A stretch of DNA of 64,000 nt from Candidatus Binatia bacterium (GTDB taxonomy: Bacteria > Desulfobacterota > Binatia > UBA1149 > CAITLU01): contig DASPNH010000101.1 in the NCBI GenBank assembly GCA_035626675.1, positions 3,546-67,545 on the forward strand, written 5' to 3'. Shown here piece by piece: positions 1 through 64,000 of the stretch. How positions within the stretch are numbered: the stretch's first letter is position 1; each line of letters begins with the position of its first letter. The notes beneath the pieces were generated by a model that saw only the letters and a program-made list of their open reading frames with translations, had not been told where the DNA came from and searched no databases. Both the position numbers and the translations under genes were made by a program.

Positions 1-167
1 TCCTCGCGCTCCTGGTCGTACCACTGTCCGGGCTCGCTCGTGTGTCCGAAGGATACGATGCGCTCGAGCAGGAAAGCGTCGGTCTCGACGAGACGGTCGA
101 ACAGCTCCTGCGACGGCGGCGATGGGAGTGCTCGCAGCAGATTGGTTACCAGCACGCTCATGCCCAT
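1..167 (-). CDS. Cupin-domain protein, partial; the C-terminus is cut off by the window start
   Basis: The reverse-strand translation from the ATG at 167 reads MGMSVLVTNLLRALPSPPSQELFDRLVETDAFLLERIVSFGHTSEPGQWYDQ. This looks like a cupin barrel. The gene starts 10 nt downstream of the phosphotransferase stop, so the two are probably an operon. Confidence 0.5.
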   Translation of the reverse strand, partial: MGMSVLVTNLLRALPSPPSQELFDRLVETDAFLLERIVSFGHTSEPGQWYDQERE

Positions 168-177
168 GGCCGCCGCA

Positions 178-1257
178 TCAGGCAGGCGGGGGAAAGCCTC
201 CGACCTTGGCGAGAAACTGCGTGCAGATGTTGTTCTGCTCCGTCCAGCCCGGCACCAGCACGCCCTGCTTTTCCATGCGCTGAATGATGCGAATGAAGAT
301 CACGCAGAAACGAAGCCCTGCCCAGACCTGGTAGTAGTGCAGATCGTGCAGACGCCGGCCGCCGAGTGACTCATAAAGCGCAACGGTCTCGGCCTCGCCG
401 GGAAATCCGGGAAGGGGTGGGGCGCCAACACCCTCGCTGAGAAACCGGTTCAGATACAGGAACCACGCAACGTCGACTTCGGGCGGACCCAGGGTTGCCA
501 TCTCCCAGTCCAGCACGGCCACCGGCGCGAAATCTCGCACCATGATGTTGGAGGGCCGCGCATCTCCCCAATTCAGCACGACGACGTCGCGACCTGGTGG
601 GCAGCGCGACTGCAGGTAATCGAATGCGGCCTCGACGGTCGGCTGCGGGCGGCCCTTTGCCGCCCAGGCCAGAAAGTCCCGGTAGTATCCGAGCTGCTGC
701 TCGAAGCCGGATCGGCCAAACTGCGGCCGATCCAGGAACTCGAAACCGGCGCTCTTCCAGTCGATGGCATGCAGGCGTTGCAGGATGCCGATCTCCGCCT
801 CGTAAAGAGCACGCTGCTGCTCGGCGGTCGCCTCGGCCAGAAAGCCCATGACGGTATAGGGTGGATTGTCGCTCGGCGCCTCGCCCTCCACGCGTTCCAT
901 GACGTAGAACGGCGCTCCCAGGACCGACTCGTCCGGTTCCCACCACCGCACTCGCGGCACCGGCACGTCGCTGACGGAACCGACGATCTGCATGCAGCGA
1001 AACTGGGCGTACAGGTCGTATTCGGGAAAGACGGGATGGTCGGTGGGACGCGTGCGCAGCACGAAGCGTTGTGCGCATGTCGAGCCGTTCTGCCGCCACT
1101 CGGCATCGACGAGCATGGTCTCGCTCGAGAAGCCGGTGGTCCCGGGCGCGGCGATCTCGCCGACTCGCACGTCGCTGGCGTCTTCGAGCTTTGCGGCCAG
1201 CCACGCCTGCAGGCGACTGCGAATCTGCGCGACGTCGTACTGTCCCTGTGCCGGCAT
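178..1257 (-). CDS. Phosphotransferase-family protein, an aminoglycoside or choline kinase-like APH fold
   Basis: This is a 359-aa ORF. It carries the kinase-like motifs VLNWGDARPSNIM and DWEMATLGPPEVDVAWFL, which resemble the APH catalytic loop and the DxE region. The composition is protein-like. Confidence 0.8.
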   Translation of the reverse strand: MPAQGQYDVAQIRSRLQAWLAAKLEDASDVRVGEIAAPGTTGFSSETMLVDAEWRQNGSTCAQRFVLRTRPTDHPVFPEYDLYAQFRCMQIVGSVSDVPVPRVRWWEPDESVLGAPFYVMERVEGEAPSDNPPYTVMGFLAEATAEQQRALYEAEIGILQRLHAIDWKSAGFEFLDRPQFGRSGFEQQLGYYRDFLAWAAKGRPQPTVEAAFDYLQSRCPPGRDVVVLNWGDARPSNIMVRDFAPVAVLDWEMATLGPPEVDVAWFLYLNRFLSEGVGAPPLPGFPGEAETVALYESLGGRRLHDLHYYQVWAGLRFCVIFIRIIQRMEKQGVLVPGWTEQNNICTQFLAKVGGFPPPA

Positions 1258-1325
1258 GAGCGGCTCTTAGGACTGGCGTAATCCTGCCGCAAGGCGCGCG
1301 GCTGTCACCGACACCCAGTAGCCTC

Positions 1326-1408
1326 GGTGCACGCTGGCGGAGCGCGAGCGACAGCCGCGGTGCACGCTGGCGGACTGTGATCGACAGCGCCTGTGTACGC
1401 TGGCGGAC
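1326..1408. repeat. Three tandem direct repeats of GGTGCACGCTGGCGGA with a period of about 33 bp
   Basis: Near-identical copies sit at 1326-1341, 1359-1374 and 1393-1408. They lie in the divergent intergenic region between the phosphotransferase gene (minus) and the hypothetical gene at 1553 (plus). Confidence 0.8.
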
Positions 1409-1552
1409 ACATGCCGTTTCTTTTGCATGGCCTAAACCGGCGCCCGGCTTCTGTAGAATTCTTAAGACTTTTGCCCCGTGACAGCGCCACGCCTCCCGTG
1501 GGATCATGCCGCCGTCGCAGCATGCGAACATCGGCAATGGGAGGTTCGGAAG

Positions 1553-1917
1553 TCATGAACGCCTGCGAGGCCGTCGACACGTCGGCAGCCCTGGAAATCG
1601 ATACGACGGCGGAGAACCGGTTGATGCTGGCCGTTCTGGAGGAGGCACTCGCCACGTTTCGGCTCGGCGTGACATCGGACCGGCCTCTGCGTCGCAAGCG
1701 TTATTTCGAGGTCGCGCGCTGGTTCGCGAGCAGCGACAACGACTGGCTGTTCTCGTTCGAGAGCATCTGCACGAGCCTCGGCATGGATCCGGACTACCTT
1801 CGTGCCGGCCTGCGCCAGCTCGAGCGTGCGGCCTTCGATGCATGCAGTGGAGCAACGCCCCAGGTGCCATGCGCCGCACGGATCGGCGGGCCGCGCGCCT
1901 ACCGCGTGCGATCCTGA
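1553..1917 (+). CDS. Hypothetical protein
   Basis: A 121-aa ORF starts at ATG 1553. GGGAGG lies 13 nt upstream as a ribosome-binding site. The composition is non-repetitive and protein-like, and the ORF converges with the Crp/Fnr regulator gene. Confidence 0.5.
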
Positions 1918-1923
1918 CGCCAG

Positions 1924-2619
1924 TCAGCCCGTGGTCGCGGCCGTGACGATGCGTCGCAGCCGCTCGATCTCGTGCAGCACGACGCGGCCATAGACGATGG
2001 TGACGATGCCGTCGCGCTCCCAGCTCTTGAGCTGTTTGCCGGCGCTCTCACGCGTCACTCCCGAGAGCCGTCCGAGTTCCTCCTGCGCGATCCGCACGGC
2101 AACGCCGTCGGGTCTCTGCTCGGTGCGTGTCGGGTCGTCGGCAAGCATCAGCAGCTTCTTGGCCATGCGAGCCGGCAGACTCAGGAATGACGCATCGGCG
2201 ATGATGTCTTCGGCCGTGCGAATGCGCGCACTGAACAGCGCCAGCAGCCGCAGCGGCAGTTCCGGATCGCTGCCGCAAAGCTCCAGCAGATCGCGCCTGC
2301 GCAGCACCAGCAGCTCGCTGTCCTGCGCCGCAATGGCGTCGACGACCCGCGGCCCGTCATCGAACAGCCCGATCTCTCCGAACCAGCGCCCGGCCTCGGC
2401 GTAATCGAGCACCAGTTCCTTGCCGTCGGGTGCCGAGGCGCTGAAGCGAACCCGTCCGGCCAGAACACCGTAGAACGCTTCGGCCGCTGCGCCGCGAAGA
2501 TAGACGGGCTCGCCGCGCTCGAATCGCCGCGATGCAAGAGAGCGTTGCAGGCGCTCGGTCGTGGTCGCCGCCAGGCCTCCGAAAACCGGGCTTGCCGAGA
2601 TCAGCGCCTCGCGGTCCAT
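1924..2619 (-). CDS. Crp/Fnr-family transcriptional regulator with a cNMP-binding domain and a C-terminal helix-turn-helix
   Basis: The 231-aa protein has the cNMP-binding signature GEIGLFDDGPRVVDAIA. Its C-terminal helix-turn-helix reads ELGRLSGVTRESAGKQLKSWERDGIV. Confidence 0.85.
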   Translation of the reverse strand: MDREALISASPVFGGLAATTTERLQRSLASRRFERGEPVYLRGAAAEAFYGVLAGRVRFSASAPDGKELVLDYAEAGRWFGEIGLFDDGPRVVDAIAAQDSELLVLRRRDLLELCGSDPELPLRLLALFSARIRTAEDIIADASFLSLPARMAKKLLMLADDPTRTEQRPDGVAVRIAQEELGRLSGVTRESAGKQLKSWERDGIVTIVYGRVVLHEIERLRRIVTAATTG

Positions 2620-2805
2620 GGCGCAGCTTAGGCAAAACGGGACGCGCCGCCGAGAGGAGGGAGCCTGGCGCGTGATCTTTTTCCGATGTCGCCGCCGACC
2701 GCGGCCAGGACGAGGACACGCAGCGAGGCCGCCGCCGCTGCCGCCAGGAGGAAACCGCCGGCGGCCTCGCGCCTGAAGCGCGACGCCGCCGGCAAGCTCG
2801 TTACG

Positions 2806-2875
2806 AGGCAGGCGCCGTTCCGAGCATCAGCTCGATTCCGAGGCAGGCGCCGTTCCGAGCATCAGCTCGATTCCG
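2806..2875. repeat. Perfect tandem duplication, 2 x 35 bp, of AGGCAGGCGCCGTTCCGAGCATCAGCTCGATTCCG
   Basis: Copy 1 is at 2806-2840 and copy 2 at 2841-2875. The pair spans the stop codon (2827-2829) and the C-terminal codons of the trypsin-like protease gene. Confidence 0.9.
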
Positions 2876-3690
2876 AGCACCTCCTCGGCTCGCTCGACCT
2901 GCGGGGTCAGGCGCGTGATACCGATGACGCCAGCGTCGATGCCGTCCGAACCGATGGTGCCGGTGTGGATTCCTACGGTGACCAGCACGCCCACGGCCCG
3001 GCCGTCGTCACTGATGACGCCGCTGCCCGAGTCTCCCGGCGCAGCGCCGCCGGTCGCGAAGACGTGATCTGGATCCGGCATCGAGACGGCCACGTGCGTG
3101 CGCGCCGGCAGGACGCTGCCGATCGCCAGGCCGTTGCCGAAATGATGCAGAACGACGGGGCTGGCGGCGACGTCGTCGTTGACGGCCGTGGGACCGCCGA
3201 AATGGCACATCTGTGCACTGGCGGCCACGCCCGGATCCAGCAGGACCAGTGCGAAGTCCTTGGGGTCCTGCAGGATCGCGTACGTGAACTCGCCGATGCG
3301 GTTGCCGTCGGCGTCGCGCGCCTCGGGCCCTTCTCCTACCGCCCAAGATCGTTCGCCCACGTCGCCGCCGACAGGAGATTCGCCGAGGATGCAGTGGCCG
3401 GCGGTTCCCATGTAGGTGCCGCCGTCGTTGCCGGTGAACAGGAAGTTGAACGTGCACTGGCCGGTGTCGCTTTGAACGATCGCACCGGGACGCACTCCGG
3501 GACACGAACCCGTGCCGATCGGCGCGGCCGCAGGCACGTCGATGAGGTGCACGGCCCTGCCGCCGAGTGTCCAGTTCAGCGACAGCAGCGGATCGAAAAT
3601 TCGCAGCAGGCCAGCTGCAGCCGGCGAGACTGCTGCCAGCGATGCGGAAACAGCGATGGCAAGAACGAGCTTGCGCGAATCGTTCTTCAT
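2827..3690 (-). CDS. Secreted trypsin-like (S1 family) serine protease
   Basis: The signal peptide reads MKNDSRKLVLAIAVSASLAAVSPAAAG. The catalytic His lies in TAGHC and the catalytic Ser in GDSGSG. An AAGGAGG ribosome-binding site sits 9 nt upstream of ATG 3690. The longer ORF running to 3789 is probably an upstream artefact. Confidence 0.8.
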   Translation of the reverse strand: MKNDSRKLVLAIAVSASLAAVSPAAAGLLRIFDPLLSLNWTLGGRAVHLIDVPAAAPIGTGSCPGVRPGAIVQSDTGQCTFNFLFTGNDGGTYMGTAGHCILGESPVGGDVGERSWAVGEGPEARDADGNRIGEFTYAILQDPKDFALVLLDPGVAASAQMCHFGGPTAVNDDVAASPVVLHHFGNGLAIGSVLPARTHVAVSMPDPDHVFATGGAAPGDSGSGVISDDGRAVGVLVTVGIHTGTIGSDGIDAGVIGITRLTPQVERAEEVLGIELMLGTAPASESS

Positions 3691-4024
3691 AGAATCGAAC
3701 CTCCTTGAGGACGCGAGGATTCTCCCGAGTCCTTGTTCAGGTCGTTGCCGTGATGCGGCAGCGTGCACCCTGGCTCGGCCACGAATCAATTCGGTTTTTG
3801 TACGTGCGCAGGAGGATGAGAGGGGTCACACGCGACGATGAGGGACGAATCACACGCAAAGGGATGGGCTGCGAGCGTGGAGTTGGCCGCCCGAGTGCGC
3901 GCAAATTCTGTCTTGTCGCAATCTCTTCTACGGTGGCCGTCACCTGCGCCTTGCGCAGCGGCGCGCATGCGATGCACGCGCGGCGGTGGCGGTTCGCCCC
4001 CGTTCCCGATAGTGGGCGCGAATC

Positions 4025-5125
4025 GTGCCAGGACCGAACATTCCAGAGCGCATTCGCTCGCTGACGCCGTACAAGCCGGGTCGTCCCATCGAGGAGGTGG
4101 AGCGCGAGCTCGGCATCTGCGGCTCCATCAAGATCGCATCGAACGAGAATGCGCTCGGTCCCTCGCCGCGGGCCCTGGCAGCAGTGCGCGAGGCAATCGC
4201 GGGCATCCATCGCTATCCCGACGGTGGAGCGGTGGTACTGACCGAGAAGCTGGCGGGCAAGCTCGGCCTGGATCCGCGCCGCATCGTGTTCGGCAACGGC
4301 AGCAACGAGATCCTCGAGCTGGCCTGCCGCATGCTGGCCGGCCCCGGCGACGAGATCGTCTTCTCCGCCGATGCGTTCCTGGTCTATCCGCTGGTGACCA
4401 TCGCGGTCGGCGCCACGCCCGTGAAAGTGGCGCCGCGCGCGTTCGATCACGACCTGGACGCGATCGGCGACGCCATTAGCGCGGCCACGCGCGTGGTATT
4501 CCTGGCCAATCCGAACAATCCCACCGGTACGATCTTTCGACGCCATGCATGGGAGCGTTTTCTCGGCCGCGTGCCCGAGAACATCGCGATCGTGCTGGAC
4601 GAGGCCTACTTCGAGTTCGTCGAAGACACCGAGTATCCGAGCGGCCTGCGCTACCTGGACGCGCATCCCGGCCTGGTCGTCTCGCGTACCTTCTCCAAGA
4701 TCTACGGGCTGGCGGGGCTGCGCATCGGCTATGGTGTCGGCTCTCTCGAAATGATCGATGGGCTTGCGCGGCTTCGGCAGCCGTTCAACGTCAATCTCCT
4801 TGCGCAGGCCGCGGCAACCGCCGCACTCGACGACGAGGAGCACGTGGCCGCTTCCCGTGCCCTGGTGCGCGAGAGCCGCCGGCGCTGGGGCGCCGCATTG
4901 GAATCGATGGGCATCGAGTACGTGCCGAGCCAAGCCAACTTCCTGCTGGTGCGAGTCGGCGCGGGCGCGGCCGTCACCGACGCTCTGGTGCGGCGCGGAA
5001 TCATCGTGCGCCCCATGGATGCCTACGGCTTCCCCGACCACGTTCGCATCACCTTCAGCACGCCGGCCGAAGATGCCCGGGCCATCGAGGGCCTGCGCGC
5101 CGTGCTGGCCGAGCGCGAACGATGA
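4025..5125 (+). CDS. hisC: Histidinol-phosphate aminotransferase
   Basis: The 366-aa product shows the class-II aminotransferase pattern (NPNNPTG, SKIYGLAGLRIGY). It starts with GTG, and its stop overlaps the tyrA start by 4 nt. Confidence 0.9.
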   Translation: MPGPNIPERIRSLTPYKPGRPIEEVERELGICGSIKIASNENALGPSPRALAAVREAIAGIHRYPDGGAVVLTEKLAGKLGLDPRRIVFGNGSNEILELACRMLAGPGDEIVFSADAFLVYPLVTIAVGATPVKVAPRAFDHDLDAIGDAISAATRVVFLANPNNPTGTIFRRHAWERFLGRVPENIAIVLDEAYFEFVEDTEYPSGLRYLDAHPGLVVSRTFSKIYGLAGLRIGYGVGSLEMIDGLARLRQPFNVNLLAQAAATAALDDEEHVAASRALVRESRRRWGAALESMGIEYVPSQANFLLVRVGAGAAVTDALVRRGIIVRPMDAYGFPDHVRITFSTPAEDARAIEGLRAVLAERER

Positions 5126-5982
5126 CGGCGCAGTGGTCCCACTGCGTGGTCGTCGGAACGGGACTTCTCGGTGCCTCGCTTGCCGGTGCCGGCAAGAGCA
5201 TCGGTCTGTTTGCGCGCACGACCGGCGTCGGACGCGGCGCTGCCAATTTGGACACTGCAAGGGCGCGCGGCATGGTCGATGACGCCACCAGCGATCTTGC
5301 CTCCGCGGTTGCCGACGCAGACCTGATCGTGCTGGCCACGCCGGTGCAGACGGCGATGCGCCAGCTCGCCGAGCTCGGCGACCTGACGCGCGCCGACTGC
5401 GTGATCACCGACGTCGGCAGCGTCAAGGCTCCCATCGTTGCCGAGGCCGAGCGTCTGGGTCTGTGCGGCCGTTTCCTCGGTGCCCATCCGATGGCTGGCA
5501 AGGCCCAGAGCGGGGCAGGGGCGGCCGACGTCGAGCTGTTCCGCGACGCGCGCGTGGTCCTGACGCCGCATGCGCAGACGCCGGCCCCGCTCCTCGAGGC
5601 GATGCGCTCGATGTGGTCGGCCATGGGCGCAGAGGTGCTGGTGATGGACGCGGCCGAGCACGACGAAGCCGTCGCCGTCTCCAGCCATCTTCCGCAGATG
5701 ATCGCCTACGCCCTTGCCGCGGCCGCCCAGGACTGCGCCCACCGCGACCACGTGCTGCAGCTCGTAGCCGGCGGCTTTCGCGACATGACGCGTCTTGCCG
5801 CCAGTGACGCCGACATGTGGATCGACATCCTGTCGGCCAACCGCGAGGCCGTTCTGGAAGCGCTGAGCGAGTTCGAGCTCGCTTTCGGCGGGCTGCAGGC
5901 CGCCATCGAGGAAGGCGACGATGCCTGGCTGCGCGCCGTCTTCGCCAAGGCGCAGAAGCTTCGCGCCGAGGTCGCGCGATGA
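5122..5982 (+). CDS. tyrA: Prephenate or arogenate dehydrogenase
   Basis: The NAD-binding N-terminus reads VVVGTGLLGASLA, followed by a TyrA-like core (HPMAGK). The gene overlaps hisC upstream and aroA downstream in ATGA-style junctions. Confidence 0.85.
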   Translation: MTAQWSHCVVVGTGLLGASLAGAGKSIGLFARTTGVGRGAANLDTARARGMVDDATSDLASAVADADLIVLATPVQTAMRQLAELGDLTRADCVITDVGSVKAPIVAEAERLGLCGRFLGAHPMAGKAQSGAGAADVELFRDARVVLTPHAQTPAPLLEAMRSMWSAMGAEVLVMDAAEHDEAVAVSSHLPQMIAYALAAAAQDCAHRDHVLQLVAGGFRDMTRLAASDADMWIDILSANREAVLEALSEFELAFGGLQAAIEEGDDAWLRAVFAKAQKLRAEVAR

Positions 5983-7283
5983 GCTTTCTGGCCAGGCCGG
6001 CACGCGCTCCGCTGCGCGGAAGCGTGCGCGTTCCCGGAGACAAATCGATCGGTCATCGCGCGCTCATGTTCAACGCCGCGGCTCGTGGCGAGGCGATCGT
6101 GCGCGGCCTGCCGAGCGGCCGCGACGTGCTCTCGACGATGGCAGCCATGCGCCGGCTCGGAGCGACCATCGAGCGCGCCGCCGGCGATGGAGTGCGCATC
6201 CGCGGCCGAGGCCTGTCCTTCGAGCGCGGCGACCTGACGCTCGACTGCGAGAACTCCGGTACGACGATGCGTCTGCTGTCGGGTCTCCTGAGCGCGCAGC
6301 CAGGCCTGACCGCTACGCTGATCGGCGATGAGTCGCTGTCGCGCCGCCCGATGCGCCGGGTGGCAGCTCCGCTGGCGCGTCTCGGAGCCATGGTCGAGAC
6401 GACCGACGGGCATGCTCCACTGACGATCCGCGGCGCGAAACTGACCGGCGCGGACGTGAAGCTGGAAGTCGCCAGCGCCCAGCTCAAGAGCGCGATGCTG
6501 CTGGCCGGTATGCAGGCGAGCGGCCGTACCATCGTCACCGAGCCGCAGCCGACGCGTGATCACACCGAGAACTTGCTGGCCGCCATGGGCGTGCCGCTGC
6601 GATCGCAGGGCGCGAGCGTGCATGTCGACGGTCCGTGCGTGCCCGACGCGATCGACGTCGCCGTTCCGGGCGATCCGTCCTCGGCGGCGTTTCTCCTGGT
6701 CGCCGCGGTGCTGGTGCCGGGCTCCGAAGTCATCGTCGAGCACGTGTGCCTCAATCCGACGCGCACGGGTTTTCTGACCGTGCTCCAGCGCATGGGCGCC
6801 GACGTGCATGCGTCCGAGGAAGGACGCGAGGGCGGCGAGCCGGTCGGCACGCTGACGGCGCGCGCGTCGAGCCTCGGCCCGTTTCGCATCACCGAAGCCG
6901 AAGTTCCCGCATGCATCGACGAGCTGCCGCTGCTGTGCGTGGCCGCTGCATTCGCCGACGGAGTCTCCGACCTTTCGGGTGCGGCAGAGCTTCGCGTCAA
7001 GGAAAGCGATCGCATCGCCACCACGGCTGCGCTGCTGAATGCTCTAGGCGCCGACGTCGATGCTCGCCACGACGGAATGAGCATCCACGGCCGGGGCATG
7101 CGCGCCACCTTCGCTGCGCAGCCGGGCGGTGCGACCATCCACACCAGCGGCGATCATCGCATCGGCATGGCCGCCGCCGTCGCCGCTCTCGCACTATCGA
7201 GGCCGCTGCATCTGGACGACGCGGACGTGGTCGGCGTATCGTTTCCGGAGTTCTTCACCTCGCTCGAAAGGTTGGGAGCATGA
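5979..7283 (+). CDS. aroA: 3-phosphoshikimate 1-carboxyvinyltransferase (EPSP synthase)
   Basis: The 434-aa product has the EPSP synthase signatures LRGSVRVPGDKSIGHRALM and ELRVKESDRI. Confidence 0.92.
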   Translation: MSFLARPARAPLRGSVRVPGDKSIGHRALMFNAAARGEAIVRGLPSGRDVLSTMAAMRRLGATIERAAGDGVRIRGRGLSFERGDLTLDCENSGTTMRLLSGLLSAQPGLTATLIGDESLSRRPMRRVAAPLARLGAMVETTDGHAPLTIRGAKLTGADVKLEVASAQLKSAMLLAGMQASGRTIVTEPQPTRDHTENLLAAMGVPLRSQGASVHVDGPCVPDAIDVAVPGDPSSAAFLLVAAVLVPGSEVIVEHVCLNPTRTGFLTVLQRMGADVHASEEGREGGEPVGTLTARASSLGPFRITEAEVPACIDELPLLCVAAAFADGVSDLSGAAELRVKESDRIATTAALLNALGADVDARHDGMSIHGRGMRATFAAQPGGATIHTSGDHRIGMAAAVAALALSRPLHLDDADVVGVSFPEFFTSLERLGA

Positions 7284-7969
7284 CGACGACGGAGCGCGGA
7301 TTTCTCATCGCACTGGACGGACCGGCCGGCGCCGGCAAATCGACGACTGCCCAGCGCGTGGCAGACCTGCTCGGCTTCGGCTACCTCGATTCGGGTGCGC
7401 TCTATCGCTGCGTTGCGGTGGCCGCGCTGCACGAAGGCGTCGCCCTCGACGACGATGCAGCGCTGGGCGAGCTCGTCGGCCGTCTCAAGGTGGAGCCCAT
7501 CGAGCGCGGACGCCGGTTCCTGCTCAACGGGCGCGACGTCACCGACGCCATCCGTACCCCCGAGGTCAGCCAGGCCGCGTCGAAAAGCTCGGCCTGCCCC
7601 ACGGTGCGCCGCGTCCTGGTCGATTGGCAAAGAAATGCGGCTCATCCGCCCGGCACGGTGGTGGAGGGGCGCGACATCGGCACCGTGATTTTTCCCGATG
7701 CCGATCTGAAGGTCTTTCTCGACGCGGATCCGCAGGAACGGGCCCGCCGCCGCAGCCTCGAGCTGACCGAGAAGCGTTCGGGTGACGCAGGCGCGGCCAC
7801 CGTTGCCCGCGAAATGGCCGAAAGAGACCGTCGTGACAGTACCAGGGCCGTGGCACCACTTGCAGCCGCGCCCGATGCGGTCGTTCTCGACACTACCGAC
7901 CTCGATCTGGAGCAGGTCGTCGCCAAGATCCTCGCAGAAGTCGCGCTGCGTCGCTCGACGTCGAAGTAG
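7280..7969 (+). CDS. cmk: Cytidylate kinase
   Basis: The P-loop reads DGPAGAGKST. It overlaps the aroA stop, and rpsA follows, giving the conserved aroA-cmk-rpsA order. Confidence 0.9.
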   Translation: MTTTERGFLIALDGPAGAGKSTTAQRVADLLGFGYLDSGALYRCVAVAALHEGVALDDDAALGELVGRLKVEPIERGRRFLLNGRDVTDAIRTPEVSQAASKSSACPTVRRVLVDWQRNAAHPPGTVVEGRDIGTVIFPDADLKVFLDADPQERARRRSLELTEKRSGDAGAATVAREMAERDRRDSTRAVAPLAAAPDAVVLDTTDLDLEQVVAKILAEVALRRSTSK

Positions 7970-8064
7970 GCGTAAATCCAGCCGTTCCCTTGAACTCGCA
8001 AACGCAGCGCGTTATGCAGTCGGATGCCCGTTCGGGCGCCAATCAACCGGAGGATTCCTTTTTG

Positions 8065-9816
8065 ATGCAGCAGGAGAAGGCCCAGCATGAGATGACCCAG
8101 CGCGACGCAGCGTCGGAGAGCTTCTCAGACATGTTCGAAGCGTCGGTCCGCCCCGTCCAGTCGGGCGAGATCGTCAAAGGCCACATCGTGTCGATCGACA
8201 ACGAGATGGTCACCGTCGACATCGGCTACAAGTCCGAAGGGATGATCCCGATCTCGGAGTTCCAGGATCGCGCAGGCAATCTGCTGGTCAAGGAAGGCCA
8301 GGAAGTCGACGTGTACGTAGAGTCCACCGGCGGCGACGGCGGCGAGATGCACCTGTCGTTTCAGCGTGCCCGCCAGAACGTCGTGTGGAAGGCCATCGAG
8401 GAAGCCTACAATTCCGGCGGCTCGGTCCAGGGGACCGTGGTCGGCCGCGTCAAGGGCGGCCTCAAGGTCGATGTCGGCGTATTCGCGTTCCTGCCGGGCT
8501 CGCACGTGGACACGCGTCCCACCCGCAGCCTGGACCGCTACATCGGCGAGACCACCCAGTTCTCGATCCTGAAGTTCAATCGCGCCCGCGGCAACGTGGT
8601 CGTCTCCCGCAAGGCCCTGCTCGAGAAGGAGCAGGAGGTCATGCGCGCCGAGACGCTCAAGGTTCTCGAAGAGGGCGTCATCCTGGAAGGCACCGTCAAG
8701 AACGTCACCGACTACGGGGCTTTCGTCGACCTCGGTGGCATCGACGGCCTGCTGCACGTCACCGACATGAGCTGGGGACGCGTCAGCCATCCTTCCAAGG
8801 TCGTCAAGCCCGGTGAAGTCATTCGCGTCGTCGTTCTCAAGTACGACGCCAACTCGCATCGCATCTCGCTCGGGCTCAAGCAGCTCAGCGAGGATCCGTG
8901 GCTGACCGTTGCCGATCGCCTCTTCCCCGGAAGCCGCGTGCACGGAAAGGTCGTCAGCCTGACCGACTACGGCGCGTTCGTCGAGATCGAGGACGGCATC
9001 GAGGGCCTGGTGCACGTTTCGGAGATGAGCTGGACCAAGCGCGTCACGCATCCCTCGCAGGTGCTGGTGGTGGGTGACGAGGTCGACGTCGTCGTCCTCT
9101 CGCTCGACCCCGAGAATCGCCGGATCTCGCTCGGCCTCAAGCAGGTCACGCCCAATCCCTGGGAAATGCTGCCCATCGAGCATCCCGTCGGAACGCGCGT
9201 CAAGGGCAAGGTCACCTCGGTCACCGACTTTGGCGTGTTCGTCAACGTCAAGGAAGGCATCGACGGCCTCGTCCACATCTCCGACATGCACTGGACCAAG
9301 AAGGTCCACCATCCCTCCGAGATGGTGAAAAAGGGCGACGAGCTGGAATGCGTCGTCCTGGGCATCGACATTCCCAACGAGCGTCTCTCGCTCGGCCTCA
9401 AGCAGCTGACCGAGGACCCGTGGCGCCGCATGAACGAGCGCTATCCGGTCGGCACGCGCATCCACGGCAAGGTCACCAACATCGCCGACTTCGGCGTGTT
9501 CGTGGAGCTGGAGGAAGGCGTCGAGGGCCTGGTCCACGTTTCCCAGATCGGCCGGGAACGGGTCGAGAACCCGCGCGACCTCTTTCAGCCCAATCAGCAG
9601 ATCGAGGCCGAGGTCACCCAGGTCGACATCCGCGAGCGGCGGATCTCGCTGTCCATCCGGTCCCTGCTGCAGTCGGCCGAGAAGGAAGAGATGCGCGCCT
9701 ACATGTCATCGGAAGCCTCCGGAAGCGGTCGTGGGGGTAGCGTCACCTTGGGCGATATGATCCAAGAAAAGCTGGCGCGGCGCGGGAGTCGCGAGGAAAC
9801 CGGCAAGGGAGAGTAG
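8065..9816 (+). CDS. rpsA: 30S ribosomal protein S1
   Basis: There are six tandem S1 domains with repeated G.V.G.V...GAFV and GL.H.S units. A GGAGGA ribosome-binding site lies 11 nt upstream of ATG 8065. An in-frame start at 7990 is possible but less likely. Confidence 0.9.
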   Translation: MQQEKAQHEMTQRDAASESFSDMFEASVRPVQSGEIVKGHIVSIDNEMVTVDIGYKSEGMIPISEFQDRAGNLLVKEGQEVDVYVESTGGDGGEMHLSFQRARQNVVWKAIEEAYNSGGSVQGTVVGRVKGGLKVDVGVFAFLPGSHVDTRPTRSLDRYIGETTQFSILKFNRARGNVVVSRKALLEKEQEVMRAETLKVLEEGVILEGTVKNVTDYGAFVDLGGIDGLLHVTDMSWGRVSHPSKVVKPGEVIRVVVLKYDANSHRISLGLKQLSEDPWLTVADRLFPGSRVHGKVVSLTDYGAFVEIEDGIEGLVHVSEMSWTKRVTHPSQVLVVGDEVDVVVLSLDPENRRISLGLKQVTPNPWEMLPIEHPVGTRVKGKVTSVTDFGVFVNVKEGIDGLVHISDMHWTKKVHHPSEMVKKGDELECVVLGIDIPNERLSLGLKQLTEDPWRRMNERYPVGTRIHGKVTNIADFGVFVELEEGVEGLVHVSQIGRERVENPRDLFQPNQQIEAEVTQVDIRERRISLSIRSLLQSAEKEEMRAYMSSEASGSGRGGSVTLGDMIQEKLARRGSREETGKGE

Positions 9817-9837
9817 GCCGGCTGGAGGGACGATCAG

Positions 9838-10185
<348 letters not shown>

Positions 10186-10199
10186 TGCACTGAAGCCGG

Positions 10200-10697
10200 G
10201 TGAAAGTTCTTTGGGCGCCCTGGCGCCTGTCCTACATCGAGAAGGGTGACCTTCGCGCCGGCTGCATCTTTTGCGACAAGCCCAGGCTGCAATCGGCGCC
10301 GGAACGCCGCGCAGGCCTGGTGCTTTCCAGCGGAGAGCACACCAGCGTGCTCATGAACCTGTATCCCTATGCCAACGCGCATCTGATGGTCGCGCCGCGC
10401 GGCCACACCGCCGATTTCGCCTCGCTCGACCATGCTACCGCGGCCGCGGTACACGCAGACCTTCAGCGGTGCGTGCGCGTCCTCACCCGCGCCTTTTCGC
10501 CCGCAGGCTTCAACATCGGGATGAACCTGGGCCGCTGCGGCGGGGCAGGAATCGCCGATCATCTCCATTGGCACATCGTTCCGCGCTGGGAAGGCGATAC
10601 GAATTTCATGCCCATGCTCGCTGACACGCGCGTGATACCGCAACATCTGGAAGATACCTACGAGCGCCTGCTGCCGCTCTTTACGGAGGAAGCATGA
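10200..10697 (+). CDS. HIT-family (histidine triad) hydrolase
   Basis: The histidine triad is HLHWHIVPRW, and the N-terminal region CIFCD resembles the HIT fold. The gene starts with GTG. Confidence 0.8.
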   Translation: MKVLWAPWRLSYIEKGDLRAGCIFCDKPRLQSAPERRAGLVLSSGEHTSVLMNLYPYANAHLMVAPRGHTADFASLDHATAAAVHADLQRCVRVLTRAFSPAGFNIGMNLGRCGGAGIADHLHWHIVPRWEGDTNFMPMLADTRVIPQHLEDTYERLLPLFTEEA

Positions 10698-11221
10698 GAA
10701 TCCTGCGCACCATCCTGTTGCTCATCCTCATCGTGGCCGGCATCGCGCTGGCCAGCGTCAACATGACGCCGGTCAAGTTCTTCTACCTGCCGCCGTTCCA
10801 GTTCATGCCGCGTCCCGAGGGCGCCTCCATGGACATCCCGCTGGCGCTGCTGCTGCTGGCCTCGCTCGTGCTCGGCGCGCTCATCGCCGGCACCGGCACC
10901 TTCGTCGAGCACGCGCGGCTGCGATTCGCGGTGCGCCGTCAGGCCAAGGTCAACGGCAAGCTGCGAGGCGACGTGGAGCGGCTGACCAGCGAGCTCGAGC
11001 AGGCGCGGTCGGCCGCAGAAGCGCGTCAGGTCGAGCTCGCCGCGGCCCAGACCCGCGCCGAACGCGCCGAGGACGAGGTCACCAAGGCGCAGCTCGAGGC
11101 GGCGCGACATCGCGCGCGAGCGGACGAGCTGGCAGCGGCGGCTGCCGACGCGGCCACTGCCGCCGAAACCAATGCCGATGACGAGCTTCCCGCGTTGCCG
11201 GGCGTGACGCCGGCGCAATAA
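10694..11221 (+). CDS. LapA-like (DUF1049) inner-membrane protein with a coiled-coil tail
   Basis: The N-terminus holds two transmembrane helices, followed by an Ala/Glu/Arg-rich coiled coil. A GGAGGA ribosome-binding site is present. The start overlaps the HIT gene stop. Confidence 0.6.
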   Translation: MRILRTILLLILIVAGIALASVNMTPVKFFYLPPFQFMPRPEGASMDIPLALLLLASLVLGALIAGTGTFVEHARLRFAVRRQAKVNGKLRGDVERLTSELEQARSAAEARQVELAAAQTRAERAEDEVTKAQLEAARHRARADELAAAAADAATAAETNADDELPALPGVTPAQ

Positions 11222-11259
11222 TTGGCGCCGCACCTGTTCGGGATAGGCAAACTGGCGCT

Positions 11260-11288
11260 TTGCCGGTAGCCGGTTCCGCACCTATAGT
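11260..11288 (+). promoter_or_regulatory. Sigma70-like promoter, TTGCCG-N17-TATAGT, giving a near-leaderless transcript of the AAA+ gene
   Basis: The -35 element is at 11260-11265, and the -10 at 11283-11288 follows a 17-nt spacer. The ATG at 11298 lies about 3 nt past the predicted transcription start. This is read by eye only. Confidence 0.35.
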
Positions 11289-11297
11289 GCGCGTTCG

Positions 11298-12704
11298 ATG
11301 ACCCGTCCCGCCACTCTCGCCGAGCTCCAGGCCAGCGGCTACCGCGCCCGCAGCGTCCGCGACGAGATGCGCGAGAACCTCCTGGCGGTCCTGACAGGCG
11401 AGGAGGGCGGCCGCTCGGTCTTTTCCGGCATCATCGGCTACGACGAGACGGTCATTCCCGAGATCGAGAACGCGGTGCTTTCGGGCCACCACATCGTCCT
11501 TCTCGGTGAGCGCGGCCAGGCCAAGACGCGGCTGATCCGCGCGCTCATGAACCTGCTCGACGAGGCCGTGCCGGCGGTGGCCGGCTGCGAGATCCACGAC
11601 GATCCGTTGGCGCCGGTGTGCGCGGCCTGCCGCCGCCGCGTTCCTGCCGAGGGCGGCGACCTGCCCATCGTCTGGATCGGTCGCGATGCGCGCTACGGCG
11701 AGAAGCTGGCCACCCCGGACGTCACCATTGCCGACCTGATCGGCGAGATCGACCCGGTCAAGATCGCCGAAGGCCGCTACCTCTCCGACGAGGAGGCCAT
11801 CCATTTCGGCATCGTCGCGCGCACGCATCGCGGCATCTTCGCCATCAACGAGCTGCCCGACCTTACCGAGAAGGTGCAGGTCGGCCTGTTCAATCTGATG
11901 GAAGAGCGCGACCTGCAGATCAAGGGACACAAGATGCGGCTGCCGCTCGACGTCGTCGTGGTGGCCACCGCCAATCCCGAGGATTACACGAGCCGCGGCC
12001 GCATCGTCACGCCGCTCAAGGACCGCTTCGACGTCCAGATCCGCACGCATTATCCGCGCACCATCGAGCAGGAGATCGCGATCATGGAGCAGGAAGTGTC
12101 GTGCGCCGATCGCAGCGGCCGGCCCGTGCGCGTTCCCGACTTCATGAAGGAAGTGGTCGCACGCACGACGATGGAGGCACGCAAGGCCCCGGAGGTGAAC
12201 CAGTCCTCGGGCGTCAGCGTGCGCGTCAGCATCAACAACTACGAGACGATCCTGGCCAACGCCGAGAAGCGCGCCGTGCGCTGCGGCGAGAGCGAGATCG
12301 TGCCGCGCATCAGCGACCTGCACGCGCTGTTCGCCTCCACCAACGGCAAGCTCGAGCTCGAGTACGGCCTGGACGCCGCCAAGGAGGCGGCAGTGGTCGA
12401 CCGCCTGCTGTCGGTGGCGGTCAAGCACGTCTTCGATTCGCGCCTGAGCCTGGCCCAGCTCCAGCCCATCCTCGAGTACATGGGGCAGGGATGGGGCGTG
12501 GCCGTCTCCGACACCATGCCTGCATCGGACTACCTCGAAGGCCTGGCTTCGATTCCGGGGCTGCGCGAGGTGATCGAGCATCTCGGCCCGGCCGAGAGCC
12601 CGGGCCTGACCGCATCCGCCATCGAGTTCGTCTTCGAGGGCCTGCATCTTCTCAAGAAGCTCAATCGGGAGCGCCAGGGAGGGCGCCTCTCCTACGCAGC
12701 CTGA
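11298..12704 (+). CDS. ChlI/BchI-like AAA+ ATPase (Mg-chelatase subunit I family), non-photosynthetic paralogue
   Basis: The 468-aa product aligns by eye to BchI. The Walker A region is GERGQAKT, and the Walker B position reads IFAINELPDL. Both are degenerate (Ala for Gly, Asn for Asp). The sensor and arginine-finger regions (VVVATANPE, PLKDRF) are retained. Confidence 0.8.
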   Translation: MTRPATLAELQASGYRARSVRDEMRENLLAVLTGEEGGRSVFSGIIGYDETVIPEIENAVLSGHHIVLLGERGQAKTRLIRALMNLLDEAVPAVAGCEIHDDPLAPVCAACRRRVPAEGGDLPIVWIGRDARYGEKLATPDVTIADLIGEIDPVKIAEGRYLSDEEAIHFGIVARTHRGIFAINELPDLTEKVQVGLFNLMEERDLQIKGHKMRLPLDVVVVATANPEDYTSRGRIVTPLKDRFDVQIRTHYPRTIEQEIAIMEQEVSCADRSGRPVRVPDFMKEVVARTTMEARKAPEVNQSSGVSVRVSINNYETILANAEKRAVRCGESEIVPRISDLHALFASTNGKLELEYGLDAAKEAAVVDRLLSVAVKHVFDSRLSLAQLQPILEYMGQGWGVAVSDTMPASDYLEGLASIPGLREVIEHLGPAESPGLTASAIEFVFEGLHLLKKLNRERQGGRLSYAA

Positions 12705-12731
12705 CGCGATGATCGCTTCGCAACAGCAGGT

Positions 12732-14324
12732 TTGAGCGTGCGCCTACGCTACACAGTCTGGGACGGAACCCAGACCGTCCGCCTCGATCCCGATACCGTC
12801 TTCGAGCGCCTGGCCGAGCATCTCGGCTCCAGCGACGACGTCGGCGAAGCGCTCGACCGTCTGCTTCGCGAAGGCATGGCGGGCGAGGAATTCGAGGTCG
12901 TCGGCATCGACGAGCTGGCCGAGAAGGTTCGCGAGGCCATCGAGGAGTTTCACAACAAGTACAACCTGGAGCGGTCGCTCGAGCAGCCCTGGGGCGAGCT
13001 CGACGAGGTCACCGGCATGGAGCAGGAGGCCACCGAGCGGATGCCTCCGGGCGAGAAGAGGCGCCGCCGCCAGGAGGACATGGAGGGGCTCTCGCGGATC
13101 CTCGAAGAGGCCCTGCTGCAGATGTCGCGCTGGCCGTTCGACGACGAGGATGCGCGCTCGGCTTTCGAGCAGCTCTCCGATCGCGGTGACGACATCCGCA
13201 AGGTCGAGCGTTTCCAGCGCCGCTACCGCGATCAGTTCCACGGCCCCGACAGTCTCGACTTCGAGCAGACCCTGGAGATGCTCGACGTCTACGAGCGGCT
13301 GCGCGAGCTCGAGCGCGCGCTTCGCGAGCGTGACTTCGAGAACGTCGACCCCGCTTCGGTGCGCGAGTTGCTGGGGCAGGAGATGGCCGAGCAGATCGCG
13401 CGGCTGCAGCAGCTGGCGCGGGCGCTGACCGACGCAGGCTATGTGGTCAGCAAGGGAGGACGCTACGTCCTGTCGCCCAAGGGCGCACGCCGACTGGGAC
13501 AGATCGCACTGCGCGAGATCCTGCACGATCTGCTCGCGGATGCCTCGGGCCGTCACGACACGCGCAGGCGCGGTGCCAGCGACATGCACACCGAGGACGC
13601 CAAGCCCTACGAGTTCGGCGACCCGTTCGTGCTCGACGTTGCCGCCACCGTTCGCTCCGCACTGACGCGCGCGTCGGGCACGCCCGTGTCGATCCGGGCC
13701 GCCGACCTGCACGTCAAGGAGAGCCACCGCACCACGCGCACCGCCACCGTGCTGCTCCTGGACATGAGCTGGTCGATGAGCTGGGAGGGACGCTTCGCCG
13801 CCGCCAAGAAGGTCGCGCTGGCGATGGAGACGCTGATGCGCACGCGTTTCCCGCGTGACTATTTCGGTCTGGTCGGGTTCTACACGCGCGCCGTCGAGCT
13901 GCGTCCATCCGATCTTGCCGAGGTCACCTGGAACATGGGCGACCCCTTCACCAACCTGCAGGACGGTCTTCGCCTGGGTGCCGAGCTGCTCTCGCGCCAC
14001 CCGGCGGCCAGTCAGCAGATGATCGTCATCACCGACGGCCAGCCCACCGCCTATTTCCACGAGGGCCGTCTGTTCTGCGAATGGCCGATGAGCATCGGCG
14101 GCCTGTCCACGCGGGCGACGGTGGAGACGCTCAAGGAGGTCGAGCGCGTCACGCGGCGCGGCGTGCGCATCAACACCTTCATGCTGGACGACAGCCCGCC
14201 GCTGCGCTCTTTCGTGCAGCGCATGACCGCCATCAACAAGGGCCGTGCCTTCTACACCACGCCCGATCAGCTCGGGCGCTTCGTCCTGGTCGACTACGTG
14301 GCCAAGCGGCGCAAGATCGTATGA
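12732..14324 (+). CDS. VWA-domain protein, CoxE-like or ChlD-like C-terminal von Willebrand factor A domain
   Basis: The 530-aa product has an acidic helical N-terminal half. The C-terminal VWA domain has the MIDAS motif DMSWSMS, then ITDGQPT. The gene starts with TTG, and its stop overlaps the mutS ATG. Confidence 0.8.
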   Translation: MSVRLRYTVWDGTQTVRLDPDTVFERLAEHLGSSDDVGEALDRLLREGMAGEEFEVVGIDELAEKVREAIEEFHNKYNLERSLEQPWGELDEVTGMEQEATERMPPGEKRRRRQEDMEGLSRILEEALLQMSRWPFDDEDARSAFEQLSDRGDDIRKVERFQRRYRDQFHGPDSLDFEQTLEMLDVYERLRELERALRERDFENVDPASVRELLGQEMAEQIARLQQLARALTDAGYVVSKGGRYVLSPKGARRLGQIALREILHDLLADASGRHDTRRRGASDMHTEDAKPYEFGDPFVLDVAATVRSALTRASGTPVSIRAADLHVKESHRTTRTATVLLLDMSWSMSWEGRFAAAKKVALAMETLMRTRFPRDYFGLVGFYTRAVELRPSDLAEVTWNMGDPFTNLQDGLRLGAELLSRHPAASQQMIVITDGQPTAYFHEGRLFCEWPMSIGGLSTRATVETLKEVERVTRRGVRINTFMLDDSPPLRSFVQRMTAINKGRAFYTTPDQLGRFVLVDYVAKRRKIV

Positions 14325-17005
14325 CGACGGCCGCGCGGGGAAGCGAGACGCAGACCACGACGGGCAGGGCGCTGTGGCAGGGCAAGCTGACGCCCGCCAT
14401 GCAGCAGTACCTGGAGGTCAAGTCTCGTCACGAGGATTCGCTCGTGTTCTTTCGCATGGGCGACTTCTACGAGATGTTCTTCGAAGACGCCGAGCAGGCA
14501 GCCGAGCTCCTGGACCTGACGCTGACCTCGCGCAATCGCAACGACGAGCATCCCATCCCGATGTGTGGCGTGCCGTATCATTCTGTGCGTCCCTACGTCG
14601 CGCGCCTGCTGGAGGCCGGTCGCAAGGTCGCGATCTGCGAGCAGCTCGATCCGCCCGAGAAAGGTGCGCTGGTGCGCCGCGAGGTCACGCGCATCATCTC
14701 GCCGGGCACCAACCTGGACGAGGAGAGCCTGGCGCCCGAGCGCGCCAACTTCCTTGCCGCCGTGGTTGCAGTTGCGGGTGGCGGTCATGGCATCGCCATC
14801 ACCGACTTCTCCACGGGCGAGGTTCGCACGACCGAGGTCGCATCCTTCCAGGCGCTGGCAGAAGAGCTGGCCGCTGCCGCACCAAGCGAAGTCGTCCTGC
14901 GCCAGGGCGAGTCGCAGGCGCTGGTCGATCAGCTGCGCGCGGCCTTGCCGGGATGCCTGGTCGGCTCGACGCGGGAGACCGGTAGCGACGCGGTCGGCGC
15001 ATCGCGCCGCGAGGGCACAGGGGCGTCACGCGACGAAGGCGCCGGCGGATCGCGCGAGGATGCCGCTGCGCGCCAGGTCACCGGTGCGACAGACGCCGCG
15101 CAGGCTGCCTGCGACCTGCTGCGCGCCTACGTGGCTGCCACACAGGGCGGAAACGTCTCGCATCTTCGCGAGCCGGTGCAGTACGACGCCTCCGCCTTTC
15201 TGCATCTGGATGCGGCCACGCGTCGCAATCTGGAGATCCTCGAGTCCTACGACGGCAGCAGGGCCAATGCGCTCGTGGCAGTGCTGGACCGCTGCGCCAC
15301 CGGCATGGGCAAGCGCGCACTGCGCGGCTACCTGGTGCGTCCGCTGGCCGACCTGTCCGCCATCGGCGCGCGCCTGTCGGTGGTCGAGGCCCTGGTCGAG
15401 GACTATTCGCTGCGCGCCGATCTTCGCGAGTCGCTGCGTCGGATCGGCGATCTGGAGCGCCTGCTCGGCCGCATCGGCGCCGGCACCTCGGGGCCGCGCG
15501 ACGTCGCTCGTCTGGCCGATGCGCTCGCGCTCGTCGATCTGCTGCGCACGCGCCTTGCCGGCGCGCAGCGTGCCGATGTCCTGGCGGCTGTCGCGAGGGA
15601 CCTGGATGCGCTGCCGGCTCTTGCCGAGCGCATTCGCACGACGCTGGTGGACGAGCCGGCGGCGATGGTGGGCAAGGGCGAGGTGATTCGCAGCGGCCAC
15701 CACGAAGAGGTCGACCGTCTGCGCTCGATCAGCCGCGACGGCAAGGGATGGATCGTCGCGTTCGAAGCCGAAGAGCGTGCGCGCACCGGAATCGGCTCGC
15801 TCAAGGTCGGCTTCAACAAGGTGTTCGGCTACTACATCGAGATCACGCGGGCCAACCAGCACCTGGCGCCCGTCTCGTACACACGCAAGCAGACGGTGGC
15901 CAACGCCGAGCGCTACATCACGCCCGAGCTCAAGGCGCGCGAGAACGAAGTGCTCGGTGCGGAGGAGCGTCTTGCGGCGCTGGAAACGCATCTTCTACGC
16001 GAGCTCGTCTGCGAGATCGCGCCGCTGCAGCCGAGCCTCGGTCGCACCGCCGCCGCGCTGGCCGCGCTCGATGCGCTGGCCGGGCTTGCCGAGGTCGCGC
16101 ATCAGCGCGGATACGTGCGTCCACAAATGTGCGAGAGCGGCGACCTCGAGATCGTCGGCGGCCGCCACCCCGTCGTCGAGGCACGACTCGGCGGCACCTT
16201 CGTCCCCAACGACTGCCGGCTCGGAATGGATTCGCGCCTGCTGATGGTCATCACCGGACCGAACATGGCCGGCAAGTCGACCTACCTGCGGCAGGTGGCG
16301 CTCATCGCGCTGCTGGCGCACTGCGGCTCTTTCGTCCCTGCCACCGCCGCGCGCGTGCCGCTGGTCGACCGGATCTTCACGCGCATCGGGGCCAGCGACA
16401 ATCTCGCCGCCGGTCAGTCCACCTTCATGGTCGAGATGAGCGAGACCGCCGCCATCCTGCGCGACATGACCGAGCGCAGCCTGGTCGTGCTCGACGAGAT
16501 CGGACGCGGCACCTCGACCTTCGACGGGATCTCGATTGCCTGGGCGGTGGCCGAGGCCATGGGCAAGGCCAGGGCCAAGACGCTCTTCGCCACGCACTAT
16601 CACGAGCTGGCGGCCCTGGAAGCCGAGCACGATCACGTCCAGAACTTCTCGGTGGCGGTGCGGCGCTACAAGGGCGGGGTGATTTTCCTGTACCGCATCG
16701 TTCCGGGGCCGACCAGTGGCAGCTTCGGCATCGAGGTGGCGCGCCTTGCCGGCGTTCCCGACCCCGTCATCGAAAAGGCCCGTTCAATTTTGGCCAGGTT
16801 CGAGAGCGGTCACGGTATCGGCGGGACAACCGCCAGCCAGCTCAGTCTTTTCTCCTCGGCGCGCGCGGCCAGCCGCAGCGCTGCTGCCGAAGCCGGCGAG
16901 GCTTTCGCCGCGCGTGTCGCCGCCATCGATGCCGATGCGCTGACGCCGCTGGAAGCGCTCAACCTGCTCGCACGCCTTGTGGAGGAGGCGAAGGCGGCGC
17001 AATAA
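14321..17005 (+). CDS. mutS: DNA mismatch repair protein MutS
   Basis: The mismatch-binding N-terminus reads FYEMFFEDAE. The Walker A is GPNMAGKST, with DEIGRGTST and the C-terminal helix-turn-helix. The ATG at 14321 overlaps the VWA stop. Confidence 0.93.
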   Translation: MTTAARGSETQTTTGRALWQGKLTPAMQQYLEVKSRHEDSLVFFRMGDFYEMFFEDAEQAAELLDLTLTSRNRNDEHPIPMCGVPYHSVRPYVARLLEAGRKVAICEQLDPPEKGALVRREVTRIISPGTNLDEESLAPERANFLAAVVAVAGGGHGIAITDFSTGEVRTTEVASFQALAEELAAAAPSEVVLRQGESQALVDQLRAALPGCLVGSTRETGSDAVGASRREGTGASRDEGAGGSREDAAARQVTGATDAAQAACDLLRAYVAATQGGNVSHLREPVQYDASAFLHLDAATRRNLEILESYDGSRANALVAVLDRCATGMGKRALRGYLVRPLADLSAIGARLSVVEALVEDYSLRADLRESLRRIGDLERLLGRIGAGTSGPRDVARLADALALVDLLRTRLAGAQRADVLAAVARDLDALPALAERIRTTLVDEPAAMVGKGEVIRSGHHEEVDRLRSISRDGKGWIVAFEAEERARTGIGSLKVGFNKVFGYYIEITRANQHLAPVSYTRKQTVANAERYITPELKARENEVLGAEERLAALETHLLRELVCEIAPLQPSLGRTAAALAALDALAGLAEVAHQRGYVRPQMCESGDLEIVGGRHPVVEARLGGTFVPNDCRLGMDSRLLMVITGPNMAGKSTYLRQVALIALLAHCGSFVPATAARVPLVDRIFTRIGASDNLAAGQSTFMVEMSETAAILRDMTERSLVVLDEIGRGTSTFDGISIAWAVAEAMGKARAKTLFATHYHELAALEAEHDHVQNFSVAVRRYKGGVIFLYRIVPGPTSGSFGIEVARLAGVPDPVIEKARSILARFESGHGIGGTTASQLSLFSSARAASRSAAAEAGEAFAARVAAIDADALTPLEALNLLARLVEEAKAAQ

Positions 17006-17017
17006 TCGCACGCTGCA

Positions 17018-18205
17018 GTGGAGGTGGAGGTGCGGCGGCGTTTTCTGTCTTCGCTCCCGGCCTTCGCATCAGGGAGCTTCCTTTCGATCCTGCTCTCGTT
17101 CGGCTCGAGCGACGCGGCCGTAGTCCGTTCGATCTCGGCCTCGAGCTCGCCTGGCCTCACACGAATCATCGTGGCCTGTGACGGCGCCGCCAGCTATCGC
17201 AGCGGGCCAGGGGAGGGCAGCTACGTCGTCGAGATCGCGGGCGCGCAGCTCGGACGCGATGCGCCTCGCCTTCTGCCGGTGGCCGATGCTCTCGTGCACG
17301 GCGTGGCCGTGGTCGCCTCGCCGGAATCTGACGGCGTGCGGCTGCACGTCCATCTGGCCGACGCTTCGCGCTCTCATGTCGACGTGGACGAGGGAAGCGG
17401 CGAGCTGACGATCCGGGTCGCGCGCAGCGGCTCGCCAAGTGCCGAGGCGCAGCCGCCTTCTCCTGCGCACCGATCATCCTCCACGGCCGACACGGAACAC
17501 GCCTCCGCCGCTCGCGATCCTTCCGCCGCGCGCACTCGCATCGCCGCGCGGCCGCTGATCGTCATCGACCCCGGGCATGGCGGCAAGGATCCGGGCGCCA
17601 AGGTCTGGGCAGGCGAGTTCGAGAAGGACATCGTGCTCGCCATCGCCACCGCAGTGGCCGATCGCCTGCGACGGCGCCTGGACGTCGACGTGGTGATGAC
17701 ACGCACCAGCGACGTCTTCGTCAGCCTCCAGGACCGGCGCGCCATGGTGCGCCAATGGAACGCCGACCTGTTCGTGTCCATCCACGCCAACGCCAGCGGC
17801 AACCAGGGCGCCTCGGGAGTCGAGACCTACTACGCACGCGAAGCGAGCATAGGGGGCAGTCATCGTTTGTCGCGAGCGAGAAACGGCGCCGGCGCCTTCG
17901 GCAGAAAAACGGCCAGTCTCGAGCGAAACGGCGCCAGTCCCCGCCTGGCCAAGAGCATTCAGAGGGAATTGGTGCGACATCTGGGGATGCGCTACAAGGC
18001 CGTGCGCGACCTCGGCGTCAAGGAGGGACGATTCTTCGTCCTGAAGGACAACGAGGTCCCCAGCGTCCTCGTCGAGGCAGCGTTCCTGACACATCGTGAA
18101 GAAGGTCTGCGCATCCGATCCGAAAGCTACCGCGACATGGCCGCCGAAGGCATCGTCGGCGGCATCGCCGAGTATCTCTCGGCGAGCGCGGCCTCACCGC
18201 TCTGA
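17018..18205 (+). CDS. N-acetylmuramoyl-L-alanine amidase (AmiC-like: AMIN domain plus Amidase_3), Tat-secreted
   Basis: A twin-arginine signal RRRFLSSL is present, followed by an N-terminal AMIN-like beta domain. The Amidase_3 core carries IDPGHGGKDPGA and ETYY. AmiA and AmiC in E. coli are known Tat substrates. Confidence 0.85.
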   Translation: MEVEVRRRFLSSLPAFASGSFLSILLSFGSSDAAVVRSISASSSPGLTRIIVACDGAASYRSGPGEGSYVVEIAGAQLGRDAPRLLPVADALVHGVAVVASPESDGVRLHVHLADASRSHVDVDEGSGELTIRVARSGSPSAEAQPPSPAHRSSSTADTEHASAARDPSAARTRIAARPLIVIDPGHGGKDPGAKVWAGEFEKDIVLAIATAVADRLRRRLDVDVVMTRTSDVFVSLQDRRAMVRQWNADLFVSIHANASGNQGASGVETYYAREASIGGSHRLSRARNGAGAFGRKTASLERNGASPRLAKSIQRELVRHLGMRYKAVRDLGVKEGRFFVLKDNEVPSVLVEAAFLTHREEGLRIRSESYRDMAAEGIVGGIAEYLSASAASPL

Positions 18206-18217
18206 GGCAGCCAGCTG

Positions 18218-20959
18218 ATGTCGAGCACGGAGGGAGGGGGACCCAAGGCCATGCTGCTGCCGGCGCCGGGAAGCGTCGGCGGACGACTCTCCGACGTCGC
18301 GCGCGATTACGTCACCGCGGTGCGCGCCGAGCTGGAGAGCGCACATTGGGCCGGCGCCAACGGCGTCGACACGGTCACGCGCCTGGCCTCCAGCCTCGAT
18401 CACCTGATCCGCTTCCTCTTCGACGCATCGATCGAGCGCTACGCCCGCCGCTACGCGCGCACGCGCCAGCACTGCGCCGTCTTCGCGCTCGGCGGCTACG
18501 GGCGGCGCGAGCAGTGCCCGTACTCGGACGTGGATCTGCTGGTGCTGCATTCGGGCGGCGTCACGCCCTTCGTCGAGACCGTCACCGAGTCGCTGCTCTA
18601 CACGCTGTGGGACGCGCGCCTGCAGGTCGGCCATGCGGTGCGCGATGCGGCCGAGTGCGTCAGCCTGGGCGCCAGCGACCTGACCATCAAGACCGCGCTG
18701 CTGGACGGGCGTTTCCTGTGCGGCAGTCCCGAGCTGGCCGGCGACTTCGAGACCTCGGTCCGCCGCAAGCTCGCCACCAGCGATGCCGAAAGCTTCACCG
18801 CCGCCAAGATCGAGGAGTCGCGCAATCGCCGCGCGCGCTACGGAGGCTCGGTGTTCATCCTGGAGCCCAACGTCAAGGAAGGCTTCGGCGGCGTGCGTGA
18901 CCTGAACGCTGCCCTGTGGATCGCGCGCGTCACACGCGAGGTCGGGGACCTGGAAGGATTGCGCGAGCAGGACATCGTCACCGCCAAGGAATACGAGGAG
19001 CTGAGCGCGTCGCGCGAGTTCCTTCTGCGCACCCGCGACGCGCTGCACTTCCTGACCAGCAACAAGAACGACCACCTGACCTTCGAGCGACAGCTCGCCG
19101 TGGGTCAGCGGTTCGGTTACGAGTCGGAGGGCAACAACTCGATCGGCGACATGTTCATGCGCGACTACTACCATCACGCCGCGGTGATGGCGCGCACCAC
19201 CGACGACATCGTCGACCGACTGATCAGCGCGCCCGAGCGCCGTACGGGCCTGCTGCGGCGCCTGGTCACCCAGCGCAACCTGCGAAGCGGCGTCAGCATC
19301 CTCAACGACCGTCTCGTCGTCGAAGAAAAGGTCCTGGACGCCGATCCCGTCAATCTCATCACCATCTTCCGCGACTGCCAGCGCCACGACGTGCGTTTCG
19401 CGTCGCGCACGCGCGAGCTGGTGCGGCAGAAGGCCGCCGTACTGACGCCCGAGGTGGCGCAGTCACGCGCCGCGGTCGAGGTGTTCTTCGAGATCCTGCG
19501 CGCCAAGGAAGGCGTCTACGAGACCCTTGCCCAGATGAACCGGCTGGGCGTGCTCGGAAAGCTCATTCCCGAGTTCGGGCGCCTGTTCTGCATGGTCCAG
19601 CACGACTACTACCACGTCTATACCGTGGACGAGCACTCGCTGATCGGCATCCGCGAGCTCGAGGGCCTGCGCAATGGCCAGCTGGCGGCCAAGAGCCCGT
19701 TCCTGACGCAGACGATGCGCGACTGCGACCGACCCGAGCTGCTGTTCCTGGCGATGATGTTCCACGACCTCGGCAAGGGCTACGGCGGCGATCACGACGA
19801 GCGCGGTGCCATCATGGTGCGCGACATCGCCGACCGCCTCTACATGCACGAGGACGACCGCGCCACGCTCGAGTTCCTGGTGCGCAATCACCTGACGATG
19901 TCGATGCTGGCGCAGACTCGCGACATCGAGGACCCGGCGCTCGTCATGGACTTCGCCGCCCAGGTCGGCACGGCCGAGAACCTGAGCCTGCTCTACCTGC
20001 TGACTTTCGCCGACATGCGCGCGGTGGGACCGCAGATCTGGAACGGATGGAAGGATCACCTGCTGGCCGAGCTCTACCGGCGCACCGTCGAGATCTTCGA
20101 GAAGGGACAGATCACCGAGGCCGACATGGAGAGCCGCGCCGAGCGCACGCGCCGCCGCCTGCTCGACAAGGCTGCCGGCCAGGCCGAGAGCGTGCGGCTG
20201 TCGGCATTCCTGGAGACGCTGCCGACCTCCTATTTCCTCGGCAACCCCGACGAGAAGATCATCGACCACTGGCGCCTGTACGAGTCGGTGGGCAGCTCGC
20301 AGTTCCGATACGGCGTCGAGCATTTTCCGGAGCGCGGATTTACCGAGTTCACTATTTGCGCACTGGACAGGCGCGGCCTTTTCAAGGACATGGTGGGCAC
20401 GTTGTCGGCGCACGGCCTCAACATCCTCAACGCACGCCTCGTGACGACTTCGGCAGGCTGGGCGGTCGACGTCTTTCGCATCGAGCACGTGGCCAACGCG
20501 GTCGATGCCACCTCGGCTGAGCTGTGGGAGCAGATCGGCGAGACGCTCGAGGGCGTCTTTGCCGGTGCCATCGACGTCGAGGAGACGGTGCGCAAGGCGC
20601 TGATCACCCGCACCCGCCGCGTCGGCGAGAAGGCCGCTCGCCGCACCTACGCGCGCGTCGAGATCGACAACCGCCTGTCCAAGGAATTCACCGTCATCGA
20701 CGTCTACGCGGCGGACCGGCCGGCGCTGCTGTTCCTGGTCTCCAACGAGATGTTCCGCATGGGCCTGGACATCCACATGGCCAAGATTTCCACGCACCTG
20801 ACCGAAGTGCTCGACGTCTTCTACGTCACCGACTCGCAGGGCCGGAAGGTCGAAGACCAGGACCGTCTGAACGATATCGGCGAATCCATCATCTCCGCGC
20901 TCACCACCGACGCGACCACGCCCGTTGCGCAGGCCGCGCCGTATCAGGTCAGCATCTGA
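18218..20959 (+). CDS. glnD: Bifunctional [protein-PII] uridylyltransferase / uridylyl-removing enzyme
   Basis: The 913-aa product has the nucleotidyltransferase motif GGYGRREQCPYSDVDLL, an HD domain (FHDLGKG) and two C-terminal ACT domains. Confidence 0.9.
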   Translation: MSSTEGGGPKAMLLPAPGSVGGRLSDVARDYVTAVRAELESAHWAGANGVDTVTRLASSLDHLIRFLFDASIERYARRYARTRQHCAVFALGGYGRREQCPYSDVDLLVLHSGGVTPFVETVTESLLYTLWDARLQVGHAVRDAAECVSLGASDLTIKTALLDGRFLCGSPELAGDFETSVRRKLATSDAESFTAAKIEESRNRRARYGGSVFILEPNVKEGFGGVRDLNAALWIARVTREVGDLEGLREQDIVTAKEYEELSASREFLLRTRDALHFLTSNKNDHLTFERQLAVGQRFGYESEGNNSIGDMFMRDYYHHAAVMARTTDDIVDRLISAPERRTGLLRRLVTQRNLRSGVSILNDRLVVEEKVLDADPVNLITIFRDCQRHDVRFASRTRELVRQKAAVLTPEVAQSRAAVEVFFEILRAKEGVYETLAQMNRLGVLGKLIPEFGRLFCMVQHDYYHVYTVDEHSLIGIRELEGLRNGQLAAKSPFLTQTMRDCDRPELLFLAMMFHDLGKGYGGDHDERGAIMVRDIADRLYMHEDDRATLEFLVRNHLTMSMLAQTRDIEDPALVMDFAAQVGTAENLSLLYLLTFADMRAVGPQIWNGWKDHLLAELYRRTVEIFEKGQITEADMESRAERTRRRLLDKAAGQAESVRLSAFLETLPTSYFLGNPDEKIIDHWRLYESVGSSQFRYGVEHFPERGFTEFTICALDRRGLFKDMVGTLSAHGLNILNARLVTTSAGWAVDVFRIEHVANAVDATSAELWEQIGETLEGVFAGAIDVEETVRKALITRTRRVGEKAARRTYARVEIDNRLSKEFTVIDVYAADRPALLFLVSNEMFRMGLDIHMAKISTHLTEVLDVFYVTDSQGRKVEDQDRLNDIGESIISALTTDATTPVAQAAPYQVSI

Positions 20960-20962
20960 GCC

Positions 20963-21877
20963 ATGCCCGATTCGGCACTGACAGCCATCGCCGACGAGTA
21001 CATGGACCACCTGGCGTCCGAGAAGGGTCTGGCGCGTAACTCGCTCGACGCCTACGGCAGCGACCTGCGGCGTTTCCTGGCCGCCATGAAGAAGGCGGGA
21101 CGCACCGAGGCCGCGCAGGTCGAGCGCGACGATCTCGTGATGTTTCTCGAGTCGCTGGCCGAGGAAGGCCTGGCTCCGTCCTCGCGAGCCCGCTGCCTGT
21201 CGGCCGTGCGCGGGCTCTTCAAGTTCCTGGTCAGCGAAGGCAGGCTGCAGACCAGCCCCGTTCGCGATCTGCGACCGGGCCGCCGGAGCAGGCCGATGCC
21301 GAAGTACCTGTCGCTCGAGCAGATCCTCGAGCTGCTGGCCGCCGCCAACGGCAACGATGCGCTGGCCATCCGCGACCGCGCCATGCTCGAGCTGGTCTAT
21401 GGATGCGGGCTGCGCGTCTCCGAGCTTGTCGGCCTGACCGGCGCCGCGCTGCACCTGAGCGACGGCTATCTGACGGTGGTGGGCAAGGGCTCGAAGGAAC
21501 GCGCCGTGCCCATCGGCTCGGCGGCGCTGGAGGCTCTCAACGCCTACCTGGAACACTCGCGTCCCGAGCTCGATCCTCTCGGCCGTTCCCGCGCGCTGTT
21601 CCTGGGACGTGGCGGCAAGAAGCTGACGCGCCAGGGCTTCTGGAAGCGCCTGTCGACGCTGGCCGCGCGCGCCGGAATCGAGCGGGTCTCGCCGCACGTG
21701 CTGCGGCATTCGTTCGCGACCCACCTGCTCGAAGGCGGGGCCGACCTGCGCTCGGTGCAACTGCTTCTCGGGCACGCCGACATCACCACGACGCAGATCT
21801 ACACGCACGTGGCCACCAGCCGTCTGCGCGAAGTGCACAAGGAGCATCATCCGCGCTCGCGCATGAAAGTGCGCTGA
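20963..21877 (+). CDS. xerD: Tyrosine site-specific recombinase XerD/XerC
   Basis: The catalytic residues lie in HVLRHSFATHLLEGGADLRSVQLLLGHADITTTQIYTHV, a R-H-R-Y configuration. The context is chromosomal, with no phage genes adjacent. Confidence 0.88.
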   Translation: MPDSALTAIADEYMDHLASEKGLARNSLDAYGSDLRRFLAAMKKAGRTEAAQVERDDLVMFLESLAEEGLAPSSRARCLSAVRGLFKFLVSEGRLQTSPVRDLRPGRRSRPMPKYLSLEQILELLAAANGNDALAIRDRAMLELVYGCGLRVSELVGLTGAALHLSDGYLTVVGKGSKERAVPIGSAALEALNAYLEHSRPELDPLGRSRALFLGRGGKKLTRQGFWKRLSTLAARAGIERVSPHVLRHSFATHLLEGGADLRSVQLLLGHADITTTQIYTHVATSRLREVHKEHHPRSRMKVR

Positions 21878-21945
21878 TGGCCGCGGCGCCGATCCCCGGA
21901 AAATAGCGGACAATTGCCCAGTTGCCGCTCCGGGAGCCGGCTGGT

Positions 21946-22662
21946 ATGGCACCCGCACCGGTCTCGCCCGTGCGCGACCGCCCGGTGTTCATGAACTTCA
22001 ATCCCGCCGAGCTCGCCCTTTGGATCGTCCCGTTCCTGGCCGCCGTCGTCTTCCACGAGTGGGCGCACGGCTACGTGGCCAACCGGCTCGGCGACGATAC
22101 GGCCAAGAGCGAAGGGCGCCTGACGCTCAATCCGCTCGTGCACATCGATCCGCTCGGCACCATTCTTCTGCCCGGGCTGCTGCTGCTGAGCGGGTCGGGA
22201 TTCCTGTTCGGGTGGGCCAAGCCGGTACCGGTCGCGTTTCACCGGCTCAACAATCCGCTGCGCGACATGATCTACGTCTCGGCGGCTGGTCCGGCGATGA
22301 ACCTGGCGCTGGCGTTCCTGAGCGCAGGCATTCTGGCCGGGATCGCGATCGCGTCTCCGGGCGCGCCGGCGGCCGAAGGCCAGTTCGAAGTGGCACGGCC
22401 GATCATGCTGATGTGTCAGATGAGCCTGCAGCTGAACGTGCTCCTGGCGGTCTTCAACATGCTTCCGATTCCGCCCCTGGACGGCGGGCGGGTGGCCGTC
22501 GGCCTGCTGCCGCGCCAGCTCGGCGAGCCGCTCTCGCAGATCGAGCCCTACGGCTTTCTCGTCATTCTCACCCTTCTTCTGACCAACGTCCTGAACGTCA
22601 TCCTGCGTCCCGTCATGGGCCTGGTCTATGGCGCCATCGACGCCGTCTTCGGAATCCTGTGA
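21946..22662 (+). CDS. Site-2 protease family (peptidase M50) membrane metalloprotease
   Basis: The HEXXH motif is FHEWAHGYVA. There are four or more transmembrane segments, and the LDG motif appears in PPLDGGRV. The start is uncertain among 21922, 21946 and 21991. Confidence 0.75.
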   Translation: MAPAPVSPVRDRPVFMNFNPAELALWIVPFLAAVVFHEWAHGYVANRLGDDTAKSEGRLTLNPLVHIDPLGTILLPGLLLLSGSGFLFGWAKPVPVAFHRLNNPLRDMIYVSAAGPAMNLALAFLSAGILAGIAIASPGAPAAEGQFEVARPIMLMCQMSLQLNVLLAVFNMLPIPPLDGGRVAVGLLPRQLGEPLSQIEPYGFLVILTLLLTNVLNVILRPVMGLVYGAIDAVFGIL

Positions 22663-23666
22663 GCACGGCGGCCGCCACCAAGCCGGCGCCTGCCATCGTC
22701 GTCTCGGGCACGCGTCCCACGGGCGCACTGCATCTGGGACATCTGAACGGCGCGCTCAAGAACTGGGTCGCGCTCCAGCAAGCCTCGCGCTGCTTCTTCT
22801 TCGTCGCCGACTGGCACGCGCTGACCACAGACTACGCCGATCCCAAGAACATCCGCCAGAGCACGGCCGAGATGATCCTGGACTGGATGGCCGTGGGTCT
22901 CGATCCCGAGCGCAGCGTCCTGTTCCGGCAATCGCACGTGCGCGAGCATGCCGAGCTGCACGTGCTCTTCTCGATGATCATTCCAATTCCGTGGCTCGAG
23001 CGCGTGCCGACGTACAAGGAACAGCAGACTCAGCTCGAAGGCCGCGACCTGTCGACCTACGGCTTTCTCGGCTATCCGCTGCTGCAGTCAGCCGACATCC
23101 TTCTGTACAAGGCCGACGCCGTGCCGGTCGGAGAGGATCAGCTCCCGCACATCGAGCTGACGCGCGAGGTGGCGCGCCGTTTCAACAATCTCTACGGTGC
23201 GGTCTTTCCCGAACCTGCGGGGATGGTCGTGCAGGCCGCTCGCGTGCCGGGCACCGACGGGCGCAAGATGAGCAAGAGCTACGGCAACGCGGTCTCGCTC
23301 GGTGACGATCCCGACACCGTCTACAACAAGCTCGTGCGCATGATGACCGATCCGCGCCGCGTGCGCCGCACCGATCCCGGCGATCCCAAGGACTGTCCGG
23401 CCTTTCGGCTGCACGAGATCTACTGCACGCCCGAAGAGAAGGAGGAGCTGAGCGTGGGCTGCCGCACGGCCTCCATCGGCTGCGTCGACTGCAAGAAGGT
23501 GATGATCAAGCACGTGGTGGCCGAGCTGACTCCGATCCAGGAGCGGCGTGCCGCCCTGGCGCAGCGGCCGAACGTCGCCGACGAGGTGCTGGCCGACGGA
23601 TGCCGGCGCGCCACCGAAGTGGCCGAAGCGACGATGGGACAGGTACGGGAGGCGATGGGGCTTTGA
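22659..23666 (+). CDS. trpS: Tryptophan--tRNA ligase
   Basis: The HIGH-like motif is TGALHLGHL and the KMSKS motif is present. The gene starts with GTG, overlapping the M50 stop. Confidence 0.9.
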   Translation: MSTAAATKPAPAIVVSGTRPTGALHLGHLNGALKNWVALQQASRCFFFVADWHALTTDYADPKNIRQSTAEMILDWMAVGLDPERSVLFRQSHVREHAELHVLFSMIIPIPWLERVPTYKEQQTQLEGRDLSTYGFLGYPLLQSADILLYKADAVPVGEDQLPHIELTREVARRFNNLYGAVFPEPAGMVVQAARVPGTDGRKMSKSYGNAVSLGDDPDTVYNKLVRMMTDPRRVRRTDPGDPKDCPAFRLHEIYCTPEEKEELSVGCRTASIGCVDCKKVMIKHVVAELTPIQERRAALAQRPNVADEVLADGCRRATEVAEATMGQVREAMGL

Positions 23667-24511
23667 GCACGCCGACCTACACGGTGCGCCTGAACGCCTT
23701 CGAAGGTCCGCTGGACCTGCTGCTGCACCTGGTGCGCAGCAACGAGCTCGACATCTACAACCTGCCCATCGCCGAGATCACCGATCAGTACCTGGCCTAC
23801 CTCGGCATGTTCGAGGAGCTCAATCTGGACGTGGCCGGCGAGTATCTCGTGATGGCGGCCTCGCTCATGTACATGAAGTCGCGCCTGCTGCTGCCGCGCG
23901 ACGAGGAAGACGAAGAGGAAGAGGACGAAGAGGTCGCGGACCTGGTGCGGCAGCTCGCCGAGTATCAGCGCTATCGCGAAGTCGCCGAGGCGCTGCGCGA
24001 CCGCCTCCTCCTCGATCGCGACGTGTTCCGGCGCCCGCCCACCGCGCCCGAGCCTTCGCCGCAGGACGAGCCGGCGCCGCTTCGGCGACTCGAGCTGGCC
24101 GATCTCTTCGAGGCGCTGCGACGCGTCCTTGCCAAGGCGGCGGCGCGACGTCCGCACACCATTTCGGCAGAGCAGTACAGCGTCTCGGACGCCGTGCGCA
24201 CGATGGTCGCGAGCCTGCGCGAGCGCGGGCGCCTCGAGTTCCACGAACTGTTCGCGGCCGAAGCGCCGCGCGGCCTCATCATCGCGACGTTCCTGGGCGT
24301 GCTCGAGCTGACCAAGCTCGGCGTGCTCATCGCCGAGCAGGAAGGTCGCTTCGGTCCGATCTTCGTCACCCTCGTCGGTGACGACATCGACGAGACCATC
24401 GCCGACCTGACCGAGATGTACGGCCCTGCCAGCGCCATGCTCGAAGGGCTGGCAGCGGCAGGCGCCGACGACGACGAGAATCCAACGACGACAAGCGAGC
24501 AGCCCACGTGA
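23663..24511 (+). CDS. scpA: Segregation and condensation protein A (kleisin)
   Basis: The N-terminus reads FEGPLDLLLHLVRSNELDIYNLPIAEITDQYL, followed by an acidic stretch DEEDEEEEDEE. A TTG start overlaps the trpS stop. Confidence 0.85.
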   Translation: MSTPTYTVRLNAFEGPLDLLLHLVRSNELDIYNLPIAEITDQYLAYLGMFEELNLDVAGEYLVMAASLMYMKSRLLLPRDEEDEEEEDEEVADLVRQLAEYQRYREVAEALRDRLLLDRDVFRRPPTAPEPSPQDEPAPLRRLELADLFEALRRVLAKAAARRPHTISAEQYSVSDAVRTMVASLRERGRLEFHELFAAEAPRGLIIATFLGVLELTKLGVLIAEQEGRFGPIFVTLVGDDIDETIADLTEMYGPASAMLEGLAAAGADDDENPTTTSEQPT

Positions 24512-25578
24512 GCGACGAGCAGGAACAGGAAGCGCAGGAACCGGCATCCAGCGAGGACCAGGCCGCGGGCGGGCTCTGGCCCGTCGATCGGCTGCGTCCG
24601 GTCCTGGAGGCGCTGCTGTTCGCCTCCGGCGATCCGCTGGCTGCCAAGAAGGTCGCCGAGATCGTCGAGGGCAGCACCGTCGAGGAAGTGAAGGCCACCC
24701 TAGCCGACCTTTCGACCGATCTGCTCACGCGCGGCATCCGTCTGGTCGAGGTGGCCGGCGGGTGGCAGCTGCGAACCGCGCCTGAGCATCAGCGCTACGT
24801 GCGCAAGCTCTTCCGCGAGCGCCCGCAGCGACTGACGCGTGCTGCAACCGAGACGATCGCCATCATCGCCTACAAGCAGCCTGTCACCCGCATGGAGATC
24901 GAGGCCGTGCGCGGAGTCGACAGCGGCGGTGTGATCGAGTCTCTGGTCGAGCGCCGACTGGTCAAGGTGATCGGCCGCAAGGACGTACCCGGACGACCCC
25001 TGGTCTACGCGACCACCAAGGAGTTTCTGGAGATCTTCGGCCTGAAGAGCTTGCGCGACATGCCGACGCTCCCGGAGCTGGGCACCGACTTCGAGCGCAT
25101 GTCCGAGCAGGGCGGTTTCAACGAGGCAGAGAGCGCGCGTATCCTGCCGCTGGAGGACGACGATGCCGCAGCGGCGGACGGACAAGGGACGCTCGAGCAA
25201 TCGGGCGGGCAAGGCGCGCAGCTCGAAGGCGATGCCGAGGGCTACGGCCGGCCACAAGCCTCGCGCGAAGACGACGGGCGATCCGGCAGCGAGCAAGCCG
25301 CGCGCGAGGACGGCGGGCAAGCCGGCGGCGAGCAAGCTGCGCGCGAGGACGGCGGACAACCTGGCGGAGAGCAAGCTGCGCGCGCGGACGGCGGACAAGC
25401 CGACGGCGAGCAAGCCGCGCGCGAGCCCGAAGGATCCGGCCAGGACGAGGCCGTCAAGGCACGCGGAGACGAGGATGCCGCCGGCGGCCAGGAAGCGGGC
25501 GGCCAATCCCGGTCAGGCCGCGGCAAATCCAGGCGAAAGCTCGCGCCAGCGGCCGATCCCGAAAAAGACCAAGGCTGA
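24508..25578 (+). CDS. scpB: Segregation and condensation protein B, with an acidic Gly/Glu/Gln repeat C-terminal tail
   Basis: The ScpB core reads LEALLFASGDPL ... IAYKQPVTRMEIEAVRGV. The gene starts with GTG, overlapping the scpA stop. The roughly 110-aa tail is built from 13-aa repeats, GEQAAREDGGQAG. Confidence 0.8.
   Translation: MSDEQEQEAQEPASSEDQAAGGLWPVDRLRPVLEALLFASGDPLAAKKVAEIVEGSTVEEVKATLADLSTDLLTRGIRLVEVAGGWQLRTAPEHQRYVRKLFRERPQRLTRAATETIAIIAYKQPVTRMEIEAVRGVDSGGVIESLVERRLVKVIGRKDVPGRPLVYATTKEFLEIFGLKSLRDMPTLPELGTDFERMSEQGGFNEAESARILPLEDDDAAAADGQGTLEQSGGQGAQLEGDAEGYGRPQASREDDGRSGSEQAAREDGGQAGGEQAAREDGGQPGGEQAARADGGQADGEQAAREPEGSGQDEAVKARGDEDAAGGQEAGGQSRSGRGKSRRKLAPAADPEKDQG
25263..25433. 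repeat. Tandem 39-bp repeat, about four units, of GAGCAAGCCGCGCGCGAGGACGGCGGGCAAGCCGGCGGC
   Basis: The array is seen directly in the sequence. It is readable in two frames, as the scpB tail and as the rluB N-terminal extension. Confidence 0.85.
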
Positions 25579-26347
25579 GCCGCGCCAGGGCGTCGCTGCA
25601 GGCAAGGGCCTTCGCCTGCACGTCCTGATCGCGCGCGCGGGCGTGGCCTCGCGGCGCGGCGCCGAAGATCTGATCAAGGCCGGCGAGGTGACCGTCAACG
25701 GCCGCGTGGTCACCGAGCTCGGCGCGCGCGCCATTGCGGGACAGGACCACGTCAAGGTGAAAGGGCGTCTGCTGACGGCGGAGCGCCCGCGCGAGTACTG
25801 GGCCTATCACAAGCCCGTCCATTGCGTGACGACGATGAAGGATCCGCAGGGGCGCTTCTGTGTCGGCGACGTCGTCGATGCGCTCGGCGGCCATGGCCTG
25901 TTTCCGGTCGGCAGGCTCGACTACGCCAGCTCGGGCCTGATCCTGCTGACCAACGACGGCGAGCTCGCACAGCGCCTGACGCATCCCAGCTTCCACATCG
26001 AGAAGGCCTATTCGGTCAAGGTCAGTCCGGCGCCCACGCGCGAGATGATCGAGCACCTTCGCACCGGCATCCGCCTGCGCGACGGCTACACTGCGCCGGC
26101 CTACGTGCGCGAGACCGAGAGGCGCGGATCGGCGATGGCATGGGTGGACGTGCGCATCGGCGAGGGCCGCAACCAGCAGGTGCGGCGCATGTTCGAGGCT
26201 TTCGGCATCCGCGTCGAGAAGCTGTGCCGCGATGCGATCGGCCCGCTCTCGCTCGGCGGCCTGCCGGTCGGCGATGCGCGCCGGCTTCGCGCCAGCGAAA
26301 TCGCCAGTCTTCAGGAGGCCGTCGGCCTGCGAGGCGGCCGTCGCTGA
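25472..26347 (+). CDS. rluB: 23S rRNA pseudouridine synthase (RluB/RsuA family, S4 domain plus pseudouridine synthase core); start codon uncertain
   Basis: The S4 domain reads LHVLIARAGVASRRGAEDLIKAGEVTVNGRVV. The catalytic core carries the RLDYASSGLILLTNDG Asp motif. The same frame stays open back to 25163 as a Lys/Arg/Ala-rich basic extension that overlaps scpB. Confidence 0.8.
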   Translation, partial: RMPPAARKRAANPGQAAANPGESSRQRPIPKKTKAEPRQGVAAGKGLRLHVLIARAGVASRRGAEDLIKAGEVTVNGRVVTELGARAIAGQDHVKVKGRLLTAERPREYWAYHKPVHCVTTMKDPQGRFCVGDVVDALGGHGLFPVGRLDYASSGLILLTNDGELAQRLTHPSFHIEKAYSVKVSPAPTREMIEHLRTGIRLRDGYTAPAYVRETERRGSAMAWVDVRIGEGRNQQVRRMFEAFGIRVEKLCRDAIGPLSLGGLPVGDARRLRASEIASLQEAVGLRGGRR

Positions 26348-26356
26348 ATCGGTGGC

Positions 26357-28708
26357 ATGGCTGACGCCAACGCCTACGAGATGAGCGCCGACAGGCCGCA
26401 TCGCGATCCGGTCTGCGGGATGAGCGTGGCCGCGGACTCGCCGCGGCGAGTCGAACACGGCGGCCAGACCTACTTCTTCTGCTCCGACAAATGCGCGGCG
26501 CGCTTTCGCGACGATCCGCAGGCGTTCCTGGATCCGCAGCGCGTCGAAGAGGCACGCCGTCAGCAATCGGCGGCCGCAGCGGCCGGTGCCACCTTCACCT
26601 GCCCCATGCATCCCGAAATCGTGCGCGACGCGCCAGGGCCATGCCCGCTTTGCGGAATGGCGCTGGAGCCGGTGATGCCCACCGCCGAGGAGGACGACGG
26701 CGAGCTGCGCGACATGAGCAGGCGCCTGGCCATATCGTCGGTCCTCGCCGGCGCCGTGCTGGTTCTTGCGATGGGACACATGCTTCCGCTCGGCGCTCTC
26801 GCGCACGCGCTGGCAGGAAGCTGGCGGGTGTGGGCCGAAGCGGCTCTGGCCACTCCCGTATGCCTGTGGGCTGCCTGGCCGTTCTACCAGCGCGCGCTCG
26901 CATCGGTGACTGCACGCAGCCCCAACATGTTCACGCTGATCGGCATCGGCGTGGCCGTTGCTTACGTGTTCAGCCTGGTCGCCGCGCTGGCTCCTGACAT
27001 CTTTCCGCCTGCCTTCCGCGACGAACATGGCCAGGTCGGCGTCTATTTCGAGGCCGCTGCCGTCATCGTCGCACTGGTTCTGCTAGGGCAGGTGCTCGAG
27101 CTTCGTGCGCGCAGCCGCACCGGGCACGCCATCCGCGCCCTCCTGCGTCTGGCGCCGCAGACGGCACGCCGTGTATCGGCAGACGGCCGCGAGCAGGACG
27201 TCGCGCTTTCGGAAGTGCATGCGGGCGACGTGCTGCGCGTGCGGCCCGGCGACAAGATTCCCGTCGATGGCGTGGTCGTGGAAGGAAGCAGCTACGTCGA
27301 CGAGTCGATGATCACCGGCGAGCCCGAGCCGGTGGCGAAGAGGAGCGAGGACCGCGTCGTCGGTGCCACCGTCAACGGCAGCGGCACGCTGCTGATGCGA
27401 GCCGAGAAGGTCGGGAGCGAGACTCTGCTCGCGCGCATCATCGACATGGTGGCGCAGGCGCAGCGCAGCCGCGCGCCGATCCAGCGCCTGGCCGATCGCG
27501 TCGCGGCCTGGTTCGTGCCGGCGGTGATGGCGGCTGCCGCAGCGACGTTTCTGATCTGGGCAAGCGTGGGGCCGCCGCCGGCCCTGGCGCATGCGCTGGT
27601 CAGCGCGGTCTCGGTTCTCATCATCGCCTGTCCGTGTGCGCTCGGGCTGGCGACTCCCCTTTCGATCATGGTGGCGATGGGACGGGGCGCGTCGTCGGGA
27701 ATCTTGTTCCGAAACGCCGAGGCCATCGAGGCGCTGCGACGCGTGGATACCGTCGTCGTCGACAAGACGGGTACGCTGACCGCGGGCAAGCCGGCGGTGG
27801 TCGGCGTCGAGCCCGCACCGCCGCTCGGCGAGGACGACCTGATCGCGATGGCTGCGGCCGTCGAGCGGGGCAGCGAACATCCCATTGCCGCGGCCATCGT
27901 TGCAGCGGCCAACGAGCGTGGGATCGCCGTGCCCGCGTTCGACGGCTTCACGGCGGTGGCGGGCAAGGGCGTGATGGCCAGGGTCCAGGGAGCACGCGTG
28001 CTGCTCGGCACGGCAGCATTCCTGCACGAGCACGACGTCGAGGTGCCCGGTCGTGTCGAGCAACGTGCCGCCACGCGGCGCACCAGCGGCGAGACCGTGC
28101 TCTTCGTTGCGCGCGGCAGGGAGCTTTGTGGTCTGATCGGAGTTGCCGATCCGCTCAAGCACGGCAGCGCTGCCGCGGTGGCGGCGCTGCGGGAGGAGGG
28201 CATGCGTGTGCTGATGCTCACCGGCGACAGCCGCGCCACCGGCGAGGCGGTCGCGCGAGCCGTGGGCATCGACGAAGTCCTGGCCGAAGTCCTGCCCGAG
28301 CAGAAGCGCGATGCGATCGTGGGACTACAGCGCCAGGGCCGCGTGGTGGCCATGGCCGGCGACGGCATCAACGATGCGCCGGCGCTGGCGCAGGCCGACG
28401 TCGGCATCGCGATGGGAACCGGCACCGACGTGGCCATGGAGAGCGCCGACGTCACGCTGGTGCAGGGGGATCTTCGCGGCATCGCGCGTGCACGGCGCCT
28501 GAGCCAGGCCACGGTGATCAACATCCGTCAAAACCTGCTGTTCGCGTTCGGCTACAACGCCCTCGGCATACCGGTGGCGGCGGGCGCCCTGTATCCGCTG
28601 CTCGGATGGCTGCTCAGTCCGATGCTGGCCGCAGCCGCCATGAGCCTGAGCTCGGTGTCGGTGATCGCCAATGCGCTGCGTCTTTCTCGAACTCGCATCG
28701 ATTCGTGA
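26357..28708 (+). CDS. copA: Copper/heavy-metal translocating P1B-type ATPase
   Basis: The N-terminus holds two Cys-motif metal-binding modules (CGMSV...FCSDKC and CPMHPE...CPLCGM). Transmembrane CPC is present, with the phosphorylation site DKTGTLT, the HP motif and [10 protein letters not shown]. Confidence 0.9.
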
Positions 28709-28805
28709 CGACGGTGCGATGGCAAAAGGGGTGGATGGAATCCTGAACGGCTTCAGCGATTCGGTCCCGGCCCCCTTCGGACTCGTTGTTTGAGCGGCCG
28801 AAAAG

Positions 28806-28834
28806 TTGACAACCTGCGTCGCTGCACCTAAGAC
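28806..28834 (+). promoter_or_regulatory. Sigma70-like promoter for the tRNA gene, TTGACA-N17-TAAGAC
   Basis: A perfect -35 element TTGACA sits at 28806-28811. A 17-nt spacer precedes a weak -10, and the tRNA 5' end lies about 6 nt further downstream. Confidence 0.4.
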
Positions 28835-28839
28835 GCCTG

Positions 28840-28916
28840 CGCGGGGTGGAGCAGTCTGGTAGCTCGGCGGGCTCATAACCCGCAGGTCGGAGGTTCAAAT
28901 CCTCCCCCCGCACCCA
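28840..28916 (+). tRNA. Initiator tRNA-fMet, anticodon CAT
   Basis: Over the acceptor, D and anticodon arms the sequence nearly matches E. coli tRNA-fMet (CGCGGGGTGGAGCAG..GGCTCATAACCCG). It has the initiator C1:A72 mismatch and three G:C pairs in the anticodon stem. CCA is encoded, and a T-tract (CGTTTTTT) follows the 3' end. Confidence 0.9.
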
Positions 28917-29119
28917 CTCACTCCGTTTTTTCATTGGACCCCGAGCCGGCCTACGGGCTGGACCCGGACGGGCAATCAGGCATAATTCCTCGGCTCGACG
29001 TTGCGGCCAGGCTGGTGTCGCCGAGCGCGTTGCTCGCATGTGCATCGCGCCTCGGCCATGTCTCCTATCGCGCTTCGGGTTTCGAATTGGCCCGCTCACG
29101 CTTACGAGGAGGACCTGGC

Positions 29120-30394
29120 ATGAAAGCAACTTCGGCGGCCGTTCTCTCGCTTGGAGTTTTCGTTTCGGCGATGGCCGTACCGGCCGTGGCAGCCGAAAGC
29201 CCCGCGGCCGGCACCGTCATCGACCGCACCAACATCGACAAGTACAAGGAGTTCTTCGGCCCCGCCATGCTGTGGTCGATCGACCGCGGCGTGAAGGTCA
29301 AGGTCGGCCCCTACAAGAAGATCGAGCAGCCACCGCCCGTTCAGGAAGCGACAGAGAAGTACTCGGCGCAGGTGAAGCTCTCGGCCGACGGCACGCACAC
29401 CGAGAACTACGTCGCAGGCCTTCCGTTCCCTACGATCGCTGCCGACGACCCGCACAAGGCCGTCAAGCACATGTTCAACTACGAGGGTGCCATCGAGGTC
29501 GACGATCTCGACCTTCGCAACTTCGACTGCGACACGGGCGCGGTCGGAAGCGGTGGCGATCCGGTGCGCGTCGAGCGCCACTTCCTGATCGACCATTTCC
29601 GCCGCCTCTACTTCACCGGCCGCCTCGAGGTCGATCCCAAGCCGAAGCTGGAGCCGAACCGCGACCAGGTTCGCTTCAAGGAAGCCCTGTATCCGCTGAT
29701 CGAGCCCTTCGACCTGAAGGGAACGGGCTTCACCTTCAACCGCTACCTCGACCACACTCGCCAGGACGACAGCTGGCTGTACCTGCCACAGCTCCGGCGC
29801 GTTCGTCGCCTCTCTTCGGCGCAGCGCTCCGACGCGCTGTTCGGTCAGGACACCGACCAGGACAGCTACGGCGGTTACGCCGGCAACATCGCCTGGATGG
29901 GCTGGAAGTTCCTCGGCGAGAAGACGGTGCTGGCATCTTTCCACGCCGAGAAGCTGCCGGTGGTCTGGGGCGAGCCCTCGGGCGATTTCATTCACGCCGA
30001 CATGTGGGAGCCGCGTGAGGTCTGGGTCGTCGAAGGCACCTCCAAGCTGCCTCAGTACGCCTACAGCAAGCGCGTGATCTATCTGGACAAGGAGAGCTAC
30101 TTCATCGCGTACTCGGACATCTACGACAACGCGGGCGAGCTCTGGAAGATGTGGCTCAACGAGTTCAAGATCTCGAAGAAGCCGCGCGACGAGGCCGCCT
30201 ACGCGTTCCCGTACGAGCGCCGCTTCTTCCCGTCGATCACGATGATCGACATGCAGCTCGAGCACGTCACGTTCTGCGCACTGCCCTCGCACCGCTTCCC
30301 GGGCGAGCAGGGCTGGTACATCAACGTAGGCGAGAAGGAAGGAACGGTGGAGAGCTTCTTCGAGCTTTCCGCCATCATCGCCGCCGGACGCTAG
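29120..30394 (+). CDS. DUF1329-family secreted protein
   Basis: The signal peptide reads MKATSAAVLSLGVFVSAMAVPAVAA. A GAGGAGG ribosome-binding site is present. The 424-aa body resembles DUF1329 (outer-membrane lipoprotein-carrier-like), a fold-level call made from memory. Confidence 0.6.
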   Translation: MKATSAAVLSLGVFVSAMAVPAVAAESPAAGTVIDRTNIDKYKEFFGPAMLWSIDRGVKVKVGPYKKIEQPPPVQEATEKYSAQVKLSADGTHTENYVAGLPFPTIAADDPHKAVKHMFNYEGAIEVDDLDLRNFDCDTGAVGSGGDPVRVERHFLIDHFRRLYFTGRLEVDPKPKLEPNRDQVRFKEALYPLIEPFDLKGTGFTFNRYLDHTRQDDSWLYLPQLRRVRRLSSAQRSDALFGQDTDQDSYGGYAGNIAWMGWKFLGEKTVLASFHAEKLPVVWGEPSGDFIHADMWEPREVWVVEGTSKLPQYAYSKRVIYLDKESYFIAYSDIYDNAGELWKMWLNEFKISKKPRDEAAYAFPYERRFFPSITMIDMQLEHVTFCALPSHRFPGEQGWYINVGEKEGTVESFFELSAIIAAGR

Positions 30395-30422
30395 GCCGTA
30401 CCCGCTGCCGGGTCCTCGAAAA

Positions 30423-30460
30423 GGGCCGCGAACCCAAAGGGTCGCGGCCTTTTTCTTTTG
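30423..30460 (+). terminator. Rho-independent terminator
   Basis: The hairpin GGGCCGCGA-ACCCAAAGG-GTCGCGGCC is followed by TTTTTCTTTT, directly after the DUF1329 stop. Confidence 0.7.
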
Positions 30461-30544
30461 GGCCCGCCTCTCCGGCGAGCGCTCGCGCCATTGACGGGAT
30501 GGCGCAGGAAGCGTAGTTGAGTGGCACTCAAAGAGAGGCGACTC

Positions 30545-32128
30545 ATGAAGCCAAGCACCCACGCCGACTGGCTTTTCCCGTTCCCGGCCCCCGGCAAGCC
30601 TCGCCGCGAGGGCGCCGACCGCCTCCCCGCCCGCACGGCGCACCGCTGGCCGTATCGCCCGGTGGATCCGGGCGGCATCGAGGCGCGCGGCGTGGCCAGC
30701 CCGTTGCCCCTGCCTGACTTCAAGCGCGCAGTGCTTGGCTGGGCCGACGACGTCGGCGTCATCTCGATCGACGATCCGGCCATCGCGCACGAGGTCGACG
30801 AGGTCCGCTACGTCTATCCGCACGCACGCTCCCTGGTCTGCCTGATCGGCGAGGAGAACAAGGCCGCGATGCAGTCGCGCTATCTGCCCACGGCCAATCA
30901 CGAACTCTACACCTGCGAGGAGCGCATCTTCGAGATGGGCCACCGCACCGTCGGCTACATTCGCACGCTCGGCGGCGAATCGCTGACGACCACGATCGGT
31001 TGGCCGCAGGAGGTCAGCCAGCGCTGGGCCGACAAGATCTGGCCGCTCAGCCACAAGCTGGTCGCGCAGGCCGCCGGCCTCGGCGTCATCGGCACCAGCC
31101 GCAACTTCCTGCACAAGCGCTTCGGCGCCTACTGCCTCATCGATACCGTCGTCACCAACCTGGAGTTCGCTTCCTACGACGCGCCCGAGCCGTGGAACCC
31201 GTGCCTGTCGTGCAACCTGTGCATCGCCTCCTGTCCCACCGAGGCGATCAAGGACGACGGCGATTTCGATTTCTTCGCCTGCTACAACCACACCTATCGT
31301 GACTCGATTCCCGGATTCCTCGATCTCGTGCACGACCTGGCGCGCAGCAATCGCAAGCGCTTCTGGAAGCGCTGGACCAACGCCGAGCTGGCGGCGCTGT
31401 GGCAGGCGATGGCGTTCAAGGTCGAGTATCGCTGCTTCAATTGCGTGGCCACGTGCCCGGCCGAGATCCATGCCGAGTTCCACGAAGACCGCACGGTGCG
31501 CCGCCAGTATCTGGACGAGACTCTGAAGCCGCTGACGCAGTGCCGCAGCCACGACGAGGAGCAATTCGTCATCGACACGCCGAGCGCGCGCCGCAAGTAC
31601 GGGATCGAGCCCGGAAGCTGGCGCACGCCCACGCACGCCGGCAGGCCCGTCTCGCAGACGGTTCGGCTGGTGCCGCTTCAGCGCGTCTGTTCGCTCGACG
31701 TCGATTCGATGATGCGCAACATGCCGCAGTTCTTCCGCAGTCAGGAAGCGCAAGGCATGGACTTCACGTGCCAGTTCGATTTTACCGAGCCCGGCGGCGG
31801 GGAGTGGGTGATGCGAGTCCAGGATGGGCGCTGCGCCGTCCGCGCGGGCAGGACCGAGGAAGCGGATCTCGTCATCGCGACCAGCGGAGAGGTCTTCCTG
31901 CAGATCCAGCAGGGTGTCCGGAGTGCGCCGTGGGCGCTGCTGACCGGTCGCCTGCGGCTGCGTGGCGCGCGCGCTCTGTTCCTGCAGTTTCCGCGCATCT
32001 TCGCGCTCGAAGCAGGCGAGTCCGTGTGGCATCGCGCGAGATGGAGGCTGGCGAGGTGGCGCAAGGGTTCTCGGCGCGGCGCTGCCACGGCCAGCGCCGT
32101 GCGCCGTGCCCGGGATGCCGCATCGTGA
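30545..32128 (+). CDS. QueG-like or reductive-dehalogenase-like Fe-S protein (two 4Fe-4S ferredoxin motifs) fused to a C-terminal SCP2 sterol-carrier-like domain
   Basis: The segment GLGVIGTSRNFL...CLSCNLCIASCPTEAI plus CFNCVATCP matches the QueG-type double-cluster pattern. The C-terminal 110 aa (MDFTCQFDF...LTGRLRLRGARALFLQF) resemble SCP2. An AGAGAGG ribosome-binding site precedes ATG 30545. Confidence 0.6.
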   Translation: MKPSTHADWLFPFPAPGKPRREGADRLPARTAHRWPYRPVDPGGIEARGVASPLPLPDFKRAVLGWADDVGVISIDDPAIAHEVDEVRYVYPHARSLVCLIGEENKAAMQSRYLPTANHELYTCEERIFEMGHRTVGYIRTLGGESLTTTIGWPQEVSQRWADKIWPLSHKLVAQAAGLGVIGTSRNFLHKRFGAYCLIDTVVTNLEFASYDAPEPWNPCLSCNLCIASCPTEAIKDDGDFDFFACYNHTYRDSIPGFLDLVHDLARSNRKRFWKRWTNAELAALWQAMAFKVEYRCFNCVATCPAEIHAEFHEDRTVRRQYLDETLKPLTQCRSHDEEQFVIDTPSARRKYGIEPGSWRTPTHAGRPVSQTVRLVPLQRVCSLDVDSMMRNMPQFFRSQEAQGMDFTCQFDFTEPGGGEWVMRVQDGRCAVRAGRTEEADLVIATSGEVFLQIQQGVRSAPWALLTGRLRLRGARALFLQFPRIFALEAGESVWHRARWRLARWRKGSRRGAATASAVRRARDAAS

Positions 32129-32151
32129 GCAGGCCCGCACCGGCAGGCGGC

Positions 32152-32790
32152 ATGCGCCAGCGACGCGCGCCGCGAAGCAATCCGCTGTCGTTCCAGAAGG
32201 ACCCGCGCGGACGGCGCGAGCGCGTGCTGTCGGCGGCCGAGCAGCTCTTCGCCCGAAGCGGCTACGGCGGTGTCACCACGGCGCAGATCGCATCGGCTGC
32301 GGGCGTGGCCGAAGGCAACGTCTTCCACTACTTCGGCTCCAAGCAGAAGCTGCTGTGCGAAGTCGGTGCGAGATGGGGACGAGGTTTTGCCGCGGCGATG
32401 TTCGAAGGCGCCCGGCCGCGCGCGGGCCGCGACGTGATCGAGACGATGGTGCGGCGTGCATTCGCCTATGTGGAATCCAGCCATGCCGGCTTCGGCCTCT
32501 TCCTGCTCAGCAGCGATCCGGCGCTCGGACGCGAAGTCTACCTGGCCAACAGACGAGCCGTGACCTCGGCGGTCGAGAACGCCATCGTTCAGTGGTCGCA
32601 CCTGCGTCTGGTCCGCGTCGGCAATCCGGGCATCGTCGCCAATCTGCTTTTCGGCCTTGTCGAAGCCGCCTTGCGCGCCTGCTTCGTCGAAGGCGACGGC
32701 GAGGGCCCGCCTGCGTCGCGACAGGCCGTCGCCGCCTACAGGGACGAGGTCGTCACCGCGATCGTGCGAATTCTGGAGATCGATGCCTGA
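32152..32790 (+). CDS. TetR/AcrR-family transcriptional regulator
   Basis: The helix-turn-helix reads GYGGVTTAQIASAAGVAEGNVFHYFGSKQKLL. The start is uncertain, and the stop overlaps the Sel1-repeat gene start. Confidence 0.7.
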   Translation: MRQRRAPRSNPLSFQKDPRGRRERVLSAAEQLFARSGYGGVTTAQIASAAGVAEGNVFHYFGSKQKLLCEVGARWGRGFAAAMFEGARPRAGRDVIETMVRRAFAYVESSHAGFGLFLLSSDPALGREVYLANRRAVTSAVENAIVQWSHLRLVRVGNPGIVANLLFGLVEAALRACFVEGDGEGPPASRQAVAAYRDEVVTAIVRILEIDA

Positions 32791-33652
32791 ACAGGAATTC
32801 CCTCCGCTCAGTGCCCTCGAGGCCGCGATGGAGGATCTGGCCTGCGGCCGCGAAGAGACTGCGGCAAACGCCATCGAATCCTTGGCACGGCAAGGCAACG
32901 TGCAGGCGCAGGCGATGCTCGGATATCTGCTCGAGCGAGGGCAGGGTCTTGCCAGGGACGAAGGCGTTGCACGGCAGTGGTACGAGCTGTCGGCAGCGGC
33001 GGGTGAGCCCAGCGCCAGCTACAACCTTGCGGTGATGCTGCTCGAAGGACGTGGAGGTGCGGCCGACTTCCGGCGTGCGGCCGAGCTCTGCCACGTGGCA
33101 GCCGAGGCCGGAGTGGTCGAAGCGCAGGTCCTGCTCGCGCGCCTTCTGTCGCTCGGCCGCGGCGTTCGGCCCGATGCCGCGGCGGCGCGGATGTGGCTCG
33201 AGCGCGCTGCGCAGAAGGGATCCGCCGAAGCCGAGCTCGGGCTGGGCATCCTGCACGACAAAGGCTACGGCGTTCCCCGCGACGCCGCTGCAGCCGTCGA
33301 GCACTATCGGCGCGCCGCCGAGGGCGGCAGCGTAGCCGCGCAATTCAATCTGGCGCTGGCGTTGGAGCTCGGACGCGGCGTCGAGCGCGACGCAGAGCAG
33401 GCTCGGCGCTGGTATCACGAGGCTGCCGAGCGAGGGTTCCCCCAAGCTCAGCACAACCTGGCGGTCATGCTGCTGGAAGCACCCGGCGCCGAGCGCGATT
33501 CGGAGCGCGCCTACGTCTATGCCTCGCTGGCTGCCAATGGCGGCATCGAGCACGCGACCAGGCTGCGCGATCGGATCGCACGCGAGCTTCGCCTGGGCGA
33601 GCTGGCGCGCGCGCGCGGGAGCCTCGAGCAGTGGAAGCCGCGCAGCAGCTGA
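32783..33652 (+). CDS. Sel1-repeat (TPR-like) protein
   Basis: Six or seven Sel1 units recur, of the form A...LG.....G.GV.RD...A..W...AA..G. Confidence 0.75.
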   Translation: MPEQEFPPLSALEAAMEDLACGREETAANAIESLARQGNVQAQAMLGYLLERGQGLARDEGVARQWYELSAAAGEPSASYNLAVMLLEGRGGAADFRRAAELCHVAAEAGVVEAQVLLARLLSLGRGVRPDAAAARMWLERAAQKGSAEAELGLGILHDKGYGVPRDAAAAVEHYRRAAEGGSVAAQFNLALALELGRGVERDAEQARRWYHEAAERGFPQAQHNLAVMLLEAPGAERDSERAYVYASLAANGGIEHATRLRDRIARELRLGELARARGSLEQWKPRSS

Positions 33653-33730
33653 CTCCTTGGCCGGCGCCACCGGCCGATTCTGCACGTGCTGGTCCGGCCT
33701 CGGCTACTCGCCCAGCCCTGATGACTTCCG

Positions 33731-34570
33731 CTACTTGCCGAGCTTGAACATGCTGGTCCAGCCGCCGCTCTTCTCGCTTCCGCGCGTTTGCGCGTCGGTG
33801 TTGAGCGCCCAGTCGCCTGCCTCCATCACGCGCTTGAGCGTGTGCAGGTCGTCCTCGATCTGCTGTCCGGGCTCTTCGCCGAACAGTTTGGCGACGGCCG
33901 CGCCGACCAGTCCCGCAGGAGGATCGTACTTGAGATAGACGCGCACGCAGGTCGCTCCGGCCTGTGTGCTCGGCTCGAAGTGCACGCTGCCGGCATGGTC
34001 GACGTCGGAGCCGGGAAGCGAGCGCCATGCGATCATCTCGTTTTCCTTCTCGTTGTAGACCTCGGCCTGCCAGTGGAACGATGTTCCCGCAGGCCCGCTG
34101 GCGGTCCAGTGCGAGACGCCGTCGGGATCGACGTGCACTTCCTGCAGATGGTCCATGAAGCGCGGCAGGTTCTCGAAGTTGCGCCAGAACCAGTAAAGCT
34201 CCTGCGGGCTGCGCTCGATCACGATGCTGCGCTCGACCTTGATGCCGAGCCGGTCGGGGACCGCCACGTTGTACGGGCGCGGGCCTGCATCGGCGGTCGA
34301 AATGCGGAGCTTCTCGTAGAGCTCGCAATGGCCGGTGGCGCCGCGTCGAACCAGAGCGCCTCCGAGCAGTCCCAGCGGCACGCCGTTGCGACGTCCCTTG
34401 CCGATCTGCGTCAGCCCATAGATGGCCAGCGCACCGCCGCCGACGATCGAAAGCAGCCTGTCGAGGCCGCCTACGTTGATGTCCTTGCTGCTGGGTTGGT
34501 GACTGGTGTGACTGGCGCGGTACTCGGAGAAATCCTCGTTGCGAAAATCGGGCTGCATCGCTTCTGCCAT
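33731..34570 (-). CDS. SRPBCC-family (polyketide cyclase/dehydrase-like) protein with an N-terminal membrane segment
   Basis: A Gly-rich transmembrane region (LLSIVGGGALAIYGL) is followed by a START/Bet v1-like domain (IERSPQELYWFWRNFENLPRFM...). Confidence 0.6.
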   Translation of the reverse strand: MAEAMQPDFRNEDFSEYRASHTSHQPSSKDINVGGLDRLLSIVGGGALAIYGLTQIGKGRRNGVPLGLLGGALVRRGATGHCELYEKLRISTADAGPRPYNVAVPDRLGIKVERSIVIERSPQELYWFWRNFENLPRFMDHLQEVHVDPDGVSHWTASGPAGTSFHWQAEVYNEKENEMIAWRSLPGSDVDHAGSVHFEPSTQAGATCVRVYLKYDPPAGLVGAAVAKLFGEEPGQQIEDDLHTLKRVMEAGDWALNTDAQTRGSEKSGGWTSMFKLGK

Positions 34571-34766
34571 GACCTCTTCACTCCTTGCGGTAAACGTCTG
34601 CCGGAACAGCGTTGCTGGACCAGCGCGCCTCCGACCTCGACAGAGAACCCGTCCGGCGGTGGCTGCCACGAATCTTCGCATCGATCATGCACGCTTTGAT
34701 CGGATTCAGCAGCGGTGTTCGTGGGCGTGTTGCGCCAACAGCGATCGGGAACGGAGCAGCGTAGGG

Positions 34767-36449
34767 TCAGGTCGGCTCGGGGGAGGGCTCGAGATCACCC
34801 GATCGGACCTGCTCGGCCGCGGTGCCGCCAAGCTCGGCCAAGCGCGCCGCGGCGATCTTTCGCACGTCCTCGTCGGCGTCATTATGGGTTATCCAGTCGA
34901 GAAGCCCGGCGGAGGTCAGCCGGCGCGTAGCGGCGGCGCGAACCTTCGGCGAGCAGTCCCAGCGTGCACGGTTGGCGAGCAACTCTGCGTCGCCCACACG
35001 CCGGACCGCTTCGCGCCGAACACCCCAGTCCTCGTCGTTCTTGGCGCGGTTGGCCAGGATGCCCTCGTCATCGAGCTTGGCCACCGCGGTCTTGCGCACC
35101 TGCCACGCCTTGTCCCAGCGTGCGCGATGCCCGATCAGCGCCCGGTCGCTCGAGGAGGCGATCGCGGCGCGGCGCACTTCCCACGACTCGTCGCCGCGCG
35201 CGACTTCCGACAGCACCGGCTCTTCGCGAAGCCTGTGCAACGCCGCCTCGCGCACCTGCCAAGCCGGGTCGCGGCGCGCCAGTGAGGCCAGCAGCCCCTG
35301 GTTGACCACCTTGCGCGCAGCCGCTGCGCGTACCTGCCAGTGGCGGTCTTCGAGCGCGAGAAGGTCGAGCATCTTGCGATCATCGAGGCGCCGGACCGCC
35401 TCGGCGCGCGAATCGCCGTGCTCGCCGTCCTTCAGGATGGCCAGCGCCAGATGGCGGCTGCGGATCCTGCGAATGGCGATGCGCCGGACGTGCGCGTCTT
35501 CGTCGTGCAGGGCGCGGTCGACCAGAACCGAGGGATCGTCGATTCGCGCAATGGCGCTGCGGCGCGCATCGGCGTGCGCAGAGGAAGTCGCGATGCGGGC
35601 GAGCAGCCCGGCGTCCTCGATGCGTTCGAGCGCCTGGCGGCGAAGCGTTGCGTCGCGATCTTCGGCCGCCACGTGCGCCAGCGCCTCGGGGTCGACCAGA
35701 TTGGCGAGCGAGACGGCGCGCACTTCCTCCTCGATCGTGTCGCCGGTCAGACCCGCGAGCAGCGACTGCTCGTGAATGCGCTCGGCGGCTGCGCGCCGCA
35801 CTTCGAGGTGGCGCGCGCGTGCAGCGACCTCGGCGAGCATGTCCTCGCCGGCGATGCGCTTGACCGCCAGCCGGCATACGAGCGGACTGGCTTCGGACAA
35901 TGCGATGGACAGGAGCAGGGCCGGGTCTTCGAGTTCCTTGACGGCGGCCTTGGCAACGACGACGTCGCGCGCGCCCGTTGCCACCCGCACCAGCAGCTCG
36001 GTGTCGCGAAGTCGTGCAAGTGCGAGCTGGGCAACGTCGCGGTCACGCGCCTGCTCGGCGATCTCGGCCAGCAGCGACTGCGAGTGGATGCGTTTGACCG
36101 CCAGGCGCGCGATCTCCGACAGCGCGGCGCGCGCAGCGACGGTGGCCAGGAGCGGTTCGCCGCGGATGTGCGAGAGGGCGGTTCGTGCCGGCCCGGCCGA
36201 TACGCTGCAGACTGCGGTTTCGGTCCAGGCCTCTTCGTCCGAGAGCGCAGGCTCGGGCAAGGCCTGCGTCGTCTCGGAGGCGGGCGCCTGCTCCAGGGCC
36301 GGTTCCGAAACGCTCGCCTCCATCGGGACCGCCGGGGAGGGCGTCCGCGAATTTTGCTCGGGCTGCGGCTCGACTCTGGCGCCGTCCTCGTTAGCCTGTC
36401 GAGATGTCTTCGCGCGCGGGCGGCGCCGCAGCCAGTCCATCAGTCCCAT
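34767..36449 (-). CDS. HEAT-repeat (PBS-lyase-like) protein
   Basis: The 560-aa product is made of 15 or more repeats of the type D..W.VR..A...L.D...L in an Ala/Arg-rich helical solenoid. Confidence 0.65.
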   Translation of the reverse strand: MGLMDWLRRRPRAKTSRQANEDGARVEPQPEQNSRTPSPAVPMEASVSEPALEQAPASETTQALPEPALSDEEAWTETAVCSVSAGPARTALSHIRGEPLLATVAARAALSEIARLAVKRIHSQSLLAEIAEQARDRDVAQLALARLRDTELLVRVATGARDVVVAKAAVKELEDPALLLSIALSEASPLVCRLAVKRIAGEDMLAEVAARARHLEVRRAAAERIHEQSLLAGLTGDTIEEEVRAVSLANLVDPEALAHVAAEDRDATLRRQALERIEDAGLLARIATSSAHADARRSAIARIDDPSVLVDRALHDEDAHVRRIAIRRIRSRHLALAILKDGEHGDSRAEAVRRLDDRKMLDLLALEDRHWQVRAAAARKVVNQGLLASLARRDPAWQVREAALHRLREEPVLSEVARGDESWEVRRAAIASSSDRALIGHRARWDKAWQVRKTAVAKLDDEGILANRAKNDEDWGVRREAVRRVGDAELLANRARWDCSPKVRAAATRRLTSAGLLDWITHNDADEDVRKIAAARLAELGGTAAEQVRSGDLEPSPEPT

Positions 36450-36501
36450 GCGTGGGATTGTAGCGCCGCCGCGCCGCCATCAAAGGCAGAGAAGGGTGAT
36501 C

Positions 36502-37161
36502 ATGAAATTTCCGCGGATTCTCGTATGCTGCACCTTGCTCGCGTGTTCGACCGCTGCGCTGGCCGCTACCAAGACCAGCCGCTGGGTCGCGCACCCCTCG
36601 CAGCCCTTCGAAATCCTTTCCACCGAAGTGACCGTCGCCGACTTCCAGGCGTGCGTCAAAGCGGGCAAGTGCGAGGCCGCCTCCGTCGACGCCCAATGCA
36701 ACATCTCGGATGCCGCCAAGACCGATCATCCGGTCAACTGCATCAATCATGACGGCGCCAAGGACGTCTGCGAGCATCTGGGAGGACGCCTGTGCACCAG
36801 CAGCGAATGGCTGGCTGCATGCCGCGGCGCGGACAACCGCGCCTTCCCGTACGGTGCGGCATTCGATCCGGCCGCCTGTCAGGCAGGTTCGTACGAGAAC
36901 GCAGCCGCCGGCGGCAAGAACACCGTTGCGGCCGGCAGCATGAAGGGCTGCCAGGGAGGCATGGAAAACCTCTTCGACATGAGCGGCAACGTCAGCGAAT
37001 GGGTCGCCGACTGCAACGGCACCTATTGCAAGTTCCGCGGCGCGGCCTACGCCGGCAACGAGCCGGTGGAGTACTTCGCCGGCTGCGGCGACGTCTGCTC
37101 GGGCAACGAGAACACCCTGCAGTCCGGTACCGTCGGCGCCCGCTGCTGCCGCGACAAGTAG
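36502..37161 (+). CDS. Formylglycine-generating-enzyme (FGE/SUMF1) family lipoprotein, short form
   Basis: The lipobox LLACS is present. The FGE-sulfatase motifs are RLCTSSEWLAACRG, AFPYG and MSGNVSEWVAD. Many Cys residues are present. Confidence 0.7.
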   Translation: MKFPRILVCCTLLACSTAALAATKTSRWVAHPSQPFEILSTEVTVADFQACVKAGKCEAASVDAQCNISDAAKTDHPVNCINHDGAKDVCEHLGGRLCTSSEWLAACRGADNRAFPYGAAFDPAACQAGSYENAAAGGKNTVAAGSMKGCQGGMENLFDMSGNVSEWVADCNGTYCKFRGAAYAGNEPVEYFAGCGDVCSGNENTLQSGTVGARCCRDK

Positions 37162-37303
37162 AGCGCGCGACAGCCCTCGCGCTGGCGTCCGGCCGTGACG
37201 GCCGCCGCGTCGGCTATTTTTCGTGGTGTGGCCGCGGAAATTCTTCCGTTTTGTAACCGGTTCTAGTTTCGCGCATAACCTCGCCCACCAAGCGAGGTGA
37301 CCC

Positions 37304-38479
37304 ATGCATTTCGACCTCAGCCCCGAGCATCGCGCGCTTCGTGACGAGCTGCGCCGCTACTTCGACGACCTGATGACGCCGGACCTGGTCCAGGAGGTGG
37401 CGCACAGCGAGGGCGGCGGCCCGCTGTTTCGCGAAGCGATGAAGAAGATGGGCCGCGACAAGTGGCTCGGCGTCGGCTGGCCCAAGGAGTACGGCGGGCG
37501 GGGGCTCGGGCACATCGAGCAGTTCCTGTTCGCCGATGAGGCCCAGCGGGCCTTCTTCCCGTTTCCCTTCCTGACCCTGAACACGGTCGGCCCCACGCTC
37601 CAGCAGTACGGCAGCGAGGAGCAGCGCAGGCAGTTCCTGCCTCGCATCCTTGCCGGAGAGTGCCTGTTTGCCGTCGGCTACTCCGAGCCCGACGCGGGCA
37701 CGGACCTGGCCTCGCTCAAGACGCGCGCCGTTCGCGACGGCGACGACTGGGTCATCAACGGGCAGAAGCTCTGGACCAGCCTGGCCGATTTCACCGATTA
37801 CATATGGCTGGCGGCGCGCACCGATCCGGATGCTCCCAAGCACGCCGGCATTTCGATGTTCATCGTGCCCACCGACAGCCCGGGCTTCGGCATCACTCCC
37901 ATCCGCACCATCGGGAGCGTACGCACAAACGCGACCTTCTACGACAACGTGCGGGTGCCGGCTTCCGCGCTGGTCGGAGGCGAGGGCAACGGTTGGAGCC
38001 TGATCGTCAACCAGCTCAACCACGAGCGCGTCTCTCTGATGAGCGTCGGCATCATCGGGCGCCTCTTCGAGGAGACGACGACGTGGGCGCGCGAGAAGCG
38101 TCTGGCCGACGGCAGCCGCGTCATCGACATTCCTTGGGTTCGGCATCATCTGGCCTGCGCCGAGGCCAAGCTCGAGATCCTGCGCCTTCTCAACTGGCGG
38201 CAGGCCTGGAACATGGAGAACGGCACCTTCAACTTTGCCGAGGCTTCCACGGTCAAGGTCTTCGGCAGCGAGTTCTACATCGAGGGCTACAACCTGATGC
38301 TGGAGGTGCTGGGTGCGGCAGGCATGATCCGGCGCGACTCGCCCGAAGCTTTGCTGGGCGGGCGCATCGAGCGCATGTACCGCTCGATGCTGATCCTTAC
38401 CTTCGGCGGCGGAACCAACGAGATCCAGCGCGACATCATCGCCATGGCCGGCCTCGAGATGCCGCGCTCGCTGCGCTGA
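37304..38479 (+). CDS. Acyl-CoA dehydrogenase
   Basis: The three-domain ACAD layout is clear (GYSEPDAGTDLASL, WITNG-like INGQKLW, C-terminal GGGTNEIQRDIIA). Confidence 0.88.
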   Translation: MHFDLSPEHRALRDELRRYFDDLMTPDLVQEVAHSEGGGPLFREAMKKMGRDKWLGVGWPKEYGGRGLGHIEQFLFADEAQRAFFPFPFLTLNTVGPTLQQYGSEEQRRQFLPRILAGECLFAVGYSEPDAGTDLASLKTRAVRDGDDWVINGQKLWTSLADFTDYIWLAARTDPDAPKHAGISMFIVPTDSPGFGITPIRTIGSVRTNATFYDNVRVPASALVGGEGNGWSLIVNQLNHERVSLMSVGIIGRLFEETTTWAREKRLADGSRVIDIPWVRHHLACAEAKLEILRLLNWRQAWNMENGTFNFAEASTVKVFGSEFYIEGYNLMLEVLGAAGMIRRDSPEALLGGRIERMYRSMLILTFGGGTNEIQRDIIAMAGLEMPRSLR

Positions 38480-38493
38480 GGGAGGGACCGGAC

Positions 38494-39618
38494 ATGGACT
38501 TTGCCTACAGCGCCGAACAGGAAGACATCCGTACCGTTGCCGAGAAGATCTTCACCGGTCTGTGCGTGCCCGAGCGCCTGCCCGATTTCGAGAAGCCGGC
38601 CGAGCGGTTCGACGAGAAGCTCTGGAGCGAGCTGGCCAAGGCCGGCCTGCTCGGCGTGGCATTGCCATCGGACTACGGCGGCATGGGTTTCGGGGTCGGG
38701 GAGCTTGCCGTGCTGCTCGAGCAGGCGGGCAGGCATGTGGCACCGGTGCCGTTGCTTCCCACGCTCATGCTCGGTGCGGCGCCGATCCAGCAGTTCGGCA
38801 CCGAGGCTCAGCGCAAGCGCCTGCTCCCGCGCGTCATCACCGGCCAGACCACGCTGACGGCGGCCCTGGTGGAGGCCGACAGCCGCGACCCGCTGGCACC
38901 GACCACCCGCGCCGAAGTGCGCGGCGACGGCTTCGTCCTGGACGGCGTCAAGCTGTGCGTGCCGGCAGCGCGGCGCGCCGAACGCATCCTGGTTCCCGCG
39001 CGTCTCGGCAACGGCTCGATCATCGTCGCGATGGTCGCGCCCGATGCCGGTGGCGTCACGCTGGACGCGCAGGAGGTGACCACCGGCGACGTCTTCTACC
39101 GCGTCACTCTGGCAGGCGCGGTCGCGTCCGGCGAGGACGTGCTGGCCGGCCCCGACGCCGGCGCGCAAGCGCTGAAGTGGATGGTCGAGCATGCCATCGC
39201 GGGCCTGTGCGCGATGGAGCTCGGCGTGGCGGAAAGAGCGCTGCGCATGACCGCCAAGTACACGGCCGAGCGCAAGCAGTTCGGCAAGGCGATCGCGACG
39301 TTTCAGGCGGTCGCGCAGCGCGCGGCCGATGCGTACATCGACGTCGAGGCGATCCGCCTTTCGACGTGGCAGGCGATCTGGCGCCTGTCGGCCGGACTTC
39401 CGGCCACGCGCGAGCTGGCCATCGCCAAGTTCTGGGCCAGCGAAGGCGGCCAACGCGCGTGCTACGCGGCCCAGCACCTGCACGGCGGCATCGGCGTGGA
39501 CAAGGACTATCCGCTGCACCGCTACTATCTGCTGTCGAAGCAGATCGAGCTGACGCTCGGCGGCGCGCAGGAGAGCCTTGCCCGGCTTGGCGAGATTCTC
39601 GCCGACGGCCACGCATAG
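38494..39618 (+). CDS. Acyl-CoA dehydrogenase-like protein, a divergent partner subunit
   Basis: The ACAD fold is present (GAAPIQQFGTEAQRKRLLP ... GGAQESLARL) but diverges from canonical motifs. It lies 15 nt downstream of the first ACAD gene. Confidence 0.75.
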   Translation: MDFAYSAEQEDIRTVAEKIFTGLCVPERLPDFEKPAERFDEKLWSELAKAGLLGVALPSDYGGMGFGVGELAVLLEQAGRHVAPVPLLPTLMLGAAPIQQFGTEAQRKRLLPRVITGQTTLTAALVEADSRDPLAPTTRAEVRGDGFVLDGVKLCVPAARRAERILVPARLGNGSIIVAMVAPDAGGVTLDAQEVTTGDVFYRVTLAGAVASGEDVLAGPDAGAQALKWMVEHAIAGLCAMELGVAERALRMTAKYTAERKQFGKAIATFQAVAQRAADAYIDVEAIRLSTWQAIWRLSAGLPATRELAIAKFWASEGGQRACYAAQHLHGGIGVDKDYPLHRYYLLSKQIELTLGGAQESLARLGEILADGHA

Positions 39619-39714
39619 GGGCGCCGGCGCGCACAGCGGGCATCTGCTTCGTTGCAGGCGCGGTCGCTCGCCTGCGCCTCGTATCTGGCTCACTCTGCGA
39701 CCCGCGCTCGAATG

Positions 39715-39735
39715 TTAAGGGGACTGTCCCCTTAA
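39715..39735. repeat. Perfect 21-bp palindrome TTAAGGGGACTGTCCCCTTAA
   Basis: It sits in the intergenic region between the convergent acyl-CoA dehydrogenase gene pair and moaA. A near-identical copy lies at 46985-47005. Confidence 0.9.
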
Positions 39736-39746
39736 AGACGCTGGGG

Positions 39747-40790
39747 CTAGCCGCCGAGCTGGTACATCTGGATTTTTTCGCGTTCGCGGCCCCCGGCGGC
39801 GAAGCGGTCTTCGGAGTAGCGGTCCTCGCGGGCGGTCCAGACGCTGCGCAGGAGCGCGCGCAGCTCGTCGTCGCTGGCTCCGCTTCGCATCGGGGTTTTC
39901 AGGTCCGTGCCGCCCGTGGCGAACAGGCACGTGACCAGCTTGCCGTCGGTGGTCAGGCGCGCGCGCGTGCAGTCGCCGCAAAACGGCTGCGTCACCGATG
40001 CGATGACGCCGATCTCCCCATTGTCGTCCAGGTAGCGCCAGCGCCGCGCAACTTCGCCGCGATAGGTTGCCGCCACCGGCTCGAGCGCGAACTGCGCACC
40101 GATGCGCCCCACGATCTCGCGCGCGCTGACGACTTCGCTGGCGTCCCAGCCGTTGAGCGTCCCCACGTCCATGTACTCGATGAAGCGCACGATGTGGCCG
40201 CTGCCGCGGAAGTGACGGGCGAGGTCGACGATGGTGTGGTCGTTGACGCCGCGCTGCACCACACAGTTGATCTTGATCGGCGAGAGGCCGGCCGCGCGCG
40301 CGGCCTCGATCGCATCGAGCACGAGCTGGGGTTTGGCGTCGCGGCCGGCCATTCGGCCGAACACCGCATCGTCGAGGCTGTCGAGGCTGACGGTGATGCG
40401 CTTCAGACCTGCGGCCGCGAGCGTAGAGGCCTGCTCCGCAAGCAGCACGCCGTTGGTGGTCAGGGTCAGGTCGGCCACGCCCTCGATGCCGCTCAATGCC
40501 CGGATCAGCGCGGGCAGGTTCGTGCGCACCAGAGGCTCGCCACCGGTCAGGCGGATCTTGACGGCCCCGGCCTCGACGAACAGCCGCGTCAGGCGCTCGA
40601 TCTCCTCGAAGCTCAGCAGGTCGGCCTTGGGCAGGAAATGGTAGCGCTCGCCGTAAATCTCGGCGGGCATGCAGTAGGGGCAGCGGAAGTTGCAGCGGTC
40701 CGTGACCGAGATGCGCAGATCGCGCAGCGGCCGGCCGCGCGTGTCGAGCATGCGTGGTGAGGCCTGGTTCGTGGCGTCCTGCTCGCCCAT
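39747..40790 (-). CDS. moaA: GTP 3',8-cyclase (molybdenum cofactor biosynthesis, radical SAM)
   Basis: The radical-SAM motif is CNFRCPYC and the C-terminal cluster motif is CGDCTRARLTTDG. The start is ATG 40790 or the longer form at 40826. Confidence 0.9.
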   Translation of the reverse strand: MGEQDATNQASPRMLDTRGRPLRDLRISVTDRCNFRCPYCMPAEIYGERYHFLPKADLLSFEEIERLTRLFVEAGAVKIRLTGGEPLVRTNLPALIRALSGIEGVADLTLTTNGVLLAEQASTLAAAGLKRITVSLDSLDDAVFGRMAGRDAKPQLVLDAIEAARAAGLSPIKINCVVQRGVNDHTIVDLARHFRGSGHIVRFIEYMDVGTLNGWDASEVVSAREIVGRIGAQFALEPVAATYRGEVARRWRYLDDNGEIGVIASVTQPFCGDCTRARLTTDGKLVTCLFATGGTDLKTPMRSGASDDELRALLRSVWTAREDRYSEDRFAAGGREREKIQMYQLGG

Positions 40791-40876
40791 GCGGGCATCA
40801 TGGTCGGGGACGCAGCGGGAGTCCATTGCGCCACGCGCGGCTTGTCCGCCGCCACCCGCAGGACTATGCAGGAGCC

Positions 40877-41416
40877 ATGGAACGACTCGATCTGACCCGC
40901 GACACCGAGGCCGTACGCATTCCGATGGGCGACCGGATCCAACTCGCCAAGGGCACCGAGGTCTACGTCACCCAGTCTCTCGGCGGAACCTTTACCGTGC
41001 AGGCTCCTGCCTACGGCGGACTCTTTCGCATCGCGGGCCTGGACGCGGACGCGCTGGGCAAGGAGATTCCCGAAGAGGCTCGCATGCTGGCCAGCGGCGA
41101 GGGCCCCATCGAGGATCTGGTCACCGCCGCGCTCAAGACGTGCTACGACCCGGAGATCCCGGTCAACATCATCGACCTCGGGCTGGTCTACGATACGCGT
41201 ATCACCGATGCCGGCGAGGGCAGGCACCGCGTCGACGTCAAGATGACGCTCACCGCAACCGGCTGCGGCATGGGCACCTCGATCGCCGGCGATGCCGAGG
41301 AAAAGATCCGCAGCATTCCGGGTGTCGCCGAGGCGCATGTCGGAATCGTGTGGGATCCGCCGTGGAACCCGCAGATGATCTCCGAGGAAGGCCGCCGCAA
41401 ACTCGGAATCGGCTGA
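40877..41416 (+). CDS. DUF59 (MIP18/SufT-like) Fe-S assembly-related protein with an N-terminal extension
   Basis: The C-terminal segment CYDPEIPVNIIDLGLVY...TATGCGMG resembles DUF59. A ribosome-binding site precedes ATG 40877. Confidence 0.6.
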   Translation: MERLDLTRDTEAVRIPMGDRIQLAKGTEVYVTQSLGGTFTVQAPAYGGLFRIAGLDADALGKEIPEEARMLASGEGPIEDLVTAALKTCYDPEIPVNIIDLGLVYDTRITDAGEGRHRVDVKMTLTATGCGMGTSIAGDAEEKIRSIPGVAEAHVGIVWDPPWNPQMISEEGRRKLGIG

Positions 41417-41565
41417 GCGCAGAGACCTGCGGTCGCGCGCGGTAAAGGGTCGACACCTATTCGGCAGCAGCTTGGCTCAGCTCTCGAGCGGCGCGCGTGG
41501 GAGCCGCGATGAAACGGTCCCTGCCGGGCCGGCCTCGGCTCGCTCCGAACCCTTTCCCATCCTCT

Positions 41566-42603
41566 TCATTCCAGGCGGCAGGCGCGGCGCAGGGCGGCGA
41601 GGTCTTGCGGAGTGGCGCGCATGACTTCGGTGGAGTTGAGGCCGTACATGATCGACTGCGGGTTGTCGTCGTGCTCGATGCCGAGTGCGTGGCCGAGCTC
41701 GTGGGCGAGGACGTGGACGAGGTCGCTGGTGCCGGTGAACTCGAAGATCTCGATGCGAGTGCCGTCGCGGTCGCGAACGTAGCGTCCCTGCTTGAACTCC
41801 TGCCCGGCGTTCTTGTTGATCGCCGCCACGTTGCTGTTCACCTCGCGTGCCTTCTCGTTGTAGCGCCGCGACAGCTCGTTGGCCTGCTCCGCCAGCTCGT
41901 TGATCGCCAGTCGCTCGCGGTTGAGGACTTCGGCCGTCTCCTGCAACTCTTCGGCCTCGTGCCGAAGAGCCTGCAGAGCGGCGCCGCTCGCGCCGCCGCG
42001 CGCATTCCACTGCTGCACGTCGCGGTTGTGCTCGGAGAGCAGAGAGTCGTGCTCGGCCTGCGCGGCAAGATACTTCTTGCGTGCCGTCTCGTATTTCCTT
42101 CCCGCAGCTTCGTGCTGGCGCCTGAGCTCATCGGCCGACTCGCTGGCGCGCTCGATGTTCTCCTTGCGCCGCGCGATGTCATCGGCGGTGGCCTGGCGAC
42201 GGTCATACTGCAGGTCGATGACGATCTGACCGCCGGAGCCGTCGTATTCGAACAGGTTGATGGCAAGGTCCTCTTCCCAGATGGCTTCGGCACGCCGCAT
42301 CGCCGCCAGCAGCTCGCCGTGCGGCAATCCGAAGCGGCCGTCGATGTGGCCGATGCGGTAGGTCAGGGGAGTGCCGCACGGGTCGGCCATCAGCGGCAGC
42401 GCGAACAGTCCGGCGGCGAGCACGATCAGGAAGAAGAGTCTGGTGATCACGTGTGCGCCGTTGACGGCGCGGACCCTGGCCGCGCCTTGCGGTAGCGATG
42501 GTGCGGGGTGCGGAAAAGTCACGCAAGAGGCGATTTTCCATGTCCGCTCCGCTTGCTCGCCGGCGGGCGCTTCGGTATGGTCCGGCACAGGACGAACGCG
42601 CAT
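41566..42603 (-). CDS. Metzincin (matrixin/M10-like) zinc metalloprotease with a coiled-coil region
   Basis: The zinc-binding motif HELGHALGIEH is present. The central region is a long Glu/Ala/Arg coiled coil. A hydrophobic signal-like segment lies within the 42603-start form, so the true start is ambiguous between ATG 42603 and GTG near 42450. Confidence 0.65.
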   Translation of the reverse strand: MRVRPVPDHTEAPAGEQAERTWKIASCVTFPHPAPSLPQGAARVRAVNGAHVITRLFFLIVLAAGLFALPLMADPCGTPLTYRIGHIDGRFGLPHGELLAAMRRAEAIWEEDLAINLFEYDGSGGQIVIDLQYDRRQATADDIARRKENIERASESADELRRQHEAAGRKYETARKKYLAAQAEHDSLLSEHNRDVQQWNARGGASGAALQALRHEAEELQETAEVLNRERLAINELAEQANELSRRYNEKAREVNSNVAAINKNAGQEFKQGRYVRDRDGTRIEIFEFTGTSDLVHVLAHELGHALGIEHDDNPQSIMYGLNSTEVMRATPQDLAALRRACRLE

Positions 42604-42717
42604 GAGCCCGGCAACCACCTCCACCTGCTTCTGGTACTTTAGCTCTGGAGAGCTCCCGGGCAGGATTCCTGCGCGTAGACGGCAACCGTAACTTTGCCGC
42701 GTGACGCGGAAGACGAG

Positions 42718-42755
42718 CCCCGGGAGAGAATCTCCCGGGGCTTTTTCTTTTGCGC
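42718..42755 (+). terminator. Terminator- or attenuator-like hairpin plus T-tract in the aroG leader
   Basis: The hairpin CCCCGGGAGA-GAA-TCTCCCGGGG is followed by CTTTTTCTTTT. The aroG ATG is at 42789, 34 nt downstream. Confidence 0.5.
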
Positions 42756-42788
42756 TCGCGCAAACCTCAAAGGCAGGCGAGCGAAACG

Positions 42789-43877
42789 ATGAAAGAGACA
42801 TTGGAAGACATCAACGTGATCGGAACCAAGCCACTGCGCCCGCCGAGGGACCTCAAAGCCGAGCTGCCGCTGAGCGAGCGCGCCGCCGAGGTCGTGGCCC
42901 GAACGCGCGGCGAGCTGCGCGACATCATCCACGGCCGCGACACCAGGCGTCTGGCCGTGGTCGTGGGCCCCTGCTCGATCCACGATTCGGAGGCCGCGCT
43001 CGAATACGCGGCCAAGCTCGGCTCGCTACGTGACCGGCTCCGCGACGATCTCCTCATCGTCATGCGTGCCTACTTCGAAAAGCCGCGCACGACGGTGGGG
43101 TGGAAGGGGCTGATCAACGATCCCGACCTCGACGGCTCCTGCGACATCGAGCGCGGCCTGGAGCTGGCGCGCAGCCTCCTGCTCGAGATCAACGAGATGG
43201 GCGTTCCCTGCGGAACCGAGGTGCTCGATCCCGTCACTCCCCAGTATGTGGCCGACCTGGTGTCCTGGGCTGCCATCGGCGCGCGCACGACCGAGAGCCA
43301 GACCCATCGTGAGATCGCCAGCGGTCTGTCGATGCCCATCGGCTTCAAGAACGGCACCGATGGCGGCCTCGACGTGGCCCGCAACGCCATGATCTCGGCT
43401 CGTCATCCGCACAGCTTTCTCGGCATCAACGCCGACGGCGTCACGGCGGTCATGAAGACGCGAGGAAATCGCGACCGCCACATCGTGCTTCGCGGCGGCG
43501 GCGGCAGGACCAACTACTCCTGCGCCGACATTGCCGCAGCCGCCGATCTGATCGCTTCCGAAGGCGTTGCCAGGCCGGTGATGGTCGACTGCTCGCACGG
43601 CAACTCGAGCAAGGATCCGGCGCGGCAGACCTCGGTGGCCCGCGACGTCCTGGCCACCCTGCATGGCGGCGAGACCCGCGTCATGGGCCTGCTGCTGGAG
43701 AGCAACCTGTTCGCCGGTCGTCAGGACTGGAAGGTTTCGGGCAAGCTCAGCTACGGCGTGTCCATCACCGATGCCTGCATAGGGTGGGAGGAAACCGCCT
43801 CGCTGCTCGAAGAGCTGGGCCATGCGCTGGGCGGCGGTGCATCGGCGCAGAAACGAGCGGGCGGCGGCCGAAGATAG
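42789..43877 (+). CDS. aroG: 3-deoxy-7-phosphoheptulonate (DAHP) synthase, class I alpha
   Basis: The class I DAHP synthase motifs are present: VVGPCSIHD, GARTTESQTHRE and KNGTDG. Confidence 0.9.
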   Translation: MKETLEDINVIGTKPLRPPRDLKAELPLSERAAEVVARTRGELRDIIHGRDTRRLAVVVGPCSIHDSEAALEYAAKLGSLRDRLRDDLLIVMRAYFEKPRTTVGWKGLINDPDLDGSCDIERGLELARSLLLEINEMGVPCGTEVLDPVTPQYVADLVSWAAIGARTTESQTHREIASGLSMPIGFKNGTDGGLDVARNAMISARHPHSFLGINADGVTAVMKTRGNRDRHIVLRGGGGRTNYSCADIAAAADLIASEGVARPVMVDCSHGNSSKDPARQTSVARDVLATLHGGETRVMGLLLESNLFAGRQDWKVSGKLSYGVSITDACIGWEETASLLEELGHALGGGASAQKRAGGGRR

Positions 43878-43998
43878 AGCGAAGCAAGGGAGAAAGCGCG
43901 TTGTGTGCCGGCAAGTTCATCGTTAGTCTCGCCGGGGCCTGAGCCTCTATGGCGCGCGTTGCGCCATATGGGTCGGTCCCGAAGCGAGGTCCGCAACG

Positions 43999-44373
43999 AT
44001 GTTTGTCGTCACCAATCGCATTCCGGTGGCCGCGGGTCACGAGGCCGACTTCGAGGAGCGGTTTCGCAAGCGCGCCCACCTGATCGACCGCAGCCCGGGG
44101 TTCGTCAAGAACCTCATCCTGAAGCCCGTGCAGCGTCGATTCGATCACGCCACCGGGGGCTGGAAGGAATCGGCCGAACAGGGCTACTACCTCGTGCAGA
44201 CCTACTGGGAGTCGGAACAGGCGTTCTGGGACTGGACCCAGAGCGAGAGCTTCCGTATCGCCCATTCCAATCGGCCGCCGGCCGAGATGTTCGCCGGCCC
44301 CAACGTCCTCGAGATCCATCAAGTCATCCAGACGACCGAATCTGCCGGGCATACCCCGGCGGCGGAAAACTGA
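43999..44373 (+). CDS. ABM-domain (antibiotic biosynthesis monooxygenase-like) protein
   Basis: This 124-aa protein shows a ferredoxin-like ABM fold pattern, and the secreted-protein gene follows immediately. Confidence 0.55.
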   Translation: MFVVTNRIPVAAGHEADFEERFRKRAHLIDRSPGFVKNLILKPVQRRFDHATGGWKESAEQGYYLVQTYWESEQAFWDWTQSESFRIAHSNRPPAEMFAGPNVLEIHQVIQTTESAGHTPAAEN

Positions 44374-44380
44374 CGGTAGA

Positions 44381-46918
<2,538 letters not shown>

Positions 46919-46984
46919 CCGTCGTAGGGGACGGTCCCCTCGACGCCAAGGGTGGCCAGGCGGCTTGTAGCTTCCGAGAAAGGC

Positions 46985-47005
46985 TTAAGGGGACAGTCCC
47001 CTTAA
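46985..47005. repeat. Perfect 21-bp palindrome TTAAGGGGACAGTCCCCTTAA, with related copies AGGGGACGGTCCCCT at 46926-46940 and a half-site AGGGGACAG at 47033-47041
   Basis: It lies in the intergenic region between the secreted-protein gene and ilvD. It is the same element as at 39715-39735, differing only in the central base. Confidence 0.9.
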
Positions 47006-47087
47006 ATCCGACCGACAGTCGCCTCGCGAAAAGGGGACAGCCGCCTAGCCCCGCCGGGATGTTCGGGTATGCTGCGACGCCGGAGAG

Positions 47088-48785
<1,698 letters not shown>

Positions 48786-48849
48786 AGCCAACCCATCCCG
48801 CTTCGCGTGCGAGAAACCGGCGTTTGCGCGTGATGCGCGGGAGCGGCCG

Positions 48850-50142
48850 GTGAGCGAGGGCGTTCGCAAGCCGTGGTGGTCGTGGCTGTTCCTCTACGCG
48901 CGCACGCCGGATGGCGTAACCGAGCGCCACTGGAAGGTACTGGGCGCGCTCGGCGCCACCTACCTCGTCAACTCCTACGACCTCGGGCTGCTCAACCTGG
49001 CGCTGCCGCAGATCCAGCAGGGCCTGGGCGTCTCCGAGAGCGAGGTAGGCGGGATGGCCGGGATCGTCCGGCTCGGCGTGCTGCCGGCACTGGTGCTGAA
49101 CGTGCTCGCCGATCGCATCGGGCGGCGGCGGCTCCTTCTGGTGACGCTGCTCGGTTTCACCATCTGCACGTTCCTGACCGCGTTCTGCCGCACGCCTACC
49201 GAGTTCGTCATCCTGCAGCTGCTGGCACGCATGTTCATCTACTCCGAGGAGATGCTCGCCATCGTCGTGGTGACCGAGGAGCTGGATGCGCACGCGCGAG
49301 GGTGGGGCATCGGCCTGATGGTCGCCTTCGGCGCCTTCGGTCATGGCTTTGCCGCGCTGTTCTTCTCGGCGGTGGACGTCCTGCCCTACGGATGGCGTGC
49401 CCTCTACTTCATCGGTGCCATGCCGCTGCTGCTGATCGTGTGGTTCCGCCGCACGCTCCAGGAAACGCATCGCTTCACCGAGCAGGCCCGCCGCAGGCAG
49501 GAAGCCGAGACACCCACGCTGATGCTGGACCCGCTGCGTAAGCTGCTGACTCGTTATCCGATGCGGCTCTTCGGTCTGGCAGCGGCGCTGGCGCCGGTCT
49601 CTTTCGCGGTCGGGAGCGCGCTCCAGTTCCAGTCGAAGTACCTCCAGGAGGTCCACGGGTACGCGCCTGGACACGTCAGCATGCTGTTCCTTCTCGGCGG
49701 GCTGCTGGCCATCACCGGGGGGCTGCTGTGCGGGCGTGCCAGCGACCGCTTCGGCCGCCGCCGGGTGCTGTCGGCCGCCATCGTCGTCAACGCCGTGGGC
49801 ATCCTCGGCTTCTACAACACCGCCGGCATGATCCTGCCGATGTTCTGGATCATGGTGATCTTCACCCAGTTCGGCATCGACGTGCTGTTCTCGGCACTCG
49901 GCAGCGAGCTGTTCCCCACCTCCTACCGTTCGACCGCCTCGGCTGCCCGCAGCATCGTCTCGACCGTGTCGATCGCGGCGGGCCTGGCCCTGGAAGGCCT
50001 GCTCTATGTCTGGCTCGGCAGTCATGCTGCCGCGATCAGCACCATGACCTGGTGCGCCCTGGCTGCACCGCTGCTGCTGCTCACGCTCGTCCCCGAAACG
50101 GCCGGGCGCGAGCTCGAAGAGATCGCACCCGACGAGGATTGA
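48850..50142 (+). CDS. MFS transporter
   Basis: There are 12 predicted transmembrane segments, and the MFS loop motif is DRIGRRR / DRFGRRR. The gene starts with GTG. Confidence 0.8.
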   Translation: MSEGVRKPWWSWLFLYARTPDGVTERHWKVLGALGATYLVNSYDLGLLNLALPQIQQGLGVSESEVGGMAGIVRLGVLPALVLNVLADRIGRRRLLLVTLLGFTICTFLTAFCRTPTEFVILQLLARMFIYSEEMLAIVVVTEELDAHARGWGIGLMVAFGAFGHGFAALFFSAVDVLPYGWRALYFIGAMPLLLIVWFRRTLQETHRFTEQARRRQEAETPTLMLDPLRKLLTRYPMRLFGLAAALAPVSFAVGSALQFQSKYLQEVHGYAPGHVSMLFLLGGLLAITGGLLCGRASDRFGRRRVLSAAIVVNAVGILGFYNTAGMILPMFWIMVIFTQFGIDVLFSALGSELFPTSYRSTASAARSIVSTVSIAAGLALEGLLYVWLGSHAAAISTMTWCALAAPLLLLTLVPETAGRELEEIAPDED

Positions 50143-50216
50143 AGGTCCGCAAGTGCATCGCGCCCCGCGCGGCCTCGGCGTCTTGTGCGGGACGCCCTCG
50201 TCATTAGGATGAGACC

Positions 50217-51242
50217 GTGGAGTTCCAGGACTACTACTCGGTGCTCGGGGTCGCACGCGAGGCCAGCGGCGACGACATCAAGAAGGCCTACCGCAAGCTC
50301 GCGCTCAAGTGGCATCCCGACCGCCACGCCGAGGGCAAGGAGCGCGACCAGGCCGAGCAGAAGTTCAAGCGCATCGCCGAGGCCTACGAGGTCCTGTCCG
50401 ACCCGGAGAAGCGCTCCAAGTACGATCGCTTCGGCCAGAACTGGCAGCATGGCCAGGACTTCCAGCCGCCGCCGGGTGAGCCGCGCATGTCGCCCGAGGA
50501 GTTCGAGGCACAGTTCGGACGCGGAGGCTTCTCCGAGTTCTTCGAGTCCCTGTTCGGCGAGCAGCTTCGCCGCCAGCAGTCTGGAGGCGGTCGCCACGGC
50601 CGCTTTCGTCATCGAGGCGCCGACGTTCGCGCCGAGCTGTCACTGCCAGTCAGCCAGGCCCTTGCGGGCGGCAAGAGCCGCTTCGACATCCCGGTCACCA
50701 AGACCTGTGATCGCTGCGGCGGCGTCGGCTTCGTCGGCGAGCACGTCTGCCCGGCCTGCGTCGGCGTCGGCCGCGTGCGCGAGCGCCGCACAATCGACGT
50801 CACCATTCCGAGCCCGGTGCGCGACGGCACCACGATGCGCCTGCGCGGAATGGGCGAGGTCGGCGACACCGACGGCGAGACCGGCGACCTCTATCTGACC
50901 ATACGTCTGGTCTCCGATGACGTCTTTCGCATTCACGGTGACGACGTCGAGGCGGATCTGCCTCTGGCGCCGTGGGAGGCCGAGCTCGGAACGCGCGTGG
51001 GCGTGCGCACGCCCACCGGAGTCGTACAGCTGACCGTGAAGGAAGGCACCCGGGCCGGAGCCAAGCTCCGCATTCGCGGCAAGGGGCTCGAGAACGCGCA
51101 AGGGCAGCGAGGCGACTTCTACGCGATCGTTCGCCTGGCGCTGCCCGAGCTCGGCGACAGCCAGCGCGAGCAGCTTCGCAAGCTGGCCGACATCACTCCG
51201 GGCAAGGTTGCGGGCGGCGCCCGCCAGGAGCTGGGATCGTGA
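50217..51242 (+). CDS. cbpA: Curved-DNA-binding protein / DnaJ-like co-chaperone
   Basis: The J-domain includes HPD in KWHPDRH. A partial zinc-finger region and a DnaJ C-terminal domain follow. The gene starts with GTG. Confidence 0.85.
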
Positions 51243-51499
51243 CGCGCCAGGTCCGCATCGTCATCGAAGGCGAAACGTATCTCACCCTGCAGACGGTGGC
51301 CGAGTGCTACCACTGCGAGGTCACCTGGGTGCACGAAGTCTACGAGTTCGGCCTTCTCGGCAGCGGCAGGCAGGTCGGTTCCGACATCGTCATCCCGGCC
51401 CGCGTGCTCGACCGTCTCGCTGCCATCATCCGTTTCAGCCGCTACTACGGTCTGAACCTGGCAGGCATTGCGTTGGCACTGAATTTCGACGAACCCTGA
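51239..51499 (+). CDS. cbpM: Chaperone modulator CbpM (MerR-like)
   Basis: This 86-aa protein has a GTG start overlapping the cbpA stop, giving the conserved cbpA-cbpM operon arrangement. Confidence 0.7.
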
Positions 51500-51511
51500 G
51501 CTGCGCGCACG

Positions 51512-52276
51512 GTGACAGAGGCAATCGAAGTTTCGGCGTTCACCGACGGCGCCGCCAAGGGCAATCCCGGTCCCGGCGGCTGGGGCGCCGTGCTGCGGGT
51601 CGCTCGCGCAACCGTACGCGAACTGGGCGGCAGCGGCGGCTACACCACCAACAATCGCATGGAGCTGACCGCCGCCTTGCGCTCGCTGCAATGGATCGGG
51701 CAGGCCGCCGGCAGCTGCGATGCCCGCGTCCTCATCCTGACCGACTCGACCTACCTGATTCGCGGCGTCACCGCCTGGACCAAGGCCTGGAAGCGGCGCG
51801 GCTGGAAGACGGCCGATGGCGGCGACGTCGCCAATCGAGACCTGTGGGAGGCGCTGGAGGCGGCCGTGGCAGCCTGCGGCAAGGTCGACTGGCGCTACGT
51901 GCGAGGTCACGTCGGCATCGCGGGCAACGAGCGCGCCGACGCCATCGCAACGGGCTTTGCCAGCGGCAAGCATGTCGATCTCTACGAGGGCCCGTATGCG
52001 GAATACGGTCACGATCTGGACGCGATTCCGCAGGCCGGTGCGGCGCCGGCGGCGAAAGACAAGAGCACTGGCAAGAAAGTCTACTCCTACCTGAGTGTCG
52101 TCGACGGCGTTCCGGCGCGACATTCCAGCTGGCCCGACTGCGAGCGGCGCGTGAAGGGACGCTCGGGCGCACGTTTCAAGAAGGCGGCCACCGCTGCCGA
52201 GGAGGAAGCGACGCTGGCCGAGTGGGGATTCTCGCTGCAGGACCTGCCCGGCGGCGCCTTCGCGAGCAAGGGCTGA
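51512..52276 (+). CDS. rnhA: Ribonuclease HI with a C-terminal hybrid-binding (Cauli_VI-like) domain
   Basis: The RNase H core has the catalytic DEDD in FTDGAAKGNPGPGGWG...NNRMEL...TDS...ADAIA. The C-terminal roughly 60 aa (KKVYSYLSVVDGVPARHSSWPDCERRVKGRSGARFKKAATAAEEEATLAEWGF) match the RNase H1 N-terminal hybrid-binding-domain pattern. Confidence 0.8.
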   Translation: MTEAIEVSAFTDGAAKGNPGPGGWGAVLRVARATVRELGGSGGYTTNNRMELTAALRSLQWIGQAAGSCDARVLILTDSTYLIRGVTAWTKAWKRRGWKTADGGDVANRDLWEALEAAVAACGKVDWRYVRGHVGIAGNERADAIATGFASGKHVDLYEGPYAEYGHDLDAIPQAGAAPAAKDKSTGKKVYSYLSVVDGVPARHSSWPDCERRVKGRSGARFKKAATAAEEEATLAEWGFSLQDLPGGAFASKG

Positions 52277-52282
52277 TCGATC

Positions 52283-53692
52283 GTGCCGCGGTTGCTGCTG
52301 CGCGCGGCGATCTTCAGCGCGATCCTGCTGGCCGGTTCCGTCGCTGCCGATGAGCGGCCCACGCGCGACGCGCGCAAGCAGGCACGCGTAGTCGTCGACG
52401 CTGCCGGCGAAGACGCTGCAAGGCTTCGCACCCTGCTCGACGCCGGCGCCGACGTCGACGCGCGCGCTGCCTCCCGTCAGACACCGCTTGGCGAAGCCGC
52501 CGAACGCGGCAACGTCGAGAGCCTGCGGCTGCTGCTCGAACGCGGTGCGGCTATGGAGAAACCTGCCAAGGCCAATCGCACGCCGCTGGCGCTGGCGGTG
52601 CGGCAGGGCCGCGCCAATACCGCATCCGAGCTCCTGAAGGCTGGAGCCAGCGCGCTGACAGGCGGTCCGGACCGCTCCGCCGTGGATATCGCTGCCTCGC
52701 GGGCCAGGGAGCGGTCCCTCGATACGCTGCTCACGGCCAGCGCCGGCCTCGTTTCGGCCGGTCAGGTCCGCAACGCGATTCTGGTGCGAGCGGCGGCCGC
52801 GGGCCGGCAGGATCGCGTCGAAAAACTGCTCGCGCTCGGGGCCGACCCCGACGCCAGCGTGTTCGGAGACACCGCGCTGTTCGCGGCGGTTTCGGCCAGG
52901 CATCCGCCCATCGCGCGCATCCTGCTCGAGAGGGGCGCCGCGGCCGATCGCAAGCTTCGCGACCGTCCGAGCCCGCTCGATCTTGCCGTGCGCCAGGACG
53001 ACCTGGAGATGGTCGCGCTGCTGACGCTCTCCGGCGCCGATTGGCAGCGCGCCGGCCTGCACACGCAGGACAAGCGCGAACGCATGCGCCTGCGCGGCGC
53101 CGACGGCACCATGCTGGCCTCGCGCGATGACGTCGGCGACATCGACCGCCTCGACGGCGAGGGTATGACGATCCTGATGCGAGCGGCGCAGTCCGGCGTG
53201 CAGGCCATCGTGCGCGCCGCCATCGCGCGGGGCGCGCGCGTCGACGTGCAGCGTGGAGCGTCGGCTGCCGGCTCGCCGCGATGGCCGCAAGGCGATGGCT
53301 GGACCGCGTTGATGCTGGCGGCCGCAGCGGGCCACGGCAGCGTGGTCGCCGAGCTCCTGGGCGCCGGCGCCAACGTCAATCATCGCAACGGCAGCGGCCG
53401 CACGGCGCTGATGCTGGCGACGTGGTACGGGCATCTGGCCGTGGTGCGCCAGCTTGTGGCCGCGGGCGCCGAAGCCGGAATCGCCGATGAGCACGGTCAC
53501 AGCGCCGGCTCGCTGGCCATCGTGGCGGGACGTGTCGAGCTCGGCGAGCCGCTCGGAGTCGTCGTGCCGCCGGTGCCGCCGAAGCCGCAGCCCAAAGCCA
53601 AGCCGCAGCCCAAAGCCAGGGCTGCATCCGCCGCAGGTGCCAACGCAGCCGGCGCGCCTGCCAGCGGCGGGTCGAAGCGAGGCACGCCGTGA
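52283..53692 (+). CDS. Secreted ankyrin-repeat protein
   Basis: A signal peptide is followed by 9 or more ANK repeats (G.TPL..A...G......LL..GA). The low-complexity C-terminal tail includes PKPQPKAKPQPKA. Confidence 0.8.
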   Translation: MPRLLLRAAIFSAILLAGSVAADERPTRDARKQARVVVDAAGEDAARLRTLLDAGADVDARAASRQTPLGEAAERGNVESLRLLLERGAAMEKPAKANRTPLALAVRQGRANTASELLKAGASALTGGPDRSAVDIAASRARERSLDTLLTASAGLVSAGQVRNAILVRAAAAGRQDRVEKLLALGADPDASVFGDTALFAAVSARHPPIARILLERGAAADRKLRDRPSPLDLAVRQDDLEMVALLTLSGADWQRAGLHTQDKRERMRLRGADGTMLASRDDVGDIDRLDGEGMTILMRAAQSGVQAIVRAAIARGARVDVQRGASAAGSPRWPQGDGWTALMLAAAAGHGSVVAELLGAGANVNHRNGSGRTALMLATWYGHLAVVRQLVAAGAEAGIADEHGHSAGSLAIVAGRVELGEPLGVVVPPVPPKPQPKAKPQPKARAASAAGANAAGAPASGGSKRGTP

Positions 53693-55287
53693 AGCTCGAC
53701 CAGATGCTGCTGGCCGCCATCGTGGTCGCTGCCTCGCTGACGCTGCTCATGGCCTACGACATCACCGGTCGCGCCATCCTGGCCGACAATCAGATCTTCT
53801 TCTTCCTGTCCGAGCGCGCCGCGGCCGGCGTTCCGCCTCACATCTCGATGGCGGATCCCAAGACCCAGCTCAGCTCGCTGCTGACGGCGGTGGCCATAGG
53901 AGCGGGCCACGGCCTCGGGCTCGACACGGTGATGGCGTTTCGCGCCATCAGCATCGTCTCGGTCCTGACCAGCGTATGGCTGGCCTATCGGCTGGCGATC
54001 GTTCTTTCGGGCCACGCGCTTGCAGGCCCGCTGGCAGCCGCCGCGCTGTTCGTGGTCGAAGGACTGTTCCTGGAAGGAGCTTCGGGCGGACGCCCGCACG
54101 TCTTTACCGTCACGTTCATCCTTGCCGCGCATCTGTTGATGACGCATCGGCGCGACGTGGCCAGCGGATTCGCCGCCGCGTGCGCGCTGCTGTGCTGGCA
54201 GCCGTCCGCGATCGTGCTGGGGTCGATAGGTCTTTCGCTGCTGCTCTGCCGCGACGCGCCGATCCGGCGCGCCGTTGGCGTGACTGCCGGTGCGCTGCTG
54301 GCCGCGGCAGCCTACGAGTCCTACTTCGTCTGGCATGGCGTAGCCGGCGAGCAGCTCTTCCAGGAGTTCGTGCTCCCCACGGGCAGCATTCACGAGATGG
54401 CCAGCCTGGCCGAGAACTTCTGGTTCGTGATCACCGATGCGCGTGCCTATCGCCCGCTGCCGCGCCTGTTGCCGGCGCTGTTTCTCCTCGTCGTGGCGCT
54501 GCGCTGGCTTTCGTGGCTGGCGCGGCCGCGAGCTGCGCTGGAGGCGGTCCGGTCACGTCCCGAAGTCACTGCCTTCTGGCTGGCCGCGCATCTCGGCTTC
54601 GCGTTCACGGTCTACGAGCATCAGGCCCATCCCGATCTGCTCCTGGTGCAGCCGTACTATGCCGTCGCGTGCGCCTGGCTCTTCGCCGAGCTCGTGATGA
54701 TGGGTGCACCGGCGCGCGCGCGTCTGACCGCAGCGTGGGTCGTCACGGCGATCGTGTTCGGATGGGGTTATGCGCAGGGACGGCTCATCGCGAGGCTGAC
54801 GGGGCCCGGCGCCGCATTCTCCCTGCAGGACCAGCGTAGAATGGCCGATGCGGTGCGGCTCTACTACGACCATCGCGGCAGCGTGTGGGTGCTCGGCTCG
54901 ATGCATCTGCTCGGTCTGCTCCACCGCGACAACTGGACGCAGTATGGGTTCTTCTGGGACGACCTGGATCGCCACATGGACACCAACGCCTATCGTCCCG
55001 AGCGCGACGGGCGCATGCCCGAAATCATCCTGAGCGGGCGAGGAATCGTTCCTGGCCAGGCCGGATGGCGCCGCCTGGAATACCTCGACATCACGCCGCC
55101 GCGCTTCCAGGTGCACAACGTGCGCGTGTTCGCGCGCCGCATCGACGGCGACCTGCTCGCGCAGGAAGCGGCGGCCAAGGCCAAGGCCAAGGCCAAGGCT
55201 GCGCAGCAGGGCAAGGCCACGGTCGAAGGCAGGGCCGTGCAGCCGCGCCCGGGCGCCGCACCGGCCGCACCAGCGACGGCGCCATGA
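53689..55287 (+). CDS. Polytopic membrane protein, possibly a GT-C-type glycosyltransferase (DUF2029/GT39-like)
   Basis: The N-terminal 350 aa hold about 10 transmembrane helices, followed by a soluble C-terminal domain and a KAKAKAKA tail. A GTG start overlaps the ankyrin-gene stop. The family assignment is tentative. Confidence 0.5.
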   Translation: MKLDQMLLAAIVVAASLTLLMAYDITGRAILADNQIFFFLSERAAAGVPPHISMADPKTQLSSLLTAVAIGAGHGLGLDTVMAFRAISIVSVLTSVWLAYRLAIVLSGHALAGPLAAAALFVVEGLFLEGASGGRPHVFTVTFILAAHLLMTHRRDVASGFAAACALLCWQPSAIVLGSIGLSLLLCRDAPIRRAVGVTAGALLAAAAYESYFVWHGVAGEQLFQEFVLPTGSIHEMASLAENFWFVITDARAYRPLPRLLPALFLLVVALRWLSWLARPRAALEAVRSRPEVTAFWLAAHLGFAFTVYEHQAHPDLLLVQPYYAVACAWLFAELVMMGAPARARLTAAWVVTAIVFGWGYAQGRLIARLTGPGAAFSLQDQRRMADAVRLYYDHRGSVWVLGSMHLLGLLHRDNWTQYGFFWDDLDRHMDTNAYRPERDGRMPEIILSGRGIVPGQAGWRRLEYLDITPPRFQVHNVRVFARRIDGDLLAQEAAAKAKAKAKAAQQGKATVEGRAVQPRPGAAPAAPATAP

Positions 55288-55365
55288 TCGATGGCGCCTG
55301 CGACGATGCAGGACCGGCCTCGCCCGAAACGATGCGGAGCGATGCCCCCGCCGCAAAGCCGGACT

Positions 55366-56931
55366 TCAGATCCGCGTGGCCTGTCCGCTCCAGTAGCGGT
55401 CGCGCAGCAGGCGCTTGTAGAGCTTGCCGGTGGGGTGGCGGGGAAGCTCGGCCTCGAAGTCGATCGTGCGCGGACATTTGATCCTGGCCAGCTGGCCCTG
55501 GCAGAACTCGATCAGTTCGCGCGCCAGCTCGGGGCCCGCATCGGCCATGTTCATCGGCTGCACGACCGCCTTCACTTCCTCTCCGAAATCCTCGTTGGGC
55601 ACGCCGAAGACGGCAACGTCGGCGACCTTCGGATGCGTGATCAGGACGTTCTCGGCTTCCTGCGGATAGATGTTGACGCCGCCGGAGATGATCATGAAGG
55701 CCTTGCGATCGGTCAGGTACAGGTAGCCTTCGGCATCGACGTAGCCGACGTCGCCGAGAGTGCTCCAGCCGCGCTCGTTGTGCGCCTGGCGCGTCTTGTC
55801 GGGGTCGTTGTGGTACTCGAAGCGTCCGCCCTCGGCGAACCAGACGGTGCCGGGCTCTCCTGCGGCAAGCTCGCGGCCGTCGTCGTCCAGGATGTGGATC
55901 TTGCCGAGGATGGGCTTGCCGACCGAGCCCCGGTGCGCGAGCCATTCGGCCGAGTTGATGGCGCAAAGGCCGTTGCCCTCGGTGCCGCCGTAGTACTCGA
56001 ACAGCACCGGTCCCCACCACTCGATCATCCGCTCCTTGACCGGGATGGGGCAGGGCGCCGCGGCATGCACCGCCACCTTCAGGCTGGAGAGATCGAAGCG
56101 GCGGCGCTGGCCCTCCTCGAGCTTGAGCATGCGCACGAACATGGTGGGAACCCACTGGCTGTGCGTGACGCGATACTTCTCGATCAGCGCCAGCGACTGC
56201 TCCGGATCGAAATGCTCCATGACGATGCACGTGCCGCCGAGGCGATGGACCGTCATGTTGAAGCGCAGCGGAGCGGCGTGGTAGAGCGGCGACGGCGACA
56301 GGTAGATGCTGTCGGTGTCGATGCCGTAGAGGCCGGCCACGAAGGCGACCATGGTGTTGGGCGTGCCGGCCGGCGCACCGGTCAGCGGGATCTTGACGCC
56401 CTTGGGCTTTCCCGTCGTTCCCGACGAGTAGAGCATGTCGGCGCCTTCGAGCTCGTTCTCCAGCGGCATCGCAGGAAACCGTGCGACCGTCTGCTCGTAG
56501 GAATCGAAACCGTGTGCGGCGCCATCGACCATCAGGCGCGTGCCAAGATTCGGGCACGAAGCGACGGCCTGCGCGGCCACTTCGCCCTTGGCCAACGATG
56601 TGAACATGACCTTGGCCGCGCAGTCGCCTACGATGTAGGCGACCTCGGCCGGCGTCAGGCGCGAGCTGATCGCCGTGTAGTAGAGGCCCGAGCGCTGCGC
56701 CGCCCAGCAGATCTCGAGGAAGCGTACGTGATTCTCCATCATGATCGCGATGCCGTCGCCGGGGCGCAGCCCAAGGGACCAGAGCATCTGCGCACACTGG
56801 TTGGAGCGCGCATCGAGCTGCCCGTAGGTCACCACCTCGCCGGTGTCGGCCAAGATGTAGGCGGGCTTGTCGGGATGATCGGCGGCGTAGGTCGCTGGGT
56901 ACACTTCGTTCCTCCTCGGCAGGGGCGCCAT
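55366..56931 (-). CDS. Acyl-CoA synthetase / AMP-dependent ligase
   Basis: The AMP-binding motif is YSSGTTGKPKGV. YGGTEG and the C-terminal PRHPTGKLYKR follow. A GAGGGGAC ribosome-binding site is present. Confidence 0.9.
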   Translation of the reverse strand: MAPLPRRNEVYPATYAADHPDKPAYILADTGEVVTYGQLDARSNQCAQMLWSLGLRPGDGIAIMMENHVRFLEICWAAQRSGLYYTAISSRLTPAEVAYIVGDCAAKVMFTSLAKGEVAAQAVASCPNLGTRLMVDGAAHGFDSYEQTVARFPAMPLENELEGADMLYSSGTTGKPKGVKIPLTGAPAGTPNTMVAFVAGLYGIDTDSIYLSPSPLYHAAPLRFNMTVHRLGGTCIVMEHFDPEQSLALIEKYRVTHSQWVPTMFVRMLKLEEGQRRRFDLSSLKVAVHAAAPCPIPVKERMIEWWGPVLFEYYGGTEGNGLCAINSAEWLAHRGSVGKPILGKIHILDDDGRELAAGEPGTVWFAEGGRFEYHNDPDKTRQAHNERGWSTLGDVGYVDAEGYLYLTDRKAFMIISGGVNIYPQEAENVLITHPKVADVAVFGVPNEDFGEEVKAVVQPMNMADAGPELARELIEFCQGQLARIKCPRTIDFEAELPRHPTGKLYKRLLRDRYWSGQATRI

Positions 56932-57014
56932 CTTCTGGGATCGTCCCCTCCATGCAAGCCGCTTCGGCCACGCGGGTGTCTTCCGCGTCCGGACTCGACT
57001 AGATTCGCGCCATC

Positions 57015-57413
57015 GTGCGATGCTTCATGCTCGCGGTCGCGCAGGCTTCGACGCTGGACCGCTACACCAACAACTTCAGTCTGTTCTTCCTGTTCGAAGA
57101 GTTCCGGCCTTCGCATTATCCGGCACGCCTGAGCGTACACAGCCATGCCTTCTTCGAGGTCGATGCCGACGAGGTCGGCGCCGACCTGGAAGTGAGGCTG
57201 CTGCTGCTGCGCGGAGCGGAGCCCGTGTTCACCTCCAATCCGGTAGCCGTCAAGCCGGCGGGCGAGCGTCACCGCGTGCGCATCAGCGGACTGGCCATTC
57301 CCGAAGCCGGTCAGTACCGTGTGGCCGTCGAATGGAGGCGCTCCGGCTCCGATGGTGCGTGGACGCGCGAAGCCGTGACCTGGCCCTTGAAGGCGAACAC
57401 GCCGCTTCAGTGA
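57015..57413 (+). CDS. Hypothetical protein, co-oriented with and 6 nt upstream of the S8 protease gene
   Basis: This 132-aa ORF has a protein-like composition, unlike the overlapping alternative frames. Confidence 0.45.
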   Translation: MRCFMLAVAQASTLDRYTNNFSLFFLFEEFRPSHYPARLSVHSHAFFEVDADEVGADLEVRLLLLRGAEPVFTSNPVAVKPAGERHRVRISGLAIPEAGQYRVAVEWRRSGSDGAWTREAVTWPLKANTPLQ

Positions 57414-57418
57414 GCTCC

Positions 57419-59005
57419 ATGCGCATCCTCGCGTTCGTCGCCGCCGCGGTCCTGGCCGCATCTCCCGTCCGTGCCCAGCTGCTTGCCCCGGCCGTCCGCG
57501 CCGATCTCGAGCGCAGCGGCCGCGTGCATTCGCTCGTGCTCGAGCATCTGGAGGCCGCTGCGAGAATCCGTGTCTTTCTCGAGCTGGATCTGACCGCCGC
57601 CGGCGCCCCGGCCGCTCAGCAGCAAAGCTGGGAGCTACGTCGCCCCTGGGTCGCGGCTGCATCGACCGAAGTTGCAGGCAGCCTCGAGCTCGAGGGTTTC
57701 GAGCTGACGCATCGGTTCCAGGGCATCAGTGCGGTGGCGGGCTGGATCGATGCGCATGCCATCGAAGCCGCGCTGGCACATCCGTGGGTCGCACGCGTGC
57801 TTCCCGACTCGGCCGGACATGCGGCGCTGGAGCAGTCGCTGCCGCTGGCCAACCTGAGTGACACGCGCAGCGCGGGGTTCCATGGCGCCGGCCAGAAGGT
57901 CGCCGTCATCGACAGCGGCGCCGACCGCAACCATCCGGCGCTCGATGACGCCATCGTCGACGAGGCATGCTTCTGCTCCGCGAACTGCTGCCCCAATGGA
58001 CAGGACGAGCAGGAAGGGCCGGGGGCGGCGATGGACGAGAACGGTCACGGCACCAACGTAACCGGCGTCATCGCATCCAGCGGCGCCAACGGCACTCCGG
58101 TTGGCGCAACGCCGGCCGTCGACGTGGTGCTGGTGCGCGTACTCGACGAGAACGGATCCTTCAGTACCACCGCCGACATCGCCGCGGCGCTGGATTGGAT
58201 TCGCGCCGAGCATCCGGATGCGGCGGCGGTCAACATGAGCCTTGCCACGAACACTATCGTGCAATCGCATTGCGACAACACCTTCACGGTCCTGGCACAG
58301 GCAGCAGAGTCGGTCCGCGATGTCGGCGTCCTGCCGGTGGCCGCCACCGGCAACGAGGGCAGCGCCACCTCGATGGCAGCGCCCGCCTGCATCAGCGACG
58401 TCATGGCAGTGGCGGCGGTATGGGATGCCAACATCGGGACGTCGAGCATTTTCTGTCAGGAAGCGACGGCGCCCGACAAGATCACCTGCTTCAGCAATCG
58501 CAACGCGCTCACCGACATCCTGGCGCCGGGAGCGCCGGTGACGTCGACAGGACTGGGAGGCGGAACCTCGACCTACTACGGCACCTCGCAGGCCTCACCG
58601 ATGGTCGCCGCCTGTGCGGTGGCGATGCGGCAGTCCAATGAGGACGTCACCACCGCCCAGATGGTCGCGGCGATGAAGGCCTCGCCGACCATGGTTCACG
58701 ACTCCAAGAGCGGCCAGACGTTCCCGCGCCTGGACTGTCTGGACGCAGTGCTCGACGTCGCCACCACGACCACCACCACCACGCTTCCGATCGAGCCGCT
58801 GTGCGGCGATGCCGACGGTGACGGTCAGGTGGTCGCATCGGATGCACTGACGGTGCTGCACGCCGCAGTGGGGCTGGTGGTCAGCTGTCCGCAGGTGCGC
58901 TGCGATTTTGACGGAAGCGGCAGCGTCACCGCCTCCGATTCCCTGTCCACGCTCAAGCGCGCCGTCGGTCAAACCGTAGCGACCGGCTGCCTGGCCGAGG
59001 CCTGA
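57419..59005 (+). CDS. Secreted subtilisin-like (S8) serine protease with a Thr linker and a C-terminal dockerin-like module
   Basis: The signal peptide is MRILAFVAAAVLAASPVRA. The catalytic triad appears in VIDSGAD, HGTNVTGV and GTSQASPMVAA. The C-terminus reads TTTTTTTLPIEPLCGDADGDGQVVASDALTVLHAAVG...CDFDGSGSVTASDSLSTLKRAVG. Confidence 0.85.
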   Translation: MRILAFVAAAVLAASPVRAQLLAPAVRADLERSGRVHSLVLEHLEAAARIRVFLELDLTAAGAPAAQQQSWELRRPWVAAASTEVAGSLELEGFELTHRFQGISAVAGWIDAHAIEAALAHPWVARVLPDSAGHAALEQSLPLANLSDTRSAGFHGAGQKVAVIDSGADRNHPALDDAIVDEACFCSANCCPNGQDEQEGPGAAMDENGHGTNVTGVIASSGANGTPVGATPAVDVVLVRVLDENGSFSTTADIAAALDWIRAEHPDAAAVNMSLATNTIVQSHCDNTFTVLAQAAESVRDVGVLPVAATGNEGSATSMAAPACISDVMAVAAVWDANIGTSSIFCQEATAPDKITCFSNRNALTDILAPGAPVTSTGLGGGTSTYYGTSQASPMVAACAVAMRQSNEDVTTAQMVAAMKASPTMVHDSKSGQTFPRLDCLDAVLDVATTTTTTTLPIEPLCGDADGDGQVVASDALTVLHAAVGLVVSCPQVRCDFDGSGSVTASDSLSTLKRAVGQTVATGCLAEA

Positions 59006-59006
59006 C

Positions 59007-59690
59007 TCAGGGATAGGCCGCGAAGAGCGCTCTCTGGCTCTCGCCGGCAAACGAGCGTGCCTGCGAGATTTTCTCGGCGCGCGAGAAGCCGTTGTCCAGG
59101 ATGAAGCGCTTGACCCACTCGTGCGGATCCGGACCCATGTCCGGCATCTTCTTGGCCCAGCTTTCCTTGTGCTCGTCGGACTGCCCCATTTCGAAGAGGC
59201 AGACCTTGGCCGTCTTCTGAGCCACCAGTCGCAGGATGCGCTGCGCATACTCGACGCCCTTCTCGTACATCATGTGGTGGATGACCGAGAGGAAGATGAC
59301 GGCATCGAATTTGGGCAGGGCCTCGAGCAGGTTCTCGTCCACCGGCGACATGAGAAACCCGGCGCCCTGCAGGTCGTTCAGGATGACCTGGCTGGTGCAG
59401 GTGAAGATCCGGCGCTGGTCGAAGTCGACACCGACGCTGAAGGGAATCCCGGAGCGCGCGGCGCGAACGACGTAGTATCCTTCGGAGCACCCCAGATCGA
59501 CCAGGCTCTTGGCGCCGACGGCCGTCAGCACCGGAGCGATGGCATCCCATCGGACTTCGCAGTCTCGCACGCCGAGCATGTAGCCGCCCGGGGTGAAGAC
59601 CGGCTGATAAACCTCGTAGCTGCGAAGGTGAAGGCGGTGGACGGCATTGGCAGCCGCCGCCAGAAGCGGCTTGACGGGCTTGCGTTTCAC
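59007..59690 (-). CDS. Class I SAM-dependent methyltransferase
   Basis: Motif I is VDLGCSEGYY. A Rossmann-like MT fold follows. The gene starts with GTG. Confidence 0.7.
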   Translation of the reverse strand: MKRKPVKPLLAAAANAVHRLHLRSYEVYQPVFTPGGYMLGVRDCEVRWDAIAPVLTAVGAKSLVDLGCSEGYYVVRAARSGIPFSVGVDFDQRRIFTCTSQVILNDLQGAGFLMSPVDENLLEALPKFDAVIFLSVIHHMMYEKGVEYAQRILRLVAQKTAKVCLFEMGQSDEHKESWAKKMPDMGPDPHEWVKRFILDNGFSRAEKISQARSFAGESQRALFAAYP

Positions 59691-59777
59691 GGATCGATCC
59701 TCGACAGAGTCACGAATGTTCGAGATTGAGAACGGGGACCGTACCCCGACCCGTGCGTAGAGGCTAATCTTGGCGCG

Positions 59778-60611
59778 ATGAACTCCCCCTTCGACGACGA
59801 GGCCCGGTTTCGCGCGGCGCTGACTTGCTGCAGCGAGGATGCGGCCGGCGCAACCGACGTCGGACGAGCACGCCGGCGCAACGAGGATGCGTACTGGGTC
59901 GATCCGCAGGAGAGGTTCGCGCTCGTTGCCGATGGGCTCGGGGGTCTTCCCGATGGCCACATCGCCAGTCGCCTGGCCATCACCGCCGCGGTCGAGCTTC
60001 TCGAAGGAAGGTTCGCACCGAGCGCCGGCGGCGGAAAACAGGAAGAACGATCGGCCCTGGTGAGCCGCCTCGGCATGGCTCTCGGCGATGCTTTCGAGGC
60101 GGCGCAGGCCAGCGTGCTCTCGCAGCAGCGGCCTGCCGCCAGCGATCTGACGATGGCGACGACCCTGATCGGCGTGGCTATCGAGCGTGACCTTGCCGTG
60201 ATGGTGCACGTCGGCGACGTGCGCGGCTACGTGTGGCGCGCCGGTCGCATCGTGATGGCGACGGTCGATCATTCGCGCCTGGGACATCTGGTGCGCGAAG
60301 GTCTGATGCCGCGCGATCAGGTTCGTTTCCATCCCGAGCGCAACATCGTCACCGAGGTGCTCGGCATTCCCGAAGGCTACAGTCCCGACGTCAATGCCAT
60401 CGAGCTCGAGGACGGAGACGTGCTCGTGCTGTGCAGCGACGGCCTGTGGGAAGCCGTCGAGGAGGACGACGTGGCCAGGCTCCTCGAGCACGCCGGCTCG
60501 GCCGGCGAGGCCGCGACCTGGCTCATCCACGCCGCCAATTCAGCCGGCGGCCGCGACAACATCACCGTGGTGGTGATGCGCCACCGTACGCAATCCGCCG
60601 CCTGCGGCTGA
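59778..60611 (+). CDS. PP2C-family Ser/Thr protein phosphatase
   Basis: The metal-binding acidic motifs are present: NEDAYWV, ADGLGGLPDG, CSDGLWE and GGRDNITVVV. Confidence 0.85.
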   Translation: MNSPFDDEARFRAALTCCSEDAAGATDVGRARRRNEDAYWVDPQERFALVADGLGGLPDGHIASRLAITAAVELLEGRFAPSAGGGKQEERSALVSRLGMALGDAFEAAQASVLSQQRPAASDLTMATTLIGVAIERDLAVMVHVGDVRGYVWRAGRIVMATVDHSRLGHLVREGLMPRDQVRFHPERNIVTEVLGIPEGYSPDVNAIELEDGDVLVLCSDGLWEAVEEDDVARLLEHAGSAGEAATWLIHAANSAGGRDNITVVVMRHRTQSAACG

Positions 60612-60663
60612 GCCCTGCCTTGTCTTGCCGCGGCGCCGTTCTAGAGTCGGCCGCGAGGATGCC

Positions 60664-61092
60664 ATGCCAGGAAAACTGACGAGCGAAGAATTGGACGTTC
60701 TGCTGAGCGCTCCGGAGATCGCGGTGCTGTGCACGGTCGACGAGCGGGGCCGTCCCGAGGGCTCGCCGATCTGGTTCCAGTACAGCGACGGCAAGATCTA
60801 CGTGCACGTGGACGGCTCCTCGCGAAAGGCCCGCAGCATTGCGGCCAATCCGCAGGTGTCGCTGACCGTGGACACGCGAGTCGCACCGTACAAGGGCGCC
60901 ATCCTGCACGGCAGCGCCAGGGTGCTCGCGCCCGACGACGAGATCCGGCGCCGGACCGCGCACCACTATCTGGGAGCCGACATGGGGGATGCCTACCTGG
61001 AGATGACCGCCGACGGCTTCGAGGACACGGTGCTGCTCGAGATGACCATCACGTCGCGCTTCACCTGGGACTACGCCAAAGGGCTGGTCTGA
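60664..61092 (+). CDS. Pyridoxamine 5'-phosphate oxidase-family (split-barrel, FMN/F420-binding-like) protein
   Basis: This 142-aa protein has a PNPOx-like barrel pattern ([18 protein letters not shown] ... VSLTVD). Confidence 0.65.
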
Positions 61093-61916
61093 TGAAGCTG
61101 TCCGGCAAGACGGCCTTCATCACCGGCGCCGGCTCGGGGCTGGGCGCGGCCATCGCAAGGCGCTTCGCATCGGAGGGCGCGCGAGTTTGCGCCACCGACA
61201 TCGACGCGGAGGCCGCGGCCAGGATTGCGGGCGAGTGCGAGGGCGGTCTGGCATTGCGCTGCGACGTCTCGGATTCGCGCTCGGTGGCGGAGGCTTTCGC
61301 TGCCTTCGACGAGAAGATCGGCGCGCTCGACATTCTGGTCAACAATGCCGGCATCATCCATGCGACCGGCGAGTACATGCAGCGCGTCCAGAACCAGATG
61401 CAGGCGCAGGTGATGGAGCGGATGTCGGGAGCACCGGTGACGACCCACATGGATTGCGTCGACCACATCACCGACGAGATGTTCGACCGCATGCTCAAGG
61501 TGCACCTGTACGGCACGTTCTACTGCACCCGCGAGGCGCTGCCGCGCATGCGGCGCCGCGGCCAGGGCGGGCGCATCATCAACATGGCTTCGATCATGGG
61601 CACGGCCGCCGGCGCCGGAGCGCCCGACTATTGCGCGGCCAAGGGCGCCATCCTGGCCTTCACGCGCTCGACGGCGCACGAGGCCTCGAGCTACGGCGTG
61701 CTGATCAATGCGATCGCGCCGGGCTACATCGACACGCCGCTGCTGGCGCCGTTCGAGGAGCGGCAGCGCCAGTTCATCGCGATGCAGACGCCGCTTGCAC
61801 GGCTAGGGCAGGCCGAGGAGATCGCCGCCGCGGCCCTGTTCCTGGCCGGTCCCGATTCCACCTTCGTCACGGGTCAGGTGCTTTCGCCCAACGGCGGAAT
61901 CTACATGTCGCAATGA
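61092..61916 (+). CDS. Short-chain dehydrogenase/reductase (SDR)
   Basis: The cofactor motif is [12 protein letters not shown], with NNAG and the catalytic YCAAKGA. The start overlaps the upstream stop. Confidence 0.88.
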
Positions 61917-62938
61917 GCGCGCGACTCCTCGCCATCGCGGCCGCCGCTGTCGTGATGACGGCAGCGCCGGCAGCAGCGGCCACGCTGCTGGTGACGTCGG
62001 CCGCCGATGCGGGCCAGGCCACGCTTCGCGACGCCATCGAGCAGGCCAACGCCAGCGACGACGCGGCGACCATCCAGATCCGCATCGGCGCCGACGAGGT
62101 CATCGAGGTCGCCAGTGCGCTGCCCGAGATCGCGGCCGAAGGCACCGTGCTCGACGGCGGCGGCGCCACCCTGCGCGAAGGCCCGGGCTGCTCGCGCAGC
62201 GGCGGAAAGGAGGGCTGCGACGGAATCGTCGTCACGGGCCCTCGAGTGACGGTGCGAAACCTGACCAGCGCCGGCTTCACGTTCGACGGCGTCTCGGTGC
62301 GCGGTGCCAGGGCTTCGCACGTGCGCGTTCACGACGTCGTCGCGGTCGACAACCTCGACGACGGGATCGGCGTCTCCGATGCCGCCGGTCCGGTCCTGGT
62401 CGAGCGCTGCCTGCTGATGGGCAACGGCTTTCGCACCAAGGGCAAAGGCCTGCTGGTGTTCGACAACTCCGAGGCGACGCTGCGTGACAGCCTGGTGGTG
62501 GCCAACCGCGACGGCGTCACCGTCACCAAGAACAGCGACGTGCGCATCGAGCGCAGCATCATCGTGGGCAGCTTCGACAAGGGGCTGGGCGCGGGAGACG
62601 CGGGCATCACCGGCACCGACGTGCTGATCGCGGCCAACGGCACCGGCGACGAGTTCGAGGCCGAGGTTCCCAACGGCGATGGGCTGCGGCTCTCGCTGCG
62701 CAGCAAGGCCAAGCTCACCAATGCCCGCATCGACGGCAACGGAGACTCGGGCGTGGTCGCCATCGACGGTTCGCGCGTGGAGCTGAGCGGCGGCAGCATC
62801 GCCGGCAACGGCGGCCACGGCGTGCTCGCAGGTCGCGACGCCGTCGTGCGTGCCAGCGGCGTCGTCATCGAAAACAACGCCAAGGGAGCGGTACAGACGA
62901 CCGAGGGCGGCAAGGTCAGCGTCCCGGAGCCACCCTGA
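61913..62938 (+). CDS. Secreted right-handed parallel beta-helix repeat protein (pectate-lyase/NosD-like fold)
   Basis: The signal peptide is [23 protein letters not shown]. PbH1-like repeats follow (NLTSAGFTFDGVSV ... LVVANRDGVTV ...). The start overlaps the SDR stop. Confidence 0.7.
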   Translation: MSARLLAIAAAAVVMTAAPAAAATLLVTSAADAGQATLRDAIEQANASDDAATIQIRIGADEVIEVASALPEIAAEGTVLDGGGATLREGPGCSRSGGKEGCDGIVVTGPRVTVRNLTSAGFTFDGVSVRGARASHVRVHDVVAVDNLDDGIGVSDAAGPVLVERCLLMGNGFRTKGKGLLVFDNSEATLRDSLVVANRDGVTVTKNSDVRIERSIIVGSFDKGLGAGDAGITGTDVLIAANGTGDEFEAEVPNGDGLRLSLRSKAKLTNARIDGNGDSGVVAIDGSRVELSGGSIAGNGGHGVLAGRDAVVRASGVVIENNAKGAVQTTEGGKVSVPEPP

Positions 62939-62950
62939 TAGCCGAACGGG

Positions 62951-62981
62951 GTCAGGTCGAGCCGTGGCCGGCTCGACCTGA
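62951..62981. terminator. GC-rich 13-bp-stem hairpin between convergent genes; a possible bidirectional terminator with no U-tract
   Basis: The hairpin is GTCAGGTCGAGCCG-TGGC-CGGCTCGACCTGA. Confidence 0.35.
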
Positions 62982-63056
62982 GCCATCTCGTCGCGGCTCA
63001 CTCGTTCGCCGCTTGACGTCCAATGGACGGCTCCATCGGAAAGGTGCCCGACCCTG

Positions 63057-64000
63057 CTAATCCAGCTGCGAGTACACGGCGGCTTCGACCGCCATTGCGG
63101 TCTGCACCGCGCCGAGATCGAAGAAGGGCAGGATCTGCGTGAAGAACGCGCCTGCGATGCCGGCGCTGCGGTCGATCCAGTAGTAGGAATTGAAGAGGCC
63201 GGCCCAGTCGCCAGTGCCGGCGCGTCGCATGCCGGGAACGTCCTCGAGCACCAGATGAAGGCCAAGGCCCCAGCTCTGGCAAAAGGGCGGGGTTGCCACG
63301 TCGTTGGAGAGCTCGGGAACTGCCGAAACGATCTCGGTCGGAAGAGCGATGCCGGCGATCTGATCGGTGAACATCAGGTCGCTCGTCTCCTGTTCCAGGA
63401 TGCGATCACCGTCGAGCTCGCCGCCGCGCAACAGCGCGCGTTGGAAGCGGCCGTAGTCTGCAGCCGTGGCGTAGACGCCGTGGCCGCCGGGCCAGAACTC
63501 GGGAGCCCCTTCGAGCTCGAATCCGTTGAGCATCAGCTCGCTACCGACCCGCTGATGCACGGGCATCAGGCGCTGGCACTGCTCCCTGCTCGGCTGGAAC
63601 GTTGCCTCTTTCATCCTCAGCGGCTCGAAGACGTTGCGTGCGAAGTAGGAATCGAGAGAAAGACCGCTTACCGCCTCGACGACCAGACCGAGCCAGTCGG
63701 TGTTGACCCCGTACTCCCAGCGCGTTCCGGGATCGCTCATCAGTGGCGTGCGGATTCCCTCCTTGCGGCCCGTCATCACCGTCGGCGTGTCGGTGACTTC
63801 GTGGTAGCGCAGCAGGTCGGCGTTGCCGAACCAGTAGCTGCAGCCTGCAGTGTGGGTCAGGAGCTGGCGAATCGTGGCCTGACGCGCAGGCGGCCGCAGT
63901 TTCGGCCGGTCGCCGTCGAAGCCGGCGAGGACGGGAAGCTGCCCGAACTCGGGCAGGATGCTCGCGACCTCGGCATCGAGGGAGAGCCGGCCCTGCTCGA
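63057..64000 (-). CDS. Serine hydrolase of the beta-lactamase / penicillin-binding-protein family, partial; the N-terminus lies beyond the window end
   Basis: The reading frame stays open to the window edge (..LLTHTAGCSYWFGNADLLRYHEVTDTPTVMTGRKEG..). The SxxK/YxN-type context cannot be seen in the window. Confidence 0.7.
   Translation of the reverse strand, partial: EQGRLSLDAEVASILPEFGQLPVLAGFDGDRPKLRPPARQATIRQLLTHTAGCSYWFGNADLLRYHEVTDTPTVMTGRKEGIRTPLMSDPGTRWEYGVNTDWLGLVVEAVSGLSLDSYFARNVFEPLRMKEATFQPSREQCQRLMPVHQRVGSELMLNGFELEGAPEFWPGGHGVYATAADYGRFQRALLRGGELDGDRILEQETSDLMFTDQIAGIALPTEIVSAVPELSNDVATPPFCQSWGLGLHLVLEDVPGMRRAGTGDWAGLFNSYYWIDRSAGIAGAFFTQILPFFDLGAVQTAMAVEAAVYSQLD

What the first reader, a model, noticed from the sequence alone, without database searches (positions are those of the whole stretch)
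11260..17005. Uncharacterised ChlI-like AAA+ ATPase plus CoxE-like VWA pair, with degenerate ATPase motifs, forming an operon with mutS
The AAA+ protein (11298-12704) aligns with magnesium-chelatase subunit I. Its Walker A reads GERGQAKT, with Ala where the conserved Gly precedes the Lys. The Walker B position reads FAINE, with Asn in place of the metal-coordinating Asp. The arginine-finger and sensor regions are still present. A 530-aa partner follows 27 nt downstream. Its C-terminus is a VWA domain with an intact MIDAS motif (DMSWSMS, then TDG). Its N-terminal half is acidic and helical, with no AAA fold, so it is not a bona fide ChlD. The VWA gene stop overlaps the mutS ATG (ATGA at 14321-14324), which implies co-transcription and translational coupling with mismatch repair. 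A near-leaderless promoter (TTGCCG-N17-TATAGT) sits directly upstream. AAA+/VWA pairs such as BchI/BchD, CobS/CobT, CoxD/CoxE, NorQ/NorD and CbbQ/CbbO act as metal-insertion or remodelling chaperones. This ChlI-type, non-photosynthetic pair has no assigned function. Its hard link to mutS is not something I know to be described.
Basis: partly seen in the sequence, partly recalled or inferred. Interest (0 to 1): 0.62.

Follow-up and report, generated by a model that had tools for sequence, protein, structure and literature searches.

The report
Rv0958/Rv0959-type AAA+/VWA pair beside mutS
This is a Binatota copy of a widespread, still uncharacterised two-gene ATPase-plus-adaptor module (the Rv0958/Rv0959 type of mycobacteria); its unusual ATPase motif is a trait of the whole family, and its position next to mutS is gene order inherited within one phylum rather than evidence of a role in mismatch repair.

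Summary
The sequence-level observation holds. The window has an AAA+ gene (11298-12704), a VWA/MIDAS partner (12738 or 12732-14324), and mutS starting at 14321 inside an ATGA overlap. A sigma-70-like promoter sits directly upstream.

The pair belongs to a very large, catalogued but uncharacterised family, the Rv0958/Rv0959 type. The partner's orthologues carry Pfam Rv0959_3rd and Mb0984_helical.

The "degenerate" motifs are not decay:
- Walker B Asn-Glu occurs in 118/120 close homologues and 101/102 distant representatives.
- Walker A alternates Ala and Gly between close relatives.
- The other catalytic residues are conserved.

The mutS link is confined to Binatota. It is part of a collinear housekeeping block: rpsA-HU-HIT-AAA-VWA-mutS-amidase-glnD. 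Adjacency is ancestral there and has eroded in one derived clade. Of 58 informative loci, 30 are adjacent, 8 have mutS nearby, and 20 have none.

None of 78 non-Binatota loci (613 kb of flanks) has mutS. These include Thermomicrobium, three actinomycetes and the FCB group. No third gene recurs with the pair.

The best reading is a ChlI-related motor with a MIDAS adaptor that works like NorQ/NorD on an unknown client. Interest is modest.

The parts
11260..11288 (+). Sigma-70-like promoter TTGCCG-N17-TATAGT. Its -10 element ends 9 nt before the AAA+ ATG, which implies a leaderless or near-leaderless mRNA.
   Evidence: The consensus scan found it. The motif is conserved in register in orthologous loci, even where the upstream genes differ (alignment A6). 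TTGNNN-N16-18-TANNNT occurs in 27/80 Binatota loci against 2% of random 130-nt windows, and a start codon lies 6-11 nt after the -10 in 16 of the 27.
11298..12704 (+). AAA+ ATPase of 468 aa, ChlI/BchI-related, Rv0958 type. Walker A GERGQAKT is at nt 11505-11528. Walker B IFAINEL is at nt 11835-11855 (N184-E185). Sensor 1 is N226, sensor 2 is R309, and there is an extra C-terminal helical domain.
   Evidence: Pfam AAA_5, Mg_chelatase and AAA_3 give weak hits. The NCBIfam chelatase models score far below their cut-offs. PDB phmmer gives ChlI at 1.3e-9 over residues 42-310 and LonB at 2.6e-8. More than 8000 homologous clusters exist, and the top 120 are 66-100% identical.
12738..14324 (+). VWA/MIDAS partner of 528 aa (alternative start TTG 12732, 530 aa), Rv0959 type. 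It has an acidic helical N-domain (about residues 18-266), a disordered linker (264-284) and a VWA domain (286-528). MIDAS DMSWS is at nt 13761-13775, T405 is within nt 13944-13958, and D433 is within nt 14028-14045.
14321..14324 (+). ATGA overlap: the mutS start codon overlaps the VWA gene's stop codon.
   Evidence: Read directly from the sequence. In 28 Binatota loci with adjacent mutS, a start that overlaps by 4 nt is available in 11. The rest have gaps of 0-66 nt, except L054, where no candidate start was found.
14321..17005 (+). mutS (MutS1, 894 aa). It is a neighbour in the same co-directional array, not shown to be a functional part of the pair.
   Evidence: All five MutS Pfam domains are present. 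NCBIfam MutS equivalogs score 975 and 945 bits, above their cut-offs.

Best explanation
The two genes are the Binatota orthologues of a widespread two-gene module of unknown client, typified by M. tuberculosis Rv0958/Rv0959.

Inferred mechanism, by analogy with NorQ/NorD, CbbQ/CbbO and BchI/BchD:
- The ChlI-related AAA+ protein forms a ring ATPase.
- The ring grips and pulls on its partner.
- The partner has an N-terminal domain, a flexible linker and a VWA domain. It uses its MIDAS-bound metal ion to dock onto an acidic residue of a client protein.
- The client is then remodelled, possibly to let a cofactor in.

The Asn-Glu Walker B is a fixed trait of the family, not decay, so the protein is probably a working ATPase, perhaps a slow one.

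In this genome the pair has its own leaderless-type promoter and is probably co-transcribed with mutS, and perhaps with amidase, glnD and xerC. That adjacency is gene order inherited within Binatota and does not indicate a role in mismatch repair.

Shown: the identity of the genes and motifs, family membership, the distribution of the mutS linkage, and the VWA fold. Inferred: hexamer formation, ATPase activity, the adaptor mechanism and co-transcription. Unknown: the client.
For: Family identity:
- Partner orthologues carry Rv0959_3rd and Mb0984_helical.
- The AAA+ protein is 46-48% identical over its full length to actinomycete genes. In Tsukamurella the gene lies in the purN-purH neighbourhood. 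Placing Rv0958 itself after purN-purH (Rv0956-Rv0957) rests on my own knowledge of the M. tuberculosis map.
- AAA+ and VWA are adjacent in 83/83 Binatota loci. They are the only recurring genes in 78 other loci.

Motifs as a family trait:
- FAINE-type Walker B is found in 118/120 close homologues and 101/102 representatives.
- Walker A is Ala in 74 and Gly in 45 of the close set.
- K76, E185, sensor 1, the Arg region and sensor 2 are conserved in close orthologues. Across the deep alignment K76 is invariant and E185 and R309 are nearly so.

Adaptor architecture: the model shows a helical N-domain, a disordered linker and a VWA domain. This is the same layout described for NorD (PMC9976466). 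The VWA domain matches NorD in NorQD complexes. MIDAS is invariant.

mutS link is lineage-specific:
- In Binatota, 30 loci are adjacent, 8 have mutS nearby and 20 have none.
- The whole rpsA-HU-HIT...mutS-amidase-glnD block is collinear.
- The tree shows one ancestral state that eroded in one clade.
- There are 0 MutS hits in 613 kb around 78 non-Binatota loci.
- mutS is also absent next to the pair in Thermomicrobium, the actinomycetes and the FCB group.

The promoter is conserved.
Against: - No experiment exists on any member. The only data are that MSMEG_5512 co-purified with RNA polymerase after cross-linking, without detectable DNA association (PMC7092591).
- A Walker B Asp-to-Asn change normally weakens Mg-ATP handling, so real ATPase activity is not assured.
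- The AAA+ model is poor in its core (pLDDT below 50 for residues 133-242). Fold matches are only generic AAA+ with E > 1e-3.
- The tight, often overlapping VWA-mutS junction persists through deep Binatota divergence, down to about 65% AAA+ identity. This is compatible with some selective benefit of co-expression.
Confidence: 0.7

Rival explanations
1. The pair is functionally coupled to mismatch repair in Binatota. For example, it could be a remodeller that loads, recycles or removes MutS or its clamps, and this would explain the translationally coupled junction.
For: The ATGA overlap is in the window. Adjacency occurs in 30 loci, and a start that overlaps by 4 nt is available in 11 of 28. 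Adjacency is retained in all basal Binatota clades. VWA domains do occur in eukaryotic repair factors such as Ku80 and TFIIH p34/p44, but those are only generic fold matches.
Against: The linkage has a single evolutionary origin and was lost in 20 loci of one clade. It is absent from all 78 non-Binatota loci. The family thrives in actinomycetes, which by established knowledge lack MutS/MutL. mutS is equally tightly followed by unrelated genes: amidase_3 after 12 nt and glnD after a further 12 nt. The upstream rpsA-HU-HIT linkage is even more constant than the mutS linkage.
Confidence: 0.07
2. The AAA+ protein is a catalytically dead pseudo-ATPase, acting as a nucleotide-binding scaffold or switch, because the metal-coordinating Walker B Asp has been replaced.
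For: Asn replaces Asp family-wide. By established knowledge, such substitutions usually impair hydrolysis.
Against: The catalytic Glu, Walker A Lys and sensor 2 Arg are conserved to about 35-40% identity, and the rest of the catalytic set is conserved among close orthologues. Sequence conservation is very high, at 65-90% within the phylum. This is what a working active site would look like. Rare members carry DE or QE at this position, which suggests the position tolerates a metal-binding carboxylate or amide.
Confidence: 0.12
3. It is a genuine magnesium or cobalt chelatase I/D pair, as JGI's name 'magnesium chelatase subunit I' implies, with the large BchH/CobN subunit encoded elsewhere.
For: ChlI is the best solved relative. 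TIGR02442, TIGR02031 and TIGR02030 are the best NCBIfam hits. The Binatota survey paper lists bchI among pigment genes (PMC8262859).
Against: Scores are about one-tenth or less of the family cut-offs: 51 against 779, 45 against 500 and 38 against 467. The partner lacks the AAA-like N-domain of BchD. No CobN/BchH was found among the 20 window ORFs scanned beyond the immediate neighbourhood. None was found among the recurring neighbours in 78 loci. The family is common in non-phototrophic actinomycetes and the FCB group.
Confidence: 0.03
4. It is a sigma-54-dependent transcriptional activator, as NCBI names several members.
For: There is a partial Pfam Sigma54_activat hit of 26 bits over residues 169-227. 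RefSeq uses this name for the Thermomicrobium and Tsukamurella members. MSMEG_5512 co-purified with RNA polymerase.
Against: There is no GAFTGA motif. No DNA-binding domain was detected. The hit covers only 59 of 168 profile positions around Walker B. No DNA association was seen in M. smegmatis.
Confidence: 0.02

Closest known systems
M. tuberculosis Rv0958 / Rv0959 (M. smegmatis MSMEG_5512 and its neighbour); Pfam PF27098 Rv0959_3rd and PF27532 Mb0984_helical
   Same: It is the same two-gene module. The AAA+ protein is about 46-48% identical to actinomycete orthologues over its full length and shares the Asn-Glu Walker B. The partner carries the same Pfam signatures and a MIDAS VWA domain. 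The genes are adjacent and co-directional.
   Different: The partner is shorter here: 528 aa, against about 660-700 aa in actinomycetes and Thermomicrobium and about 365 aa in the FCB group. The genomic context also differs. Binatota has rpsA-HU-HIT upstream and mutS downstream, whereas Tsukamurella has the pair in the purN-purH neighbourhood. No function is known for either.
NorQ / NorD (MoxR-type AAA+ with a VWA partner; non-haem iron insertion into nitric oxide reductase)
   Same: A single-module AAA+ motor is paired with a partner built as N-domain, disordered linker and C-terminal MIDAS VWA. The VWA domain matches NorD structurally (9qh6_G, 9qh8_G). The layout is as described in PMC9976466 and PMC13036017.
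   Different: The motor here is ChlI-like rather than CbbQ/NorQ-like. It is longer (468 aa against about 270 aa), has an extra C-terminal helical domain and has Asn-Glu in Walker B. There is no nor genes context, and the client is unknown.
BchI/ChlI + BchD/ChlD magnesium chelatase
   Same: This is the closest solved sequence relative of the motor (8osf ChlI, E 1.3e-9, residues 42-310). The partner's VWA aligns to the C-terminal part of the chelatase D-type model TIGR02442.
   Different: Scores lie far below the equivalog cut-offs. Walker B is NE, not DE. The partner has no AAA-like N-domain. No H subunit is nearby.

Membership tests
Rv0958/Rv0959-type AAA+/VWA module | The partner protein carries the Rv0959_3rd (PF27098) and Mb0984_helical (PF27532) signatures together with a VWA domain. 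| tested here: met
   Precomputed Pfam hits exist on the 90%-identical orthologue P0388 and on nearly all of the 120 best hits, and on the called genes of L001 and L003. The local Pfam copy lacks these models, so the window protein itself shows only VWA_2.
Rv0958/Rv0959-type AAA+/VWA module | The AAA+ gene is immediately followed, co-directionally, by the VWA gene. | tested here: met
   This holds in 83/83 Binatota loci, in Thermomicrobium and the actinomycetes, and in 48 of 78 mixed loci, many of which are truncated.
Rv0958/Rv0959-type AAA+/VWA module | The AAA+ protein is orthologous to the actinomycete gene that lies next to purN-purH. | tested here: met
   tblastn gives 46-48% identity over 97-99% of the query. 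The Tsukamurella locus shows purN-purH upstream. The equation with Rv0958 itself rests on the Pfam names and on PMC7092591.
BchI/ChlI magnesium chelatase subunit I | Score above the curated equivalog cut-off (TIGR02030). | tested here: not met
   38.2 bits against a cut-off of 466.95.
BchI/ChlI magnesium chelatase subunit I | A partner D subunit with an N-terminal AAA-like domain, and an H (CobN/BchH) subunit. | tested here: not met
   The partner's N-half is helical with no AAA hit. No CobN-type protein was found among the 20 window ORFs scanned or among recurring neighbours. The rest of the genome could not be examined.
MoxR-class AAA+ / VWA chaperone pairs (NorQD, CbbQO, RavA-ViaA) | A MoxR-type AAA+ domain. 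| tested here: inconclusive
   AAA_5 scores 36 bits and AAA_3 scores 30 bits, both just above cut-off and only over the C-terminal half of the domain. bpMoxR is below its cut-off. ChlI and LonB are the best solved relatives.
MoxR-class AAA+ / VWA chaperone pairs (NorQD, CbbQO, RavA-ViaA) | A partner with a complete MIDAS (DxSxS...T...D) in a VWA fold. | tested here: met
MoxR-class AAA+ / VWA chaperone pairs (NorQD, CbbQO, RavA-ViaA) | A VWA 'finger' inserted into the pore of the hexamer, and ATP-driven remodelling of a client. | not testable with these tools
   A conserved, poorly modelled loop YFHEGRLFCEWPMSIGG (residues 439-455) is a candidate only.
CoxE-type VWA (Pfam VWA_CoxE) | A match to the family profile. 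| tested here: not met
   There is no hit at E <= 0.01. Only VWA_2 passes.
Sigma-54 enhancer-binding proteins | A GAFTGA loop and a DNA-binding domain. | tested here: not met
   There is no GAFTGA. The profile match covers only 59 residues.
MutS1 mismatch-repair protein (the neighbour) | Five MutS domains and a score above the equivalog cut-off. | tested here: met

The most novel reading that the evidence does not exclude
The Rv0958/Rv0959 module may be a housekeeping remodeller of a nucleic-acid-associated machine. In Binatota it is kept in one transcription unit with mutS because MutS, or a complex it meets on DNA, is among its clients. The family-wide Asn-Glu Walker B would then reflect an unusual, slow, switch-like ATPase cycle.
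Probability: 0.06. Interest if true: 0.7.

Novelty: new member of a known kind. Interest (0 to 1): 0.3.

Why it matters
The specific claim, a hard link to mismatch repair, would have been notable, but it does not survive comparison across lineages.

What remains is useful in three ways:

1. The family is very large, with 3633 clusters at 50% identity, and very conserved. It is a two-gene AAA+/MIDAS module found in Binatota, Actinomycetota (including M. tuberculosis), Thermomicrobia and the FCB group. No client or function is known. Its fixed Asn-Glu Walker B is a clean, testable biochemical oddity.

2. Public annotation of the family is inconsistent. It is called 'magnesium chelatase subunit I', 'sigma 54-interacting transcriptional regulator' and 'AAA family ATPase'. 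This can mislead pathway reconstructions, and may have contributed to the bacteriochlorophyll gene list reported for Binatota.

3. The conserved leaderless-type promoter gives a rare sequence-level view of transcription initiation in an uncultured phylum.

Tried and rejected
- **Anti-phage defence system:** PADLOC gave nothing meaningful.
- **Known RNA elements:** Rfam found only a tRNA-Met far from the locus.
- **Terminator or promoter between the VWA gene and mutS:** none was found. The one terminator-like site on the + strand lies inside mutS (14429-14446), and the total number of such sites does not exceed the shuffle expectation.
- **Fold search with the AAA+ model:** the model is poor in the core, and only generic AAA+ matches with E > 1e-3 came back. 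I do not use it beyond 'AAA+ fold'.
- **afdb50 fold library:** not available.
- **A conserved third gene as a clue to the client:** clustering of neighbours in 78 non-Binatota loci gave only the two genes themselves plus antisense artefacts. The next clusters reach 10 loci or fewer.
- **Literature on Rv0958, Rv0959 and MSMEG_5512:** only screen tables and one AP-MS study, with no functional work.
- **Plasmid collection:** it yielded 4 hits. By size and gene content, most appear to be chromosome or chromid-scale records filed as plasmids.

Full report
**1. What is in the sequence**

The window is a 65-71% G+C contig. It comes from a Candidatus Binatia metagenome-assembled genome: the AAA+ protein is 100% identical to an NCBI entry of that name (P0001).

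- An AAA+ gene at 11298-12704 (468 aa).
- A VWA gene ending at 14324.
- mutS, whose ATG at 14321 overlaps the VWA stop codon (ATGA).

No other start codon is available for mutS between that ATG and the beginning of MutS domain I.

The VWA gene's start is ambiguous. The ORF listing gives TTG 12732 (530 aa). GTG 12738 (528 aa) sits 8 nt after an AGCAGG and matches the 528-aa product called in the 91%-identical locus L001.

All quoted motifs are present:
- Walker A GERGQAKT.
- Walker B FAINE.
- Sensor 1 ATANPED.
- An Arg-rich SRGRIVTPLKDRF segment.
- Sensor 2 SVR.
- MIDAS DMSWS, then T405 and D433.

The partner's first 266 residues have pI 4.7, while its VWA domain has pI 9.6.

**2. What the proteins are**

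The AAA+ protein gives weak, partial hits to AAA_5, Mg_chelatase, AAA_3 and Sigma54_activat. Its scores against the chelatase equivalogs are far below their cut-offs. BchI/ChlI scores 38 against 467, BchD scores 45 against 500, and the putative cobaltochelatase model scores 51 against 779.

Its best solved relatives by sequence are cyanobacterial ChlI (E 1.3e-9, residues 42-310) and archaeal LonB. 'ChlI-like' is therefore right at the superfamily level, but the protein is not a chelatase subunit by the curated criteria.

The partner hits only VWA_2, not VWA_CoxE.

The decisive clue came from precomputed Pfam annotation of orthologues. These carry PF27098 'Rv0959_3rd' and PF27532 'Mb0984_helical'. 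tblastn also finds the AAA+ protein at 46-48% identity over its full length in Tsukamurella, Nocardia and Nonomuraea. In Tsukamurella the gene lies downstream of purN-purH. From my own knowledge of the M. tuberculosis map, Rv0958 follows purN-purH (Rv0956-Rv0957). The pair is therefore the Rv0958/Rv0959 module.

The family is very large. More than 8000 90%-identity clusters score at E <= 1e-10. There are 3633 50%-identity clusters at E <= 1e-3 and 681 at E <= 1e-30.

Named members come from:
- Binatia, plus records labelled Limnocylindria/Limnocylindrales, Gaiellaceae and Hyphomicrobiaceae; some of these MAG labels are doubtful (see section 4).
- Thermomicrobium and actinomycetes.
- Eisenbacteria, Ignavibacteriota, Bacteroidota and Calditrichota.

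**3. The 'degenerate' motifs**

Among the 120 closest homologues, Walker A reads GERGQAK[ST] in 74 and G[ERAT]RGQGK[ST] in 45. The Ala and Gly therefore alternate between near relatives. Walker B reads [ILV]FA[IV]NE in 118 of 120.

Among the 150 most similar 50%-identity representatives, Asn occupies the Walker B position in 101 of 102 recognisable motifs. A deep alignment reaching 35-40% identity still shows NE, with rare DE, QE or DD exceptions.

In that deep alignment K76 is invariant, and E185 and the sensor 2 Arg (R309) are nearly invariant. Sensor 1 N226 and the Arg segment are invariant among the close orthologues.

So the Asn is a hallmark of the family under strong purifying selection. 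It is not a lesion in this gene.

From my own knowledge, Ala before the Walker A Lys also occurs in active MoxR ATPases such as E. coli RavA (GPPGIAKS). Whether Asn-Glu supports normal hydrolysis cannot be decided by computation.

**4. The mutS linkage**

A scan of one genome per species returned 80 loci (L004-L083). Despite varied MAG labels, essentially all carry the same collinear block: rpsA-HU-HIT-(LapA-domain)-AAA-VWA. They therefore represent one lineage, Binatota.

AAA and VWA are adjacent in 83 of 83 loci. The position of mutS varies:

| State of mutS | Loci |
|---|---|
| Immediately downstream | 30 |
| 0.4-4.8 kb downstream, same strand | 8 |
| Absent despite >= 3 kb of downstream sequence | 20 |
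| Locus too short to judge | 25 |

Wherever mutS is present and enough sequence follows, it is in turn followed by amidase_3 and/or glnD.

On a neighbour-joining tree of the AAA+ proteins, the adjacent state fills all basal Binatota clades. The 'nearby' and 'absent' states fall almost entirely in one derived clade. This pattern indicates one ancestral arrangement that later eroded by insertion and relocation.

Where the genes are adjacent the junction is tight. A start that overlaps by 4 nt is available in 11 of 28 loci, and most of the rest have gaps of 0-66 nt.

Outside Binatota I found no linkage at all:
- The Thermomicrobium roseum megaplasmid.
- Three actinomycetes.
- Three FCB-group contexts.
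- 71 further metagenome loci seeded with a distant representative.

Together these are 78 loci with 613 kb of flanking sequence and zero MutS hits at E <= 1e-3. The only MutS hits in that scan were in two contigs that carry the Binatota block (L104 and L130).

By established knowledge, mycobacteria and their relatives lack MutS/MutL altogether, yet they keep the module.

Clustering all neighbours of the 78 loci showed that only the AAA+ gene (78 loci) and the VWA partner (48 loci, median 662 aa) recur. No third gene exceeds 10 loci, apart from antisense artefacts.

That criterion is met, although the adjacency is old and stable within the lineage rather than random.

**5. Transcription**

The predicted promoter TTGCCG-N17-TATAGT (11260-11288) is one of only two sigma-70-like sites in 8 kb, against 0.3 expected.

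Aligning the upstream regions of ten orthologous loci shows GTTGCC...CTATAGTG conserved in register while the surrounding sequence is not. This includes L001, where two extra genes lie upstream.

Across the 80 loci with enough upstream sequence (of the 83 Binatota loci held), a TTGNNN-N16-18-TANNNT match lies just upstream of the AAA+ start in 27. The background rate is 2% of random 130-nt windows. A start codon follows 6-11 nt after the -10 in 16 of the 27.

This supports a real promoter that produces a leaderless or nearly leaderless mRNA.

Downstream, the genes run on with very short gaps or overlaps:

| Junction | Gap or overlap |
|---|---|
| VWA to mutS | 4-nt overlap |
| mutS to amidase_3 | 12-nt gap |
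| amidase_3 to glnD | 12-nt gap |
| glnD to xerC-like | no more than a few nt (start not fixed) |

If mutS is co-transcribed with the pair, several unrelated housekeeping genes probably are too. This weakens any functional inference drawn from co-transcription.

**6. Structure and likely mechanism**

The partner model has mean pLDDT 80. It shows four parts:
- A helical N-domain (residues 18-233).
- A beta-hairpin plus helix (236-266).
- A disordered linker (264-284).
- A VWA domain (286-528).

The layout of N-domain, disordered linker and MIDAS-VWA is the one described for NorD. In NorD a VWA 'finger' enters the NorQ pore. The MIDAS site is needed for action on the client but not for binding the motor. 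ATP hydrolysis remodels the linker (PMC9976466; PMC13036017).

A strictly conserved, poorly modelled loop, YFHEGRLFCEWPMSIGG (residues 439-455), could be the analogous finger. This is inference only.

The AAA+ model is unreliable in its core.

I therefore propose that the pair works like NorQ/NorD, CbbQ/CbbO or BchI/BchD, as a ring motor plus a MIDAS adaptor that remodels a client. The client is unknown.

The only experimental hint is that MSMEG_5512 was recovered with cross-linked RNA polymerase but showed no DNA association (PMC7092591).

**7. Verdict**

It is an uncharacterised ChlI-related AAA+/VWA pair, but its motifs are family traits and its link to mutS is inherited Binatota gene order.
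- It is a new member of a catalogued but functionally unknown kind.
- Interest is modest. It rests on the family as a whole rather than on this locus.

Noticed in passing
window 11298-12704; PMC8262859: The Binatota survey paper lists 'bchI (Mg-chelatase)' among bacteriochlorophyll genes said to be ubiquitous in the phylum; the term search of that paper found no mention of bchD or bchH. JGI names this Rv0958-type family 'magnesium chelatase subunit I', yet it scores 38 bits against the BchI equivalog cut-off of 467. The reported bchI may be this gene mis-called.
   Followed up: partly
L004-L083 (record titles): Contigs labelled Deltaproteobacteria, Myxococcales, Polyangiaceae, Syntrophobacter, Thermodesulfobacteriota, Verrucomicrobiia, Limnocylindria, Acidiferrales and Terriglobales nearly all carry the same rpsA-HU-HIT-AAA-VWA block as Binatia. 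Many of these MAG taxonomic labels are probably outdated or wrong.
   Followed up: partly
window 11586-11630 (AAA+ residues 97-111): A Cys triad, C97...C108xxC111, sits in an insert after Walker A. It is nearly invariant in Binatota orthologues and present in several distant clades, but is replaced by Ser and other residues in P0026 and P0045. It may be a metal or redox site.
   Followed up: no
window 14052-14102 (VWA residues 439-455): The loop YFHEGRLFCEWPMSIGG inside the VWA domain is strictly conserved, with C447, E448, W449, P450, G454 and G455 invariant. It is modelled with low confidence. It is a candidate for a pore-inserting finger like that of NorD.
   Followed up: no
L084, L085, L088-L091, L116 compared with window 12738-14324: Partner length differs by clade. 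It is about 365 aa in the FCB group (Rv0959_3rd plus VWA only), 528 aa in Binatota, and about 660-700 aa in actinomycetes, Thermomicrobium and many soil metagenome loci. In Eisenbacteria three unrelated genes separate the AAA+ and VWA genes.
   Followed up: partly
window about 15220-15360 (MutS residues about 300-345): MutS carries a low-complexity insert rich in Gly, Ala, Ser and Arg (…GSDAVGASRREGTGASRDEGAGGSREDAAARQ…) at about the domain II/III boundary (residue 299 on).
   Followed up: no
window 44123-46915 (+): A 931-codon ORF with coding-like GC3 (0.84) has no Pfam family at E <= 1e-5.
   Followed up: no
window 26348-28705 (+), 28840-28916 (+), 39750-40967 (-): Other content of the window includes a P-type heavy-metal ATPase with YHS and HMBD domains, a tRNA-Met (CAT), and a MoaA-type radical SAM gene. 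No CobN/BchH-type gene was seen among the 20 ORFs scanned.
   Followed up: no
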